Positions 1 through 64,000 of a DNA stretch of 64,000 nucleotides are shown one piece after another. The translations under genes were made by a program, and so were the position numbers. Source of the stretch: a virus; the IMG/VR virus record IMGVR_UViG_3300009159_000050, positions 25,967 through 89,966 of that record. The stretch is one strand, 5' to 3'. Positions within the stretch are counted from its first letter, which is position 1. The number at the start of each line of letters is the position of its first letter. A model generated the notes under the pieces. That model saw nothing but the letters and a program-made list of their open reading frames with translations. It had not been told where the DNA came from and did not search any database.

Positions 1-2
1 AT

Positions 3-278
3 CCTTACTATACTAGTGATAGGTTGTTTGAAAGTACTGGTCGTGGTGGTTTTACCATATACCCAGAAATTAAAGGACTAGATGAATACTTTATGCCTGA
101 TGAAGTAGTATTTTACAATCATGGAAATTTAGATGACCTAAAAAACAAAATAGATCATTACCTTGAGAATTCTTTAGTAAGAGAAAGAATTAGATTAAAT
201 GGACACAATCGCACAAAGAAAGAGCACACCTATGTGCATCGTTGGGAAACTATTATGAATGAGTTAGGAATAAAATGA
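3..278 (+). CDS. Glycosyltransferase C-terminal part (CgeB/YkvP-like GT-B); 5' end lies before the window
   Basis: Frame is open from position 3 and reads PYYTSDRLFESTGRGGF...KIDHYL...R.RI...GH.R...EHTYVHR, a typical Glyco_trans_1_2 C-terminus. Confidence 0.75.
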   Translation, partial: PYYTSDRLFESTGRGGFTIYPEIKGLDEYFMPDEVVFYNHGNLDDLKNKIDHYLENSLVRERIRLNGHNRTKKEHTYVHRWETIMNELGIK

Positions 279-1204
279 AAAGTATAGCAATAACAGGTGC
301 AACTGGACTATTAGGTTCACACTTATCAAACCACTACCTATCACTAGGCTATAATGTTTTTGTTCTATTAAAAGACGAGCATAGTCGCACAGAACTTTCT
401 CCAAATGTAAACAAGGTTTATGGAAGTATTAATAATAAAACAGACATTGATTTTTTTATAGAAAAGTCAAGACCAGATTACTTTATCCATCTTGCAGCAC
501 AGACTCAGGCATATGACTCAATCAAGTATCCATACAATACTTTTTATACCAATCTTGTTGGTACATTGAATGTACTTGAATCATTAAGAGAATACAAAAA
601 TTGCAAGTCAATCATTGTTGCTTCTAGCGATAAAGCCTACGGGGAGTTAGTAAATGATGAATACTTTGAAGATCATATTCTTAATGGCATATATCCATAT
701 GATGCATCCAAAACTATTACAGACATAATGTGTAATTCATATAGGAATACATATGATATGCCTGTTGTAACTACCCGTGCCTGCAACATTTATGGAACTG
801 GTGACAATAATATTCAAAGATTGGTGCCTGGAGTTGTGAAGGCTTATAAGGATGGCGCATTGTTTACTATCAGAAATGGTGGTAGAGATATTAGAGAATA
901 CATTAATGTTAAGGATGTTGTTTCAGCATACGCTAACATACTTACATATGCAGAAACAGTTAATAATATTCCATCCTTTAACATATCCTCTGGTGAAAGA
1001 TATTCTACACTTGAAGTATTTAACCTTATCCAAGACTCAATTGGTAAAGAAGTTAAGCATGAGATCATTGAGAGTGATGGATTTGAAATTAAAAAACAGT
1101 TTATGAACTCATCTTTGCTACAAGAAAAAACTGGATGGAAGTCGGAGCATACTATGAAAGACAGTATGAAAGAAATAGTTGATTTTTATATGGAGTCTAA
1201 ATGA
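275..1204 (+). CDS. NAD-dependent nucleotide-sugar epimerase/dehydratase (extended SDR)
   Basis: TGATGLLG Rossmann motif, HLAAQ, SSDKAYG, catalytic YDASK, RACNIYG. Confidence 0.9.
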   Translation: MKSIAITGATGLLGSHLSNHYLSLGYNVFVLLKDEHSRTELSPNVNKVYGSINNKTDIDFFIEKSRPDYFIHLAAQTQAYDSIKYPYNTFYTNLVGTLNVLESLREYKNCKSIIVASSDKAYGELVNDEYFEDHILNGIYPYDASKTITDIMCNSYRNTYDMPVVTTRACNIYGTGDNNIQRLVPGVVKAYKDGALFTIRNGGRDIREYINVKDVVSAYANILTYAETVNNIPSFNISSGERYSTLEVFNLIQDSIGKEVKHEIIESDGFEIKKQFMNSSLLQEKTGWKSEHTMKDSMKEIVDFYMESK

Positions 1205-1710
1205 ATATAAATTTTGGTTGCGGTAGCATTCAGCCTTCTGACTGGACTAATATAGATCTTGATCCAGAGTTTAATACCGAGCATAGAGACTTAGAACTGA
1301 TACCCGATAGCTCTTGTGACATTCTTGTTTGTCATGCAATAGTTTGCTGTGTTAAATATCACGACATTGAAAAGGTATTGTTAGAATTTTATAGAGTACT
1401 AAAACCAGGAGGAGTTGTAAGGATTAGCCTTCCAGATATTGTTTCTGGGTTTGATGCATATAAAAATAATAATATTAATTTCTTTCCTAATTCTGAAGAT
1501 GATTTGGATAAGCGTTTCTCTGCATGGCTAACTTGGTATTCACAATCAGCATCTCTGCTAACAGATAAAGCGCTACAATATAAACTACAGGATTGTGGGT
1601 TTAACTTTGTATCAAAAACAGAGTTTAAACAAACAGTATATTCAAATGAAAAAATTTATGAACTTGATACAAGGGAACATGAATTCTATTTTGTGGAGGC
1701 AAAAAAATGA
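1201..1710 (+). CDS. Class I SAM-dependent methyltransferase (type 11-like)
   Basis: INFGCG, W.NID, EFYRVLKPGGVVRISLPD. Confidence 0.8.
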   Translation: MNINFGCGSIQPSDWTNIDLDPEFNTEHRDLELIPDSSCDILVCHAIVCCVKYHDIEKVLLEFYRVLKPGGVVRISLPDIVSGFDAYKNNNINFFPNSEDDLDKRFSAWLTWYSQSASLLTDKALQYKLQDCGFNFVSKTEFKQTVYSNEKIYELDTREHEFYFVEAKK

Positions 1711-2414
1711 CAGAGATGGTTAAGACAATACTAAATGGAGAATTTGAAATAATTCTTCCAAAGCATCGTGCAGAGAGACCAGAGTGGCACACAGAAGCAG
1801 GTTGGGAAAAGTTAAGGCTTAAATCAATGCACAATAACATTGGTAAGGGCGATGTTGTTTATTATGTTGGTGCAGAAGAAGGTGAGTTTCCAGCGCTTTG
1901 TCAAATGTGGGGAGCAGAAGTTGTATTGTTTGAACCTAATCCTAAAGTATGGTCACACCTTCCACAAACTTGGAAATCAAATAACTTAGAACTTCCAATG
2001 GCATGCATTCCTGGATTTGCTTCTGATAAAGTAAATGAGCTTGCAAGAATTTATTATAATGAATGGCCTCCAGAGGCTGATGACGTTATTGAAGCAGCAC
2101 ATGGATTTAAAGAATTATACCTTGAAGGTGATTCATATGGTCAAATTACTATAGATTCTTGTGTATATGATCACGGTATTAAGCCACCTACCGCCATTTC
2201 ATTAGACGTAGAGGGTAGCGAATGGAGGGTCCTAGGAGGGGCTGAGAGTGTCCTTAAACAGTATAAGCCTAAGATTTGGCTATCTGGACACCCTGAATTT
2301 ATGTTACAGCAATGGGATGAATCCTTATATAATCTTAGACAATGGATAAAAAATTTAGGATATAAAGAAAAATTGCTTGATTACCAACACGAAGTTCATT
2401 TGTTCTATGAGTAG
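1707..2414 (+). CDS. FkbM-family methyltransferase
   Basis: YVGAEEG, FEPNP, LDVEGSEWRVLGGA. Confidence 0.8.
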   Translation: MTEMVKTILNGEFEIILPKHRAERPEWHTEAGWEKLRLKSMHNNIGKGDVVYYVGAEEGEFPALCQMWGAEVVLFEPNPKVWSHLPQTWKSNNLELPMACIPGFASDKVNELARIYYNEWPPEADDVIEAAHGFKELYLEGDSYGQITIDSCVYDHGIKPPTAISLDVEGSEWRVLGGAESVLKQYKPKIWLSGHPEFMLQQWDESLYNLRQWIKNLGYKEKLLDYQHEVHLFYE

Positions 2415-3570
2415 TCTTATATTTTGTTCACATACAGATGATGGAATTTTTTCTTTAGGAGATTACATCCTTGATAGTAGTGATGATTTTACAATTGCAT
2501 CTGCATTTGCTGGCATACCAACAGATGATGCTGGATATAAAAAACACACTACATTAAGAAAAGAACATGACGAAGCCTGTTCTATGGTAAATGCTAAAGT
2601 TATTAATGGAGATCTATTAGATGATGTTTATGGAAAACAAAATGAAGATGATTTAATAAATTGGATAAAAAGTATAATTGTAGATTTTGATAATATATAT
2701 ATTCCACTAGGAATTCATCATCCAGACCACGTATTTTTATCAGATACTTTATTTAATTTAATGAAGCATTTTGATAAAAAATATTTTGTATATGCTGAGT
2801 TGCCATATAAATTGTCATATCAGGATTTATATGAAACAAGATTAAAAATTTTTACATCACTTTGTGGTTTAAAAAAAACTAACACCAATTTTACAAAAAA
2901 CAAAATTGATGCAATAAAAAAATATGATTCACAAATAAAATACGCAAGCGATCCATCTTGCATAGATGAAGAATTATTTGCACAACTTATTGTAGAAGAA
3001 GAAGTATGGGAAGTTTCAATATTAGATCATGCTAAGGTTTTTTGGGACAATGCTGCAAAAGATGTAGATGTAAAGTATAAATATATTGCAGATGAATGGG
3101 CACCTAGTGAAAAATTTTTAACTCTTATAGAGGACAGCAATAGTAATTGGAATAATGTTTTAGAAATTGGATGTGGATTAGGAAGGCTGCTCGTTCCTCT
3201 TGCAGAGAAATATAATGAATGCAACTTTTACGGAATAGACATATCTGATGAAATGATTAAGCTTGCACCTAAGAAAGATAATATAAAGTATCAAGAACTT
3301 GCAGACAATCTTGATCTTGTGTACTCAATTCTAGTCTTTCAGCATATTGACCACCAAGAAAAAATTAAATATATAAAACTTGCTTATGAAAAATTAAAAG
3401 TTGGTGGTATTTTATTCTTTCAGTTTGTTGTTGGAGAAGAGAATTCTGCATACTCTTATCAAACATCAAGGTTTGAAATTAACAGAATATTAAGTGATGT
3501 AGGATTTAAAAACTTAATCTTTACAGATCATATGCATCCTAAATGGATGTTTGTTAGGGCTACAAAATGA
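2407..3570 (+). CDS. PIG-L/LmbE deacetylase fused to a SAM methyltransferase
   Basis: HTDD and HPDH deacetylase motifs in the N-half; VLEIGCGLGR, GIDIS and LKVGG in the C-half. ATG at 2407 overlaps the upstream stop; the ORF track starts at 2377. Confidence 0.75.
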   Translation: MSSLIFCSHTDDGIFSLGDYILDSSDDFTIASAFAGIPTDDAGYKKHTTLRKEHDEACSMVNAKVINGDLLDDVYGKQNEDDLINWIKSIIVDFDNIYIPLGIHHPDHVFLSDTLFNLMKHFDKKYFVYAELPYKLSYQDLYETRLKIFTSLCGLKKTNTNFTKNKIDAIKKYDSQIKYASDPSCIDEELFAQLIVEEEVWEVSILDHAKVFWDNAAKDVDVKYKYIADEWAPSEKFLTLIEDSNSNWNNVLEIGCGLGRLLVPLAEKYNECNFYGIDISDEMIKLAPKKDNIKYQELADNLDLVYSILVFQHIDHQEKIKYIKLAYEKLKVGGILFFQFVVGEENSAYSYQTSRFEINRILSDVGFKNLIFTDHMHPKWMFVRATK

Positions 3571-4415
3571 TAAAAGCATATCTTCTTTCTTTTAATAAAA
3601 ATGATTGTGCTGCCGATAAGTGGGACTATGGCCTATTAAAAGAAATTTTTACTAAGTATGATATAGAAGAAATTAAAGTTACATCTTTGCCAAAAGAAGA
3701 ACGTGCTTTTGTTATTGTTCCTGGACCACAAAATCTTGGACATGAAAAATATATTAATAAAGAAATACAAAATATATCAAGGCTTGTTTTATTTATTAAT
3801 GGAGATGAGCAAGGTAGTTTTGATATAACAAAGATTAATCATCCTAATGCTGAGATATGGGTTCAATACCCCTATGAACAACACAAACATTTAAATAAAC
3901 TACCAATAGGTGTTCCACAACATCTAAAGAAGTTGGTACCAGATTATCCGTCAAAAGACTATGAAGTATATTTTAGTGGTCAAATAACACATCCAAGAAG
4001 ACAACAGATAGCAAAGGTTATGCCAGACATGCCAAATGCCCTTTTTACCCTTACAGCAGGCTTTGCACAGGGCGGAGAACCTAAAGACTACTATAAGTCC
4101 TTGTCCAGTGCTAAGATCGCTCCTGCGCCTGCTGGGGCCGCAACGATTGACACCTTTAGATTCTTTGAGGCTATAGAGATGCTATGCCTGCCAATTTCAG
4201 ATAGTGTAGACTCTAAGGGAAATAGTAGAAATTTCTATCAAGATGTATTTGGCTATGATATACCTGTTAGAAGTGTTACTGATTGGTCTGAGCTACATGA
4301 GCTAGTTCCAGAGTTGTTAAATAATTACCCTGAAAATATGCATACTGTAGTATCCTGGTGGATTAAATATAAGAGAGACTTAGGCATTAAGATTATGAGG
4401 CAAGTGAATGAATAA
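3567..4415 (+). CDS. Exostosin/GT47-like glycosyltransferase
   Basis: YFSGQ...RR, then Y...L..AKIAPAPAG...DTFRFFEAIEMLCLPI, an exostosin-like C-terminal signature. Confidence 0.6.
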   Translation: MIKAYLLSFNKNDCAADKWDYGLLKEIFTKYDIEEIKVTSLPKEERAFVIVPGPQNLGHEKYINKEIQNISRLVLFINGDEQGSFDITKINHPNAEIWVQYPYEQHKHLNKLPIGVPQHLKKLVPDYPSKDYEVYFSGQITHPRRQQIAKVMPDMPNALFTLTAGFAQGGEPKDYYKSLSSAKIAPAPAGAATIDTFRFFEAIEMLCLPISDSVDSKGNSRNFYQDVFGYDIPVRSVTDWSELHELVPELLNNYPENMHTVVSWWIKYKRDLGIKIMRQVNE

Positions 4416-5169
4416 AAAAGATATAACAATTATACTTGCAACATCTATAATACCAGCCCATCCAAATACTGAAATGATAGATGAAACCATTAAGTCTATT
4501 AGGGTACACTTTCCAGAAAATGAAATCATTATGCAAATTGATGGTTTAAGAAAAGAACAAACACACAGGAAACCAGATTATGATGAGTACAAGAATAGAA
4601 TTCTTTGGAAATGTTTACATGAGTATAAAAATGTATTGCCAATAATCTTTGACAAACATAGTCATCAAACCACAATGATGCGTAATACTATTGATGAAAT
4701 CCAAACACCACTTATGATTTATGTTGAGGGTGATGCTCCATTAACACCAGATGTGCCGATTGATTGGGAAAGGTGTATTGATCTTATTGAACAAAAACGG
4801 GCTAACACAATTCGTTTTCATCATGAAGCAACAATACCAGAACCACATAATCATTTAATGCTTGGACTTGAAGATGGCTTCATGAAAACATCTCAATGGA
4901 GTCAAAGACCTCACTTAAGTACTGTAAAATATTATAAAGATGTTGTCTTACCTTTCTGTAAACCAATAAGTTTTATTGAAGATAGATTTCACGGTAAGGT
5001 TCAAGATGATATTTTTCCTTACGATAGTTTTAGTCAGGAAGGTTGGGACACACATAAACTTTGGATCTATCATCCTGAAGGAAATATAAAACGATCTTAT
5101 CATTTAGATGGTCGTGATGGTACAAGAAAGTTTACACAGGATGATGATACTTGGGGATATACAGAGTGA
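4408..5169 (+). CDS. Putative GT-A fold glycosyltransferase
   Basis: ITIILATS...IIMQIDG...IYVEGD (DxD-like)...SYHLDGR; lies within the glycan cluster. Confidence 0.55.
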   Translation: MNKKDITIILATSIIPAHPNTEMIDETIKSIRVHFPENEIIMQIDGLRKEQTHRKPDYDEYKNRILWKCLHEYKNVLPIIFDKHSHQTTMMRNTIDEIQTPLMIYVEGDAPLTPDVPIDWERCIDLIEQKRANTIRFHHEATIPEPHNHLMLGLEDGFMKTSQWSQRPHLSTVKYYKDVVLPFCKPISFIEDRFHGKVQDDIFPYDSFSQEGWDTHKLWIYHPEGNIKRSYHLDGRDGTRKFTQDDDTWGYTE

Positions 5170-6197
5170 CATTTGGAATAATTGCAAGATGTGATAATAG
5201 TGGATTGGGCAATCAGACAAGAGATCTGGTTAAAATGCTAAATCCAGATAAGATTCTTTTAATTAATTCCTCAAGCTTCAACAATAATAAACAATATCCT
5301 GAGTGGTATGATGGCTATAACGTAATAATGACAGATGGTTTTCCAACTAAACAAGAGGTTTCTAGATTTATGGATGGACTAAATTCTGTACTTACATGCG
5401 AAACCTTTTACCATCCACATTTTATTCACCTTTCACAGAGACGTAACGTTAAAACGTTGATGCAGTATAACTATGAGTTTCTTGATCATTTAAATAGACC
5501 AGATATGCCTTTGCCAACCTATATGATTGCCCCTAGTTATTGGAAGATAGATGAGGTTATTAGTAAGTTTAGTAATGATACCAATGTTATTCATTTACCG
5601 CCGCCGATTGACTCATCTGAGTTTGCTTCTGTAAGAGATAATAATCTTGGAAAAGATCATAAAAGAATTCTTCATATTGGTGGCAAGGCAGCTTCTCAGG
5701 ATAGGAATGGCACTCAAACTGTTATTGATATGCTTGAGCATTCAACAGCTGACTATGAGTTAGTTGTTAGAAGTCAAACGGAACTTAAAGTTAATTGCAA
5801 AGATCCCAGACTTACTATTGACATAAGCGATAATGATAGCAGGTCTTCAATGTATGAGGGCTTTGACGCTATGGTTCTTCCAAGAAGATATGCTGGCTTA
5901 TGCTTGCCAATGAATGAGGCGCTTATGAGTGGTCTACCAGTCTTTATGACTGACATATCACCAAATAATGAAATTCTTCCAAACGATTGGCTAATTCCTT
6001 CAAGAAAAATAAACACACTTATGACAAGAGTTAAATTAGATGTATATGAGGCTGATCCCAAACAGCTTGCTAAAAGAATTGATAACTATGTTAACAGTGA
6101 TAAAAAAGCAGAAAAAGAAAAAGCTGCAACTATTGGGTTTGAAAACTTTGATCCATCTATTCTAAAGAATCAATACCTTCGGATTCTGGAAGGATAA
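5151..6197 (+). CDS. GT4-like (GT-B) glycosyltransferase
   Basis: DNSGLG N-terminal loop; DAMVLPRRYAGLCLPMNEALMSGLPV nucleotide-sugar binding motif. Confidence 0.85.
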   Translation: MGIYRVTFGIIARCDNSGLGNQTRDLVKMLNPDKILLINSSSFNNNKQYPEWYDGYNVIMTDGFPTKQEVSRFMDGLNSVLTCETFYHPHFIHLSQRRNVKTLMQYNYEFLDHLNRPDMPLPTYMIAPSYWKIDEVISKFSNDTNVIHLPPPIDSSEFASVRDNNLGKDHKRILHIGGKAASQDRNGTQTVIDMLEHSTADYELVVRSQTELKVNCKDPRLTIDISDNDSRSSMYEGFDAMVLPRRYAGLCLPMNEALMSGLPVFMTDISPNNEILPNDWLIPSRKINTLMTRVKLDVYEADPKQLAKRIDNYVNSDKKAEKEKAATIGFENFDPSILKNQYLRILEG

Positions 6198-6843
6198 ACT
6201 CTTCTGAGAATTTTTGTTTTAAATTTCCAAGAGTCATGAAGGTTGCTTTTTGATCATTTCTAAATTTAATGTATGTTCTAAGCTCTTTAATTTTATAGTC
6301 TGTAAACTTTAATATATAATAAGATAACCAGAGATCGTCAATAATCCAGTACTCTTCAGGGCAATCAAAGAAGTCCTCATTTAAAAACAGCTTAGACTCA
6401 CAAATAAGTCCACCAGTTCCAGCATAGTTGCCTAGTTCATCGCCGACAATCTTAATCTTTCTTTTATATCTTGCATTAATTCGGTGTGCCCAAAAAGATT
6501 TTACTACATTAGGCTCATATTGTTTATGACATTCTTCTATAAAAGTGTTTGGAATAATTTCATCATCATCAATAAATATTATTTTTTCATACCCTTGTTC
6601 AGCAAGATCTCTTGCTAACAAAAATCTAGCAAACTGTTTAAAATCATTTTTGTATTCATTAATTGATATATTTAAACCACCACCATACTTATCTAAATAG
6701 CGCAAAAGTCTTTCATTTTGATTTGAATTATCAACAATATAAAAATCAAAGTCTTTATCTGTTTGATTGTTTATGCAGCCCAAAGTAAGCTTAAGGTTTT
6801 CCAACCTTATATAGGTACACATTATTAAAGCTGTATTTGACAT
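6157..6843 (-). CDS. GT2-family glycosyltransferase
   Basis: IMCTYIR, YIVDN, IIFIDDD, GTGG, IDDLWLS. Confidence 0.8.
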   Translation of the reverse strand: MSNTALIMCTYIRLENLKLTLGCINNQTDKDFDFYIVDNSNQNERLLRYLDKYGGGLNISINEYKNDFKQFARFLLARDLAEQGYEKIIFIDDDEIIPNTFIEECHKQYEPNVVKSFWAHRINARYKRKIKIVGDELGNYAGTGGLICESKLFLNEDFFDCPEEYWIIDDLWLSYYILKFTDYKIKELRTYIKFRNDQKATFMTLGNLKQKFSEEFILPESEGIDSLE

Positions 6844-6851
6844 ATTAATCT

Positions 6852-6860
6852 ATAATAGCA
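6852..6860 (-). promoter_or_regulatory. Extended -10 promoter, probably leaderless
   Basis: TGCTATTAT lies 8 nt before the ATG at 6843, with no Shine-Dalgarno. Confidence 0.5.
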
Positions 6861-6891
6861 TAAAAAGAAGACCAGCCTATTGCTAGGCTGG
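6861..6891 (-). terminator. Intrinsic terminator after the holin-like gene
   Basis: CCAGCCTA-gcaa-TAGGCTGG hairpin followed by TCTTCTTTTT on the - strand. Confidence 0.8.
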
Positions 6892-6906
6892 CCCTCCATA
6901 ATATAA

Positions 6907-7188
6907 CTACTTTACAGCAGTCTTCTTTGCAGCAGCCTTCTTAGCAGCCTTCTTAGCAGGTGCCTTAGCAGCCTTCAGAGCCTGATCTACGGCCTTAGCA
7001 TCTGGCAATACACCAAACGCCTTGTCGTTAGGATTGATTGCTCTAATAGCCACTGGAGCGATTGCAGCAACTAGTGCTGTCCATAGATCCTTTGGATCTG
7101 TAACTCCTGCCATGTATAGGGCAAGTCCTGATGCAAGCACTGATCTTCCGTATGATGCTAGTAGTGCCTTTAGTTGTTCTGTATTCAT
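6907..7188 (-). CDS. Holin-like small membrane protein with an Ala/Lys-rich tail
   Basis: Two hydrophobic segments, SYGRS and AINPNDKAFG actinophage holin-like pattern, AAKK tail, GGAGGA SD. Confidence 0.55.
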   Translation of the reverse strand: MNTEQLKALLASYGRSVLASGLALYMAGVTDPKDLWTALVAAIAPVAIRAINPNDKAFGVLPDAKAVDQALKAAKAPAKKAAKKAAAKKTAVK

Positions 7189-7198
7189 TTTATTCCTC

Positions 7199-7357
7199 CT
7201 AGGATATAACTCGTGTTAGTATTGTGAAACCAATCCATAGACCAATAATTCCTGCGACTCCCGCAAAAACTGGTGGTGCTGGTACTGGCAATTTGAATGC
7301 TGCGAACACGACACCGCATCCAAAACCTGTTAGTGTTGATAGAATAATATCTTTCAT
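7199..7357 (-). CDS. XapX/DUF1427-like small membrane protein (52 aa, not in the ORF track)
   Basis: Hand translation MKDIILSTLTGFGCGVVFAAFKLPVPAPPVFAGVAGIIGLWIGFTILTRVIS; LPVPAPP signature; GAGGAG SD; ATGA overlap with the upstream stop. Confidence 0.8.
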   Translation of the reverse strand: MKDIILSTLTGFGCGVVFAAFKLPVPAPPVFAGVAGIIGLWIGFTILTRVIS

Positions 7358-8232
7358 TGTTTCTCCTCAATAGATAATAGTTGTTTTAATTTTTTTTGTT
7401 TTGTATATTCTTTTATAGCTTCTATAACCACATCTCTTTCTTCAGGTGGCCAAGCATTCATTAGTATTTGTTTTATTCCATCTTTTTCAAGCTTATCTAC
7501 AAAATTATCAAATTGCTCATAGGTAAAATATTCAACATCAGTTACTGAATGCTCTAACTCTCCTTTACGCCATGCTGGTTTTATAACATATCCATCTAAA
7601 AGGCTTAGCTCTGCTTCTGTTTTTCTAAATACTGGGGTCATTGCTATCATAGCATCTGTATCTTTTAGATTTATTTTATTTGATAATAATTGATCAGGGT
7701 TATTATTGTCTACAGACCAGTGTTGATTTATATAGGATCTGTAAGGTAAAATTATTTTATTTTTATATATCTGTGCTGCTTCTAATACATACTGATTTGT
7801 TGTTGATACATAAAAATCTAATTTATTAATGTAATCCTGATTTCCTGGCATTGTATTTAAGGTGTTTACATAATCAACAAGATATTTTGATCTATCAACC
7901 TTGCTTGATAAGTCATTAACATTTCCTAATATTCCACCAAAATCTATTTCATTTTCTTTTGGATATCCAGAAATTAAATTTATTTGTAGTCTTTGTTTCA
8001 TTATTGAGTTAATAGATTTGTTAATTATACAAAGGTATTGTGGTGAAATTGTGTATGGCCTTATTGCAACCAAGTATTTAATTTTTTCTGTAGATTTTAT
8101 ATCCCTTGCAACTTTTGCAAACATATCACCCTGTGATAAATCATGTGTAAACATTACACCACTAAATCCACTATCTTCTAGTCTAGATATAAATCCTTCT
8201 TCAAAGTAACCACCAAAATAATAAAATTCCAT
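7354..8232 (-). CDS. Luciferase-like (LLM) flavin-dependent monooxygenase
   Basis: LEDSGFSGVMF, KYLVAIRPYTISPQY, RLQINLISG resemble the SsuD/LLM N-terminal half. Confidence 0.65.
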   Translation of the reverse strand: MEFYYFGGYFEEGFISRLEDSGFSGVMFTHDLSQGDMFAKVARDIKSTEKIKYLVAIRPYTISPQYLCIINKSINSIMKQRLQINLISGYPKENEIDFGGILGNVNDLSSKVDRSKYLVDYVNTLNTMPGNQDYINKLDFYVSTTNQYVLEAAQIYKNKIILPYRSYINQHWSVDNNNPDQLLSNKINLKDTDAMIAMTPVFRKTEAELSLLDGYVIKPAWRKGELEHSVTDVEYFTYEQFDNFVDKLEKDGIKQILMNAWPPEERDVVIEAIKEYTKQKKLKQLLSIEEKQ

Positions 8233-8251
8233 ATTAAATTATCTCACACTT

Positions 8252-8650
8252 TCATTCAGATTCTTCTGGTAATAGTTTTTTTAGTTTCTTAAATTCAACA
8301 GACATTTTTTTCATTCCATCATAATTGGGGATCATGCCCATTATGTCACCGTACTCATCAAAATAGTTAATGAGTGGATCAACTTCTGATACAAAATCAC
8401 CTATGCCAGACTGAACTTCTTGAATATAGTCAAACGCTGAGTCACGAGAATCAGATAGAAACTTAATAAAGCTTTCTTGATGAGCATCATTATCTAACTT
8501 AGTCTTAGATGACATTAAAATTTCAATTTTTGAATATGCTGCAGCAAGTTTTTTAATATGATTTTTTAATGCTTTAAGCTTGGCATTTAGTATTAACAGG
8601 GCAAACAATGAAATAAAAAGCAAAGATCCAAGAATTATAATAGTTTCCAT
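8252..8650 (-). CDS. Hypothetical protein with an N-terminal membrane anchor
   Basis: Hydrophobic residues 3-22; co-oriented and tightly packed. Confidence 0.6.
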   Translation of the reverse strand: METIIILGSLLFISLFALLILNAKLKALKNHIKKLAAAYSKIEILMSSKTKLDNDAHQESFIKFLSDSRDSAFDYIQEVQSGIGDFVSEVDPLINYFDEYGDIMGMIPNYDGMKKMSVEFKKLKKLLPEESE

Positions 8651-8658
8651 AATATATT

Positions 8659-8889
8659 TTATACCAATGCCTCTCTTGTTACTAGCACAATTGCGCCTTC
8701 CATTTCTAATGCATTCTTTAGTTGAACAACATATTGTAGTGCTGCTATTTTTTCATCATGCGTTAAACGAATAAATTGTTTTTCATCTAATTTTACAGTA
8801 AGAAAGTGTTCATTGTCAATAAGCTGTACAGAAAAACCTTTAGGTGCTTGTACAGCATGAAAAGCTCTACGCATTGAGTCTGTATACAT
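8659..8889 (-). CDS. Hypothetical protein
   Basis: Packed ORF on the coding strand. Confidence 0.6.
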   Translation of the reverse strand: MYTDSMRRAFHAVQAPKGFSVQLIDNEHFLTVKLDEKQFIRLTHDEKIAALQYVVQLKNALEMEGAIVLVTREALV

Positions 8890-8891
8890 TA

Positions 8892-9191
8892 TTAATTATC
8901 TTTCTTATCTACATAATGAAATAAAGCTTCTAATGATTCCCAGCCAATATCTTCTTTTACTTCTAAGGCTGCAAGAAAAATGTCCCATGTTTCATAAACA
9001 TATTGTTTTGCTAAGACTGTTGGCTCAACTAATTCATTGTCAACTAAAAATGCAATTGGCAACCCAATGTCATTGTACTCAATAAAATCTTTAAAATATT
9101 TATCAAGCTTATAGTCCATCCATAGTTCCCCAAGGATGGCACACATTGATTCAAAGCTAGTTACGTCTTCTCCGTTGTTAGAGATTTCCAC
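8892..9191 (-). CDS. Hypothetical acidic protein
   Basis: Packed ORF; start uncertain. Confidence 0.55.
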   Translation of the reverse strand: MEISNNGEDVTSFESMCAILGELWMDYKLDKYFKDFIEYNDIGLPIAFLVDNELVEPTVLAKQYVYETWDIFLAALEVKEDIGWESLEALFHYVDKKDN

Positions 9192-9448
9192 ATCTCACCC
9201 CATTTTTCTTTTGTCCTGTGCTTACCAAACTCCCGTGATATTTCACCATTCTCTAAGTATATACCACCCCAGACACCCCACTCTTTGCTAGATACACCGT
9301 TAGCAAAACATATTTTTTGAACTGGACATGATTGGCATAGGCTGTCTATCATTGGTCTAATAAGCTCATCGTCCTCATACCTGTCAAAAAATAAGTTTGT
9401 ATCTGAGCCAAAACAAGCACTTTTATCTTTCCATAAGTGTTGCTCCAT
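9161..9448 (-). CDS. whiB: WhiB-family Fe-S transcriptional regulator
   Basis: C...FF...CQSCPVQKIC and the GVWGG turn. Confidence 0.92.
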   Translation of the reverse strand: MEQHLWKDKSACFGSDTNLFFDRYEDDELIRPMIDSLCQSCPVQKICFANGVSSKEWGVWGGIYLENGEISREFGKHRTKEKWGEMWKSLTTEKT

Positions 9449-9450
9449 AT

Positions 9451-9660
9451 TTATTCCTTATATCTATTTGGAATATCCCAGCCATTACGATCAGGTACAA
9501 ATGTTTTTGCCAAAAACCATTTACCATTACGACGAATTCCATTAACAGCAGTCTTGGCAACATCAGACTGCTTGGTTTCTACAACTGTCCAACCATCCCA
9601 ATGTAAGTTATAGTTCTTGGCTACAATCTTTTCCATTGTTTTTAAATCTTTTACAATCAT
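9451..9660 (-). CDS. Hypothetical protein
   Basis: Packed ORF, LHWDGWTVV. Confidence 0.65.
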   Translation of the reverse strand: MIVKDLKTMEKIVAKNYNLHWDGWTVVETKQSDVAKTAVNGIRRNGKWFLAKTFVPDRNGWDIPNRYKE

Positions 9661-9670
9661 TTTTTACCCC

Positions 9671-10018
9671 TTAGTATCTAAAAATTCCGACTTCAACATT
9701 ATTTTTTTCTGCAGTTGTAACAAGTCTTGATATAGCCTGCTTTGGCTTACCCAAAAATGCAAGGTAGTTTACACTAGATATGTTTTCTTCAACCCAGGAA
9801 GCAGGTACCTTATAGAACCTGATCTTTCTTCCACGAGACTTCATGCCTCTTTCTGATAGATTGCAAAACTCAGAAACAAAAGAATTTACTGAAGCTGGAC
9901 CAGCAGAATAAACGGTAAATTCTTTATCTCCATCCTGCATTCCAGAAAGAGCGACGCTCATAGCACGAAGAAAGACTTGATAACTATTAAAGTCAGCCGT
10001 TCCATGTACTGCTACTAT
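9671..10018 (-). CDS. SLOG/YspA-like nucleotide-binding fold protein (tentative)
   Basis: MIVAVHGTADFNSY...YSAGP...YLAFL resembles the SLOG/YspA pattern; likely start at MIVAV (ORF track starts at 10033). Confidence 0.4.
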   Translation of the reverse strand: MVAVHGTADFNSYQVFLRAMSVALSGMQDGDKEFTVYSAGPASVNSFVSEFCNLSERGMKSRGRKIRFYKVPASWVEENISSVNYLAFLGKPKQAISRLVTTAEKNNVEVGIFRY

Positions 10019-10412
10019 CATCAGAATTTCCATTCTTTAAGCTATCCAGTATGAATAGCATCTTATCAATATCCCGCTTTGACATATTGTTTGTGTCAAC
10101 TGGCCTAACAGTGTCTGAGTCTACTTCCCCATCTACTGCGTCTGCTACATAAAACATATTTTTATGTACCCAGTATGCGCTATCTTCTATTATCAGTACC
10201 TTAACACTATTGTCACGAACATGTTTTCTTGATTGAGAAAGCATTTTAGGTACTTCAAAAAGATCTTTTGGCAAAAAGTTTTTTACTATTTGATGAATAC
10301 TACTTTGAGTATAAACAAGTTTAGAAAAATACTTTTTACGCTTTTTTACTACTATTATAAGTATAGACGATACGGCTATGAATGTCAAGCCAATAGTTAA
10401 GGCTAGTATCAT
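9993..10412 (-). CDS. Hypothetical membrane-anchored protein
   Basis: N-terminal TM helix followed by KKRKK. Confidence 0.6.
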   Translation of the reverse strand: MILALTIGLTFIAVSSILIIVVKKRKKYFSKLVYTQSSIHQIVKNFLPKDLFEVPKMLSQSRKHVRDNSVKVLIIEDSAYWVHKNMFYVADAVDGEVDSDTVRPVDTNNMSKRDIDKMLFILDSLKNGNSDDSSSTWNG

Positions 10413-10415
10413 CTT

Positions 10416-10772
10416 TTACCCTTTAAAATTAAATGGGCTGCTTTGCCAAAACTTCTTTTCTCTTTCAACAATGGCACGGCTCCATGAAAATCCTGCATCT
10501 CCACCCCAGGCATCCCACATTATTCTTCCGTTAGAAGGAAATTCTGGACCATCGTAAAAGCCTTTTCCTTTTTTATCAACTTCATGACGAGAGAAAAATG
10601 AATACATTCTCTTAACAGTATCAAGAGACATTGAAGATCCATTAACTATGTCTGTTGCACGACCCCAACCTACAGGTGTTCCAGCTCCAGTAGCCTTTCC
10701 ATCTTCTTTCCACTTCAAAGCACGACGTGCTGCAGATTTCATGCCATCATTTGGTTTGTATGTATCAGCCAT
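10416..10772 (-). CDS. Phage head-associated domain protein, possibly capsid-internal
   Basis: GTPVGWGRA...TVKRMYSFFSRH...PSNGRIMWDAWGGDAG.SW pattern, which I recognise from phage head-morphogenesis proteins. Confidence 0.55.
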   Translation of the reverse strand: MADTYKPNDGMKSAARRALKWKEDGKATGAGTPVGWGRATDIVNGSSMSLDTVKRMYSFFSRHEVDKKGKGFYDGPEFPSNGRIMWDAWGGDAGFSWSRAIVEREKKFWQSSPFNFKG

Positions 10773-11521
10773 TATTTATTAAACTTTCTTGGATCAAACT
10801 TCCCACTCCAAAGATCTAAACTAATTGATTTTTCAGAACTATAGGTTCCACCACGACGCTTGTATTCTTGCACAACCCAAGCATTTGCAACGGCAGAAGG
10901 ATAAACATCAAACTTATCTTTTGCTGCTTGAACTACTGCTGCATACAACTTTGGATTTGAAGGTTTTGATCCACCAGATCTTGGTTTAATTATTTCTGCA
11001 TAGTTTGGTTTTTCTGCTTTACCAACTGCATTATCGTATGCATCCATAGATGGCACTGTATCTGGTTCTGCAACTAGTTGTCCATCAACAATCATTGCTT
11101 CTGCATCTAATGGCAATGGTGCAATTTTTGTTGCTTCTTCTGCAGCAACTGAAACCAAATACATTGTTTCTTCCCAGTACTGTCCGTCTGACTCAAATTC
11201 TAAAGTTCTTACAACCAGTGCTGGCTTATCTGGTGATGTTTCAAGATAATATTCAGATCCAGGAATTCCTGAAGCGCCAGTAGTCATTACATATTCAACA
11301 CGACCAACATGTATTTCATCTTCACAAGAAACAATAACGAAATCGCCCTCTTTAAAAGAAGTCATAGCTTTACCTATATTTCCTTCAGAACGGTTAATAG
11401 CATAAATCTGTCCTGCAGCTTCTTTTGCTGTCTTATGGCATCCCATTACTTCTCCACCCTCTTTTACAGCAGGGTATCCTGAACATCCATAAGAGCCTTT
11501 GGCTCCAACCTTATATGGCAT
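10772..11521 (-). CDS. Three-module protein, possibly capsid-internal
   Basis: Modules MPY...GCH.T...A..Q, a beta-rich middle and KLY...AK.KF.VYPSA.AN.W...EYKRRGG.Y, separated by xGKA sites. Confidence 0.55.
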   Translation of the reverse strand: MPYKVGAKGSYGCSGYPAVKEGGEVMGCHKTAKEAAGQIYAINRSEGNIGKAMTSFKEGDFVIVSCEDEIHVGRVEYVMTTGASGIPGSEYYLETSPDKPALVVRTLEFESDGQYWEETMYLVSVAAEEATKIAPLPLDAEAMIVDGQLVAEPDTVPSMDAYDNAVGKAEKPNYAEIIKPRSGGSKPSNPKLYAAVVQAAKDKFDVYPSAVANAWVVQEYKRRGGTYSSEKSISLDLWSGKFDPRKFNK

Positions 11522-11539
11522 AATTAACCTCCCAGTTAT

Positions 11540-11558
11540 ACTCTGATTATATCAGAGT
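11540..11558 (-). promoter_or_regulatory. Extended -10 promoter (TGATATAAT) inside a perfect inverted repeat
   Basis: ACTCTGAT-TAT-ATCAGAGT; GGGAGG SD downstream before 11521. Confidence 0.6.
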
Positions 11559-11896
11559 TCTTGTGAATCTATAACCCTCTTAAGCTCCCTCAAAGACCAT
11601 ATTTCTTCTTTGGACAGCTTTACTACCTCATCTTCATCGTAATATTTATCATTTATATTTATTAGTGGGTCGTCACTGAAGAAGTCTATATCTACAAAAC
11701 CCTTTTGCCAAAGAGACATTAGCTCATCATTAACAAAGCTAAGGTGTTCATCATATAGGTCTGGCATAAGGTCTTTAATCTTTGATGTAATAGAATATAG
11801 CATTTCTCCAGTTTCTGGATCAATACCAGCAAATTCTATACCGCCCTCAAGTATAAGATTATCTACTACCTTGCTTATCTCTTCATCGTCAAACAT
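11552..11896 (-). CDS. Hypothetical acidic protein
   Basis: Packed ORF, GIDPETGEMLYSIT. Confidence 0.65.
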   Translation of the reverse strand: MFDDEEISKVVDNLILEGGIEFAGIDPETGEMLYSITSKIKDLMPDLYDEHLSFVNDELMSLWQKGFVDIDFFSDDPLININDKYYDEDEVVKLSKEEIWSLRELKRVIDSQEL

Positions 11897-12140
11897 TTAC
11901 AAAGTCCAAGAAATCTTCACGATTTTTTGCACCATTCATTCTTTTAACTTCTATTCCATCTTCAATTAAAATATATGTAGGTACAGACTTAATTCCAAAC
12001 TGTTCTAGAAGCTCTAACTCCGTGTCTGCATCAATATATATAAAATCAATTAATCCATCACGCTTTAATTCGTCCGCTACGGGCCTTGTTCTTTCACAAG
12101 ATTGGCACCAGTCAGCAGTAAAATACAAGACATGTCTCAC
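11889..12140 (-). CDS. Thioredoxin
   Basis: FTADWCQSC active site, cis-Pro SVPT. Confidence 0.88.
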   Translation of the reverse strand: MRHVLYFTADWCQSCERTRPVADELKRDGLIDFIYIDADTELELLEQFGIKSVPTYILIEDGIEVKRMNGAKNREDFLDFVNV

Positions 12141-12544
12141 TTGCCAGACTTCTTTCTAGCCTTTGCAAGCACTCCAAAGTCTTTAACCTTAGTATCTCCA
12201 AGGTATCCCCATGCATAACCATCGTTGATCATCATGTCATTAAGGGACACTGTGTCTCCATTTATATATACCCAGCCCAGAATGCGACCATACTTTTCAG
12301 ATGAATCCATCTTCTCAGTCTTAATTACAACAGACTTAGCATCCTTCAGAGACTTCTTTAGGTACTCCTTGGCTTCAAGACCAAGAGCTTTCTCAGCAAG
12401 ATCTTTTGTGCGAGATTCTGGGGTATCAATACCAGCCAGTCTTACACGGGATGCAAATAGAATGTCAAACCCTAAATCAATAAGAACATCAATGGTATCT
12501 CCATCTACAACATTCTCTACTTTTCTAACGTAATATTCATACAT
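12137..12544 (-). CDS. Thermonuclease (SNase-like)
   Basis: VVDGDTID, VRLAGIDTPE, KYGRILG. Confidence 0.9.
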   Translation of the reverse strand: MYEYYVRKVENVVDGDTIDVLIDLGFDILFASRVRLAGIDTPESRTKDLAEKALGLEAKEYLKKSLKDAKSVVIKTEKMDSSEKYGRILGWVYINGDTVSLNDMMINDGYAWGYLGDTKVKDFGVLAKARKKSGK

Positions 12545-12685
12545 TTACTTTGATCCCTTTGCTCTTTGTCCTCTATAGCCAGTCTTCTTAATATTCATTG
12601 ATCCAGGCTTCTTCTGACCATTGGCATATGTTCCTGCTTGTCTTTGAGCTAATGCTCTTTGCATTTTGTCTAGATGTTTTCCCAT
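12545..12685 (-). CDS. Small basic protein (46 aa, not in the ORF track)
   Basis: Hand translation MGKHLDKMQRALAQRQAGTYANGQKKPGSMNIKKTGYRGQRAKGSK exactly fills the gap between its neighbours. Confidence 0.65.
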   Translation of the reverse strand: MGKHLDKMQRALAQRQAGTYANGQKKPGSMNIKKTGYRGQRAKGSK

Positions 12686-12939
12686 TAGTAATCTTTCCCC
12701 TTTGCTTTATTTTCAATTAACTTATCACGTTCATCAACTATGCTAATCATAAAAGACATCATTTTCTTGTATCCTTCTGGGTTATCCATAATCTTATTGT
12801 AATGGTGCCCACAGAAGAGTAGGTCTCCATTTATCCCAGAAACCTTGACTAGAGCTTCTGCTGCACATGAGTCACATCTATCTGTTGCTTTAAGAACCCA
12901 CTCTTTAGTTTCTACAGGGGTATCAATCATAGTACTCAT
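12685..12939 (-). CDS. Small Zn-binding protein of actinobacterial type
   Basis: DRCDSC...LLFCGHH; likely start at MSTMID (ORF track starts at 12999). Confidence 0.65.
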   Translation of the reverse strand: MSTMIDTPVETKEWVLKATDRCDSCAAEALVKVSGINGDLLFCGHHYNKIMDNPEGYKKMMSFMISIVDERDKLIENKAKGKDY

Positions 12940-12946
12940 ATTATAC

Positions 12947-13132
12947 CTACTTCTTTCTATTATCTGTGGAATAAAATCCACTGCCGTTAAAAACTGCACC
13001 TACATTAGAGTATACACGAACCAGTCTATGGTTGCAAGTTTCACAAACATACCCTGGGTCAGAATCATTAATTGATCTTTCTTTAACAAATCTAACACCA
13101 CAGGGCATACAGTCGTATTCATATAGAGCCAT
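12947..13132 (-). CDS. FmdB-family zinc-ribbon protein
   Basis: YEYDCMPCG...CETC...F.GSGFYSTD. Confidence 0.82.
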   Translation of the reverse strand: MALYEYDCMPCGVRFVKERSINDSDPGYVCETCNHRLVRVYSNVGAVFNGSGFYSTDNRKK

Positions 13133-13136
13133 TATT

Positions 13137-13757
13137 TTACCTATCCTGGAGAAATGTAACTATGGCATATTTGGTTCCAGATTCTACTGGATGAGCAATA
13201 TGTCCATATGCATAGTTTGATGGGAAAAGCATTAGTGTTCCAGCTTTAGGTTTAATTTTTATCTTAAAGTTAGGGAACTCAATTTCACCACCAGTATAGT
13301 CATCATTTAAATATATTAAAACAGAAATACTTCTCTTGCTTTCAGTATCTCCGTCATAGTGATACTTATACTCTTCTCCGCTAGAATATTTTAAAAGACT
13401 GTAAGGCTCAACGTCTTTAATGTCTGCCTCTATTTTGAACATACCTTTATAGTTATGCACTGCTGAAGATATTAACTCATAGGATCTATTGTTTATTTGT
13501 CTAAATACTTCATTAGATCTTGCAGCCTTTGTTATATATAACCCAGAACTTGTCCTAATTGACTGAACAGTACCGCTTCCAGACTGCATATCTCCATTTG
13601 TCTGTGATGGAATAAATCTAACATTTGAATCAATGTCAGAAGTAAGCTCTAAAACTTCACTAATTGTTTTTTCGTGATCCGTCCAGACACCCTCATAAAC
13701 AGCTATAGCCCCTCCAACAACGTATGTCGGATTTATTGGAAATGAGTTTATATACAT
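13137..13757 (-). CDS. 2OG-Fe(II) oxygenase, prolyl-4-hydroxylase-like
   Basis: HYD...YLNDDYTGGE..F...FPSN...H...V..GTKY. Confidence 0.88.
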   Translation of the reverse strand: MYINSFPINPTYVVGGAIAVYEGVWTDHEKTISEVLELTSDIDSNVRFIPSQTNGDMQSGSGTVQSIRTSSGLYITKAARSNEVFRQINNRSYELISSAVHNYKGMFKIEADIKDVEPYSLLKYSSGEEYKYHYDGDTESKRSISVLIYLNDDYTGGEIEFPNFKIKIKPKAGTLMLFPSNYAYGHIAHPVESGTKYAIVTFLQDR

Positions 13758-13957
13758 TACTTTATTTTTTTCCCAAATTTAGCCCATACTCTTTCATGCA
13801 AGAAATAGCCAAGCGCTTCCCATCCAATGTAAATAAGAGCGCCAAGGCTTGCATACTCCCATTCACCAGTAAACAGATAGATTACACCAGCAACACCAAC
13901 CAAGTGAAATGTTTCCCAGCTTAATGTTTTAAGTAGGGTCCTTTTGGTTGAGTCCAT
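13757..13957 (-). CDS. DUF2061-like small membrane protein
   Basis: RTLLKTLSW...Y.LHERVW. Confidence 0.7.
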   Translation of the reverse strand: MDSTKRTLLKTLSWETFHLVGVAGVIYLFTGEWEYASLGALIYIGWEALGYFLHERVWAKFGKKIK

Positions 13958-14616
13958 TATAGTGCCACCTTAGATCCCTTGCCACCACCAGATGATTTCT
14001 TTGCTGCTGCATTCTTTGCTACTGCATTCTTTGCTGCTGGCTTAACAGCAGGTGCGTTTGCAACTGGTGATGCCAACTTATTTAGTAGTGGAACGCTTTC
14101 CTCGCCAGTATAAACTGGACGGCCCCAACCAACTACTCCATTAATTAACTTCTTCTTGTTGTTCTTTACGTATGCACGAGTCTTCTCTACACACATGCCA
14201 CCATTGCGCTGGTCTCCCTTTGCAGTTCCTGAAGTGTTTCCTTCAATAACTTGAATTGTTCCATCGCCGTTGTTCTTAATGCAAATGCCAACATGTGAAA
14301 TACGATTTACACCATCCTCTGGGAAATCAAAATAAATCCAGTCTCCCGCAGTGGGCTCATCATTACGAGCATCTGCCCAGCGATCATTCTTCTTAAACCA
14401 GTCCGATGCTGCTATAGTTGAAGCAGACTTTGGATACTTGTTTGGGTTCATGCCTGATGTAAATGCACACCAAGAAACAAATGACTGGCACCATGGTTGA
14501 AAATTCATTCCCGTCCACTTTCCATATTTTGTTTCGTTATCTTTAGGACCTTCAATGGTTCCAACTTCTGCTTTTGCAATATTAACAATTGCCTCTAAGC
14601 TACCCTTTACTGACAT
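13957..14616 (-). CDS. CHAP-domain endolysin
   Basis: PWCQSFVSW (Cys), SHVGI (His), IEGNTS; Ala/Lys-rich tail. Confidence 0.88.
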   Translation of the reverse strand: MSVKGSLEAIVNIAKAEVGTIEGPKDNETKYGKWTGMNFQPWCQSFVSWCAFTSGMNPNKYPKSASTIAASDWFKKNDRWADARNDEPTAGDWIYFDFPEDGVNRISHVGICIKNNGDGTIQVIEGNTSGTAKGDQRNGGMCVEKTRAYVKNNKKKLINGVVGWGRPVYTGEESVPLLNKLASPVANAPAVKPAAKNAVAKNAAAKKSSGGGKGSKVAL

Positions 14617-14653
14617 TTTTTCCTCCTGTTAGTTATTACATTCTATTATATCA

Positions 14654-14929
14654 CTATGAAGCCTTATCCGTCAAACGATTGTGAGTTCTTATTCTATGAC
14701 AATTAGCACAGACTACTTCACATTTTGATATTTCTTTTTTGATGGCTGCCCAAGAAAATCCATTGTGAATCATTCTAGATATATTATATTTTTTATCTTT
14801 TAGATGATCAAAATCTAAAACTATATGATTACATTCTCCACAGTCAACACACCCACTAGCCTCTTTAATTTCTTTCAGACGCTGTTTGAATTGCTGTTTA
14901 TTATAAACTGCCAATTCTTTTTCTGACAT
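14654..14929 (-). CDS. HNH endonuclease
   Basis: CVDCG...LDFDH...KCEVVCANCHRIRT; likely start MSEKEL, 9 nt after TATAAT (ORF track starts at 14947). Confidence 0.85.
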   Translation of the reverse strand: MSEKELAVYNKQQFKQRLKEIKEASGCVDCGECNHIVLDFDHLKDKKYNISRMIHNGFSWAAIKKEISKCEVVCANCHRIRTHNRLTDKAS

Positions 14930-14949
14930 GGTTTTATAATTATACACCT

Positions 14950-15044
14950 AAATGTTGTGCCCCACACAGGTATTCCAGGCACAATAGCCACGGTCATATA
15001 AATGGGTAACTAAACCATCTCTAAGGTCCTGTGTGGGGACATTT
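14950..15044 (-). ncRNA. Candidate small structured RNA
   Basis: GC-rich 11-bp terminal stem (14960-14970 with 15028-15038), an internal hairpin, its own TACAAT -10 at 15047-15052, and no ORF. Confidence 0.45.
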
Positions 15045-15052
15045 ATATTGTA

Positions 15053-15466
15053 CTACTTGATTTTAATTGACTTAGGCTTTTTTTCTTCAGGGACAATGCG
15101 ATCAATATTTATATTTAACATACCGTCCTTAAGTTCAGCTCCAGTCACTTCCATGTATTCACCAAGAGCAAACGATCTTACAAATTTACGGCTTGCAATG
15201 CCCTTGTGAACTACCTCAGCATCAGTTACATCTGTAATCTCACCCTTAATAATAAGTGTTCCATTATCTACTGAGACATCAATATCTTCTTTTGAAAACC
15301 CTGCAATTGCAAGGGTAATTCTATATGTATCTTCATCTAGTTTAAGAAGATCATATGGAGGATATGATTGCGAGTTTGTTTTGTGTGCGCTATTTAAGCG
15401 ACCTAGATCCCTATTGAATCCAATAAAAAAAGGATCATTGAATAGATCCATCATTGTTGTTACCAT
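15053..15466 (-). CDS. Small heat shock protein Hsp20 (IbpA-like)
   Basis: YPPYDL...LAIAGF...HKGIASRKFVRSF.L...A.LKDGML.I. Confidence 0.93.
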   Translation of the reverse strand: MVTTMMDLFNDPFFIGFNRDLGRLNSAHKTNSQSYPPYDLLKLDEDTYRITLAIAGFSKEDIDVSVDNGTLIIKGEITDVTDAEVVHKGIASRKFVRSFALGEYMEVTGAELKDGMLNINIDRIVPEEKKPKSIKIK

Positions 15467-15467
15467 T

Positions 15468-15530
15468 TTATTCCCCTTTCAAGCGAATAAGTTAATGTAC
15501 CCCCGTAGGCAGTACAATACTATTATACCA
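15468..15530 (-). promoter_or_regulatory. hsp20 promoter and ROSE-like thermometer 5' UTR
   Basis: TGGTATAAT, then a cUACGg hairpin, then UUAUUCGCUU-GAAA-GGGGAAUAA, which occludes the SD. Confidence 0.6.
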
Positions 15531-15535
15531 AACTT

Positions 15536-15609
15536 TGGAGCGAATAGCGGGAATCAAACCCGCACATTAACCTTGGCAAGGTTACGCACTATCACTATGC
15601 AATATCCGC
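15536..15609 (-). tRNA. tRNA-Gly(GCC), CCA encoded
   Basis: Cloverleaf with acceptor GCGGATA/TATTCGC, anticodon arm TAACC-TTGCCAA-GGTTA, T arm GCGGG-TTTGATT-CCCGC, U73 and CCA. Confidence 0.9.
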
Positions 15610-15613
15610 ACTG

Positions 15614-15686
15614 CTGGTCTGGCAAGATTTGAACTTGCGACATGGGCATTAACAGTGCCCCGCTCTGCCAGCTGAGCTACAGACCA
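15614..15686 (-). tRNA. tRNA-Asn(GTT), CCA not encoded
   Basis: Cloverleaf with acceptor TGGTCTG/CAGACCA, anticodon arm GGGCA-CTGTTAA-TGCCC, T arm GCAAG-TTCAAAT-CTTGC, G73. Confidence 0.92.
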
Positions 15687-15696
15687 AAACCTCTTA

Positions 15697-15918
15697 CTAT
15701 GATTCTTTTATTTTAAACACTACTTGGCAGGGATCTCCGCCTTCTTCCCATTCTTTCATTTCTTCTTCAGTCATGTAGGAATCTCCATCATGGGTATTGC
15801 AGAATGGTTCTGTTATCCATCCCCTATCAATTCCATTTTCAATCCAGATATCAAACTCATTAAAGTCTGATTCTTTGTTTTGAATGTCCTTTAAAATTTC
15901 ATCAAATTCATCGCTCAT
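15697..15918 (-). CDS. Hypothetical acidic protein, probably leaderless
   Basis: FCNTHDG...GGDPC; TATACT 6 nt before the ATG. Confidence 0.65.
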   Translation of the reverse strand: MSDEFDEILKDIQNKESDFNEFDIWIENGIDRGWITEPFCNTHDGDSYMTEEEMKEWEEGGDPCQVVFKIKES

Positions 15919-15930
15919 ATATAAAGTATA

Positions 15931-16521
15931 CTAAACAATTAATTCTTTGTCAACTGGTATAGAAAGTATCCATGTAGGTAAACAATAACGAACCTTATCT
16001 CCACTTACAGTTTTTACTTCATGAAGATATTTTTCTCCAGTTTTAAATATCATTAGTGAGCCAGAAGATGGTTTAATTTTTATATTAAGGTTTACAAATG
16101 ACAGTTCTCCACCTTCATAATCATCATTTAAATAAATAACAGTTGCGTAATCTTTATTTAAATTATTAAAAGCATCATATGTTTCATCTATATGAGCATT
16201 CATATTATCTTCAGGGCGCTGTCTAAGAATTCTACCTAGGCCATGAATTATAGAACCTGGTATAAGAAATAAAAGTTTATTAAATTTATCTCTAGCCATA
16301 GCTGCTATGTGTTCATTGTTGTAGTCATAAAACTTGTTATTCCAGTCTAAAGATTGAAAGTTGTTTAACTTTGTCCAGTCTTCTTCTGAAGTCTTATCTA
16401 TAATGTTAGTAAATATCTCTAACTCATCCTTAGATAAAAAATTTGGAATATAAAATATGTTATCCTCAAGTTTTTCAACATCTATAAATCCACATTGATC
16501 AAGAAGCTCTAAACTTATCAT
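15931..16521 (-). CDS. 2OG-Fe(II) oxygenase
   Basis: HID...YLNDDYEGGEL.F...HEV..V.G..RY. Confidence 0.88.
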   Translation of the reverse strand: MISLELLDQCGFIDVEKLEDNIFYIPNFLSKDELEIFTNIIDKTSEEDWTKLNNFQSLDWNNKFYDYNNEHIAAMARDKFNKLLFLIPGSIIHGLGRILRQRPEDNMNAHIDETYDAFNNLNKDYATVIYLNDDYEGGELSFVNLNIKIKPSSGSLMIFKTGEKYLHEVKTVSGDKVRYCLPTWILSIPVDKELIV

Positions 16522-17045
16522 TATAAACTAACCACATCTACTGGACCCATGCAGGATGGGCTAAATCTAATTGCTGCAGATACCGCAGATACTACACGGT
16601 TTCTTGCATTCTTTTGCTTATCTGTTGCATACAAAACTCCATAAGCATACTCAGCTCCAGAACCCATAGACAAATATGGCAGGGTATACTTAGATAAAGA
16701 CATATCAGCAGAACTATGCTCATATATCTCACCACGAATAGCAATAATTAAACCAAGGTCTCCATCTTTAGATGTATCAACCCAGAACTCATTATAAAAT
16801 TCACGAAGCTCTTTGATAAACCTAGTCTGCATAAACTTATCAGTATCTTTAATGTTTGGGGGTGTTGGTTTAAAGTTATAACGGATTCTTTCTCCGTCCA
16901 TTGATCCAGCATACCCAATGAGATAAGGGCCTATCTTCCAAACCTTTGGAGCATCAAGTGCTAATATAGTTCCATCATCTGAGGCACCACGATCTCCAGC
17001 CATGTAGATTTTATCTTCATGCTTTAACACAACAATACAGGTCAT
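16521..17045 (-). CDS. HslV/proteasome-beta-like Ntn threonine protease
   Basis: N-terminal M-T-C-I-V (Thr1 nucleophile), AGD, PKVW, GYAGS, MGSG. Confidence 0.8.
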   Translation of the reverse strand: MTCIVVLKHEDKIYMAGDRGASDDGTILALDAPKVWKIGPYLIGYAGSMDGERIRYNFKPTPPNIKDTDKFMQTRFIKELREFYNEFWVDTSKDGDLGLIIAIRGEIYEHSSADMSLSKYTLPYLSMGSGAEYAYGVLYATDKQKNARNRVVSAVSAAIRFSPSCMGPVDVVSL

Positions 17046-17051
17046 GCAGAA

Positions 17052-17105
17052 ACCCCTTCCAAACCGATATACTTAAGTATACCATTGGCTAGGAAGGGGT
17101 GTCAA
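17052..17105 (-). promoter_or_regulatory. Sigma70/HrdB-type promoter with nested inverted repeats
   Basis: TTGACA-18 nt-TATACT with TG extension; ACCCCTTCC/GGAAGGGGT arms; TATACTTAAGTATA palindrome. Confidence 0.65.
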
Positions 17106-17122
17106 GTAAGGCTAGATAATGA

Positions 17123-17407
17123 CTAATTAGCCTTTTTGTCTACCGTTTTAAACGCATCATTGATTTCTGCCAATGTGAGTTTTCCATCGTCCAAAAAAGC
17201 TCTTGCCAACCTTTCAATAACAGTGGCTACGCCAAGTAGCCCTGCAAGCATCACTGCCTGAATAGTGTCAATTCCTACTACTGCTCCAGCACCAAGTACT
17301 GATAAGCCAGAAGCGGCGAAGACTGCTATAATTCTCATTAAAATATTGGTTATTGCTTTTTGTGGGTGCTCTTTTTTAGGAGCCTCTACTACTTTTTTAA
17401 CTGCCAT
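17123..17407 (-). CDS. Small two-TM membrane protein
   Basis: Two hydrophobic helices followed by LDDGKLT..EIN. Confidence 0.7.
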   Translation of the reverse strand: MAVKKVVEAPKKEHPQKAITNILMRIIAVFAASGLSVLGAGAVVGIDTIQAVMLAGLLGVATVIERLARAFLDDGKLTLAEINDAFKTVDKKAN

Positions 17408-17595
17408 TATTCATCTCCATATTCTTTATTTCTAATAGGACTAGTTAGTATCCAAAGTGTGGTAGTGGCTATAATTCCATAACCAACAATAGTCTTTGCG
17501 CTACCGTCCAGAACAACCCAGGCAATAAACATTCCAAGAAGAGTCCATGCCTGATCTACTAGGTCTTTCATTATATTTTTTACTATTCTTACCAT
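17407..17595 (-). CDS. Small two-TM membrane protein
   Basis: WTLLGMFIAWVVLDGSAK..VG; coupled to both neighbours. Confidence 0.7.
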   Translation of the reverse strand: MVRIVKNIMKDLVDQAWTLLGMFIAWVVLDGSAKTIVGYGIIATTTLWILTSPIRNKEYGDE

Positions 17596-19679
17596 TTTCT
17601 TCCTCCTCTTGAACCTGGTGAATTGCTGCCTGAACTTCCACCAGAATTTCCTCCACCACCAGAGCCTCCTGCTGCTCCTCCTGCTGATGCAACTGCTGCT
17701 GCATTAATCGCTGCTCCTGTTGCCACAACTGTTGCTACAACCATATCTGTTGCCTCTTCTCTTTCTCCTTCAGTCATGTCTGCACCAATACTCCCAAAGG
17801 CTGCAAGTGCTGCGCCTGGATCAGTAAATACCGCGTTTAATAACGCTCCTGGATCTTGAACCAATTCTACATTTGCTGCAACCTCTGCTGTAATTATTAA
17901 CACCTCGCCAGACTCAGATGTTCTAAGTTCAATGGGGGTTTCTGGTGGAAGGTCTGCATATGAAACTCCAGATGCTTGGACCTCTGCTGCAGAAATAGAT
18001 TCTCCTGGCTTAAGGTCTTCTATTAATGCTGCTACTACAATTTCTTTTTGTTCTTTAGTTAATTCTTTACCATCTTTAGCATCTTCAATTATTTCTTTTA
18101 ATTCTTTTTCTTCTGCTTTTGCTTCTTCTTCCGCAGCCTTTTCTTCTTCTAATTCTTTTGCTTTGGCTTCTTCAGCAATTCTTTTTTCTTCTGCAAGGGC
18201 TTCAGCCTCTGCTTCTGCCTTTGCTTTTGCAATGGCCTCTTCTTCTGCTGCTATACGCTCAGCCTCTGCTTCTGCTTCGGCAATCGCTCTTTCTTCTTCC
18301 GCTATACGCTCTGCTTCTATACGATCAGCCTCTGCCTTAGCCTCTGCTTCTGCTTTTTCTTCTGCTGCTTTAATTTCTGCTGCAATGCGATCTTCTTCTG
18401 CCTTGGCCTCTATCTCTGCTTGTATTCTCGCTGCTTCAATCTCTGCTTCTATACGATCAGCCTCTGCCTTAGCCTCTGCTTCTGCCTTAATTCTTTCTGC
18501 TTCTTGTGCTGCTTGAAGTGCTGCAATTCTTTCTGCTTCTGCTTGAGCGGCTGCTGCTTGCTGTGCAATTAATGCTGCTGTCTCAGCCTGTATTCTTGCT
18601 GCTTCTGCTTGCTGTGCTGCTAATTGGGCTGCAACAGATGCTGCAATTTCTGCTTCAGTTGGTCCAGTTGGTATTGTCACTGTTGATGTTTCACTGGGCG
18701 TAGGTGTTGTTACTGTTGTAGTTTCGCTAGGTGTTGTAACTGTTGTTGTTTCAGGTGCTGGTGTTGTTACGGTTGCTGTTTCAGAGGGAGTAGGAGTCGG
18801 AGTAGGTGAAGGCTCTGGAGCAGGGGCTACATATGTAGAACCAGTAACAACATTTGAATTTGCAGAGTAAAGGGCAAAGGTATCGTTATCTGATCTAATG
18901 TGAAATGACCAGACTGTTCCTGCTGGCATAAGTCCATTTAGCAAGGAATGATCAATTGTAATTGTTGTATTTAAAGAGTTTGGTCCGCCAACATTTCCAG
19001 TAGCAATTCCCCAACCATTACATCCAGAACAATTAAAACTTATTGCATATCTTTCTGGTTGTGTGTTACCAGTGTCGGGTGCTTCCCAATTTAATATTGT
19101 TGAGGTTTCTCCGCTAATTATTGTTAAATTTCTTGGAGGTCCTATTGTTTTTACTACTGGTGCTGCTTGTGAGGTAAAGGCTTCTGCTGGAATAACTTGC
19201 ATTGACCCAGACTGATTCCATAATAGTTGAACCCAAGCACCGCCACCATTCTCGTAGTACATTAACTCTATAGTTTTTGGTATTCCTGCTGTAAATGCTA
19301 CTGGAGAAGAAGTTGTTCCTCCACCACCTTTATCTCGCCAGTCACTTGTTATTAAAACTCCATCAAGATAAAGCTTAGTTCCATCATCTGCTGTTGCTAA
19401 AAATGATATATCTTGAGTTGTGTTACTACGAATAGACCCAGTAAATCTTACAATCACATCTTCTGAAGGGCCCCCAAGGACACTACCACTACCCCACTGA
19501 AAGTTAATGTTGGATACATTTGTAGTTACTACTGGGGAGGCTCCCTGCGGTATGTAAGGAGCGCCATTTTGTCCCAGCACGTTATATACTTGAGCAGTCA
19601 AACCTTCTGCTGCGTGGGCTTTATCAATTATTAAAAGCAGGGGAAATAGAGCAAGGGATAAAACCAATGCTACTCTCAA
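17589..19679 (-). CDS. Secreted or surface protein: signal peptide, PA14, FN3-like, Pro/Thr linker, E/A/K helical stalk, hydrophobic plus Gly-rich tail
   Basis: AHA|A signal cleavage; INFQWG...ADDGTKLYLDG...YYENGGGA (PA14); PPRNL...LNWEAP (FN3). Confidence 0.85.
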   Translation of the reverse strand: MRVALVLSLALFPLLLIIDKAHAAEGLTAQVYNVLGQNGAPYIPQGASPVVTTNVSNINFQWGSGSVLGGPSEDVIVRFTGSIRSNTTQDISFLATADDGTKLYLDGVLITSDWRDKGGGGTTSSPVAFTAGIPKTIELMYYENGGGAWVQLLWNQSGSMQVIPAEAFTSQAAPVVKTIGPPRNLTIISGETSTILNWEAPDTGNTQPERYAISFNCSGCNGWGIATGNVGGPNSLNTTITIDHSLLNGLMPAGTVWSFHIRSDNDTFALYSANSNVVTGSTYVAPAPEPSPTPTPTPSETATVTTPAPETTTVTTPSETTTVTTPTPSETSTVTIPTGPTEAEIAASVAAQLAAQQAEAARIQAETAALIAQQAAAAQAEAERIAALQAAQEAERIKAEAEAKAEADRIEAEIEAARIQAEIEAKAEEDRIAAEIKAAEEKAEAEAKAEADRIEAERIAEEERAIAEAEAEAERIAAEEEAIAKAKAEAEAEALAEEKRIAEEAKAKELEEEKAAEEEAKAEEKELKEIIEDAKDGKELTKEQKEIVVAALIEDLKPGESISAAEVQASGVSYADLPPETPIELRTSESGEVLIITAEVAANVELVQDPGALLNAVFTDPGAALAAFGSIGADMTEGEREEATDMVVATVVATGAAINAAAVASAGGAAGGSGGGGNSGGSSGSNSPGSRGGRKW
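18309..18485. repeat. 45-bp direct repeat in the stalk-coding region
   Basis: CTCTGCTTCTATACGATCAGCCTCTGCCTTAGCCTCTGCTTCTGC at 18309 and 18441. Confidence 0.8.
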
Positions 19680-19756
19680 TAACTTTTTAATCTTTAACTC
19701 CTTATAGTCGTAGTGGTGATATGACTATTAAGGCTATTATATCATTTTATTCCAGC

Positions 19757-19790
19757 AAAAAAGAGGGCCAGCACTAAGACTGACCCTCTT
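19757..19790 (-). terminator. Intrinsic terminator
   Basis: AAGAGGGTCAG...CTGGCCCTCTT followed by TTTT on the - strand. Confidence 0.8.
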
Positions 19791-19802
19791 ATTGTTAAGC
19801 TA

Positions 19803-21509
19803 TTAAGCTTTTACCTTCTTGGCAATCTTTGCAACTACTGCTGCAAGTGATTTAATTTGTGCCTGAAGTCCAGCAATTAACTTAGTTACAGACTCTGAAA
19901 GTGCTGCAACTGCGTCTGATGCTGCTTGTGCTGCTGTTGTTGCAGCATCTGCTGCTTCTGCTGCTGCGAGAGCTGCATCTGTTGCTGCATTGGCTGCATC
20001 AACCGCTTCTTTTGCTGCGTCTGATGCTGCTTTCTGAGCAGAATCTTCAACAAGTACCTCTGCAGAAACTACAACTTGACCTGCTACTGGAAGAGATGAT
20101 CCACCAGTTGCTGTGACCTTAATTGTATTTTGTACAAGTGGCATAAAGACCTTGTAGGTCTTAACTGTTGCTGTATCTGTTGTTACAGAAGTCGCTGTTA
20201 GTACATCAGATGCTGATCCAAATGCATAGTTAGAAACAATTCCACCTGTAGCAAATAGATTAGAGTGTGTCTTACCAGACAATGGAAGACCTGCTGCATC
20301 TAGAACTTGAACTGTAATAATTGCTGCTTCTCCTGGAAGGTACTGAGCCTTATCAAAAGACAACTTAACAGTTGCTGCTGCACCCTCTACACGAGTTGCA
20401 ACTGGTGCAGATGATACTGCCCCTGACTTAACAGTTACAGCAACTCCGCCTGTCTTAACTCCTGTAAGAGTAAACATTGCTTCACCATTTACGATTGTTG
20501 CTGCAGTTCCTGAATCGGATACCACTGAAACATCGCTTGAGAAAGCATTAAGTGTTCCTGCTCCAACTGTTACTCCAGCAGCATCATATGCTATTGCCTT
20601 AATTGTTGAAACATTTGATCCCACTGGGATAACAGGCTTAACTGTTGTTGCTACGATAGATGCGATATCTCCGTAGAATGTTACCTTCTCAGTTGCAAGA
20701 ACTACACCTGTAAGTGTTGTAAGAGTAATTGTTGATACTCCTGCTGTACCGTCAGCAAATACACCAATATGGTTTCCTGAAGCAATTACCAATGAGCGAC
20801 CTTGTGCTGAAATTGATGTTGCGTTTGATCCGCCACCAATCATTCCTGAACCTGAAACTGTTGCAAGAATTGACTCAGTTGCTGATCCCCCTGCTGCATT
20901 CTTAGGTGTAACAACAATTACTGCTGCTGCATCTGCTGAAGTAGCCTTTGGAGCATAAACTGTAGCATCTGCGGTTGCAGTTGTTACTTCACCAGCATTA
21001 AGGATAGATGTCGTAGTTGAAGCAGATGGAGTTAGATCCGCTGCCTTAACTGTTACTGTCCACGAAACTGATGGCCCATTGATTGGGCTTGTTGTTAGAA
21101 TCTTTGCATCATATGTGCCTGCAACCGTTGGTGCATTCAAAGTTACCAAGAACTTTGCTGTTACATATGTTGGTGTGTTAACTGTTGAGTTAACGTTTGC
21201 TGAAACATTATTTCCTGCAATAACTACTGAGGATGTTGATGTTTCTAGAAGTGATAAGGTTGCAGACTTTGCTGCCCCTGTTGGCTGAGAAAACATAGCA
21301 GAGATAATTGTTGCTGTATCTGCTGATGTTTCTGAAATAAACGACAATGTTACTACTGCTGTGGCAGACTCACCAGTTGTCACAGCATCTGTTGCTGAGT
21401 CAATCGTTAGAGTTGGTGCGTTTACAGCAGCACTTGTCGGAAGTGCTGATAGTACGCCAAAAGACATTGCTGCAGCTAGTCCTAAAGCGATTTTCTTAAA
21501 TGAATTCAC
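19803..21509 (-). CDS. Secreted Ala/Thr/Val-rich Ig-like surface (S-layer-like) protein with a C-terminal coiled coil
   Basis: Signal peptide MNSFKKIALGLAAAMSFGVLSALPTSA|A; beta-rich repeats; Ala-rich helix ending KIAKKVKA; GTG start with AAGGAG SD. Confidence 0.75.
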   Translation of the reverse strand: MNSFKKIALGLAAAMSFGVLSALPTSAAVNAPTLTIDSATDAVTTGESATAVVTLSFISETSADTATIISAMFSQPTGAAKSATLSLLETSTSSVVIAGNNVSANVNSTVNTPTYVTAKFLVTLNAPTVAGTYDAKILTTSPINGPSVSWTVTVKAADLTPSASTTTSILNAGEVTTATADATVYAPKATSADAAAVIVVTPKNAAGGSATESILATVSGSGMIGGGSNATSISAQGRSLVIASGNHIGVFADGTAGVSTITLTTLTGVVLATEKVTFYGDIASIVATTVKPVIPVGSNVSTIKAIAYDAAGVTVGAGTLNAFSSDVSVVSDSGTAATIVNGEAMFTLTGVKTGGVAVTVKSGAVSSAPVATRVEGAAATVKLSFDKAQYLPGEAAIITVQVLDAAGLPLSGKTHSNLFATGGIVSNYAFGSASDVLTATSVTTDTATVKTYKVFMPLVQNTIKVTATGGSSLPVAGQVVVSAEVLVEDSAQKAASDAAKEAVDAANAATDAALAAAEAADAATTAAQAASDAVAALSESVTKLIAGLQAQIKSLAAVVAKIAKKVKA

Positions 21510-21522
21510 TTACTTCTCCTTA

Positions 21523-23304
21523 TTATATTAGTTTTAAATTGTCAAGAAAATCCTTGACATCTTCAGGCATTTGCCTGTCTTCCAATTCTACCATAGCTCT
21601 TTGTTGTCTTGCAAGTTTATCACTTGTTCCCCAGGTATGGATCTCTATTTCAATATCTATATCCTTTGGGGTGTGAGAGATGGCACCAAAAACAGCACCA
21701 CAAACAGCATCTGCCAAGTCTTTGGATTTCTTTCTAGGGTGATCAACACGATTGCCCTTCATAATCTTCAACTCTGACATTTCTTCCAAGAGTAATGGAA
21801 TCATTGGCATAGCAACACGCTCTTCATAGATCATCATTGCTAAATCTTCGTAGTGTTTTTTTGCAACAGAAACAGTATCAGTTCTTATTCCTACTGCTTT
21901 AAGCTCTTGCTGAATATCAAATGATTGCCAACGGTCAAAAGAAACCATTCCTATATTAAACCCTTGTCTTCTAAGGTTTTGAATCCACTGCTTAACCTGA
22001 GATAGATCAACTGGTCCTTCTGATCTTGGTTCCCACCATGCTACTGCATCTACTATTACGATAGGTGCTACCTGTTCATAGTCTTTAATTACCTGGATAT
22101 TTACCCACTTATCTACGTGAGCAATTGCTACCGCACACTTATCGTGCTTTTGTGCAAGGTCAGCATGAACATAATAAATTTTATCTGGGTCTGGTTTAAA
22201 GTTTTCTGCAAACCTTCTAAAGCTATCAACTGGATTTGTTAATGTCATACAGCTAATCAGTTTATCTTTTTGTTTAAAAAAGGCATCGGAGGAATATGTT
22301 GGTGTGCAAAGAAAACGCATCATTGCATCTCCTAGGTCTGTTAAGAATGCAATCTTGAAGTCATCAATTTTACGTGTAGGATTTACATCCCAGGTTGGAC
22401 GCTTTAGTGCAAATATCTTAGGAATTTTATATGAAAGGATATTATCTTCATCCCATGATATTTCAAAATTGTTGTCTGGATTATCATGTGGTAGATCTTC
22501 ATTAATAATAAATTTGTGTGTTTTTTCTATTACCTCTTTGTCGGCGATTACTGAATCATACCGTTGAGAAATAAAGTCACCTGGATAACGAGGGAATGAA
22601 AGAAGAACAACCTTCCCAAGATCAGGGAAACGAGAATCTACAGTACCACGAAAAGCTTTATAGATATTATCAGCAGTCTTACCCTGTTCATTTCCTGTTG
22701 CTACCTCTGATGCAAAACCAGAAATTTCATCAAGAACAGCCATGAACAGGTTCAAACCTTCATGTGACTCACGCTCAGAGTGACCAGAATAAACAGTGAT
22801 TGATTTATCAAACTCAATTGAGTCTGCTTTTGGATTATACTTTCCTGCAAACCACGGTGATCTTTCAATCTTTGATTTAAAACCTTTAAAGAAAACATTT
22901 TTTGCCTGTTGAGCATTGACTGCAACGTTAATAATATCAATGGCATCTCCTGCAGGCTTTCCATAATAGATTGCAGGATCTTTAAGACATAACATTTTAT
23001 ATACTACATATGCACACGATACTGTTGATACGAAGTCTTTTCCAGATCCCTTGCCAAGTTGCAGGATAAGCTCATTCTTTGTATATTTTTTATAGTACTC
23101 TTCCCCTGCGTCACCCATTATATCAATAACATCTTCTTTACGATAAATCTGGCTCATGGCTTCTACAATTGTATATTGAATATCAGATAAAGGTGGTTGC
23201 CCAAGATAGTCTGGAGACTCAACAAATGTCTTTGCATCAACAGGCTTCTCAACAAAATGATTTTCTTTTAAAACTTCCAAGAAATCATTGAACGTCGTGG
23301 ACAA
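21523..23304 (-). CDS. terL: Terminase large subunit
   Basis: Walker A GKGSGKD, Walker B AVLDE, nuclease motifs HADLAQKHD and SKDLADA. Confidence 0.9.
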   Translation of the reverse strand: MSTTFNDFLEVLKENHFVEKPVDAKTFVESPDYLGQPPLSDIQYTIVEAMSQIYRKEDVIDIMGDAGEEYYKKYTKNELILQLGKGSGKDFVSTVSCAYVVYKMLCLKDPAIYYGKPAGDAIDIINVAVNAQQAKNVFFKGFKSKIERSPWFAGKYNPKADSIEFDKSITVYSGHSERESHEGLNLFMAVLDEISGFASEVATGNEQGKTADNIYKAFRGTVDSRFPDLGKVVLLSFPRYPGDFISQRYDSVIADKEVIEKTHKFIINEDLPHDNPDNNFEISWDEDNILSYKIPKIFALKRPTWDVNPTRKIDDFKIAFLTDLGDAMMRFLCTPTYSSDAFFKQKDKLISCMTLTNPVDSFRRFAENFKPDPDKIYYVHADLAQKHDKCAVAIAHVDKWVNIQVIKDYEQVAPIVIVDAVAWWEPRSEGPVDLSQVKQWIQNLRRQGFNIGMVSFDRWQSFDIQQELKAVGIRTDTVSVAKKHYEDLAMMIYEERVAMPMIPLLLEEMSELKIMKGNRVDHPRKKSKDLADAVCGAVFGAISHTPKDIDIEIEIHTWGTSDKLARQQRAMVELEDRQMPEDVKDFLDNLKLI

Positions 23305-23821
23305 CTGTAATCACTTCTCCTTCTCTTGCAATAGAAGATAGTCTTTGCATAATAAGATCTCTGATATCTGGGTGCTCTGATGCAATATCCCTAAGTATTC
23401 CAACAAGAACTTCTTGTCTACGCTCAATCTCAACCATCTCTTCTGCAAGCTCTTTGTTTTCAAGAAGGCCAGCCTTTTGTAGCATGTCAATGCGCTTAGA
23501 CTCTATATCCATAACAAGTTTAATAGCAGCAGTCTTTGCGCTAAGGTTATTAACCATTGAAGCTTCGTCAATAACTTCATAAGCTTTTGATATAAGCTTG
23601 CTATAATGTGTGTCAGCCCCAACGAGTGCTTCTTTTGCACGAGAACGAATGGCAGCATTATCAGATGCCATTGTTTTCCACTCATTAATAAGTGAAACAA
23701 CACGTGTGCGTGGAATATCTAATTCTTTTGAAATTACTGTTGGGTCATTACCCTTTAGGTATTCACCAACAACATTGTTTATTTGATCAAGATGCTTTAT
23801 TAAATCTTCTTCAGTTGACAT
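23285..23821 (-). CDS. Terminase small subunit (probable)
   Basis: N-terminal HTH (ISKELDIPRTRV), helical, directly upstream of terL. Confidence 0.6.
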   Translation of the reverse strand: MSTEEDLIKHLDQINNVVGEYLKGNDPTVISKELDIPRTRVVSLINEWKTMASDNAAIRSRAKEALVGADTHYSKLISKAYEVIDEASMVNNLSAKTAAIKLVMDIESKRIDMLQKAGLLENKELAEEMVEIERRQEVLVGILRDIASEHPDIRDLIMQRLSSIAREGEVITVVHDVQ

Positions 23822-24056
23822 TGTACTTGCCCTCTAGTCTATTTATTTCATCTTTAATATAAAATATTGCCTTTTCAAGATCCTGAATAGTTTTGGATTC
23901 ATCTTTGATTCCAGCTCTCCATAAATATTTAAATGCATTTCCAATGTTAAAATTTCTATGCCTAGTTATCTGAATGCATTCAACTCCAGAAGGATCAGAG
24001 ATGTAGTGATGAGGATGATTAACCTGGTCAACGGTTATATTAAGTTTGTTACTCAT
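23811..24056 (-). CDS. DUF3310/SaV-like protein
   Basis: DQVNHPHHY...ECI...GNAFKYLWRAG.K...DLEKA.FY. Confidence 0.88.
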   Translation of the reverse strand: MSNKLNITVDQVNHPHHYISDPSGVECIQITRHRNFNIGNAFKYLWRAGIKDESKTIQDLEKAIFYIKDEINRLEGKYNVN

Positions 24057-24213
24057 TTATTGTTGCCACAGACAATCTTTTTAAACATCTTACACAATCT
24101 GTGTATGCTTTACGTGTGTATGGACATGAAGCAGTATATGTATTTATATGTTTGCAAAAAAATTGTTTAATAATTGAGTATGTGATATATACAAAACTAT
24201 TAAAAATCTTCAT
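24049..24213 (-). CDS. Small Cys/His protein (54 aa, not in the ORF track)
   Basis: Hand translation MKIFNSFVYITYSIIKQFFCKHINTYTASCPYTRKAYTDCVRCLKRLSVATINE fills the gap. Confidence 0.55.
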   Translation of the reverse strand: MKIFNSFVYITYSIIKQFFCKHINTYTASCPYTRKAYTDCVRCLKRLSVATINE

Positions 24214-24325
24214 CATCATCCCAATCAAATACTTCTGGCATTCCTCTTAAAGCTGAAACGACATATGTAATGCCCACGGCTCCAGCAATGCCTATTCCTA
24301 GCATTATCTTTTGTAACTTGCTCAT
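24200..24325 (-). CDS. Small single-TM protein with an acidic tail
   Basis: MSKLQKIMLGIGIAGAVGITYVV...DWDDDEDF; ATGA coupling with the upstream gene. Confidence 0.6.
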   Translation of the reverse strand: MSKLQKIMLGIGIAGAVGITYVVSALRGMPEVFDWDDDEDF

Positions 24326-24477
24326 CTTTTTGACTTCCTTAATCCGAATTTTGCAAGGTAAACATAGATTGTCTCTACGCTTGCCCCACATTCTTTTGCA
24401 ATTTCTTCTGGGGACTTCTTATCCATAAGATACCTCTTACGCATAAAAACCTCTGATGTATACAGTTTAGCAGACAT
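24322..24477 (-). CDS. Small HTH DNA-binding protein
   Basis: SPEEIAKECGASVETIYVYL. Confidence 0.75.
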   Translation of the reverse strand: MSAKLYTSEVFMRKRYLMDKKSPEEIAKECGASVETIYVYLAKFGLRKSKR

Positions 24478-24481
24478 AGGA

Positions 24482-25126
24482 CTATTTGTCAATCCCTGAC
24501 TCAAAAATATCATAGTTGTAAGCATTTGAGTCTTCTAGTATCCACTTGTCATAACTTTCAACATCCCATTTATTTGTATTAATTAGCCTATTTATTACTA
24601 GATCTTTTTTAGTAACAAATGATGGCTCTTTAATTCTTACCCTGTTGTTTGGCTGTACCGCAAAATTTCCATCATCTCTTTGTATTACATGTCCACATTT
24701 ATGTTGTCCTGGATTTTCAGAATACCCATCATCCAAAATATTAGTTTCTGGGCTATGCCAATCTAAAGTAAATAGATAAGTTCCAGGAACATTAGTTTTA
24801 TTTCTATCAATATAAGACATTCTCATATTGCTTAATGCCTGAAACTTTGTAACAGAAACGTGTGAACTAAAAGAATTCCATAAAACAAGATTATGTATTG
24901 GCTCTTCTGGAACTCCTGGCTTAGTGCAGAATGCATTAATTGGCATTCTCCACCAAATTCCACCATCTTCCATCATAAAATGAAACAGTGGGCTTCTTGC
25001 CTTAATACTTGAAACTCCAAAAATTACACATGGAAAATACTGATCATGACTGTCTATCTGATCTCTTAAAAAGTTACCACGCACATAGCACTCAATTGGT
25101 GGGATATTTGCATTTAACTCTGGCAT
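24482..25126 (-). CDS. Phage hypothetical protein
   Basis: LNANIPP...YLFTLDW...HKCGH...QPNNR; function unknown. Confidence 0.7.
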   Translation of the reverse strand: MPELNANIPPIECYVRGNFLRDQIDSHDQYFPCVIFGVSSIKARSPLFHFMMEDGGIWWRMPINAFCTKPGVPEEPIHNLVLWNSFSSHVSVTKFQALSNMRMSYIDRNKTNVPGTYLFTLDWHSPETNILDDGYSENPGQHKCGHVIQRDDGNFAVQPNNRVRIKEPSFVTKKDLVINRLINTNKWDVESYDKWILEDSNAYNYDIFESGIDK

Positions 25127-25350
25127 TATATGTTCTCCTTATGTTCTTTAATTATTGGTTCAAGTCTATCCCAGTGACCCTTTGGACTACCTTGGTAAAT
25201 TTGACCAGTTTCTCTATCTAAAAGCATCCATTTTGTGGGAGCAAGAGTCCTGACGGTTAAGATAACGTCCTGCTCTTCTTCCTTAAATATAAAAGGATCT
25301 CTCTCCATCATGCCGTACCTATAGCCTTTCCCCAATTCTTTAATGCCCAA
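25126..25350 (-). CDS. Hypothetical protein
   Basis: Packed ORF; true start probably near 25311. Confidence 0.55.
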   Translation of the reverse strand: MGIKELGKGYRYGMMERDPFIFKEEEQDVILTVRTLAPTKWMLLDRETGQIYQGSPKGHWDRLEPIIKEHKENI

Positions 25351-25907
25351 TGCCCAATACCAATTGCATCTGCAACGTCATTGTCTGTTATATTTTTATC
25401 ATATTGCAAGTTAATGAATCTAATAGTCTTTTGCTTTCTAATTTCTCTTTCATTTGCTTTGTGCCAAGCTTCTGATTTCCCTGCATTTTTTGATCTTATA
25501 AAAAACTTTTCATCTTTAGTTAACTTTCCATTGCCTATAAATATTTGCCAAGTAATTGGGGCCACTGTGCCTATAACTTTTGTACCAGTTAAACCAGCAG
25601 CACCTAGCAGTGCCCCCTGAACAAGTGCTAGATCGGCAGCCACTTTTGGGGAATTCATAAATACTGTGTGCTCAATAACAATAGCCTCAAACCCACCATA
25701 GTGATCAAAGAAGGCCTTTGTTTTTTTACAGGCATCCATTACCTTTTCATATGTATTTTTTCCTTCAAAGTTTATTTTTCCTGCTGCACTCAGTGTTTTT
25801 TCTTGAGTGTCAAATAAAGCAAAGGCAAAACTATTTGTACTAGCATCAATAGCGCATATAGTTTTTGGCATTGATTCAATACCCCACTTATTCTTGCTCA
25901 TACTCAA
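25308..25907 (-). CDS. RuvC-like Holliday junction resolvase
   Basis: AIDAS, IVIE and DNDVADAIGIG RNase H-fold acidic residues. Confidence 0.8.
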   Translation of the reverse strand: MSMSKNKWGIESMPKTICAIDASTNSFAFALFDTQEKTLSAAGKINFEGKNTYEKVMDACKKTKAFFDHYGGFEAIVIEHTVFMNSPKVAADLALVQGALLGAAGLTGTKVIGTVAPITWQIFIGNGKLTKDEKFFIRSKNAGKSEAWHKANEREIRKQKTIRFINLQYDKNITDNDVADAIGIGHWALKNWGKAIGTA

Positions 25908-26178
25908 TAAAACCTTTCAATTCTTTTAACATTTTGTTTACTGCTTTTTCACTTACGTTACAATTTGCACAAAATCCAGAGTCGTTATATATAGAAAGAG
26001 AAGTTCCGCATCCACCTAAGCATCTACGGTCCTTCCCCTTTCTTTTTTGTCTACGAGTTATTTGATATCTTTCCTGAATCTTATCTCTTGTAGCAAGGTC
26101 TCTGCACTCATGGCTACAGTAAATCTGATAACTGACCTTTGGGCTAAACCTAATGTCACATCTGCTACAAAGCTTCAC
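25888..26178 (-). CDS. Double zinc-finger protein
   Basis: CSRC...YCSHEC and CLGGC...FCANC. Confidence 0.7.
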   Translation of the reverse strand: MKLCSRCDIRFSPKVSYQIYCSHECRDLATRDKIQERYQITRRQKRKGKDRRCLGGCGTSLSIYNDSGFCANCNVSEKAVNKMLKELKGFIEYEQE

Positions 26179-26950
26179 TCAGTTCCTCCAGAGATGCTAT
26201 CTTAACAACACCTGCTCCTGCTTCGTCACATGCTTTTCTGATTGGACAGTTTTTACAAATCTTAGAGTTTGATCTATAGTTCTTTGTTGGAAGCTCTTTA
26301 ACTTCCCAAGACTTACGAACAACTCTCATCCATTCAAAAGCTTCATCAATCCATTTGCGATAATGATCATTTACTTCTACTGGAATAACAAGAAGTTCAT
26401 GGTTGTTTTTATTCTCATAAATAAGAACACCCTTAGCCTTCTTAAGAATCTTCATATAGATAAGTATCTGTACAACATGTCCCATCTTAGGCTTGCCTGT
26501 ACGCTTGCGATATTCAAAAACTTCGTTGTTGGTTGTCTTTACTTCTACAACAACTTCTTCACCCTTCCAATTAATAAAGTTATCTACATAACCAAAAATA
26601 GGAGGATCATCATTAAAAATCTTAAACTCTGAGTCAATAGAAATTCCAGAGTTCTTAAATGCTTCCTCAATTCTTCCATGAGCCAGCGTTCCATTGCTCA
26701 TGTTTGCAACAGCATATGGGTCAGCATTATCCTCAAATACTGCTCCTTCAAATGCAAGGTACCAATATCTTGGACATTCTCCATGACCATAGGCAATAGT
26801 AGAAGGACCAAAGGTTTTCTTCTGTGTATGCTTAGGCTCACGACCTACAAGATATCCTGCCTCAATTGCCTTTACAAGCTCTTTAGCATCAATTGCTGCT
26901 GGTGACTCAACTTCTTTTATCATGATTTGCTTTAGTAAATTTTTTGTCAT
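26165..26950 (-). CDS. Cas4-like PD-(D/E)XK exonuclease
   Basis: CPRYWY, GYVD, VEVKT, QILIY, CKNCPIRKAC. Confidence 0.85.
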   Translation of the reverse strand: MTKNLLKQIMIKEVESPAAIDAKELVKAIEAGYLVGREPKHTQKKTFGPSTIAYGHGECPRYWYLAFEGAVFEDNADPYAVANMSNGTLAHGRIEEAFKNSGISIDSEFKIFNDDPPIFGYVDNFINWKGEEVVVEVKTTNNEVFEYRKRTGKPKMGHVVQILIYMKILKKAKGVLIYENKNNHELLVIPVEVNDHYRKWIDEAFEWMRVVRKSWEVKELPTKNYRSNSKICKNCPIRKACDEAGAGVVKIASLEELSEAL

Positions 26951-26982
26951 GTTATCTCTTTTCTTTATATAAGTATAGCATG

Positions 26983-27285
26983 TTAGCGCATGATATATTT
27001 GAGTGCTGAGACTAAATTGTTTATTGATTCTGCTGCCGTGTAATATATATTCTTCTTTGCCCTGTCATTTTTATCAACATTTGCCATCCAGGTAGCCTTG
27101 AACGCCATCTTTGCAGCAATTGCTTGCAGCCTTACAATCTCAATACTAGCTACTTGTGCTGGAATGTCTGGCTTAATAATTACCTTGGCTATAAAAGTCA
27201 AAGCCTGGGTTAGCTCTTCATCTTGCATATAGTCTGCTATTTCAGATAAACCATTTACCATATCTAGTGTTGTTTGTTCACTCAT
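26983..27285 (-). CDS. Hypothetical helical protein in the recombination module
   Basis: Packed ORF with SD. Confidence 0.65.
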   Translation of the reverse strand: MSEQTTLDMVNGLSEIADYMQDEELTQALTFIAKVIIKPDIPAQVASIEIVRLQAIAAKMAFKATWMANVDKNDRAKKNIYYTAAESINNLVSALKYIMR

Positions 27286-27568
27286 CTTCTTCTCCTATTA
27301 GTTGTTCCATTATTTCAAATTCAGTTATCATTAATCGTACCTTTGAATTTCCGTCACCAAGGACTAGAAGTATGGCAGGATCATTTCCGTTTCTAATAGC
27401 ATCTGTTACTGCTTTTGCCCAAACATCTTTATTTAAAGTAAAAGACTTTGAGCACTCCTTAAAATCTACTGTAAAGTTTTCCCAAGTAGCATCACCCTTA
27501 TGAGTATTGCGTCCAGAATTTTTATGCTGCTTGGCACCAATTCTTTTGCTTTCAGATCTTTCGCTCAT
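27278..27568 (-). CDS. Small PD-(D/E)XK nuclease (Hjc-like)
   Basis: SE...NSG...KGD...VDFKE. Confidence 0.65.
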   Translation of the reverse strand: MSERSESKRIGAKQHKNSGRNTHKGDATWENFTVDFKECSKSFTLNKDVWAKAVTDAIRNGNDPAILLVLGDGNSKVRLMITEFEIMEQLIGEEDE

Positions 27569-27728
27569 AGTCTTTCCTTGTTATTATAAGTGGCACCCTT
27601 GATATATGTTTTTGATTACACATCCATGTTACATCTGCACTCTCTAGCCATAGCCTTAGAGAGCTGACCTCTTCATTACATTTTTGACAAGCAAACTTTC
27701 CTGGAAAAATCTTAAACTTTTCAGACAT
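27552..27728 (-). CDS. Small zinc-ribbon protein (58 aa, not in the ORF track)
   Basis: Hand translation MSEKFKIFPGKFACQKCNEEVSSLRLWLESADVTWMCNQKHISRVPLIITRKDYERKI. Confidence 0.65.
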   Translation of the reverse strand: MSEKFKIFPGKFACQKCNEEVSSLRLWLESADVTWMCNQKHISRVPLIITRKDYERKI

Positions 27729-28734
27729 TTAGTATTTTAGTCTTAATAGAGTCTTGTAGATCTAAATCTTCTCTAACTCTATTAACAAAACCTTCCCTGC
27801 CTTGAACCTTTGTGCCATCAGGTAGTACATACCATGCACCTGTGCGTTCAACAATACCCATCATTTCAGCCGTATCAACAAGGTCGCCAATGCTATCAAT
27901 ACCCACATTATCTCCCCTGAAATAAAAGTCGTACTCGCCAGACTGAAAGCCAGGAGAAGTCTTAGAGAATTGGAGTTCCCAACGAATTTTGCGACCAATT
28001 TTTTCTTCAATAAGTTTATCTCCAACATGAATCTTGCCTTTAATTGCTTGATTATCTGACTCTGACGAAAATAGTTTAATAACTGTTGAGGAATAAAACT
28101 TAGTAGCTTGACCACCAGTAGGCTGCTGGCTAGTATACATAGCACTAATATTATTGCGAGACTGGCTAATAAGCACAAGCATAGTAGGCTTAACTTTATT
28201 ATTAGCGTAGTTAAGCATCTTCCATGCATTGCTAAAGTCTCTAGATTCCGCTCCAATTTGCTTGGTATTCTCAAGTTGCTTAAGTTCATCTGAATCCTTT
28301 TCAAAATATATTGCTGGTAACAATGAAGTGATAGAGTCAATAACTATTATATCAACTCCAGCCTGCATTAGGTTAGTACCAACATCAACCATTTCATTTA
28401 TTGTACGGCATTGTGAAACAATAAGCTTAGATGAATCAACACCAAGGCTTTCTGCCCATTTCTTATCATATGACATTTCAGCATCAATCCATGCACAGAC
28501 CTTTCCTTCCTTCTGTGCTAGACCTATCATTTGAAGGCATAGAGAGGACTTTGCAGATGACTTTGAGCCCCAGACCAGTACTTGTCTTCCATATGGCAAC
28601 CCACCGTTAAGAGCACGGTTTAAACCGAAGCTAGGGGTTGCTGCATATTGTGTATCTGGAATAGTGTCTCCAGCCATGACGGTCTTTCTTAGCTTTGGGC
28701 TAAGTTGAGCTAATACTTCTTCTACTGTTATCAT
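27721..28734 (-). CDS. recA: RecA/UvsX-like recombinase
   Basis: LNRALNGGLPYGR, P-loop GSKSSAKS, WIDAE, IVIDS, PTGGQATKFY, GAWY. Confidence 0.92.
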   Translation of the reverse strand: MITVEEVLAQLSPKLRKTVMAGDTIPDTQYAATPSFGLNRALNGGLPYGRQVLVWGSKSSAKSSLCLQMIGLAQKEGKVCAWIDAEMSYDKKWAESLGVDSSKLIVSQCRTINEMVDVGTNLMQAGVDIIVIDSITSLLPAIYFEKDSDELKQLENTKQIGAESRDFSNAWKMLNYANNKVKPTMLVLISQSRNNISAMYTSQQPTGGQATKFYSSTVIKLFSSESDNQAIKGKIHVGDKLIEEKIGRKIRWELQFSKTSPGFQSGEYDFYFRGDNVGIDSIGDLVDTAEMMGIVERTGAWYVLPDGTKVQGREGFVNRVREDLDLQDSIKTKILNV

Positions 28735-29051
28735 TAAAATCGTACCCCGTGTTTTTCTGGTCTAGTTTTATTAAAGTTAGTCTTTTCTTCCATTGCATAA
28801 TCTAGTGATATCTTAGTATACCCTGCTTCAACCATTCCTGCATAGAGATCTAGTGTACGAATTAAAATATCTGCTACTTCTTTAGCAATTTCTTCTTCGC
28901 CCTTATCCTTACGCACAGCTTCCATAACCTCAGTTACTTCAGACACAATCATCATGCACTGCTTAGCAATAAAAATATCATCAATATCTTCAGGCCAAAA
29001 ACCTTTTTTTACTGCTGCTTCATGTAAAGCAATTGCTAAATCATCAAACAC
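28734..29051 (-). CDS. MazG-like NTP pyrophosphohydrolase
   Basis: SEVTEVMEA...EVADILIR..D. Confidence 0.82.
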   Translation of the reverse strand: MFDDLAIALHEAAVKKGFWPEDIDDIFIAKQCMMIVSEVTEVMEAVRKDKGEEEIAKEVADILIRTLDLYAGMVEAGYTKISLDYAMEEKTNFNKTRPEKHGVRF

Positions 29052-32000
29052 TTTCTACCTCATTCATTGTAACAGTTCCATCCTTAGTCTTTCCAAAATC
29101 AAATTTATACACACTGCCTTCTTCAATCTTCATGTAAGCTTTTGCAAACTGCATTGGAAAAACAACAACTGAATGCATCTCTCTTGCTGAATCTGCAAGA
29201 ACCAGGGAAGCCATCTTTTTGCCAGCCTTAGTCACTCTTGGTTTAAAGGAGACAACAAAGTGTTCCCCTTCTTTGTATGGCAACATCTTATAATTTAAAA
29301 ACTTAACCAAAGAACTTTTAGATTCCTTTAGTTCATCAGCAGGTATTGCAGACACAATCCTATTATCACTTGCAAGAATGAGATAAGTGCGACCAGTCTC
29401 AATAGACGGAGACTCCTCATCAAATATACCAACACTGCCAGTCTTGTCCAAAACTTCAACTCGTGACCATCCTGTTCCTCGTTTAATTGACTTTACCATA
29501 CCAAGCAATACAAAAGATCCAGTCTCTTCATACTCCTCAATATCATTAATGTATGCATAGTAATGTTGTGGAATAGATGTATTAAACTCAGGAAGGTTTA
29601 AGTACTCGTAAAGATTTTCTTTAACTTCCTGCGGATTTGCTGCATTGTCTGGAAAAGTAAGTGCGCCTACACATCTCATTGCCTGTAGAGCACGACTATT
29701 AACTCCATTGCCCTTTGTAAAAGTAAACTCTTCTACTTGCTTATATGATGTGAACGGACGGCCTGCAATATATCTTTCTGCAATCTTATCAGAGATATAT
29801 TTAATACCCGTAAGCCCAAACCTAATCCCTTTGCCCTCAATCTTAAAATCAATTTCCGAATCATTAAGATGCGGAAGCTTAACAGGTATACCCATACGTT
29901 TTGCTTCAATTAAATACTCTGTTCTTCCGTCTTTATCTTTTTCATTCTTCAGCAATGCAAACATAAACTCTAGTGGATAGTGATACTTTAGCCACGCTGT
30001 CCAGTATGAAAGTGTTGAGTATGCTACAGCGTGAGACTTATTAAATGAGTACCCTGCGTGAGCCTCAAAGTCATGCCATAGGTCTAGCGCATCATTTGGC
30101 GAAAGGTATTGCGAAGCACCTTTAACAAATTTATCCTTGAACTCGTCAAAGTCTTTAGCATCTTTCTTCTTTCCAATGATCTTTCTAACTTTGTCCGCTT
30201 CCGACATGGACATACCGCCAAGCTGTACGCATGCTTGCATAACTTGTTCTTGGTAAAGAATACAACCATAAGTTTCCTCCGTAAATGATTTCATAACTTG
30301 GTGCTTATAGTCAATGTTTTCACGACCATGCTTACGAGCAATATAAGATTTACCAATAGTGTTCATAGCACCAGGACGAACTAATGCATTTGAAGCTGCT
30401 AGTTCAGCAAGATTTTTTACACGCATCTTGACTAGAAGGTTTGTATATGGTGCTGCTTCACATTGAAACACGCCCTTTGTGTAACCATCTGACAACATAG
30501 TGTACACGTTTGCATCATCCATATCAATCTTAAGAAGGTCAATCTTTGTTCCTTCTCTGTCTTTAATAATATCAATACAATCTTTAAGAACACTAAGAGT
30601 CTTAAGACCAAGAGCATCAATCTTAATAAGACCAATATTTTCAGCCTCACCCATATCAACTGCTACCACTGGAATTCTTTCATCTTGTCCAGTAACTGAT
30701 CTTGTTTCTAATGGTGCGTATCTGAAGATTGGATCTTTACTTGTTACAACTCCTGCTGCATGGATTCCAGTGCCACGAATTCTTCCACGAAGCTGATCTC
30801 CATAAACCTCTACCTCTGGATACTTCTCTCTAAACCAATATGTATTTTTTGAAGTACAATAATCGTCCCATGTATCAACCACCTTAAGTACTTTATTTAC
30901 ATCTGGAAGAGGTATGTTTAAGCATCGTGCAACATCTCGCACAACACCCTTATCTTTAAACTGCAAGAATGTGGCAATAGAAGCAACATGGCGATACTGA
31001 CGAACCAAATAATCTTTTACTTCATCACGACGAGTGTCTTGGATGTCTGAGTCAATATCAGGAAAATCATTACGGTCTGGGTTAATAAAACGAAAGAACA
31101 ACAGTCCATGCTTAATTGGATCAATATCTGTAATGCCAAGTGCATAACAAAGCAAAGATCCTGCTGCAGATCCACGACCAGGACCAACCATAATACCTTC
31201 ACTCTTAGCCCAGTTTAACATGTTGCGTACTACTAGGAAGTATGGTCCAAAATTCTTTTGTCCAATAATCTCTAACTCTTCATCAAGTCGTGAAAGATAC
31301 TCTTCATTGTTTTCTAGTTTTCTTTCAGCCAAACCTTCAAGAGCAAGCTTCTTAAGTTCATTCATTGGCTTCTTATATTGAACTGGAAGTAAATCTAGGT
31401 GTTCTTTAATGTCATAGCCTTCTACTTTATCTGCAATTTCATTTGTAGATGTGAACATATCTTCACGATCAATACCTTGCTTTAGCATTGCATCCCTCAT
31501 CTCTTCATAAGAAAGAAGATGAATGTCAAACTTATTAAAACTCATCATACGGTCTGCGCCATAAAGATAATCAAGACGATCCATAAATGATTCGTGCTTC
31601 TTTGACTTATCGTATGTTACATCTTTCTGTAACTTGGCATGAGTATTAAGAAGAAGCATTAGCTCCTGAACTTCTTTTTGACTTGTGTCAGAGTGATGGC
31701 AGTCTGGTGTTACAACGATCTTAACCTTTGCTGCATCGGCAAGTTCAATAATTCCTTTATTAACTTCTGGTGGGTTGTGTGGCATTACTTCAATATAGTA
31801 ATCATCGCCAAATTCTTTTTTAAACCACTGTATATGTTTCTTTGCTGTTGCAAGTTCCCCTAGCTCAACAGCCTTTGCTATCCAGCCACTAAGACATGCG
31901 GATGTAACAATAATTCCTTCTTTGTACTTAGTAAGTGTTTCAAAATCAAACCTTGGCTTGCTAAAGAAACCATCTGTCCATGCAATCTCATTAATCTTAT

Positions 32001-32319
32001 TAAGGTTTTCTAAACCCTGTTGGTTCTTAGCGAGAAGAACTATATGATGATAGTTTTGGTCAAGAGGGTCTGGGCGGTCTGCCTTTGCTCTCTTATCTTC
32101 CATACTTGTCGTCATATAGCCTTCTACACCAAGTATTGGCTTAATTCCATTTGCTTTTGCAATACGGTGCAGTTCCCTATGCCCAGATAAAGTACCGTGG
32201 TCAGTAATGGCAATCGCTGTCATTCCTAACTCAACTGCACGGTTCACGTATTCTTCTGGAGTAGCAACACCATCCATTAAGGAGTAGTGTGTATGGACAT
32301 GTAAGCCAACGTAGTTCAT
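29044..32319 (-). CDS. dnaE: DNA polymerase III alpha subunit with an intact PHP domain
   Basis: LHVHTHYS, ITDHG, GPGRGSAAGSL, PDIDSD, HAAGVV, YSFNKSH. Confidence 0.96.
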   Translation of the reverse strand: MNYVGLHVHTHYSLMDGVATPEEYVNRAVELGMTAIAITDHGTLSGHRELHRIAKANGIKPILGVEGYMTTSMEDKRAKADRPDPLDQNYHHIVLLAKNQQGLENLNKINEIAWTDGFFSKPRFDFETLTKYKEGIIVTSACLSGWIAKAVELGELATAKKHIQWFKKEFGDDYYIEVMPHNPPEVNKGIIELADAAKVKIVVTPDCHHSDTSQKEVQELMLLLNTHAKLQKDVTYDKSKKHESFMDRLDYLYGADRMMSFNKFDIHLLSYEEMRDAMLKQGIDREDMFTSTNEIADKVEGYDIKEHLDLLPVQYKKPMNELKKLALEGLAERKLENNEEYLSRLDEELEIIGQKNFGPYFLVVRNMLNWAKSEGIMVGPGRGSAAGSLLCYALGITDIDPIKHGLLFFRFINPDRNDFPDIDSDIQDTRRDEVKDYLVRQYRHVASIATFLQFKDKGVVRDVARCLNIPLPDVNKVLKVVDTWDDYCTSKNTYWFREKYPEVEVYGDQLRGRIRGTGIHAAGVVTSKDPIFRYAPLETRSVTGQDERIPVVAVDMGEAENIGLIKIDALGLKTLSVLKDCIDIIKDREGTKIDLLKIDMDDANVYTMLSDGYTKGVFQCEAAPYTNLLVKMRVKNLAELAASNALVRPGAMNTIGKSYIARKHGRENIDYKHQVMKSFTEETYGCILYQEQVMQACVQLGGMSMSEADKVRKIIGKKKDAKDFDEFKDKFVKGASQYLSPNDALDLWHDFEAHAGYSFNKSHAVAYSTLSYWTAWLKYHYPLEFMFALLKNEKDKDGRTEYLIEAKRMGIPVKLPHLNDSEIDFKIEGKGIRFGLTGIKYISDKIAERYIAGRPFTSYKQVEEFTFTKGNGVNSRALQAMRCVGALTFPDNAANPQEVKENLYEYLNLPEFNTSIPQHYYAYINDIEEYEETGSFVLLGMVKSIKRGTGWSRVEVLDKTGSVGIFDEESPSIETGRTYLILASDNRIVSAIPADELKESKSSLVKFLNYKMLPYKEGEHFVVSFKPRVTKAGKKMASLVLADSAREMHSVVVFPMQFAKAYMKIEEGSVYKFDFGKTKDGTVTMNEVESV

Positions 32320-32323
32320 CTAG

Positions 32324-32980
32324 TTACCAGTCAATATTGGCTGATGAAGAAGATGAAGGAGTATCAAAGCCTAGATAAAAGGCTTCCTGTTCCGCATAAG
32401 GAACTTTGTTAAGAGCCTTCTCCAATGGATATGGCTCAACTCCTGCCCAATCAAATGGAGCAGAATCTGGAGTACTTGGAATAAGTGTATAGCTTGTTTC
32501 AGTTCCCTGACCATTACGCTTTACCTTCCAAGTAAGATTTGAAATGCTACCTGTCTCAAGTGCATATTCACGAATAGTATTAAATGCTGATTGCTTGCTA
32601 ACACCCATGTTCCAAATTGCAACATACGGTGCTTCAATGCCATCATCTACAAGAACATTGCAATAGAAGCGAAGACGTGCTCTCCAGCCAGCCTTCATAT
32701 CCTTGCGGTGCATCTCTTCTGCCCAGTCACGACCTTCTGATTCCATTGTGTCTACAGCCTTGCGCTTGTAGTCCTTTGGATTTGTGTGTTCTGAAACAAC
32801 TAGCGCAAGGCCTCGTGCCTCGCTGTAATTTGCTGAATCTTCATCTAGTTCTTCAATGAAACGAATCTTTACTGCTTGTCCATCAGCGATCTTGAACCAA
32901 CGAACCTTTGAACCTGTGCCTTCAAACTTTGGCTTATCTACTAGTGCGTTGATGTTTTTTAGTCCTTTTACAATTGCCAT
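32324..32980 (-). CDS. Single-stranded DNA-binding protein (gp32-like)
   Basis: KIRF...KVKRNGQGTETSY; acidic/aromatic C-terminus; located between primase and polymerase. Confidence 0.65.
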   Translation of the reverse strand: MAIVKGLKNINALVDKPKFEGTGSKVRWFKIADGQAVKIRFIEELDEDSANYSEARGLALVVSEHTNPKDYKRKAVDTMESEGRDWAEEMHRKDMKAGWRARLRFYCNVLVDDGIEAPYVAIWNMGVSKQSAFNTIREYALETGSISNLTWKVKRNGQGTETSYTLIPSTPDSAPFDWAGVEPYPLEKALNKVPYAEQEAFYLGFDTPSSSSSANIDW

Positions 32981-33009
32981 TTTGTCCTGCTCCTTTTTTA
33001 TTATTGTTT

Positions 33010-33972
33010 TTATTTTAGCATAGATATGATTGAATTGTCAAACTGGAACTCCAGTTTTTTAATCTCATCATCATCCATGTCTCCTATGTCTTTATATTTT
33101 TTGTCTAAGCTAATAACACTTACAAGATGACCTAGCTTTTCAACTAGCTTATCTTTCATGATGCTACCAGCTTCGTCGTTGTCTGCAATTAGTACAACAT
33201 TGTTGAAGTACTTTTCTAACAGTCTGATCTGAGATACAGACACATTAGCACCCAGCGTTGCAACTGCTGGAAAACCTATCTGGTCTAAGCGGATTGCATC
33301 AAAAGATGATTCCACCACATATACTACACTAGAACTCTTTACTCTATGTAGGTTAAATAAAACCTTGCTCTTAGGAAGTCCTGGAGTATTCTTAAAATCT
33401 TTACCTTCAATTGTCCTGGCAACAAACCCTATACACATACCATCTGGTGAATGTACTGGAATGGTTACAGACCCCTGCTTTTCAGAGTAACCTAAGTCAA
33501 ACTTAATAACAGAGTCTTTTGTTAGTCTGCGACCATTAAAATAATTCATTGCTACTGGAGCATCAAGTGCTTGCTTATTTAATCTTTTGATAAGCAGTTC
33601 ATCATACTGAACAAAATCAGGTGGTGCATACAGTGCTTTATCTACTATTGTTTGTATATCAGACTTCTGCTCTTTGCCTTTAATGTACCTTACCGTTTCA
33701 AAATACGATCTGTTAGAAGTAAACATAATAAGCTCAACAAGATTTTTAGTTATCTGACATCCAAAACAAAAGAACAAGCCACTATCCTTTGCTACTTCTC
33801 CAGCAGGTGTTCTCGTATTATTGTGGTATGGGCAATAGATAATAAAATCATTACCAAACTCAGCCTCAATATCAAGTCCTGCACCATTGAGAACACGACG
33901 AATCTGCTCTTCTGTATATATCTCTTTACTTACCATCTTCAAAATCCTTATAACGATAATAGCCTTTATCAA
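33010..33972 (-). CDS. DNA primase (CHC2 zinc finger plus TOPRIM)
   Basis: CPYH...FCFGC; VVESSFDA; DNDEAG; KDIGD; true start probably MVSKE. Confidence 0.9.
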   Translation of the reverse strand: MIKAIIVIRILKMVSKEIYTEEQIRRVLNGAGLDIEAEFGNDFIIYCPYHNNTRTPAGEVAKDSGLFFCFGCQITKNLVELIMFTSNRSYFETVRYIKGKEQKSDIQTIVDKALYAPPDFVQYDELLIKRLNKQALDAPVAMNYFNGRRLTKDSVIKFDLGYSEKQGSVTIPVHSPDGMCIGFVARTIEGKDFKNTPGLPKSKVLFNLHRVKSSSVVYVVESSFDAIRLDQIGFPAVATLGANVSVSQIRLLEKYFNNVVLIADNDEAGSIMKDKLVEKLGHLVSVISLDKKYKDIGDMDDDEIKKLEFQFDNSIISMLK

Positions 33973-35149
33973 AGTCGCATTGAACTAAGAAGTCTCCCAT
34001 AAAACCATTACGGTTCTTTCTAAACGCACACTCAATAATATCGCTGTTACTGGCACGACCTAAAGCCATTACCCAGTCAGCATCGTAGGCAATCTGTCTT
34101 GACCATGCAGTCTGTGCAAGAGTAGGAACAGTTGACATATCCTTTACATCATCAGGTGTAGCGGATGAGATAGCAATGATAGGAACTTCTTCGCTAATAG
34201 CCATGAGCTTTAGTTCACGAGAAAGGTTTTTCATCTTTACCGTTTCATTATCAGCCTTTTGGTTAGGGCTCATAAGTTGAAGATAGTCAACCACAACAAA
34301 GTCTGGCTTATACTGATCTATCTTTCCACGAATAACAGAAGGTGTTACTTCACCGCCAGAGTCATTTGATATGATGTGGAATGGTGGACGGCCCTCAAGT
34401 TTATTTGCATGCCACTTCTTTAGCATATCAAGTTCTATCTCACCGTTAGATAGTTTTCTATGTGACCACAGGCCTTCACCCATAATTGTAAATACTCTGT
34501 TACGAACTTCTGTCTCACTCATTTCAAGGGAAATTATAAGTGGTGTCTTGCCTTGCTTCCAAGCCTGTACAGCAAAGTACAAAGCCATCCATGACTTACC
34601 AATTCCAGGGTATGCAAGAAATACTCCAAGCTGTCCAGGCATAATTCCAGAAGGAAGGTAGTTATCAAACCCTGGCAAACCAGTTTTAATGCCACGCACT
34701 CCAAGTGCTTGCTGCTCTTTAACATTTTCAAAATATGCAATTGCAGAATCAATATCTGTTGCATCAATGTCACGAATAGAAGAAGTGTTTTTCTTTAGAG
34801 CAGAGGTCTTGGTAATCAAATCTTCAAGTGCTCGTCCGCCTTGACCACTCTGAACTTCAGTCGCAGCAGATCTTAGTATATCCTTCATGCTGTCGTTTAC
34901 ATACTCAACCTTTAACTCTTCAAGGTGATGCTTAGTAGCACCAACATCCTTGACAACTTCAAAATCTCTAAACTTTTCTACTACCAAAGATGAAGGGGGA
35001 ACTGTTCCATTGTTTTCAGCATAGAGACGGATAAAGTTCCAGACATCGTTGTGCGTTCTTAATAGTGTCTCTACGTTTGCCTGTAGTAGTACGTGGAGTT
35101 GCTTGTCTTGTAATACCGCTGAAATTACTTTAGCTTCAGTATTATTCAC
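33926..35149 (-). CDS. dnaB: Replicative DnaB-like helicase
   Basis: AYPGIGKS, SLEMS, VVVDYLQLM, IAYDAD, KNRNG. Confidence 0.93.
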   Translation of the reverse strand: MNNTEAKVISAVLQDKQLHVLLQANVETLLRTHNDVWNFIRLYAENNGTVPPSSLVVEKFRDFEVVKDVGATKHHLEELKVEYVNDSMKDILRSAATEVQSGQGGRALEDLITKTSALKKNTSSIRDIDATDIDSAIAYFENVKEQQALGVRGIKTGLPGFDNYLPSGIMPGQLGVFLAYPGIGKSWMALYFAVQAWKQGKTPLIISLEMSETEVRNRVFTIMGEGLWSHRKLSNGEIELDMLKKWHANKLEGRPPFHIISNDSGGEVTPSVIRGKIDQYKPDFVVVDYLQLMSPNQKADNETVKMKNLSRELKLMAISEEVPIIAISSATPDDVKDMSTVPTLAQTAWSRQIAYDADWVMALGRASNSDIIECAFRKNRNGFMGDFLVQCDFDKGYYRYKDFEDGK

Positions 35150-35450
35150 TTAGCCACTCCTTTGCTTTAGCCCTGCGTTGTTGTCTCTCTTTTAAGTCTT
35201 GTTCTACATCTAGTTTACCATTAAGAATTTTTTCTGCATTATAAGCAAAATAGTTCCAGCTTGTTTCTTGTGCAACAGAAAAGTAATACTCAAGCAGATC
35301 ATAACACTGAGATATACCATAGGACTCAATGAGTCCATCTGATGCCCATTGTTCAACGTTTAAATTTAAAGATGGCTTTTGCTCATACTTTGCTGTATGC
35401 AATTTTGAGTATCTGCTAAGCAAAGCCATTCGGTCTTTGCGTTCAGCCAT
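35142..35450 (-). CDS. Hypothetical protein, possibly a helicase partner
   Basis: Coupled upstream of dnaB. Confidence 0.6.
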   Translation of the reverse strand: MAERKDRMALLSRYSKLHTAKYEQKPSLNLNVEQWASDGLIESYGISQCYDLLEYYFSVAQETSWNYFAYNAEKILNGKLDVEQDLKERQQRRAKAKEWLSE

Positions 35451-35656
35451 TACTCTGAGATTTCAGACTTTGCTTCTTGAATCTTTTCAGTTAGCTTATC
35501 TTCTACAAACTTATACACACGCTCAAAAGCTTCAGGAGTTGTTTCACCATCGCGCTTGCTATCTACAACACCAAGATCAAGTCTTAGTGATTGAAAGTTA
35601 CCAAGGTTAAGAGTGTATCCTAGTGTTACATTAATCTTTGTTGAATCGTTTTCCAT
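35450..35656 (-). CDS. Small hypothetical protein
   Basis: TLNLGNFQSLRLD; first gene after a promoter. Confidence 0.7.
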   Translation of the reverse strand: MENDSTKINVTLGYTLNLGNFQSLRLDLGVVDSKRDGETTPEAFERVYKFVEDKLTEKIQEAKSEISE

Positions 35657-35689
35657 TACCCACCCATTTCATTATTTTTCCGTATACTA

Positions 35690-35720
35690 ATCATAGCATA
35701 AAGGTTTTATACTTGCAAGT
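35690..35720 (-). promoter_or_regulatory. Promoter of the replication operon
   Basis: TTGCAA-17 nt-TATGAT with TG extension; the -35 lies in the palindrome ACTTGCAAGT. Confidence 0.6.
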
Positions 35721-35730
35721 TGCAAAATGT

Positions 35731-35841
35731 TTATTTTTGTACAATAATATTTACAGTACTTGGCTTTTCTATTTCAACAGACAATGTTTTTTTTGTTACA
35801 GTAACAATTGCTGACTCTTTATCTATTACGATATTAGTCAC
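35731..35841 (-). CDS. 36-aa beta-rich peptide, possibly a fibre-gene remnant
   Basis: GTG start overlaps the upstream stop; (M)TNIVIDKESAIVTVTKKTLSVEIEKPSTVNIIVQK. Confidence 0.35.
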   Translation of the reverse strand: MTNIVIDKESAIVTVTKKTLSVEIEKPSTVNIIVQK

Positions 35842-36394
35842 GTGTTACCTGACTATTGATTGAAAGAGTTCCTTGAATAAGCCTTGTAACTTCTCCAGCT
35901 GGAGATGTTATTTTTAAATCATATACATACTGTGGTGATGTAAGCAAAGCTGTTTGTGCAGCGGTTGCAGAAATTGTTACTTTTCCAGTAGTAGGATTAA
36001 TGGTAAGGCCAGAGCCTACCATCGCATAGCCTCCAGATACGTAGGTACCACTTGCTGCACTATCTACAGTAAAGTTACTAGAAGTTGCAGCTTTTACCTT
36101 CACATTTGAAAGGTTGTAATCAACTGGAGTAACTCCATAGATATATGCAGTTTGATTTGCTGTAAAAGAATTAGTTGCGGTGTATGTAACTACTCCTGAT
36201 GAGTTAGCAACAGCTGTAATAGCAGCTGCTTTTGCTTCTAGTGTGAATACTGGTGAAGCAGAAGTAAGAAACTCTCTTACCTGTAGCTTTCCTGTATAAC
36301 CAAGTAAAGATACGGCAGAAAAATTCTCTAAATACTCAACTGTTAATATCCAGTTTGATCCTTGATCAATTGTAGGGCTATAATCCTTTGCCAT
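35834..36394 (-). CDS. Tail-fibre attachment or adaptor-like beta-sandwich protein with an inserted domain
   Basis: IDQGSNW...L.GYT...QVR and G.V.IS.TAAQT..L...YVYDL.I...G.V.RLIQG pattern. Confidence 0.6.
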   Translation of the reverse strand: MAKDYSPTIDQGSNWILTVEYLENFSAVSLLGYTGKLQVREFLTSASPVFTLEAKAAAITAVANSSGVVTYTATNSFTANQTAYIYGVTPVDYNLSNVKVKAATSSNFTVDSAASGTYVSGGYAMVGSGLTINPTTGKVTISATAAQTALLTSPQYVYDLKITSPAGEVTRLIQGTLSINSQVTRD

Positions 36395-36440
36395 GCCATC
36401 TCCTAAAAATAGTTTAACCTTTAAATTATATCACAAGTAT

Positions 36441-36983
36441 TTAGAGGGTTTCAGTCCAAACAGGTATAAACCTGCCATCTTCTGTCTTCGTATATGTAAG
36501 TATACCGTCTCCCATGCGCCTGGTCAACTCTTGAGTAGTAGGCGTCATATTATTTGTTATTAATTTGTCTTTTCTTGGCTGTCCAATATGTATGCTTGCA
36601 AGTATAGCACGAATCTCTCTTACATGTGATTCAGAGTAGTAGGATCTAATTGTAAAACCTCTTTCACCATTAACCTTAGCCCCTATTGGTGGAGGAATAA
36701 CTCCTCGTTTAATTAGACTTGGCATATACTTTCTATGCCTATTTACAAGCTTTGCAGTTTCTGCTACGCTATATGCTCTCTCTTTACCCTTTTTAAAATC
36801 AGACAGTAGGCATGTCTCTAAACGATCTTTAGTTATATTATAAAATGTAACCATGCCAGTGGAGCGGGAGTTATGATATACCCTTACTAAGTCCCCATTC
36901 AAGAACCATACTTTAACCTTGCCTTTAATTACAGGCTCGTTATTGTATGCTTCGCTCTGAATTTTTCCTTTTGAAGTATCCAT
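36441..36983 (-). CDS. MerR/excisionase-like HTH DNA-binding protein
   Basis: YSVAETAKLVNRH...IKRGVIPPP...RSYYSESHV. Confidence 0.6.
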   Translation of the reverse strand: MDTSKGKIQSEAYNNEPVIKGKVKVWFLNGDLVRVYHNSRSTGMVTFYNITKDRLETCLLSDFKKGKERAYSVAETAKLVNRHRKYMPSLIKRGVIPPPIGAKVNGERGFTIRSYYSESHVREIRAILASIHIGQPRKDKLITNNMTPTTQELTRRMGDGILTYTKTEDGRFIPVWTETL

Positions 36984-37120
36984 TGTCCCTCTTTGGTTTC
37001 TAAAACTGGATGATAGAACTTTCTATTACCACATATAAGACAAGCTGTTTCTATATGATCAATGCCAGTGTACTGTCTATCTACGAACACACGACCATTA
37101 CACTTTTTGCATTTTAACAT
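36929..37120 (-). CDS. Zinc-ribbon protein
   Basis: CKKCNG...CLICG. Confidence 0.7.
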   Translation of the reverse strand: MLKCKKCNGRVFVDRQYTGIDHIETACLICGNRKFYHPVLETKEGQWILQKEKFRAKHTITSL

Positions 37121-37124
37121 TTAT

Positions 37125-37316
37125 TTATTCAGCTTCTTTGGTAAGAATGTTTTCAACAGATAAAGAATAGTCATTGATTGCTTTTTCTTTATTTTGTTTT
37201 TCTTGTATTAGTTCCGTAATCTCTGCTCTTAAAATTGCAATCTGGGTTTCATAATTAGAGACCAGTTCTCCAATTCTCTGTTGTAGAACGGTAATTACTA
37301 GTTCCGCTTTATCCAT
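37125..37316 (-). CDS. Small coiled-coil protein
   Basis: Heptad-rich sequence. Confidence 0.6.
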   Translation of the reverse strand: MDKAELVITVLQQRIGELVSNYETQIAILRAEITELIQEKQNKEKAINDYSLSVENILTKEAE

Positions 37317-37325
37317 TATGATAGC

Positions 37326-46700: not shown

Positions 46701-48687
46701 CATTGGTGTTTAGAGAAGAGATTGGTAGTAACTCACTACTTCCATCCAAAGATTTACTAATAGATAATGATTCAACAAAGTCTGTTAAATCAATTTCAAG
46801 TCTTGGAGAAATCTCTACTACATGCATTCTTTTTAAATCAGATACTACATTTGATGAAGGTGAGGGAATTACTGTTGGTGTTGAGGTGCAATTTACTGTA
46901 TAGCTTATTGTCTGAGTAGCAGAAGTTCCTTGCTGATTTTTCCCAGAATAAACAGTAAGGGTTAGGCTATATGTTGTTCCACAAGATCCTACTCCAAGGT
47001 AGGAAGATGTGGCTGATTTTGAATCTCTTGTGTTAAAACTTCCAGAAGTTGTTGTAGTCACTTTAAAGGATGCTCCGTTAGAGTAACTAAACGAAGCCCA
47101 TACTGGTTGAGTATTATTGCCAAATGTTAGAGAGTTTCCAGTGGGGGTTGCAGGCGAAGCAGAAAATGAATTGATTGTTGGTCCTCCAGAAGTTGGCGCT
47201 GTTTCTCCTGTAAACTTTAAAAATTCTGTGTTGGTTGTTCTGTCTATCTGTGTCACCGTTATTTTGCTAAAGGATGTAGATAGGTATAAAGATCCAGAAT
47301 CACTAAACTTTGGCATTGATGACCATTTTGTTTTAGTCCAAGCAGAACCAGTCCAGTACAAAATTAATACACCATTACTTCTGCCACCTTCTGAATTATT
47401 TGGAGGGGATATATCTTGACTACCGTCAACTGTAATAGTTGCTCCATCAATAGCTATATTTACTAATGGAACTGTCATTAAAGTATTAAACTTAATAACA
47501 ATCTTATTAGTAGTAATTGCTTTTTCATAAATAGCAGTAATATTTCTTGAATCGTCATCTGAAACAAAATATTTATATGAGGATGTGTCTGTTGGTAAAA
47601 CATTCTTTAAGACTGGGATTGGTTTAGAAGAAAGAAAAAACCTTGGATTTTGCAAAATTGGTGTGACTGGAGAATAGGTAGAAACCGAATAGTTCTTAAT
47701 AACTGAAGACGTAATTTTTCTAAAGTTAGTAGGAAATGTACAGTTTACATTACCTGACTGGACATATGATTCGCCTGGTCTAAAATATGTAAATGGCATT
47801 TCTGTTGGAAATAAAGAACGGTTTTGATAATCAAAGTGGGTAGTAGCATATACTTCAGGTACCGTAAAATATACTATTGGATTATTTTTTTCACCGCTTA
47901 TGGAGTTAGCTGTGATGGTGTATACAAAGCCTGCAAAGGTGTTATCAGGGCTTTGGGAGCCTACGTAGGTAATAACCTTGGTCCAGCCTAGGGAGTCTGC
48001 CTCAACCTGCTCAGAGCCGTATTCAAGATCTGAGTTTTTTCCTGATGCATTGATCATTACTGGTATAGGACTGCTAGTTTTTACATATGTTATTACTTTA
48101 TATGCCGAGCTAGATCCGCCAGATACGGTATAAGATGTTGAACCTGTACTGACCATATCTAGCGGGGCTTCCAGAGTTGTAAAAAAAGATTGACTAGTAC
48201 TACCAATAACACTAAAAGAAGAATTGTATGCATCAATACTTACAGTATATGCTGTGCCTGATGATAGTCCAGAAAATGTATAGCTTGTCCCTGTTGGAAC
48301 TGTGTCAGATTGACCATTTAACTGAACTCTATAAAATGAAGTTCCCGTTGGTGGATTAGACCAAGACACATTAATGGTAGTTAAGTTTACAACTGAACCT
48401 GTTATAGCAAAGGCACTTGCGCTTGGTGTTGATGTAGTAACTGGTGTTGGTGTTGGACTAACTGGCGGAAACATTGCAAAGCTTTTAGTAGTAAAGTTAG
48501 GCTTAGCTCCAGAGGTTACATCAGTTGGTAAAGGGGATATTGGGACTACGGTTAGCTTTGTGCCAGTGCCAGCGGTAGTAATATATGGAGCATTAAATAA
48601 ATTATGATTCCACTCTGCAGAAACTACTGGTGTCAAAGTTATTGAGTCTGAGCCTGTAAAGACTGAAGAGCTGACATTACTTAACAT
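43702..48687 (-). CDS. Large tail-tip/hub protein with inserted FN3-like domains
   Basis: Follows TMP and the Dit-like gene; YIDEYGVMRF and GNPLIQVGDTV hub-like motifs; FSGLSSGTAYTVSIDAY (FN3). Confidence 0.75.
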   Translation of the reverse strand: MLSNVSSSVFTGSDSITLTPVVSAEWNHNLFNAPYITTAGTGTKLTVVPISPLPTDVTSGAKPNFTTKSFAMFPPVSPTPTPVTTSTPSASAFAITGSVVNLTTINVSWSNPPTGTSFYRVQLNGQSDTVPTGTSYTFSGLSSGTAYTVSIDAYNSSFSVIGSTSQSFFTTLEAPLDMVSTGSTSYTVSGGSSSAYKVITYVKTSSPIPVMINASGKNSDLEYGSEQVEADSLGWTKVITYVGSQSPDNTFAGFVYTITANSISGEKNNPIVYFTVPEVYATTHFDYQNRSLFPTEMPFTYFRPGESYVQSGNVNCTFPTNFRKITSSVIKNYSVSTYSPVTPILQNPRFFLSSKPIPVLKNVLPTDTSSYKYFVSDDDSRNITAIYEKAITTNKIVIKFNTLMTVPLVNIAIDGATITVDGSQDISPPNNSEGGRSNGVLILYWTGSAWTKTKWSSMPKFSDSGSLYLSTSFSKITVTQIDRTTNTEFLKFTGETAPTSGGPTINSFSASPATPTGNSLTFGNNTQPVWASFSYSNGASFKVTTTTSGSFNTRDSKSATSSYLGVGSCGTTYSLTLTVYSGKNQQGTSATQTISYTVNCTSTPTVIPSPSSNVVSDLKRMHVVEISPRLEIDLTDFVESLSISKSLDGSSELLPISSLNTNDAQITLSGIPAMAGSTIVPIFSSQSNQSSTILANMLRKNIKFYINFNLASYSTPGSSTTSNTYIPGGVFYSDSWAENDIQNITVQCFDVSRYLQSKPVTDYVVNRKSVFEIITNILDLSGFTDYDYDSLYSVCNSTSAPLDLSYYYCNSKDSTIIECLNELFVAYQIGAYIDEYGVMRFLSLYDILSSSGSNLSLLDGNIMQNGFSISNNAKPGKISLRYQTPKIKQSPSLQNVTDDAIANSPSFIYTTSNDVVWSQQTVDSVGFNYLDADMLVNSNKFQLNNNDLLDIFHTFNMTNDGFAFIDNEIVSFAYKEYKLSKVNGDNEEFISIKNNVDLTSQIDNYIKKNDIGLRPSTSTITSVSGNGTAITYTSANSFKVGDKVMIADVVPAVYNIQGIISERTSTTFKVLGTTTGTYVSGGEAYISADYDVLVTPTGKITNVERGLFGTVPIDHIKVTTLASKGLSEKSLTLNLQTYSSSSNTSIVSTKTDYPKMPEVKAIAVGATSTNKSLVYPTSKVDIGYKTYSVKFRFTADGGAAAGLFFNMASTSDSSGSYFIELARYSRVNPNTSSLYSPQKYDYSLIIYNDLGVVTGWADVTAECVSIINNFAKVLKKTVTGDVTTFSYDIDECFNLRVAHYLTDGKDGENATVAAPKNALLVFINNVEITGWQIPGTEYDETTNPSANGWASSELNKITGMRQRPTIPNDIAVGTKFGFFASRFPQEITNLYPPKSNPSITSNTPATLREIHATVKPLKERSVSYFYQDREFLNGLVQKQPLYTKSPTYLMQTTPEVSGINYYDVEYQTPAAVSVDVLPIEYMMRYFPGNRAIDKRQYQKKLVDEYSLAYSTPINTGFRARMAIANGSPHMIHLKKDSDDVNNVTVNLNLWTHEIVAPSDPEIIESIIDHSNLSETVQLDSEWIQSKQAAYKMLKVVQRGVEGFSKTVSLNIFGNPLIQVGDTVTLSYSLNGIVEQRYLVHSVSHNFSQGLSTSLNLKRIQE

Positions 48688-49136
48688 TATACCTCCGTAA
48701 AGTCAATGCTCATACTAACGTAGTCTGACACCTTTGTTCTATTAATAATACTCTTAGAAAACTTTTCCATAAAAACAGTATATACTTCAGAAGCATTTTG
48801 TGCAGTAACAAAGTTACCTGATGAATCAAGCTCAGAGGCAACAACCTTTAAATAAATAGGAGAGCCTACATTGGACTTATAAAATGATTCAAGCCAAGCA
48901 GCACTATTATTTAAGTCAACTGTCTCAGATGTTTTTGATGGAACATACGACCAAGAAACCGATATATTCTTTTTTTGAGCAACTATATATTTTCTCATCT
49001 TACCATTAGCCATTCTAGCCTGGGTTTCAATAATCTCTGTAGAAATACTAATAGGATCTCTATTATGGTCTGTAAGTTTTTGCCAATTAGAATTATCTAG
49101 GGATAGCTGGATTCCAGCTTGTAGTAAGTACGCCAT
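48687..49136 (-). CDS. Distal tail (Dit-like) protein
   Basis: Directly after TMP; RMANGKMRKY...W.Y.P; ends F.EV. Confidence 0.65.
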   Translation of the reverse strand: MAYLLQAGIQLSLDNSNWQKLTDHNRDPISISTEIIETQARMANGKMRKYIVAQKKNISVSWSYVPSKTSETVDLNNSAAWLESFYKSNVGSPIYLKVVASELDSSGNFVTAQNASEVYTVFMEKFSKSIINRTKVSDYVSMSIDFTEV

Positions 49137-52100
49137 TATAAATTAACCTTATTAGTCTTATTATTTTTGCTTACTTCTAGCTTTAGCTTTCTCATAACTT
49201 CATTTGCTACAATTTCTGGGTTTGCGCTATTACTTGTTACAGGCATATTTATATTATACACTGTACCGCCAGAGTTTGCGCCCACTGTTGCGGTACCGTT
49301 ATTAATTGCATCCATTGTTTTAACACCATAATCTCTTACAGATGATGCTTTAACAACATATTCTCCATTTGAAACTCTAATTGATCCTCCACCAGCATAG
49401 CCAAGTGACGCTGTAATTGAATCTGATATTCCTGTTCCTGGTCCCCTGATAAGTCCACCATTGGCAAATTTAGGAATTCTAAGCTTTCCTTTATCTATAA
49501 ATCCTCCAGTTGCACCAGTAATTGCATCTCCAGCGCTACCTGGAAATGAACGATTAAATGGTGATACAAAAAGAGAGGCACTTTCGGACATAGCCCAAGG
49601 AAATCCTGCTGGATAATCTGGGGTTAACGTAAGTCTCTGCAAGTCAAAAAGATCGTCTGGAGATACATAGCTAAGGCCTCTTAGAAAATATGGATAGGTA
49701 TTGTAAGTACGGTTTGGACTGTTTCTCCAGGCAGTTAATTCGTCCTGGGTTTGGTTTCGGGGCATGACACCAGTTTGGCGAGATGCAAAGGCGGCAGCTT
49801 CAGTTTCTAAGTCTTTAATTCTTTGTAGTTCTGATAAAGCACTTGGATCTACATATCCGTCATTTCCATATGGGAAGTTCTTTGATGTACGAAATGGATT
49901 TTTAAACCATGCTACAACTTCTGGTCTAAAATTTGCATCCTGATACTCTTGCCTGCGAAGCAAATCATCCCGCTGCCAACCAATTGTGGAGTTGCGCTCA
50001 GCTGCAAACCATTCTTCCAGTGGACTCGCGCTGGAAACCATCCCGCTGGCGCGAGGGTCATCAGATTTTTTAGGCTTTTTAGGCTTTTTAGTTATTTTAG
50101 GTATTTTAGGTTTTTGAATAAGTTTTTGCACAGTTGTTTTTAAACTAGAAAGACCTGGAAGAGTAGGGTTATCTACAAGACTAGCCATACCTGGAAGATC
50201 ATAAATCTTATCATATGACATAAACCCACCAATTTTAGGAGCTGATGCTTTGCCTCCTGTGTCGCTCAGAGTATGAGAATGTCGTATTCTAGTAATTGCA
50301 GCTGCTTTATTATATAAAAAAGTTGAAAGACCCTGGTTTTGATAAGCTTTATCTGTATAGCGATAACCAATAGCTCCCGTAATTGGATCATAGGTTATAG
50401 AAGCGGCTGTTTTTCCAGTCAATGGGTCTATAACCTCTACTTGGTGGCGGGGATGTCGCCATGGGCTTAGTGACTCCCGTCCAAGGCCAGATCCTGGGTC
50501 TTTTATGGTTGAAAGAAAATCGTCTATAACTGGAGCATCTGCTTGATTCAAAGTATGTTTAGTAAACCTATAAATAAAGCTTTTATCACCCATCGTAAAA
50601 GGCTCTTCTATGACTGCTGGCAAAGCTTTATTTTCTGCAATAAGTTGTTTAGAGGTCGCACGTGGTAAATCCATTAGTGGGATAAAATTATTTAGTTTTG
50701 CTGCTAGTAGTGCCTCCCAATGTGCAAGGTCAAGTCGTGCTGCATCACCTTCTGGGAATAATAGTCTGCCTGATGATTTTATATCTTCAAACTTTTTTCT
50801 AGATACAGCGACCTTTTTCTTAAGTGCAGCGTTTGGATCAAATTTAGATTTAATGGATTGTAACATACCTGTAAGTCCAACGCCTGCCTCTGATTTGTAT
50901 GCTGCTAGTGCAGTTTTTTCAGCAGCTTTTTCAGAAGCTATTTTTGCAATCACTTCTTTACTAATTCCAATGTTGCCTATACGTGTACCAATTCTACCCC
51001 ATGGAAGAATTCCTGCAATATCAAGTGTTTGCTGCAACGCCATTTCAGGTGCAACTGATCCAAACCCTTCTTCTTGAGATCTTTTAATCCATTCTTCTTC
51101 TTGATTTCTATTTGTAGATGTCAGATAAGGAGTTCCTGGAAGGTCAAGGCCAGCAAAACGTAACATTTTCATTCCTTGGTTTACTGCTCCCATTTGTGCT
51201 AATCTGTCTACCCATGTAATACCTGGAAAAATGAAATTCTTATATGCATCGTAAGGAAGATCTACTACTCCATGGATATCTTGACCACGTAGATCTTTTC
51301 CTATTCCATAAGCCATAGGGTTAAAGATATCCTTAAAGCCTTGAAATGGTTTCTCATCTGGCTGCATTGACTTTGGTAGCGATTGCCAAGACTTAAAAAT
51401 ATTCTTTGGAGTTTCTTTCTTTGCCAACCAATCCATATTATTTTGATTTCCTTGACTTGAATAGTAGGCTGCAGATCCTGGTGCAAACTTAGTTCCAGCC
51501 ACAGAGCTTCCATGTCTATGTCCTGCTAGTCCACCTTCATGGAATCCTTTAGCTTTATCTAATCCACTATCAGTTATGTATTTTTTAAAGTTTTGCCATT
51601 GTAGAGAATTTTTGATCTCATCTGGATTTGTCCTTGCTGGTGGTTTAAATCTTTGAAGACCTTCTGCCCACCCAAGATAAACATCCTTTGTTGCTTGTGG
51701 CATATTTGGAGAGTTTTCTACAAGACCCCTTAAAAATGATGGATTAAGTCTCATAGGCATATTTAAAGCATTGTTTTCAAATTGTGCGTAACTGCTAAAA
51801 TACCCTCTTAGACCGCCATAACTTGGGCCGTATGGGTTTCCAATTTGTAATGCTAGCTTTTTATCTTTTATCTTTTTGCTACTCATAAATTTGGTATATG
51901 CTTTAAAAGTACTTTCATCAGCAAAAGCTTCAGCTGCGCCACCAAAATAAGTAATGGAGTCATAGTCTTGTAAAGTGATTGCACGGTCTTCCCAGGCTGC
52001 TAATCCCATACCCTTTTGTTTATTTTCTGCTGTTACAAAAAGTGATTCGTATTCATCTGCTAAATCTTTTTTACCGTCTTTTCTTAACTTTGCAATTGTT

Positions 52101-55100
52101 TTTCTAAAAGAGTCGTGTAAAACATCCATATCAAAATGGTGCATTGTCTCATGTATTGCAGTGTTACCCTGTACTTTATACTTTGAGTTAAACAATATGT
52201 GTGGTAGCAAATTTTCATAATTAGAAGATTTATCACCAAACCTTGGAATATATTGTCCGCCAACTCCTGCTGGCAATTCTTCCTTTTTTATTTTTGGTAG
52301 GGGTACATCTCCTAATGTATCAGATAAAAACTTTTCAACTTGGTTAGGCTTTATGGCTTTACCAGCTTGTTTGCCAACAAATAACTTAGAAATAAGTTTA
52401 CCAATACCACCAAGAATATTGCCTGCAAGACCTCCGCCAGCAAGCATAAGCGGTCCAAGTCCATATGCTCCCATGCCCATTCCACCCATAGAAGCTCCAG
52501 AGCCTGGATAGCGCATTGGATCTTTGTCTATACCCATTCCTGAACCAAAAAGTTTGTTTGGCTGCTCTTGCATTTGATGCCAGTAATCTGATATATCTTT
52601 TGTCTTTCCAGCAAAGTTAAGTCCTGGAATTTCTGTCCCGCCCCAAAGGTCTTTACCCTTTGAAGGATTGTATCTTAGCTCGCCCCATCTGCCTGTGCGT
52701 GAATTTCCTGTTGGTTTTCCATTTAAATAATTTGGTAGGTCTGGGCGCCATGGGAACAATGGAAGTTGCTGACTAGAACCAGGTTTTACTGGTCCACCCT
52801 CAGCAAGATTCATTATTTCGTAAATGTCACGCATATTTGGAACAACTAGTGAATTAGGAATATAGGTGTTTCCACCCATGTTATCTTTATAGTATCTATT
52901 TTTTATTTTTAAGCGATCCCCTAAAAATTTTCCTGGAAGAGAGCCTGCATCCTTTTTATTTTTTATAAGCCCACCTTCTGCAAACCTTCCAGCATTAAGT
53001 GCATCAAGTGCACCTACCCCATACTTCTTAACAGATTTTGCTTTAACTACATACTCGCCATTTGAAAGTAATGCGGGTATGGAATCAGAAGTACCAGTCC
53101 CAGCACCTCTAATCATTCCTCCACTAGCTTGTTTTATTACATCTTTCGCTTTTTCCTTCTTAGGAATCCTGTTAACTTCTGATCTAGCAAGAGAAGCTCC
53201 ACCTCTAATTTCTTCTGCTCTAGCCTTTAGTCTAGCAATTTCAGCATCTTTTATTCTTATCTCTGTGTCTTGATCAAATTCCATTTGTAGGTTTTGTGCT
53301 TGCTGTTCAAGAGATGCTGCTTTTATATAGTCTCCAGAGATCTTTGCCAATACCACTTCATTGGCAAGACCCTTCATCTTCATTTGAAGATCTATATGTC
53401 TTTGTGATTCATCATTAACACTCTTTTGTGCATCACGTTTTGCTTCAAGTCCCTTGATTTCTGCATCAAGAACCTTTAGGTATGCTTCTGAAGATTTGCT
53501 TAGCCCATCAACTCCATCTGTAGGATCTGTGTAATCTGTTACTTCTGGATTAAGAAATTCTTTATACTGCTTATACGAATCTGTAAAATTACTAGACTTT
53601 AAATATGCTTGAATCATTTCAAGAGGTGAGACTTTTCTCATTCCTTGTGATCTAGCCCAGTTTTTAATAGCATCTGCTGTTGTAAGCTGTAATGCAAGAT
53701 TCATCATAATAATCTTGTCAGCTGTCATTGCAGCCTCATCACCGCTTTCTTTAAAAATAGTTTTAATTTCAGCTAGTCTAGCAATTGCATCTGGATTTTT
53801 GCTTGCATTAATAGCAGCACTTAAAGCCACTACCCCAACTTCTGCAGTTACAGAAGATGATTTTAATCCATTAACTCTTTCAATAATTTGATCAAAGCTT
53901 AAGCTACCATTGCTTGTAACACTAAATAAATCAAGCATTTGATCTGCAAGAATTTTTTGAATATTTGTTAAATCACCGTATGACTTGGCTATAGCACCTG
54001 TATATTGTGTTCCTGCAAAGAAAGAATCACCAGCTTTTCTATTTGCTTCTGCAACCTTATCTAGACTTACTGTTGTTGCTGTTTGTGCATCTACTACATC
54101 TTTAGAAACACTTTTCCAAACTTCTGCAAAGTCTTTAGTTCTATTAGCTGCTGCTAAAAGGCCTTGTACATATTTTTCTGCATTTTTTGGGTCAAGCCCA
54201 CCAACTGATATAGCTGTAGTAACCTGAGATCTAATTGATCCAGTTAGGCTTCTTAAACTTAATTCGCTATCTGATATATTTTTAATAAATATTGCCAAAG
54301 GATTATCTTCTGGAAGTTTACTTATTGCATCAACTACGGCTTGAACTTCTGGAGATAGCATCCCAAGGCTGTCTTTTAAATTATTTGAGGCTAATACAAG
54401 ATTTGTAATTTTTATCTCTGTGTTTAAAGCTGTATCTCCAAGTAAGGATATAATTTCAGTGCTTGGAGTAAATGTTGCTCTTACGCTTGCTGCATGCTCA
54501 TTTTGTTTTTTAATTAATGCAGTAAGTGCTGTTGTTACTAATCCAATAGATGCTCCAGCTAGTGGGCCCCATTTTCCAAACATCATTCCTAAGCTTGCGC
54601 CTGCGAGTGCTCCTTGAGCCATACCCTTACCAGCAAAGTCTGGAAGCATTGAAAGAGCCATGTTTGCTCCAAGAATACCCATTCCTCCCCCTTTGGAGGC
54701 TAATCTTTGTATTCCTTTTGGTTTTACTTGAGGAGGATCTTTAGGATCTGGAGGAACAATTGGCAATACCGTCATTCCTGGCTGTGGTGTAGCTCCAATT
54801 GGTGCTGGTCCTTGAGCTCTTGTAGCTACTCTACGTGCTCTTCCACTTTGTTTTCTAAGTTCTTTATCTCTTGCTGCTGCATAAGCTCTTGCATCATCTC
54901 TTCCATCTTGTGCTGCAAGTCTATGTGGACTTTTTCTGTCACGACTAGCTTCGTATATGTCTCGTGTACCCTTTTTTACTCCTCTGTCATAAGCCTCTCC
55001 GTCTTTTTTGCCTCTTTCCATTACTGCTCTTGCAGTTGCAACAGACCCCGATTTTCTAGGATCACTTTCTAATGTAGAAATGTCTACAGCTCTTGGAGGA

Positions 55101-57850
55101 AATACATGACCCATTTGTAAGTCTGCAGCAGACTTTCCAGTCATTCTTTCATATAGCCTTTTTGCTCCTGGACGAATTCTTGTATAAGATCTAAGTCCAG
55201 TTAGTCTGGATTTAAAGGCTCCACGTCTTGATCTATTTGGTGCTGTGCCACCTGCTTCTCTAGAATCAGTTGGGATGGTACCATATACATCTTCATCTAA
55301 ACCAAAAGTTCTTCTTACTACAGCACGCTCTTTTGGTGCCGCTATAGAATCAACCTGCTTTTCTACTGATTTTCCAGCAGCAGCCCAAGATTTACGCATT
55401 CTTTCGTTCTCATCTTTTATATCTGCAAATGTTGTATTATATTCTGTATTTAATCTATCTACAAATTGTGATGTAATTTGTTCATATTCTCTGTATATAC
55501 CATCAAATCTTCCAGATGATATCTGTGATGATGTTGGAGCTATTCCTCTTGCCTCTCCTATTCTTAAAGCAAGAGGAGAAAGAACTGATGGAGTATTAGT
55601 AGTGCCAGCACGTCCTGCCATATTTTCTGCAGCAGGCTGTAGTCTTATGGCATGCTCTGGATAGATAGGAAGTTCAGTAGCACCTAGTTTTGGTTTTCCA
55701 ACGTCATATCCTGGAATCTTATCAGCAATCATTGCATTGATAATGCTGCCATACTTTTGGCTCATCTTAGTTGGTATTACTGTTTCTCCAGGCATTAGGA
55801 GTGCTAGTTCTGAATCTTCATTTCCTATACCGCCAACAGTTGATGGTCTTCCGCCTGCAAACTTTTTAATTGGCCCACGAGTAATTGGTGGACCTACTGG
55901 AACAAATTGTGATTGAGCAGCAATAGCTCTTTGGTATGCCCTTGTTAGCGCATTAACTGCTGATGCCTCAGAGGTGAATGTCTGTGCAAGCTTTGTGTGA
56001 ACCTGATCAAGAGATGCTGCAACGGCTGCTGCATTTCTTTGTTCAGTAGTCATGTACTTAACTTCAGATCCTAATACTGCAGTTGACTGTCCAGTTTTAT
56101 TAAATGCTGATTTTAAGAATGCAAAAAGTTTAACCATATTTGCAAGACCGTTCATGACTAAACCAGCTGTCATCAAGAGTACTGGGCCAAGACCAGCAAT
56201 CACTGCAGTTAGAGTAACTATAATCTTTTTAGTAGTTGAACTTAAGCCATCAAACTTTTCTAATATATTTGTAATAAATTTAGCAATTGGTGTGATTCCT
56301 TTTAAGAATTCTTCTCCAAGTGGAATAAGTGCTAGTTTTAAATTTTCAACAGAACTTCTAAATTTATTCATGGCAGACTCTGAGGTCATGCCTAATTCTT
56401 TTTCTGATAAGGCTGCAAGTTGTTGAACCGATGATCCAGCTAAATCAAGAACACGTGATGCTTGAGTTCCTTCTTTTGTTACGTTTGCAAACAATGTAGA
56501 AAGACGTGCAAACTGGAACTTTCCAAACATTTGCTCAATGGCTTGAGCTCTATTGAGTGGATCTAGTTGGTTAAGTGCTGTAGCAAATTCAACAACAGTT
56601 TTCTTTAGGTCTCCTTTATTATCTACAACTATTTTCTTTACATTTATTCCAAAACTTTCAAGCATAGCATTTGCTTTACCAGTTGGGTTAATCATAGATG
56701 CAAGACCAGACTTAAGTGCGTTAGCTCCTTCTGAGGCGTTAATTCCACCTTCTTTCATTGCTGTCATTAAGAATGCTAAATCTTTTACATCTCCGCCAAG
56801 TTGTTGAATAATTGGAGCTGCTTTTGGAATAGCAGTTGATATGTCATCAAGGGATAATACGGTTTGGTTTTCTACTGCGTTAAGAAAATCAATTGATTCC
56901 GCAAGATTTTCTGAAGACATTGAAAAAGCATTTTGCAAAGAAATTGTTGTTTCAAGTGCTTTTTGACTTTCTACTTGGCCAAGGATGGAAAGTCTTGTTG
57001 CTGCAGTTGTTTGTCTTGTTAGATCAACACCTTTAAAGCCTGCTGCTGCAGCTTCTGCTGCTAAACCAACTGTGGTTGAAACTGCGATACCATACTTAGT
57101 AAATTCTTTTCCAAGTTCTTGAATATCTTTTAATGCTTGTTGTGATTCTCCAGTTGGTGTAAATAAATCTCCGTAAACCTTTTTAAATCTAATTGCCTGT
57201 GTTTCCATATCCATAAAGGTTTTTGCAGCAGCTGAACCAACTGCGATAAGTGGCAAAGTAAAACCAACCATAAGCTGGCGTCCTGCCCATTGGGTATTTT
57301 TACCAAAGTTAAGAAGGTTAGTTGAACCCTGTTTTAAAAGCTGGTTGAATATTGCTTGTTTTTGAGCAGCTATCTGTGTTCTTGTTCCAAGATCAGTCAT
57401 GTCAAGAGATAGAGGTCTGACAGCAATTGCCTTCATTGCTCCGCTAGCGTCACGACCCATACGTATATACTGTGTCTGTAAATCTTTTACATTTTCTCTT
57501 GCTACCTTGTTTATCGTGTCTTGCTCAGTCTTAAATAATCTACCGAAAGTTTTTGATGCACCTCCAGCAAATCTAAAATATTCTCCTAATGAGAATTTAT
57601 TTTTTTCTAGACTACTAGTAAAAGACTCAGTAGTAGTTTTTATTGTTCTTATCTCTGCTGCAAATCTGCCAGTAGCATTTACTGAATTTATTAATGTTTG
57701 TTGAAATTGAGCAGAGACTGCATTAGCTGCAGCGCCACCCTTAGCCATTGAGGAATGAAAGGCTGATATCTGTCTCTGTAAATTTTTGATACTGGCAAGT
57801 GCCTGGGTCGTATCAATATTTACTTGAATATTAGACTGAGTATCAGCCAT
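49136..57850 (-). CDS. Tape measure protein (2904 aa) with internal cargo domains
   Basis: TP901-type TMP core (FLNAVENQT...MKEGGINASEGANALKSGLA), TM segments, three GxGxxDS...GE.V modules, HETMH and a GNAT motif. Confidence 0.92.
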   Translation of the reverse strand: MADTQSNIQVNIDTTQALASIKNLQRQISAFHSSMAKGGAAANAVSAQFQQTLINSVNATGRFAAEIRTIKTTTESFTSSLEKNKFSLGEYFRFAGGASKTFGRLFKTEQDTINKVARENVKDLQTQYIRMGRDASGAMKAIAVRPLSLDMTDLGTRTQIAAQKQAIFNQLLKQGSTNLLNFGKNTQWAGRQLMVGFTLPLIAVGSAAAKTFMDMETQAIRFKKVYGDLFTPTGESQQALKDIQELGKEFTKYGIAVSTTVGLAAEAAAAGFKGVDLTRQTTAATRLSILGQVESQKALETTISLQNAFSMSSENLAESIDFLNAVENQTVLSLDDISTAIPKAAPIIQQLGGDVKDLAFLMTAMKEGGINASEGANALKSGLASMINPTGKANAMLESFGINVKKIVVDNKGDLKKTVVEFATALNQLDPLNRAQAIEQMFGKFQFARLSTLFANVTKEGTQASRVLDLAGSSVQQLAALSEKELGMTSESAMNKFRSSVENLKLALIPLGEEFLKGITPIAKFITNILEKFDGLSSTTKKIIVTLTAVIAGLGPVLLMTAGLVMNGLANMVKLFAFLKSAFNKTGQSTAVLGSEVKYMTTEQRNAAAVAASLDQVHTKLAQTFTSEASAVNALTRAYQRAIAAQSQFVPVGPPITRGPIKKFAGGRPSTVGGIGNEDSELALLMPGETVIPTKMSQKYGSIINAMIADKIPGYDVGKPKLGATELPIYPEHAIRLQPAAENMAGRAGTTNTPSVLSPLALRIGEARGIAPTSSQISSGRFDGIYREYEQITSQFVDRLNTEYNTTFADIKDENERMRKSWAAAGKSVEKQVDSIAAPKERAVVRRTFGLDEDVYGTIPTDSREAGGTAPNRSRRGAFKSRLTGLRSYTRIRPGAKRLYERMTGKSAADLQMGHVFPPRAVDISTLESDPRKSGSVATARAVMERGKKDGEAYDRGVKKGTRDIYEASRDRKSPHRLAAQDGRDDARAYAAARDKELRKQSGRARRVATRAQGPAPIGATPQPGMTVLPIVPPDPKDPPQVKPKGIQRLASKGGGMGILGANMALSMLPDFAGKGMAQGALAGASLGMMFGKWGPLAGASIGLVTTALTALIKKQNEHAASVRATFTPSTEIISLLGDTALNTEIKITNLVLASNNLKDSLGMLSPEVQAVVDAISKLPEDNPLAIFIKNISDSELSLRSLTGSIRSQVTTAISVGGLDPKNAEKYVQGLLAAANRTKDFAEVWKSVSKDVVDAQTATTVSLDKVAEANRKAGDSFFAGTQYTGAIAKSYGDLTNIQKILADQMLDLFSVTSNGSLSFDQIIERVNGLKSSSVTAEVGVVALSAAINASKNPDAIARLAEIKTIFKESGDEAAMTADKIIMMNLALQLTTADAIKNWARSQGMRKVSPLEMIQAYLKSSNFTDSYKQYKEFLNPEVTDYTDPTDGVDGLSKSSEAYLKVLDAEIKGLEAKRDAQKSVNDESQRHIDLQMKMKGLANEVVLAKISGDYIKAASLEQQAQNLQMEFDQDTEIRIKDAEIARLKARAEEIRGGASLARSEVNRIPKKEKAKDVIKQASGGMIRGAGTGTSDSIPALLSNGEYVVKAKSVKKYGVGALDALNAGRFAEGGLIKNKKDAGSLPGKFLGDRLKIKNRYYKDNMGGNTYIPNSLVVPNMRDIYEIMNLAEGGPVKPGSSQQLPLFPWRPDLPNYLNGKPTGNSRTGRWGELRYNPSKGKDLWGGTEIPGLNFAGKTKDISDYWHQMQEQPNKLFGSGMGIDKDPMRYPGSGASMGGMGMGAYGLGPLMLAGGGLAGNILGGIGKLISKLFVGKQAGKAIKPNQVEKFLSDTLGDVPLPKIKKEELPAGVGGQYIPRFGDKSSNYENLLPHILFNSKYKVQGNTAIHETMHHFDMDVLHDSFRKTIAKLRKDGKKDLADEYESLFVTAENKQKGMGLAAWEDRAITLQDYDSITYFGGAAEAFADESTFKAYTKFMSSKKIKDKKLALQIGNPYGPSYGGLRGYFSSYAQFENNALNMPMRLNPSFLRGLVENSPNMPQATKDVYLGWAEGLQRFKPPARTNPDEIKNSLQWQNFKKYITDSGLDKAKGFHEGGLAGHRHGSSVAGTKFAPGSAAYYSSQGNQNNMDWLAKKETPKNIFKSWQSLPKSMQPDEKPFQGFKDIFNPMAYGIGKDLRGQDIHGVVDLPYDAYKNFIFPGITWVDRLAQMGAVNQGMKMLRFAGLDLPGTPYLTSTNRNQEEEWIKRSQEEGFGSVAPEMALQQTLDIAGILPWGRIGTRIGNIGISKEVIAKIASEKAAEKTALAAYKSEAGVGLTGMLQSIKSKFDPNAALKKKVAVSRKKFEDIKSSGRLLFPEGDAARLDLAHWEALLAAKLNNFIPLMDLPRATSKQLIAENKALPAVIEEPFTMGDKSFIYRFTKHTLNQADAPVIDDFLSTIKDPGSGLGRESLSPWRHPRHQVEVIDPLTGKTAASITYDPITGAIGYRYTDKAYQNQGLSTFLYNKAAAITRIRHSHTLSDTGGKASAPKIGGFMSYDKIYDLPGMASLVDNPTLPGLSSLKTTVQKLIQKPKIPKITKKPKKPKKSDDPRASGMVSSASPLEEWFAAERNSTIGWQRDDLLRRQEYQDANFRPEVVAWFKNPFRTSKNFPYGNDGYVDPSALSELQRIKDLETEAAAFASRQTGVMPRNQTQDELTAWRNSPNRTYNTYPYFLRGLSYVSPDDLFDLQRLTLTPDYPAGFPWAMSESASLFVSPFNRSFPGSAGDAITGATGGFIDKGKLRIPKFANGGLIRGPGTGISDSITASLGYAGGGSIRVSNGEYVVKASSVRDYGVKTMDAINNGTATVGANSGGTVYNINMPVTSNSANPEIVANEVMRKLKLEVSKNNKTNKVNL

Positions 57851-57874
57851 TCACTATACCTCTTTATTTAGTTA

Positions 57875-58198
57875 TTATTCATTACCGTTGAACATTGCTG
57901 CTGCATCAGAAATCTTAATTCCTGAAGCTACTTCAACAATCTCATAAACGGTAGGCAAATCAATGTTCTCTTCAAGTACTGAAATGTCTGTAGATAGCTC
58001 TGGCTTATACTGCTCCATTGCAATTAGAACACATTCCATTAGTAAGTCAATAGACTTCTCGTTGTCGTCTACTACTGCTGCAATACCCTCAAACTTTTTC
58101 ATAAACTTTCGTAAAAGTGAAATCTTAAGCGGTCTTAAGGTTATTTCTGTACCATCAATTAGCTTGATCTTTTGCGCTTCATGCACAGTTGTTGCCAT
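57875..58198 (-). CDS. Tail assembly chaperone, short G-like form
   Basis: Just before TMP; paralog of the N-half of 58226-58942; GGGAGG SD before MATTV (ORF track starts at 58213). Confidence 0.75.
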   Translation of the reverse strand: MATTVHEAQKIKLIDGTEITLRPLKISLLRKFMKKFEGIAAVVDDNEKSIDLLMECVLIAMEQYKPELSTDISVLEENIDLPTVYEIVEVASGIKISDAAAMFNGNE

Positions 58199-58224
58199 GT
58201 TGATCCCTCCCATAGGTTAAGATA

Positions 58225-58233
58225 ATTATACCA
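58225..58233 (-). promoter_or_regulatory. Extended -10 promoter for the short chaperone and TMP
   Basis: TGGTATAAT overlaps the upstream stop codon. Confidence 0.6.
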
Positions 58234-58942
58234 TAAGGGATGGGTCTCTTGCGTCTTCATATTCAAGACCAAACCCAATACCAAAACCAGCCTTCTTAGC
58301 ATTCTGCCCCTGCAATGATAATATGTCATTGCTATCACTTGTTGCTCCACCACTAAATACTCTAGCCTTCATATCTTCCCATTCTTTTTGACCACGATCT
58401 GAACCTGATGCTTCATCTAGATCAACTCCTTGAATAGCTGCAAAAAATTTCTTTTCTTGATAATCTAGCTCTCTCTTGCTTGATATAATTGCCATAATCT
58501 CTGACAAGGATAGTGATGCTTCTAGCTCTTTATAATCTTTCCATATACCAAGCAAAAATACTTCAGACTCTAATTTTGCTAAATCAAACTCTTCCCAGGA
58601 TGGTCCTGGGTCTCCCTTTTGGACCTGTGTCTTAATGTCTTCTTCTGATTCCTCGCCAACTTTAATATTTCCAGCAACATCTAGTATTTCATGTACGGTT
58701 GGTAGGTCTATATTGTCTTCTAAGTCCTGAATGCTTTTTGATATTTGAGGATAGTACTGCTTCATTGCTATTCTAGTGCATTCTACTAAAACCTGCATTG
58801 CTTCATCATCGTTTTTGGTTTGTTTAATGTTGTTAAAAGCATCCATGAATTCTCTTAAATACTTAATTTTAAGAGGCATTATTTCTACTTCTGTGCCGTC
58901 AAATAAATAAATATTTTTTGTTTTATATATTTCTGTAGCCAT
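58226..58942 (-). CDS. Tail assembly chaperone, long GT-like form in a single frame
   Basis: After the tail tube gene; G-like N-half plus a C-terminal extension (LESEVFLLGIW...LEASLSL.E). Confidence 0.7.
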   Translation of the reverse strand: MATEIYKTKNIYLFDGTEVEIMPLKIKYLREFMDAFNNIKQTKNDDEAMQVLVECTRIAMKQYYPQISKSIQDLEDNIDLPTVHEILDVAGNIKVGEESEEDIKTQVQKGDPGPSWEEFDLAKLESEVFLLGIWKDYKELEASLSLSEIMAIISSKRELDYQEKKFFAAIQGVDLDEASGSDRGQKEWEDMKARVFSGGATSDSNDILSLQGQNAKKAGFGIGFGLEYEDARDPSLMV

Positions 58943-58961
58943 GGTGTATTAAGTTTACCAT

Positions 58962-58994
58962 AAAACAACAAAGCCTGCCTCCGAAGAGACAGGC
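58962..58994 (-). terminator. Intrinsic terminator after the tail tube gene
   Basis: GCCTGTCTC-TTCG-GAGGCAGGC followed by TTTGTTGTTTT. Confidence 0.85.
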
Positions 58995-59017
58995 CCAGTC
59001 GCTACTTTATTATTAAA

Positions 59018-59656
59018 TTATGAAGCTGGTGTCCAAGTACGATCAACGATCTTACCATATGAACCAGATGTGTCCTCTGGAAGTAGACGGAAAGAAACTT
59101 CAAACATTGAAGCCTCGTCACGCTTTGCAGATACTGTTACATTCTCAATTGAGAGTGCACGGTAGGCTGAGTATACTCGCTCTACGTATGCAGAGTCTTC
59201 ACAGTCGCCTGTTCCTGGACCTACTGCAACAATACCACGCTCAACTGGACATTCGCCAATATCTCCTGCAGAAAGGTCAAGTGCTCTTCCTGCGCTTGAA
59301 GCCTTATTACCAGTTAGCTTTGCATCTGAATATGCAAGAGCCAAAAGGAGATTTTCCAATGTAGCTTCAGCAAATGCTGTTGCAAGATTTACTTGCATTC
59401 CTTGCTTGTAAAGTTTTGCAACGTCAAGAATTTGGTCTACCTGTACTTCGCCGAAGTCAGGTTGGAACTGCAATTCAAGACCGTTCATTGTGTAACCAAT
59501 GTTTGTGTAGTCTGCATCATTTGTGAGTGTGTCTCTAAAGCTTTTTGCTGCTTCTGGAGCAGTTAATGTTGCTGAAGTTAGTGTTGTGTCACAAACGAAT
59601 AGTGCTGCTGCACCAACAATAATGTTACTTGATGTACCACGACTATAATTAGCCAT
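59018..59656 (-). CDS. Major tail tube protein
   Basis: NIIVGAA.LF...IGYT.NGLEL...V.VDQ...AEATLENL; own promoter (TGTTATAAT, 59720-59728) and terminator. Confidence 0.85.
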   Translation of the reverse strand: MANYSRGTSSNIIVGAAALFVCDTTLTSATLTAPEAAKSFRDTLTNDADYTNIGYTMNGLELQFQPDFGEVQVDQILDVAKLYKQGMQVNLATAFAEATLENLLLALAYSDAKLTGNKASSAGRALDLSAGDIGECPVERGIVAVGPGTGDCEDSAYVERVYSAYRALSIENVTVSAKRDEASMFEVSFRLLPEDTSGSYGKIVDRTWTPAS

Positions 59657-59733
59657 TTGTTTTACCTCTTTCTGTTAGAATAGATATTTAGTTGTACGGC
59701 GTTATGTTTCCTCAGCTTAATTATAACAGCCTT

Positions 59734-60360
59734 TTATATGACTATTCTTTTAGTCTTTCCGTTGATTGTTGTTATGCTATATCCTTGGCCAGACGTAGGA
59801 AGGGATTCACGAGTCCAGTCATTTGAGTTCAGCTCTGGCATCTGGTGGTACTCAAAGTCAATAATCATCTTATTTCCCCCATAGGTACGAGCAGTTCCAA
59901 AGTCTATAATATCTCTTGTTTCTTCCAGCTGGTATACCTTGAAGTTATGGAAATAAAACATATTTTCTATTAAATCTGGTACACCTTCAGTTCCTACATT
60001 TATAACTCTATTTGAGCACCAGTTATTTATTTCTTCCGCTGTCTCATCTAGACGATCCATAAGTCTAAAGACAGACTCTTGAATTTGAACCATATTTACG
60101 ATTGTATTTTCTGCAGTTGCATAAAAATAATATAGTATTTGTTCAGCTTTTATATGTGGCATAGACTTACGATTCATCTTAATCAGTCTATCCCAGGTAC
60201 CCATTACCCCACCTGCTGGAAATGATCCAGTTAGGTCATCTAGTATAGATGGCGTTGATGGAAATAGTGGTACTTCAATATTAGTTAGCAATGGTATATT
60301 TGCTTCAAGATATTTATTAATCCAAAGCACTGGAGTATTTAAGAGTGAATCATTTGCCAT
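59734..60360 (-). CDS. Tail terminator-like protein
   Basis: Positional inference: immediately upstream of the tail tube gene. Confidence 0.5.
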   Translation of the reverse strand: MANDSLLNTPVLWINKYLEANIPLLTNIEVPLFPSTPSILDDLTGSFPAGGVMGTWDRLIKMNRKSMPHIKAEQILYYFYATAENTIVNMVQIQESVFRLMDRLDETAEEINNWCSNRVINVGTEGVPDLIENMFYFHNFKVYQLEETRDIIDFGTARTYGGNKMIIDFEYHQMPELNSNDWTRESLPTSGQGYSITTINGKTKRIVI

Positions 60361-61031
60361 TATTTAATCCCCGCATTTGCTATCCACCTATAACCAACCT
60401 GTAGACCCTTTGATCTTCCCATTGTTTTTCCTGCTGCTAAATTTTGCTTGTAAACCTTTGGATTATTTAAATGTTCATAAAGACCGCTTGTTTTTAAAAA
60501 TGCTTGCGTAAAGTATCTACCAAAAAATGTGTTTACAACTTTTTCAAAAGATCCAGTTGTTTCTGTTCCACCAGGTGATTGTACTACAACCTCGCCTTTA
60601 GTAAAGATTGTTTCTCCCCCATCTTCAAAAACCAACACGTTTGATCTTGTTGGTCTAATGTTTACTGGAGTTCCTTCTTCCATAATTTTAGCCTTGTTAT
60701 AAAAAGGTACCGATGAGCCATCCTTAATTGATGTTGATTGCTTCATGTTGGACACAAACGAAAGGCCAAGGTTGCTTATTGTATAGTTTATTTCATATAG
60801 ACGTGCATCAGGACTTCCCACTTTAGACCATTCATAAATATGGTGTAGTGCTTTTGGATTTACCCTGGCATTTGAGTCAATATATTGTTCTAATAATTCT
60901 TTAGTCATTATTCCAACATTGTTTAAAAACTTTGTTTTTCCTGCTTTTACACCATCCAAAAATCCAACTGAGTAGTCTATAATATTTTTCATTTCTTTCT
61001 TAAATATAGCATCATTCATTATAACTTTCAT
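60360..61031 (-). CDS. Neck or tail-completion protein
   Basis: Position in the head-tail module; KAKIMEEG...I.P.....L.F. Confidence 0.5.
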   Translation of the reverse strand: MKVIMNDAIFKKEMKNIIDYSVGFLDGVKAGKTKFLNNVGIMTKELLEQYIDSNARVNPKALHHIYEWSKVGSPDARLYEINYTISNLGLSFVSNMKQSTSIKDGSSVPFYNKAKIMEEGTPVNIRPTRSNVLVFEDGGETIFTKGEVVVQSPGGTETTGSFEKVVNTFFGRYFTQAFLKTSGLYEHLNNPKVYKQNLAAGKTMGRSKGLQVGYRWIANAGIK

Positions 61032-61477
61032 TATAGGTCACTTGCCTGATTCTCTGATCTTCTTAGAACAATCTTGTAGTATTCAACATTGCCAAATGGA
61101 CCAACTACAGGCTCGTTTGAAGCTATTTCATAAAGCGTAGATTTTCCATCTCGTGATCCAGAAGTTTCCATGTATATGTTGTTTTGCTGGTTTGTTCTAA
61201 TATTTGTAACTAAAATATTTGTAATTGAATTTCTTGCATTGCTAGAAGATATTCTGGCATCAGTCTTTGTTCTTCCAAGTAAAATGCTTTCCTTGCTTAT
61301 ATTGACATTTGGTGTTACTTCTTCTGAAGCTGCTTGCCCAGCAGCTGAAAAATTACAGGTTATAGATCTATCAAGAACCCATTGCTTTTTTAAATTACCG
61401 TAAGCGCCTTGCTCAACAACAGGATAGTATATGTCTGCAAGCATTGGGTAGATAAAGTCTGTTGTTTCGCATTGCAT
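61031..61477 (-). CDS. Head-closure (stopper)-like protein
   Basis: Position; QGAYGNLKKQW-type N-terminal hairpin. Confidence 0.55.
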   Translation of the reverse strand: MQCETTDFIYPMLADIYYPVVEQGAYGNLKKQWVLDRSITCNFSAAGQAASEEVTPNVNISKESILLGRTKTDARISSSNARNSITNILVTNIRTNQQNNIYMETSGSRDGKSTLYEIASNEPVVGPFGNVEYYKIVLRRSENQASDL

Positions 61478-62382
61478 TAAATTATACCTATTTTAGTTAT
61501 ATTCTTCTTATATTTTTCAAGAATCTTATCAACTATCATATTGCCAGTACCGTCAAACATCATCTTGTCAAACTGAATTCTAAACTGATCAGTATTATAT
61601 GATGTAACATATCGTTTGTAATAATCTAATTTTCCACACTTTAAGTCTTCAATCAAAAGATTTGTTGCATACGCAATATCAGCTGGGACAGTCCTATACC
61701 CTATCTCAAGAACCATAGTATAGTCATATCCAACTGGGAAGGCTACTCCAGCATATCCATAAAAAGCTAGATTGCCAGAGGAGACTGGAAGCGTTATTGG
61801 CTTGCCCTCTGCACGATTGTATCTGTCTGTTTCAACTCTTTGAATAGCTGATTTATCAAGGGTAACTATATAATCATAATCTCCAACAGTTGCATCGTTA
61901 ACGTCGTATACAAGTTCATTATTTTCGTAAACCTTTAATACCTTGTTTAAATTTTCCCAGACTGGGAAATAGTCTGACCCTAAGCCAGAGGTTTGAATAA
62001 TATGCTTTTCGTTATAAAAACCATCAACTATGTGGGAATCAATAATTGATCTTGAAACAAGCTCAAGCATTTTGTACTCTGCAATTTCTGATGCTGCTGT
62101 TGCAAGTGTAGATGGGTCTACATATGGTCTAATTATGTCCAAGTTGCTATCTAGAACGAGAACCCCCGCCGTGGTCTTAACTTTAAATGAAAATTTTCTA
62201 TCATACTCCAATTTGCTTTGCGGTATTGTATAAGTTATTTTTTTACTTGCATTTGATGTCACTGTTACTGTATCTACAGAATTATCAATTAAGTCTTCAA
62301 TATAAATAACGTAGCTTGTGGTTGCTGATGGTACATCCCATGTGGTTACAATTGGGTATGGTGGTATTCTTAATATTTCCAT
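61477..62382 (-). CDS. Head-tail adaptor protein
   Basis: Position; IIDSH...GYRTVPADIAYA...TGNMIVDKILEKY. Confidence 0.65.
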   Translation of the reverse strand: MEILRIPPYPIVTTWDVPSATTSYVIYIEDLIDNSVDTVTVTSNASKKITYTIPQSKLEYDRKFSFKVKTTAGVLVLDSNLDIIRPYVDPSTLATAASEIAEYKMLELVSRSIIDSHIVDGFYNEKHIIQTSGLGSDYFPVWENLNKVLKVYENNELVYDVNDATVGDYDYIVTLDKSAIQRVETDRYNRAEGKPITLPVSSGNLAFYGYAGVAFPVGYDYTMVLEIGYRTVPADIAYATNLLIEDLKCGKLDYYKRYVTSYNTDQFRIQFDKMMFDGTGNMIVDKILEKYKKNITKIGII

Positions 62383-62720
62383 TATTTACCGTATGCTCTC
62401 TTCACTTCTTCTGGTGTAGCTGAACGAACAGACTTGTTGGTTATCCATTTTTCAGCCTCCTCTGTAGTGACTATATTGTATCCCTTTACAAGGGCTCCTA
62501 CACCATTCCAGTGAAGATTGCGTAGTGAGTATACGGCAGTCTTTTCTTGTGGTGCTTTTGTATTAACTGTTACTTCTTTGGTTTCTCTTGGCACAAAGCT
62601 AAAAATTACTTCTAATATTTCTCTTTTTGTACTTACCCCAAACAGGTCAATATTGTTTTTCTTTGCATATGATCTTAGTTCAAACACAGTCTTATTGTTT
62701 AATTCATCTATTAATGACAT
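62382..62720 (-). CDS. Small protein with a Rho-N/HeH-like helix-extension-helix
   Basis: LNNKTVFELRSYAKKNNIDL...KREIL; GGAGG SD before MSLI (ORF track starts at 62732). Confidence 0.55.
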   Translation of the reverse strand: MSLIDELNNKTVFELRSYAKKNNIDLFGVSTKREILEVIFSFVPRETKEVTVNTKAPQEKTAVYSLRNLHWNGVGALVKGYNIVTTEEAEKWITNKSVRSATPEEVKRAYGK

Positions 62721-62754
62721 CGTGACCTCCACTGCTATTATATCAGAATATGAC

Positions 62755-62786
62755 TAAGAGGGACAGATTTTACTCTGCCCCCCTTA
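62755..62786 (-). terminator. Hairpin or terminator after the capsid gene
   Basis: AAGGGGGGCAGA-gtaaaa-TCTGTCCCTCTT; weak U-tract. Confidence 0.55.
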
Positions 62787-62805
62787 ATCTATTGCTAAGT
62801 ATTAA

Positions 62806-63933
62806 TTAGGAGTTTGCTGCTGCATCTGCGTAAGCAACTGCATCAAGTTCTTCCCATTGGATACCAAAGCGTACGAATACTGTGTATTCAATTGTGTCCT
62901 TCTTTGGCTGGTATGTACGGTTTACAGTGATATCACGCTGGAATCCCCATACACGGTTAGCTGGGAATGTAAGATCTACATAGCCTGCTGGGTAGTAAGG
63001 TACTTCCATGACGTCAATTCCGAGAACACGTGTTGTACGTGCTCCACCGAATGTCTGTGCTGCGCCATCAAGGTAAGCCTGACGGTTTGCCTCTGTGCCT
63101 GGACCCTTGTTAACAAAGGCGTCAGCGATTGCATCTGCAAGTGTACCGTTATTCTTAACGATTCCCTGGAATGCATCTGTACCTGCGTAGAACTTAAGAT
63201 TATTCTTAACTGCACGGTACTTACGTGGCATTGCAAGAATGATATCCTGCATTACGTTTGTTGTCCAAGCATCGTCTACAACTGTTACTGCTGATTCATG
63301 AGCATCAGATGCGTCTCCTGCTAGTGAAACGAAGCCTTCCATAATGTTTAGGAATGCGTCTCCGCCTGCTCCTGTACCATTAATTGCAAGATCTTCAATA
63401 TCGTTAGCAAAAGCATTGGTCATCAAGCGAACTAGATGATCTTCCAATGCTGCTCCTTCAATATTGTCTTCAAGTGCTTCTGTTGAAACTTCCCAGTCAA
63501 GACGAATCTTCTTGGTTGTAAGTTCTACCTTAGAGAATGTTGCGCCTGCATTTGAAAATGTAGGCTGTGCCTGTGCTGCTGCACGGATGACACGCTCTCC
63601 AACGTTGACCTTCTCAAGCTCCATTGTGTTAGCTCTCATTGTGACTTTACGGCCATCCTTGGCTAGTACAGTTGCATCCCATACATAATCAATAAAGCGA
63701 CGAGCCTGTTCTGGTGCTAGAATACCACCTGGTGTACCAGATGGATTTACTGCATTTGCTCCAGTTGTAACTCCATAGTTTGCTGTGGCAATGTTACCAA
63801 GCGAATCTGCTGGAGAAAGATTTCCATTAGGTCCTTGTGCTGTTGCACCGCCGATGCCGCCTGAAACTGCAACGCCATCACCTGTTGGATGATTAAAAGA
63901 CTTTTGGATATCTGTGTTATTTTGTTCTGACAT
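62806..63933 (-). CDS. Major capsid protein (HK97 fold)
   Basis: GGILAPEQARRFID...VELTTKK..L..EVS.E.LEDNIEG...DIEDLAING; AGGAGG SD before MSEQ (ORF track starts at 63942). Confidence 0.92.
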   Translation of the reverse strand: MSEQNNTDIQKSFNHPTGDGVAVSGGIGGATAQGPNGNLSPADSLGNIATANYGVTTGANAVNPSGTPGGILAPEQARRFIDYVWDATVLAKDGRKVTMRANTMELEKVNVGERVIRAAAQAQPTFSNAGATFSKVELTTKKIRLDWEVSTEALEDNIEGAALEDHLVRLMTNAFANDIEDLAINGTGAGGDAFLNIMEGFVSLAGDASDAHESAVTVVDDAWTTNVMQDIILAMPRKYRAVKNNLKFYAGTDAFQGIVKNNGTLADAIADAFVNKGPGTEANRQAYLDGAAQTFGGARTTRVLGIDVMEVPYYPAGYVDLTFPANRVWGFQRDITVNRTYQPKKDTIEYTVFVRFGIQWEELDAVAYADAAANS

Positions 63934-63959
63934 ATTGTTCACCTCCTAGTGATTTTGTT

Positions 63960-64000
63960 TTAGTTAAATAGGTCGGAATTTTTGAGGAAACGTCCGCCCC
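63960..64000 (-). CDS. 3' end of the upstream gene, probably the scaffold/prohead protease
   Basis: Reads xGGRFLKNSDLFN-stop just upstream of the capsid gene; identity inferred from position. Confidence 0.5.
   Translation of the reverse strand, partial: GGRFLKNSDLFN

Follow-up and report, generated by a model that had tools for sequence, protein, structure and literature searches.

A tape measure protein from a lake phage, extended by cassettes between AxGG-headed hook modules

The window analysed here is a stretch of 64,000 nucleotides from IMG/VR virus record IMGVR_UViG_3300009159_000050 (positions 25,967 to 89,966), and it holds a tape measure protein (TMP) in which a short A-x-G-G motif recurs. 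The first-pass annotation had read these motifs as processing or recombination boundaries around interchangeable enzyme cargo, to be delivered as effectors at injection. The source was an uncultured phage from a lake, about 107 kb long and probably with an actinobacterial host; this host, guessed at from the beginning, fits both the best matches of the TMP and the WhiB gene that the window contains.

The tape measure gene, its heads and its hook modules

The TMP gene occupied positions 49136..57850 on the minus strand and encoded 2,904 aa in a single open frame. The gene thus extended past 55870, where the extent first proposed (49136-55870) had ended. The product is a TP901-type TMP by both profile and gene position. 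Residues 242-443 matched PF10145 with 90.9 bits (cut-off 33.2, E 1.3e-25), the protein also matched PHROG TMP families, and the gene was flanked upstream by two ORFs in the chaperone position and downstream by an ORF of 149 aa and the gene of a minor tail protein of 1,661 aa. A megablast search of the gene against phages gave no match, and no prophage relative, and hence no host, was found when the TMP was searched against genome contigs. The core (aa 1-660, 55871..57850, minus strand), with hydrophobic stretches at aa 540-575 on the Kyte-Doolittle scale, was 80-92% identical in many relatives. The C-terminal tail (aa 2855-2904, 49139..49288, minus strand) was conserved throughout the family at 70-93% identity, regardless of the cargo. 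By analogy with JBD30 and Douge, in whose TMPs the C-terminal 33-42 residues sit in the baseplate hub (structures 8rk3 and 8zdo), this tail is a probable tip anchor.

Tiled self-BLAST and a module HMM revealed a “hook” module of 50-60 aa, absent from the first-pass annotation, which occurred three times on the minus strand and was opened each time by one of the motifs, here called “heads”. Copy 1 (aa 663-712, 55715..55864, HMM match at aa 666-712, E 6e-17) opened with KFAGG of the motif KKFAGG (aa 662-667, 55850-55867) and lay near aa 665 in 119 of the 120 family proteins listed, with one truncated sequence carrying it at aa 172. Copy 2 (aa 1572-1624, 52979..53137, HMM match at aa 1575-1624, E 6e-29) opened with KQASGG (aa 1573-1578, 53117-53134). 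Copy 3 (aa 2794-2854, 49289..49471, HMM match at aa 2795-2854, E 7e-26) opened with KFANGG (aa 2794-2799, 49454-49471), was 56% identical to copy 2 (E 8e-16) and was the terminal copy, lying 50-120 aa from the C-terminus. The other six of the nine motifs were isolated heads, outside any full module beginning. These were the degenerate PGYDVG (aa 713-718, 55697-55714, minus), in which P713 and G714 were invariant and Y715 and G718 nearly so; GRFAEGG (aa 1621-1627, 52970-52990, minus), with RFAEGG directly after module copy 2; NLAEGG (aa 1681-1686, 52793-52810, minus) and MLAGGG (aa 1802-1807, 52430-52447, minus) at the start and end of cassette F; GFHEGG (aa 2102-2107, 51530-51547, minus) at the end of cassette D; and GATGG (aa 2779-2783, 49502-49516, minus), which was LATGG or LADGG in relatives. 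All nine had been listed in the first-pass annotation, and each was recovered at its position when the one ORF (49136-57850, minus strand) was translated. In the family, such a head followed 46 of 65 internal modules.

The frequency of the motif was compared with 2,000 shuffles of the protein. The pattern A.GG was observed 8 times against 2.52 +/- 1.60 expected (at least 8 in 0.55% of shuffles), [FL]A.GG 4 times against 0.30 (4 attained by 0.05%), and A.GG[LMI]I 3 times against 0.02 (3 attained by 0 of 2,000), while plain GG was hardly enriched (31 against 23.3). The sequence PNF was absent from the TMP, and none of the 120 family proteins listed had at least two copies of [VI]PNF.

The module and its flanking heads were an old and widespread element near the TMP C-terminus. 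A terminal module was present in 118 of the 120 family proteins listed, 99 of the query type and 19 lambda-like, and the query-type copy lay within 70 aa of the protein end in 99 of the 120. Across 50,697 phage records, the module was present in the TMPs of 1,225. Significant matches to it were obtained in JBD30 gp46 (8rk3_A, E 1.4e-05) and in gp16 of the mycobacteriophages Douge (8zdo_S, E 5.5e-15, two stretches) and UPIE. The Douge and UPIE TMPs had two copies about 390 aa apart, compared with three in the query, and no known domain was found in the stretch between the two; these three TMPs had at most two copies, and no cassette exchange has been described for them. The module was not resolved in either the 8rk3 or the 8zdo structure. 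The JBD30 authors predict that this stretch forms a hook from a hairpin and two helices; they speculate that the hook serves to anchor the TMP and that a cut may occur nearby. Module copies within one gene shared only 57-71% of their nucleotides, with a longest exact run of 9 nt, and are therefore kept by selection on the protein. A self-cleaving Ser-Lys module of the LexA or signal-peptidase type, suggested by a resemblance of SDSIPA..GEYVV, was dropped; SDS was missing from lambda gpH and from the lambda-like terminal modules, and the small hook predicted by the JBD30 authors also counted against it. Inteins were dropped as well, with no Hint domain in Pfam scans of the query TMP and 16 diverse family members.

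Exchange of cassettes among related phages

The protein was built like a TMP of ordinary size, about 1,700 aa, that had been extended by a 1,170-aa string of unrelated cassettes between an internal and the terminal module copy. Each cassette was bounded by a hook module or by its first five residues, with the consensus [G/K/R][F/Y/L]-A-x-G-G. Among the 120 family proteins listed, 71 were short forms, 69 of which held module 1 and the terminal module alone, and all 49 long forms carried cargo behind at least one internal module.

Similarity to the 119 relatives listed broke directly after module 1, directly after module 2 and directly before module 3. The 392 internal HSP ends on the query clustered at aa 710-730, 1620-1636 and 2780-2796, with clusters at aa 725 (57 ends), aa 1621 (80) and aa 2789 (93), and further clusters at aa 1787, 1808 and 2109 flanked cassettes. 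Seven of the nine motif sites lay within 12 aa of such a cluster. The cargo of 51 long proteins held 409 breakpoint clusters, and 116 of these fell within 12 aa of [FYLM][AH]xGG, compared with 31.5 +/- 5.7 for random positions (maximum 50 in 300 trials), counts that are not independent events because the sequences share ancestry; the control motifs AA and PG gave no enrichment. Conversely, 142 of 197 motif occurrences were within 15 aa of a breakpoint cluster, a figure to be read with the tendency of HSPs to end at the edges of any conserved motif. A head was present at only 28% of the cargo breakpoint clusters, and the query junctions at aa 2289, 2335 and 2736 had none.

Individual exchanges were traced in DNA and protein comparisons. 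Module copy 2 was an island of 155 nt that was 92% identical to a relative (L009) with unalignable flanks, and copy 3 was 93% identical to the same relative at the nucleotide level. Cassette F was 81% identical in nucleotides to another contig (L050) from aa 1682 to 1802, although the cores barely aligned, and cassettes F and D together were 75% identical to a third (L042) from aa 1691 to 2103. The same cassettes recurred in differing orders, and whole cassettes distinguished TMPs that were otherwise 96-99% identical. One protein (P0039) equalled another, 96% identical one (P0049) plus one cassette and one module, and variable region 1 was swapped between TMPs 99% identical over aa 1-719. Cassette X was exchanged for another block in P0002 and P0003. 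In P0026, the cassette D block continued straight into a full module, where the query had the GFHEGG head. As a weak hint, one lake contig diverged at 52431, near the MLAGGG head; the loose contig ends at 52431 and 51497 were each seen in one contig. In these respects the first-pass annotation was borne out: the motifs coincided with recombination boundaries, with breakpoint clusters at most of them and DNA islands ending at heads, the C-terminal part consisted of interchangeable cassettes, and an alignment of related TMPs, which it had proposed, showed swaps at the motifs between a conserved core and a conserved C-terminal tail. The sequence comparisons show that, among related phages, cassettes are gained, lost, exchanged and rearranged at these joints. 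In-frame cassette exchange in TMPs could not be confirmed in a survey of phage protein mosaicism; the present family is a clear natural case of it.

Content of the cassettes

The cargo blocks contained 13-29% Pro+Gly and 9-14% aromatic residues, compared with 7-9% and 5-6% in the core and middle region. The expectation that the segments between motifs would be non-helical was therefore upheld as far as composition (Pro+Gly, aromatics) can tell. They had also been called unrelated to one another, and, the module aside, self-comparison returned only weak matches and a short repeat at aa 2630-2740. In chain order, all on the minus strand, variable region 1 (aa 719-1045, 54716..55696) was Arg-rich with a net charge of +19. 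It was followed by a Gly-rich hydrophobic stretch (aa 1046-1112) and the middle region (aa 1113-1571), together at 53138..54715 and delimited by composition; a hydrophobic stretch lay at aa 1095-1113, and the middle region was 26-89% identical to relatives. Cassette F (aa 1687-1801, 52448..52792) was rich in Gly, Pro and aromatic residues and was 61-78% identical between TMPs whose cores were 39-65% identical. A second Gly-rich hydrophobic stretch (aa 1808-1829) preceded the zincin-like cassette D (aa 1830-2101; together 51548..52429). Cassette X (aa 2108-2335, 50846..51529) matched no Pfam or NCBIfam family, and cassette B2 (aa 2336-2562, 50165..50845) had invariant RIRHS and GGFM. The string ended with cassette I (aa 2601-2778), preceded by a Lys/Pro linker (aa 2563-2600; together 49517..50164) and distinguished by composition; the internal repeat lay within cassette I, where aa 2630-2678 matched aa 2695-2740 (E 3e-5).

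Two of these segments had been assigned catalytic signatures. For the zincin in cassette D, all 15 of the 15 sequences aligned, including three with no more than about 25% identity, had the HExxH motif (aa 1900-1904) and, 70 residues further along, a Glu (E1974), which we take to be the third zinc ligand after the motifs of thermolysin and neprilysin. The motif part of the assignment therefore stood, but no significant peptidase family match accompanied it: the best Pfam hit was Peptidase_M13 at E 0.11, with 12.5 bits against a cut-off of 24.5, in one of six members. Profile searches of cassette D found no PDB match, NCBIfam gave nothing relevant, and as a single query against viral contigs it had no relative. 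The GNAT reading of cassette B2 was not sustained, as Acetyltransf_1 scored 14.7 bits against a Pfam cut-off of 20.7 (E 0.037) in one of the seven homologues scanned, and the profile search gave no PDB match. Cassettes D, X, B2, I and F and variable region 1 gave nothing significant in Pfam (to E 10), NCBIfam or two PDB profile searches. When aa 1830-2560 were compared by HMMER with 1.84 billion representatives, they matched only 19 clusters, the strong ones being long TMPs of the family or short partial sequences; the search thus yielded no cellular homologue to guide the function of the cassettes.

In a Pfam scan of 16 diverse family members, PF10145 and OmpA alone rose above noise. The OmpA-type peptidoglycan-binding domain was located between two full modules of a relative (P0026; 57.9 bits, cut-off 27.2) and was the sole confident cargo domain in the family, seen in relatives of the query. 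As such, it points to a putative role of the cargo in envelope work rather than as toxins.

Possible cutting and anchoring at the heads

The closest parallel for a cut at a head is T5. Linares et al. (2023, PMC10038345) report that its TMP, pb2, is matured into pb2* and pb2C by a cut after R1127, and we found that AEGG, one of only two A.GG in the 1,219 aa of pb2, directly follows this residue. R1127|A1128 followed by E-G-G thus reproduces an AxGG head, with GE..EVV after it, comparable to GEYVV in the query. As described in that paper, the order along the chain is also alike, with a hydrophobic stretch, the cut and then a stretch with a metallopeptidase motif, and the cut piece remains in the tail tip. 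However, T5 pb2 is cut once to give a 92-residue piece, whereas the query TMP carries a string of cassettes; the T5 bond is R|A, whereas an aromatic residue stands between the basic residue and Ala in the query; and the T5 host is E. coli, unlike the probably actinobacterial host of the query phage. In lambda gpH, both motifs of the F/Y-A-x-G-G type that had been claimed for its C-terminal part were found, FATGG (aa 733) and YATGG (aa 778), with GEFV between them (all within aa 733-782), an order like head, hook and head with no cargo between the heads. According to the Ur-lambda paper (PMC12617516), gpH is processed to gpH* and gpHC, the glycine-rich region losing a fragment of roughly 14 kDa, the cut site and protease are both unknown, and TMP cleavage has been demonstrated for T5 and lambda only; a hypothetical cut at FATGG would give computed masses of 79.6 and 12.7 kDa. 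The module HMM did not match T5 pb2 even at E 100 with filters off and matched lambda gpH weakly (E 0.07), so the links to these two phages rest on the motifs. By this analogy, cutting of the query TMP at heads is plausible. No GG-specific phage protease was found among the matches listed (25 of 48 Pfam families) for 61 ORFs of the window.

Since the T5 cut falls directly before such a head, we infer that the heads may do two jobs. The explanation that we consider fairly likely is that of an extended TMP whose heads would act as in-frame joints for recombination and would also signal where the TMP is cut or anchored in the tail tip. The cassettes would then be separate pieces within the distal lumen of the tail, would be the first to leave at infection and would target the cell envelope, the candidates for such cargo being the zincin-like peptidase in the query and the OmpA-type peptidoglycan binder in relatives. 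A point against this reading is the space that globular domains would need in a tail lumen. More tentatively, [K/R][F/Y]AxGG may be a general maturation signal of siphophage TMPs (T5 pb2, lambda gpH) that was multiplied in lake actinophages to form a virion polyprotein with exchangeable envelope- or host-directed pieces, stored in the lumen and released successively. The motif common to the mapped T5 site, the glycine-rich region of lambda and the cassette joints of this family provides a precise residue-level hypothesis of cutting, open to mutagenesis or mass spectrometry. If the cassettes are delivered, the joints would offer existing sites at which a phage tail could be loaded with proteins.

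Parts of this scheme have precedents. In polymorphic toxins such as CdiA (VENN motif) and Rhs, in T-even gp38 adhesins (glycine-rich motifs) and in phage polyvalent proteins, variable cargo is delimited by a short conserved peptide at which recombination takes place and which, in some, is also cleaved; these systems work similarly, but their protein families and delivery routes differ from those of the query TMP. Peptidoglycan-hydrolase motifs are reported in mycobacteriophage TMPs (PMC12617516), and the virion RNA polymerase of Thermus phage P23-45 is reported to be fused to its TMP. Like the cargo proposed here, these enzymes travel with the TMP, embedded in it or attached to it, and arrive in the host when the phage infects, but each is one fixed insert or is fused to the N-terminus, and none is a motif-fenced swappable array. 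The view that the system was undescribed therefore needs qualification: cleaved TMPs and enzyme-bearing TMPs were already known, and the module is widespread. No description of motif-fenced TMP cassettes was found in the literature searched; the presence of the motif at the cut site may already be visible in supplements (T5 Fig. S5G and table S3; JBD30 Appendix Fig. S8).

The strongest competitor to joints that are also cut is that the heads and modules are structural hooks by which the TMP docks inside the tube or the tip of the tail, with the cassettes left tethered and uncut and hook conservation also giving recombination a foothold. The hook fold and anchoring role suggested by the JBD30 authors, the protein-level selection on the diverged intragenic copies and the restriction of demonstrated cutting to T5 and lambda all agree with it. 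We nevertheless consider it doubtful: the reported T5 cut lies exactly at a head, and isolated heads of five residues are kept at junctions without the rest of the module, which is hard to reconcile with a folded hook. It is improbable that the inserts are mainly spacers that alter tail length or fill distance, with no enzymatic or host-directed role, even though TMP length is reported to set tail length in lambda (PMC12617516), TMPs of this one family span 1,683 to 4,340 aa and most cassettes lack a recognisable domain. Against such spacers, the cassettes exceed the helical core in Pro+Gly and aromatic content, one is a bona fide OmpA domain in relatives, one retains the invariant HExxH...E, and cassettes are 60-95% identical across hosts of very different cores. 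Finally, a random motif in a Gly-rich protein or a chimeric assembly, for which one could cite the near-chance frequency of plain GG and the metagenomic assembly of the record, is refuted to the extent that the present data allow: the full motif exceeded chance in the shuffles, the same architecture occurred on dozens of independent contigs, and in a comparison of lake runs, in which uncovered bins were not counted and runs with small shares were left out for habitat, contigs of four other runs matched cargo pieces with zero differences, including 1,517 nt across cassettes X and D.

Motif and hook module of the tape measure protein

The tape measure protein (TMP) under study, the query, was encoded by a single open reading frame of 2,904 aa (49136-57850, minus strand). 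All nine of the short motifs noted in it by the first-pass annotation were found where it had placed them. The motif is real because the counts from 2,000 shuffles of the query protein, used as the chance baseline, were far below those observed: A.GG occurred 8 times (2.52 ± 1.60 expected), [FL]A.GG 4 times (0.30 expected) and A.GG[LMI]I 3 times (0.02 expected). In a tiled self-comparison, aa 1571-1621 and 2792-2852 shared 56% identity (E 8e-16), and aa 674-701 matched aa 1584-1611 (E 7e-4). An HMM seeded with the query copies and then run iteratively over 120 family proteins located three copies of a ~50-aa "hook module" in this minus-strand gene, at aa 666-712, 1575-1624, and 2795-2854, with the consensus A.GGlIkGpGTGtSDSIPAlLSNGEYVikAksVkkYG...aLNaG. 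The motifs KKFAGG, KQASGG, and KFANGG were the opening residues of these copies, and the remaining six were lone "heads" without a module. The head consensus from 200 distinct family contexts was [G/K/R][F/Y/L]-A-x-G-G-[L/S/M/I]-[I/V]-[K/R], directly preceded by Lys or Arg in 46% of the contexts versus 12% in the background. Another delimiter class, xxPNF, was absent: the query had no PNF, and none of 120 family proteins had two or more [VI]PNF. The module copies within the gene shared 57-71% nucleotide identity, and no exact run exceeded 9 nt; they are therefore maintained by protein-level selection and did not arise by recent duplication.

Two other features were seen in these sequences. A head-like motif near the N-terminus, FRFAGGASKTFG (57542-57577, aa 92-103), was invariant or near-invariant in the aligned family and similar to RALGGTSKGF (aa 137-146), the one A.GG of T5 pb2 apart from that at its cut. 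A His-rich stretch, GG[PL].GH[KR]H, followed several heads, as GGLAGHRHGSS in the query (51494-51529, aa 2108-2119) and as GGPAGHKHS and GGPVGHRHGRN at the junctions of two relatives compared as DNA, L042 and L050.

A 71-aa query around copy 2 matched 1,225 of 50,697 phage records at 1,329 places, so most TMPs carried one copy. Nearly all matches fell under genes annotated as tape measure protein, in phages of Mycobacterium, Gordonia, Pseudomonas, Vibrio, Burkholderia, and other hosts. Judged by sequence, the hook module is an old and widespread TMP element. Among phages with solved structures, Douge gp16 contained two copies (aa 963-1027 and 1413-1466) and JBD30 gp46 a single one (aa 1016-1078). 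In both structures the module was unresolved and the visible portion was the last 42 and 33 residues, respectively, in the baseplate hub. The JBD30 authors predicted that residues 1022-1066 fold as a hook built from two helices plus a hairpin, and they speculate that it anchors the TMP once cut. UPIE gp16 also contained two copies, and no Pfam domain was found in the stretch between them.

Cassette exchange at heads and modules

The protein search returned 2,133 proteins at E ≤0.001 among 8,000 scored candidates, and the family counts were taken from the 120 listed. These were 1,683-4,340 aa long, many from contigs of 100-112 kb, with two modules in 82, three in 29, four in 8, and one in 1. 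They shared one plan: core, module 1, variable region 1, middle region, a repeated unit of module and cargo, terminal module, and a ~50-aa tail. Exactly module 1 (~aa 665) and a terminal module ~50 aa from the end were present in 69 of the 71 short forms (<1,950 aa), and at least one additional internal module was present in all 49 long forms. No terminal module was recognised in 21 of the 120, 19 of which ended in a lambda-like FANGG...LHKGERV followed by the same tail. In the last 125 aa of family proteins such as P0026, P0033, and P0072, the terminal module was of two types, SNGEYVVKA in 99 of 120 and the lambda-like LHKGERVLTA in 19, with the NNKTN tail common to both. Variable region 1 (54716-55696, aa 719-1045) was Arg-rich with a net charge of +19, and was swapped wholesale between TMPs that were 99% identical up to aa 719.

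Short forms aligned only to aa 1-1621 and 2789-2904 of the query, so that 1,170 aa of the query are inserted between two copies of the module. Breakpoints on the query were taken as internal ends of HSPs spanning at least 100 aa; these numbered 392 and piled up at aa 710-739 (53), 1620-1639 (69), and 2780-2799 (79). A cluster lay within 12 aa of seven of the nine motif sites, the exceptions being KKFAGG, without a cluster, and KQASGG, with a cluster 24 aa upstream. Family-wide, A.GG was within 12 aa of 228 of 1,892 clusters versus 82 ± 9.6 at random positions. Within cargo, taken from 51 long proteins, [FYLM][AH]xGG lay near 116 of 409 clusters, whereas random positions gave 31.5 ± 5.7 and never more than 50 in 300 trials; the control motifs AA (59 versus 66.8) and PG (53 versus 56.1) were not enriched. 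Conversely, 142 of 197 motif occurrences in this cargo were within 15 aa of a cluster. The association is weakened in three ways: 72% of cargo breakpoints had no head, the counts come from related proteins and hence are not independent events, and HSPs end naturally at conserved edges.

Clustering of 80-aa tiles from 65 cargo segments showed blocks recurring in other orders and combinations. Block D followed block F in the query and was the last block of a different segment in P0026 and P0038, and block B stood behind D in the query and behind other blocks elsewhere. The DNA of L009 aligned to aa 1-719 at 89% and beyond that only as islands over module 2 (aa 1574-1626, 92%) and the terminal module with the tail (aa 2795-2905, 93%). 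The core of L050 aligned at aa 316-390 only, and its cassette F (81%) covered aa 1682-1802, from NLAEGG to MLAGGG; cassettes F and D of L042 (75%, aa 1691-2103) ended at GFHEGG, where P0026 has a full module directly after block D. Recent events were visible in three pairs: P0086 and P0120 were 99% identical over aa 1-719 and unalignable over the next ~320 aa, P0058 and P0059 were 99% identical to just past a module followed by a 200-aa indel, and P0039 differed from P0049 (96% identical) by one extra cassette and one extra module. The alignments of relatives show cassette exchange and bear out the proposal that the motifs are recombination boundaries. A survey of phage protein mosaicism reported a mosaic signal in TMPs and was unable to confirm any genuine recent case.

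In two other lake runs, a single contig each matched the gene on one side and then diverged from it, at 52431 (inside MLAGGG) and 51497 (11 aa past GFHEGG); such contigs may come from neighbours that carry a different cassette at that joint.

Cargo blocks and the proposed cutting at heads

Between module 2 and the terminal module, the query carried the cargo blocks Z (aa 1628-1680), F (aa 1687-1801), D (aa 1830-2101), X (aa 2108-2335), B2 (aa 2336-2562), and I (aa 2601-2778), with a short Gly-rich hydrophobic stretch between F and D and a Lys/Pro linker between B2 and I. The blocks contained 13-29% Pro plus Gly and 9-14% aromatic residues versus 7-9% and 5-6% in the core and middle region. Cassette I contained an internal repeat (49631-49963; aa 2630-2678 and 2695-2740, 37% identical, E 3e-5). 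A zincin signature had been suggested for block D: HExxH and a Glu 70 residues on were kept in 15 of 15 aligned sequences, but no family match was significant (Peptidase_M13 at E 0.11 in 1 of 6 members), and the PDB profile search gave no match. The GNAT assignment of block B2 was rejected: only one of 7 members gave a score, 14.7 bits, which lies below the cut-off of 20.7, and there was no PDB match. Against 1.84 billion representatives, HMMER recovered just 19 clusters for aa 1830-2560, the strong ones being long family TMPs or short partial sequences. The single confident cargo domain in the family was OmpA in P0026 (aa 1907-2000, 57.9 bits, cut-off 27.2), flanked by full modules at aa 1785-1834 and 2069-2118. 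This peptidoglycan binder and the putative peptidase suggest that the cargo acts on the cell envelope.

In T5 pb2 (NC_005859), the cut region reads ...FVPR/AEGGMMYPG...GEHGTEVV... (slash, cut), and the residue after the cut opens an A.GG, of which the 1,219-aa protein has only two, a coincidence with a chance of ~2 in 1,218. The head-hook-head order of the query family was also present in lambda gpH (FATGG at aa 733, GEFV at aa 754, YATGG at aa 778), and thus the first-pass statement that gpH carries such motifs was correct; the module HMM gave E 0.07 only. According to the Ur-lambda paper (PMC12617516), a ~14 kDa piece is removed from the glycine-rich region of gpH and stays with the hub, and the cut site and catalyst are unknown. 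Cutting at FATGG was computed to give 79.6 and 12.7 kDa. The T5 cut at AEGG and the lambda piece point to heads being most likely recombination joints that also serve as signals for cutting or anchoring. We infer that the TMP would be cut and that the cassettes would sit in the distal tail lumen, leave first at infection, and be delivered.

Heads and modules acting as hooks and joints without internal cuts are a possible but less likely alternative. That the cassettes are passive ruler spacers is improbable. Chance recurrence or mis-assembly is highly improbable: it is contradicted by the shuffles, by the dozens of independent contigs behind the family, and by identical pieces from four further lake runs.

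Known precedents are cleaved TMPs (PMC10038345, PMC12617516), TMPs in which hydrolase motifs are embedded (PMC12617516), and an RNA polymerase fused to a TMP. Literature searches of openly accessible main texts yielded no account of TMP cassette arrays fenced by a motif.

Gene neighbourhood and probable host

The only Pfam match in the query TMP was PF10145 (phage minor tail protein; aa 242-443, 90.9 bits, cut-off 33.2), and PHROGs tape-measure families matched at aa 7-799 and 1315-1849. Upstream were an Ig-domain protein and, in the tail-chaperone place, two ORFs (57875-58213 and 58226-58942) with phrog_10504 matches at both N-termini, which look like paralogues, not a frameshifted G/GT pair. 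Downstream were a 149-aa ORF and a 1,661-aa minor tail protein. The source IMG/VR record contained 89,966 bases, rated 84% complete, and the G+C was 0.31-0.42. In the cultured-phage search, no record covered 80% of the protein, and the closest matches of the TMP core were Streptomyces phages (32% identity, aa 55-674). These matches, a WhiB domain found by Pfam among the 61 ORFs of the window (E 1.1e-10), and the presence of the TMP gene in freshwater metagenome runs make a lake actinobacterium the likely host. Among the Pfam matches listed for these ORFs (25 of 48 families) were WhiB, RecA, DnaB_C, SNase, CHAP, Hsp20, DNA polymerase III alpha with PHP, two 2OG-Fe(II) oxygenases, and an NAD-dependent epimerase. 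Adjoining tRNA-Gly(gcc) and tRNA-Asn(gtt) genes were located at 15536-15686 on the minus strand.
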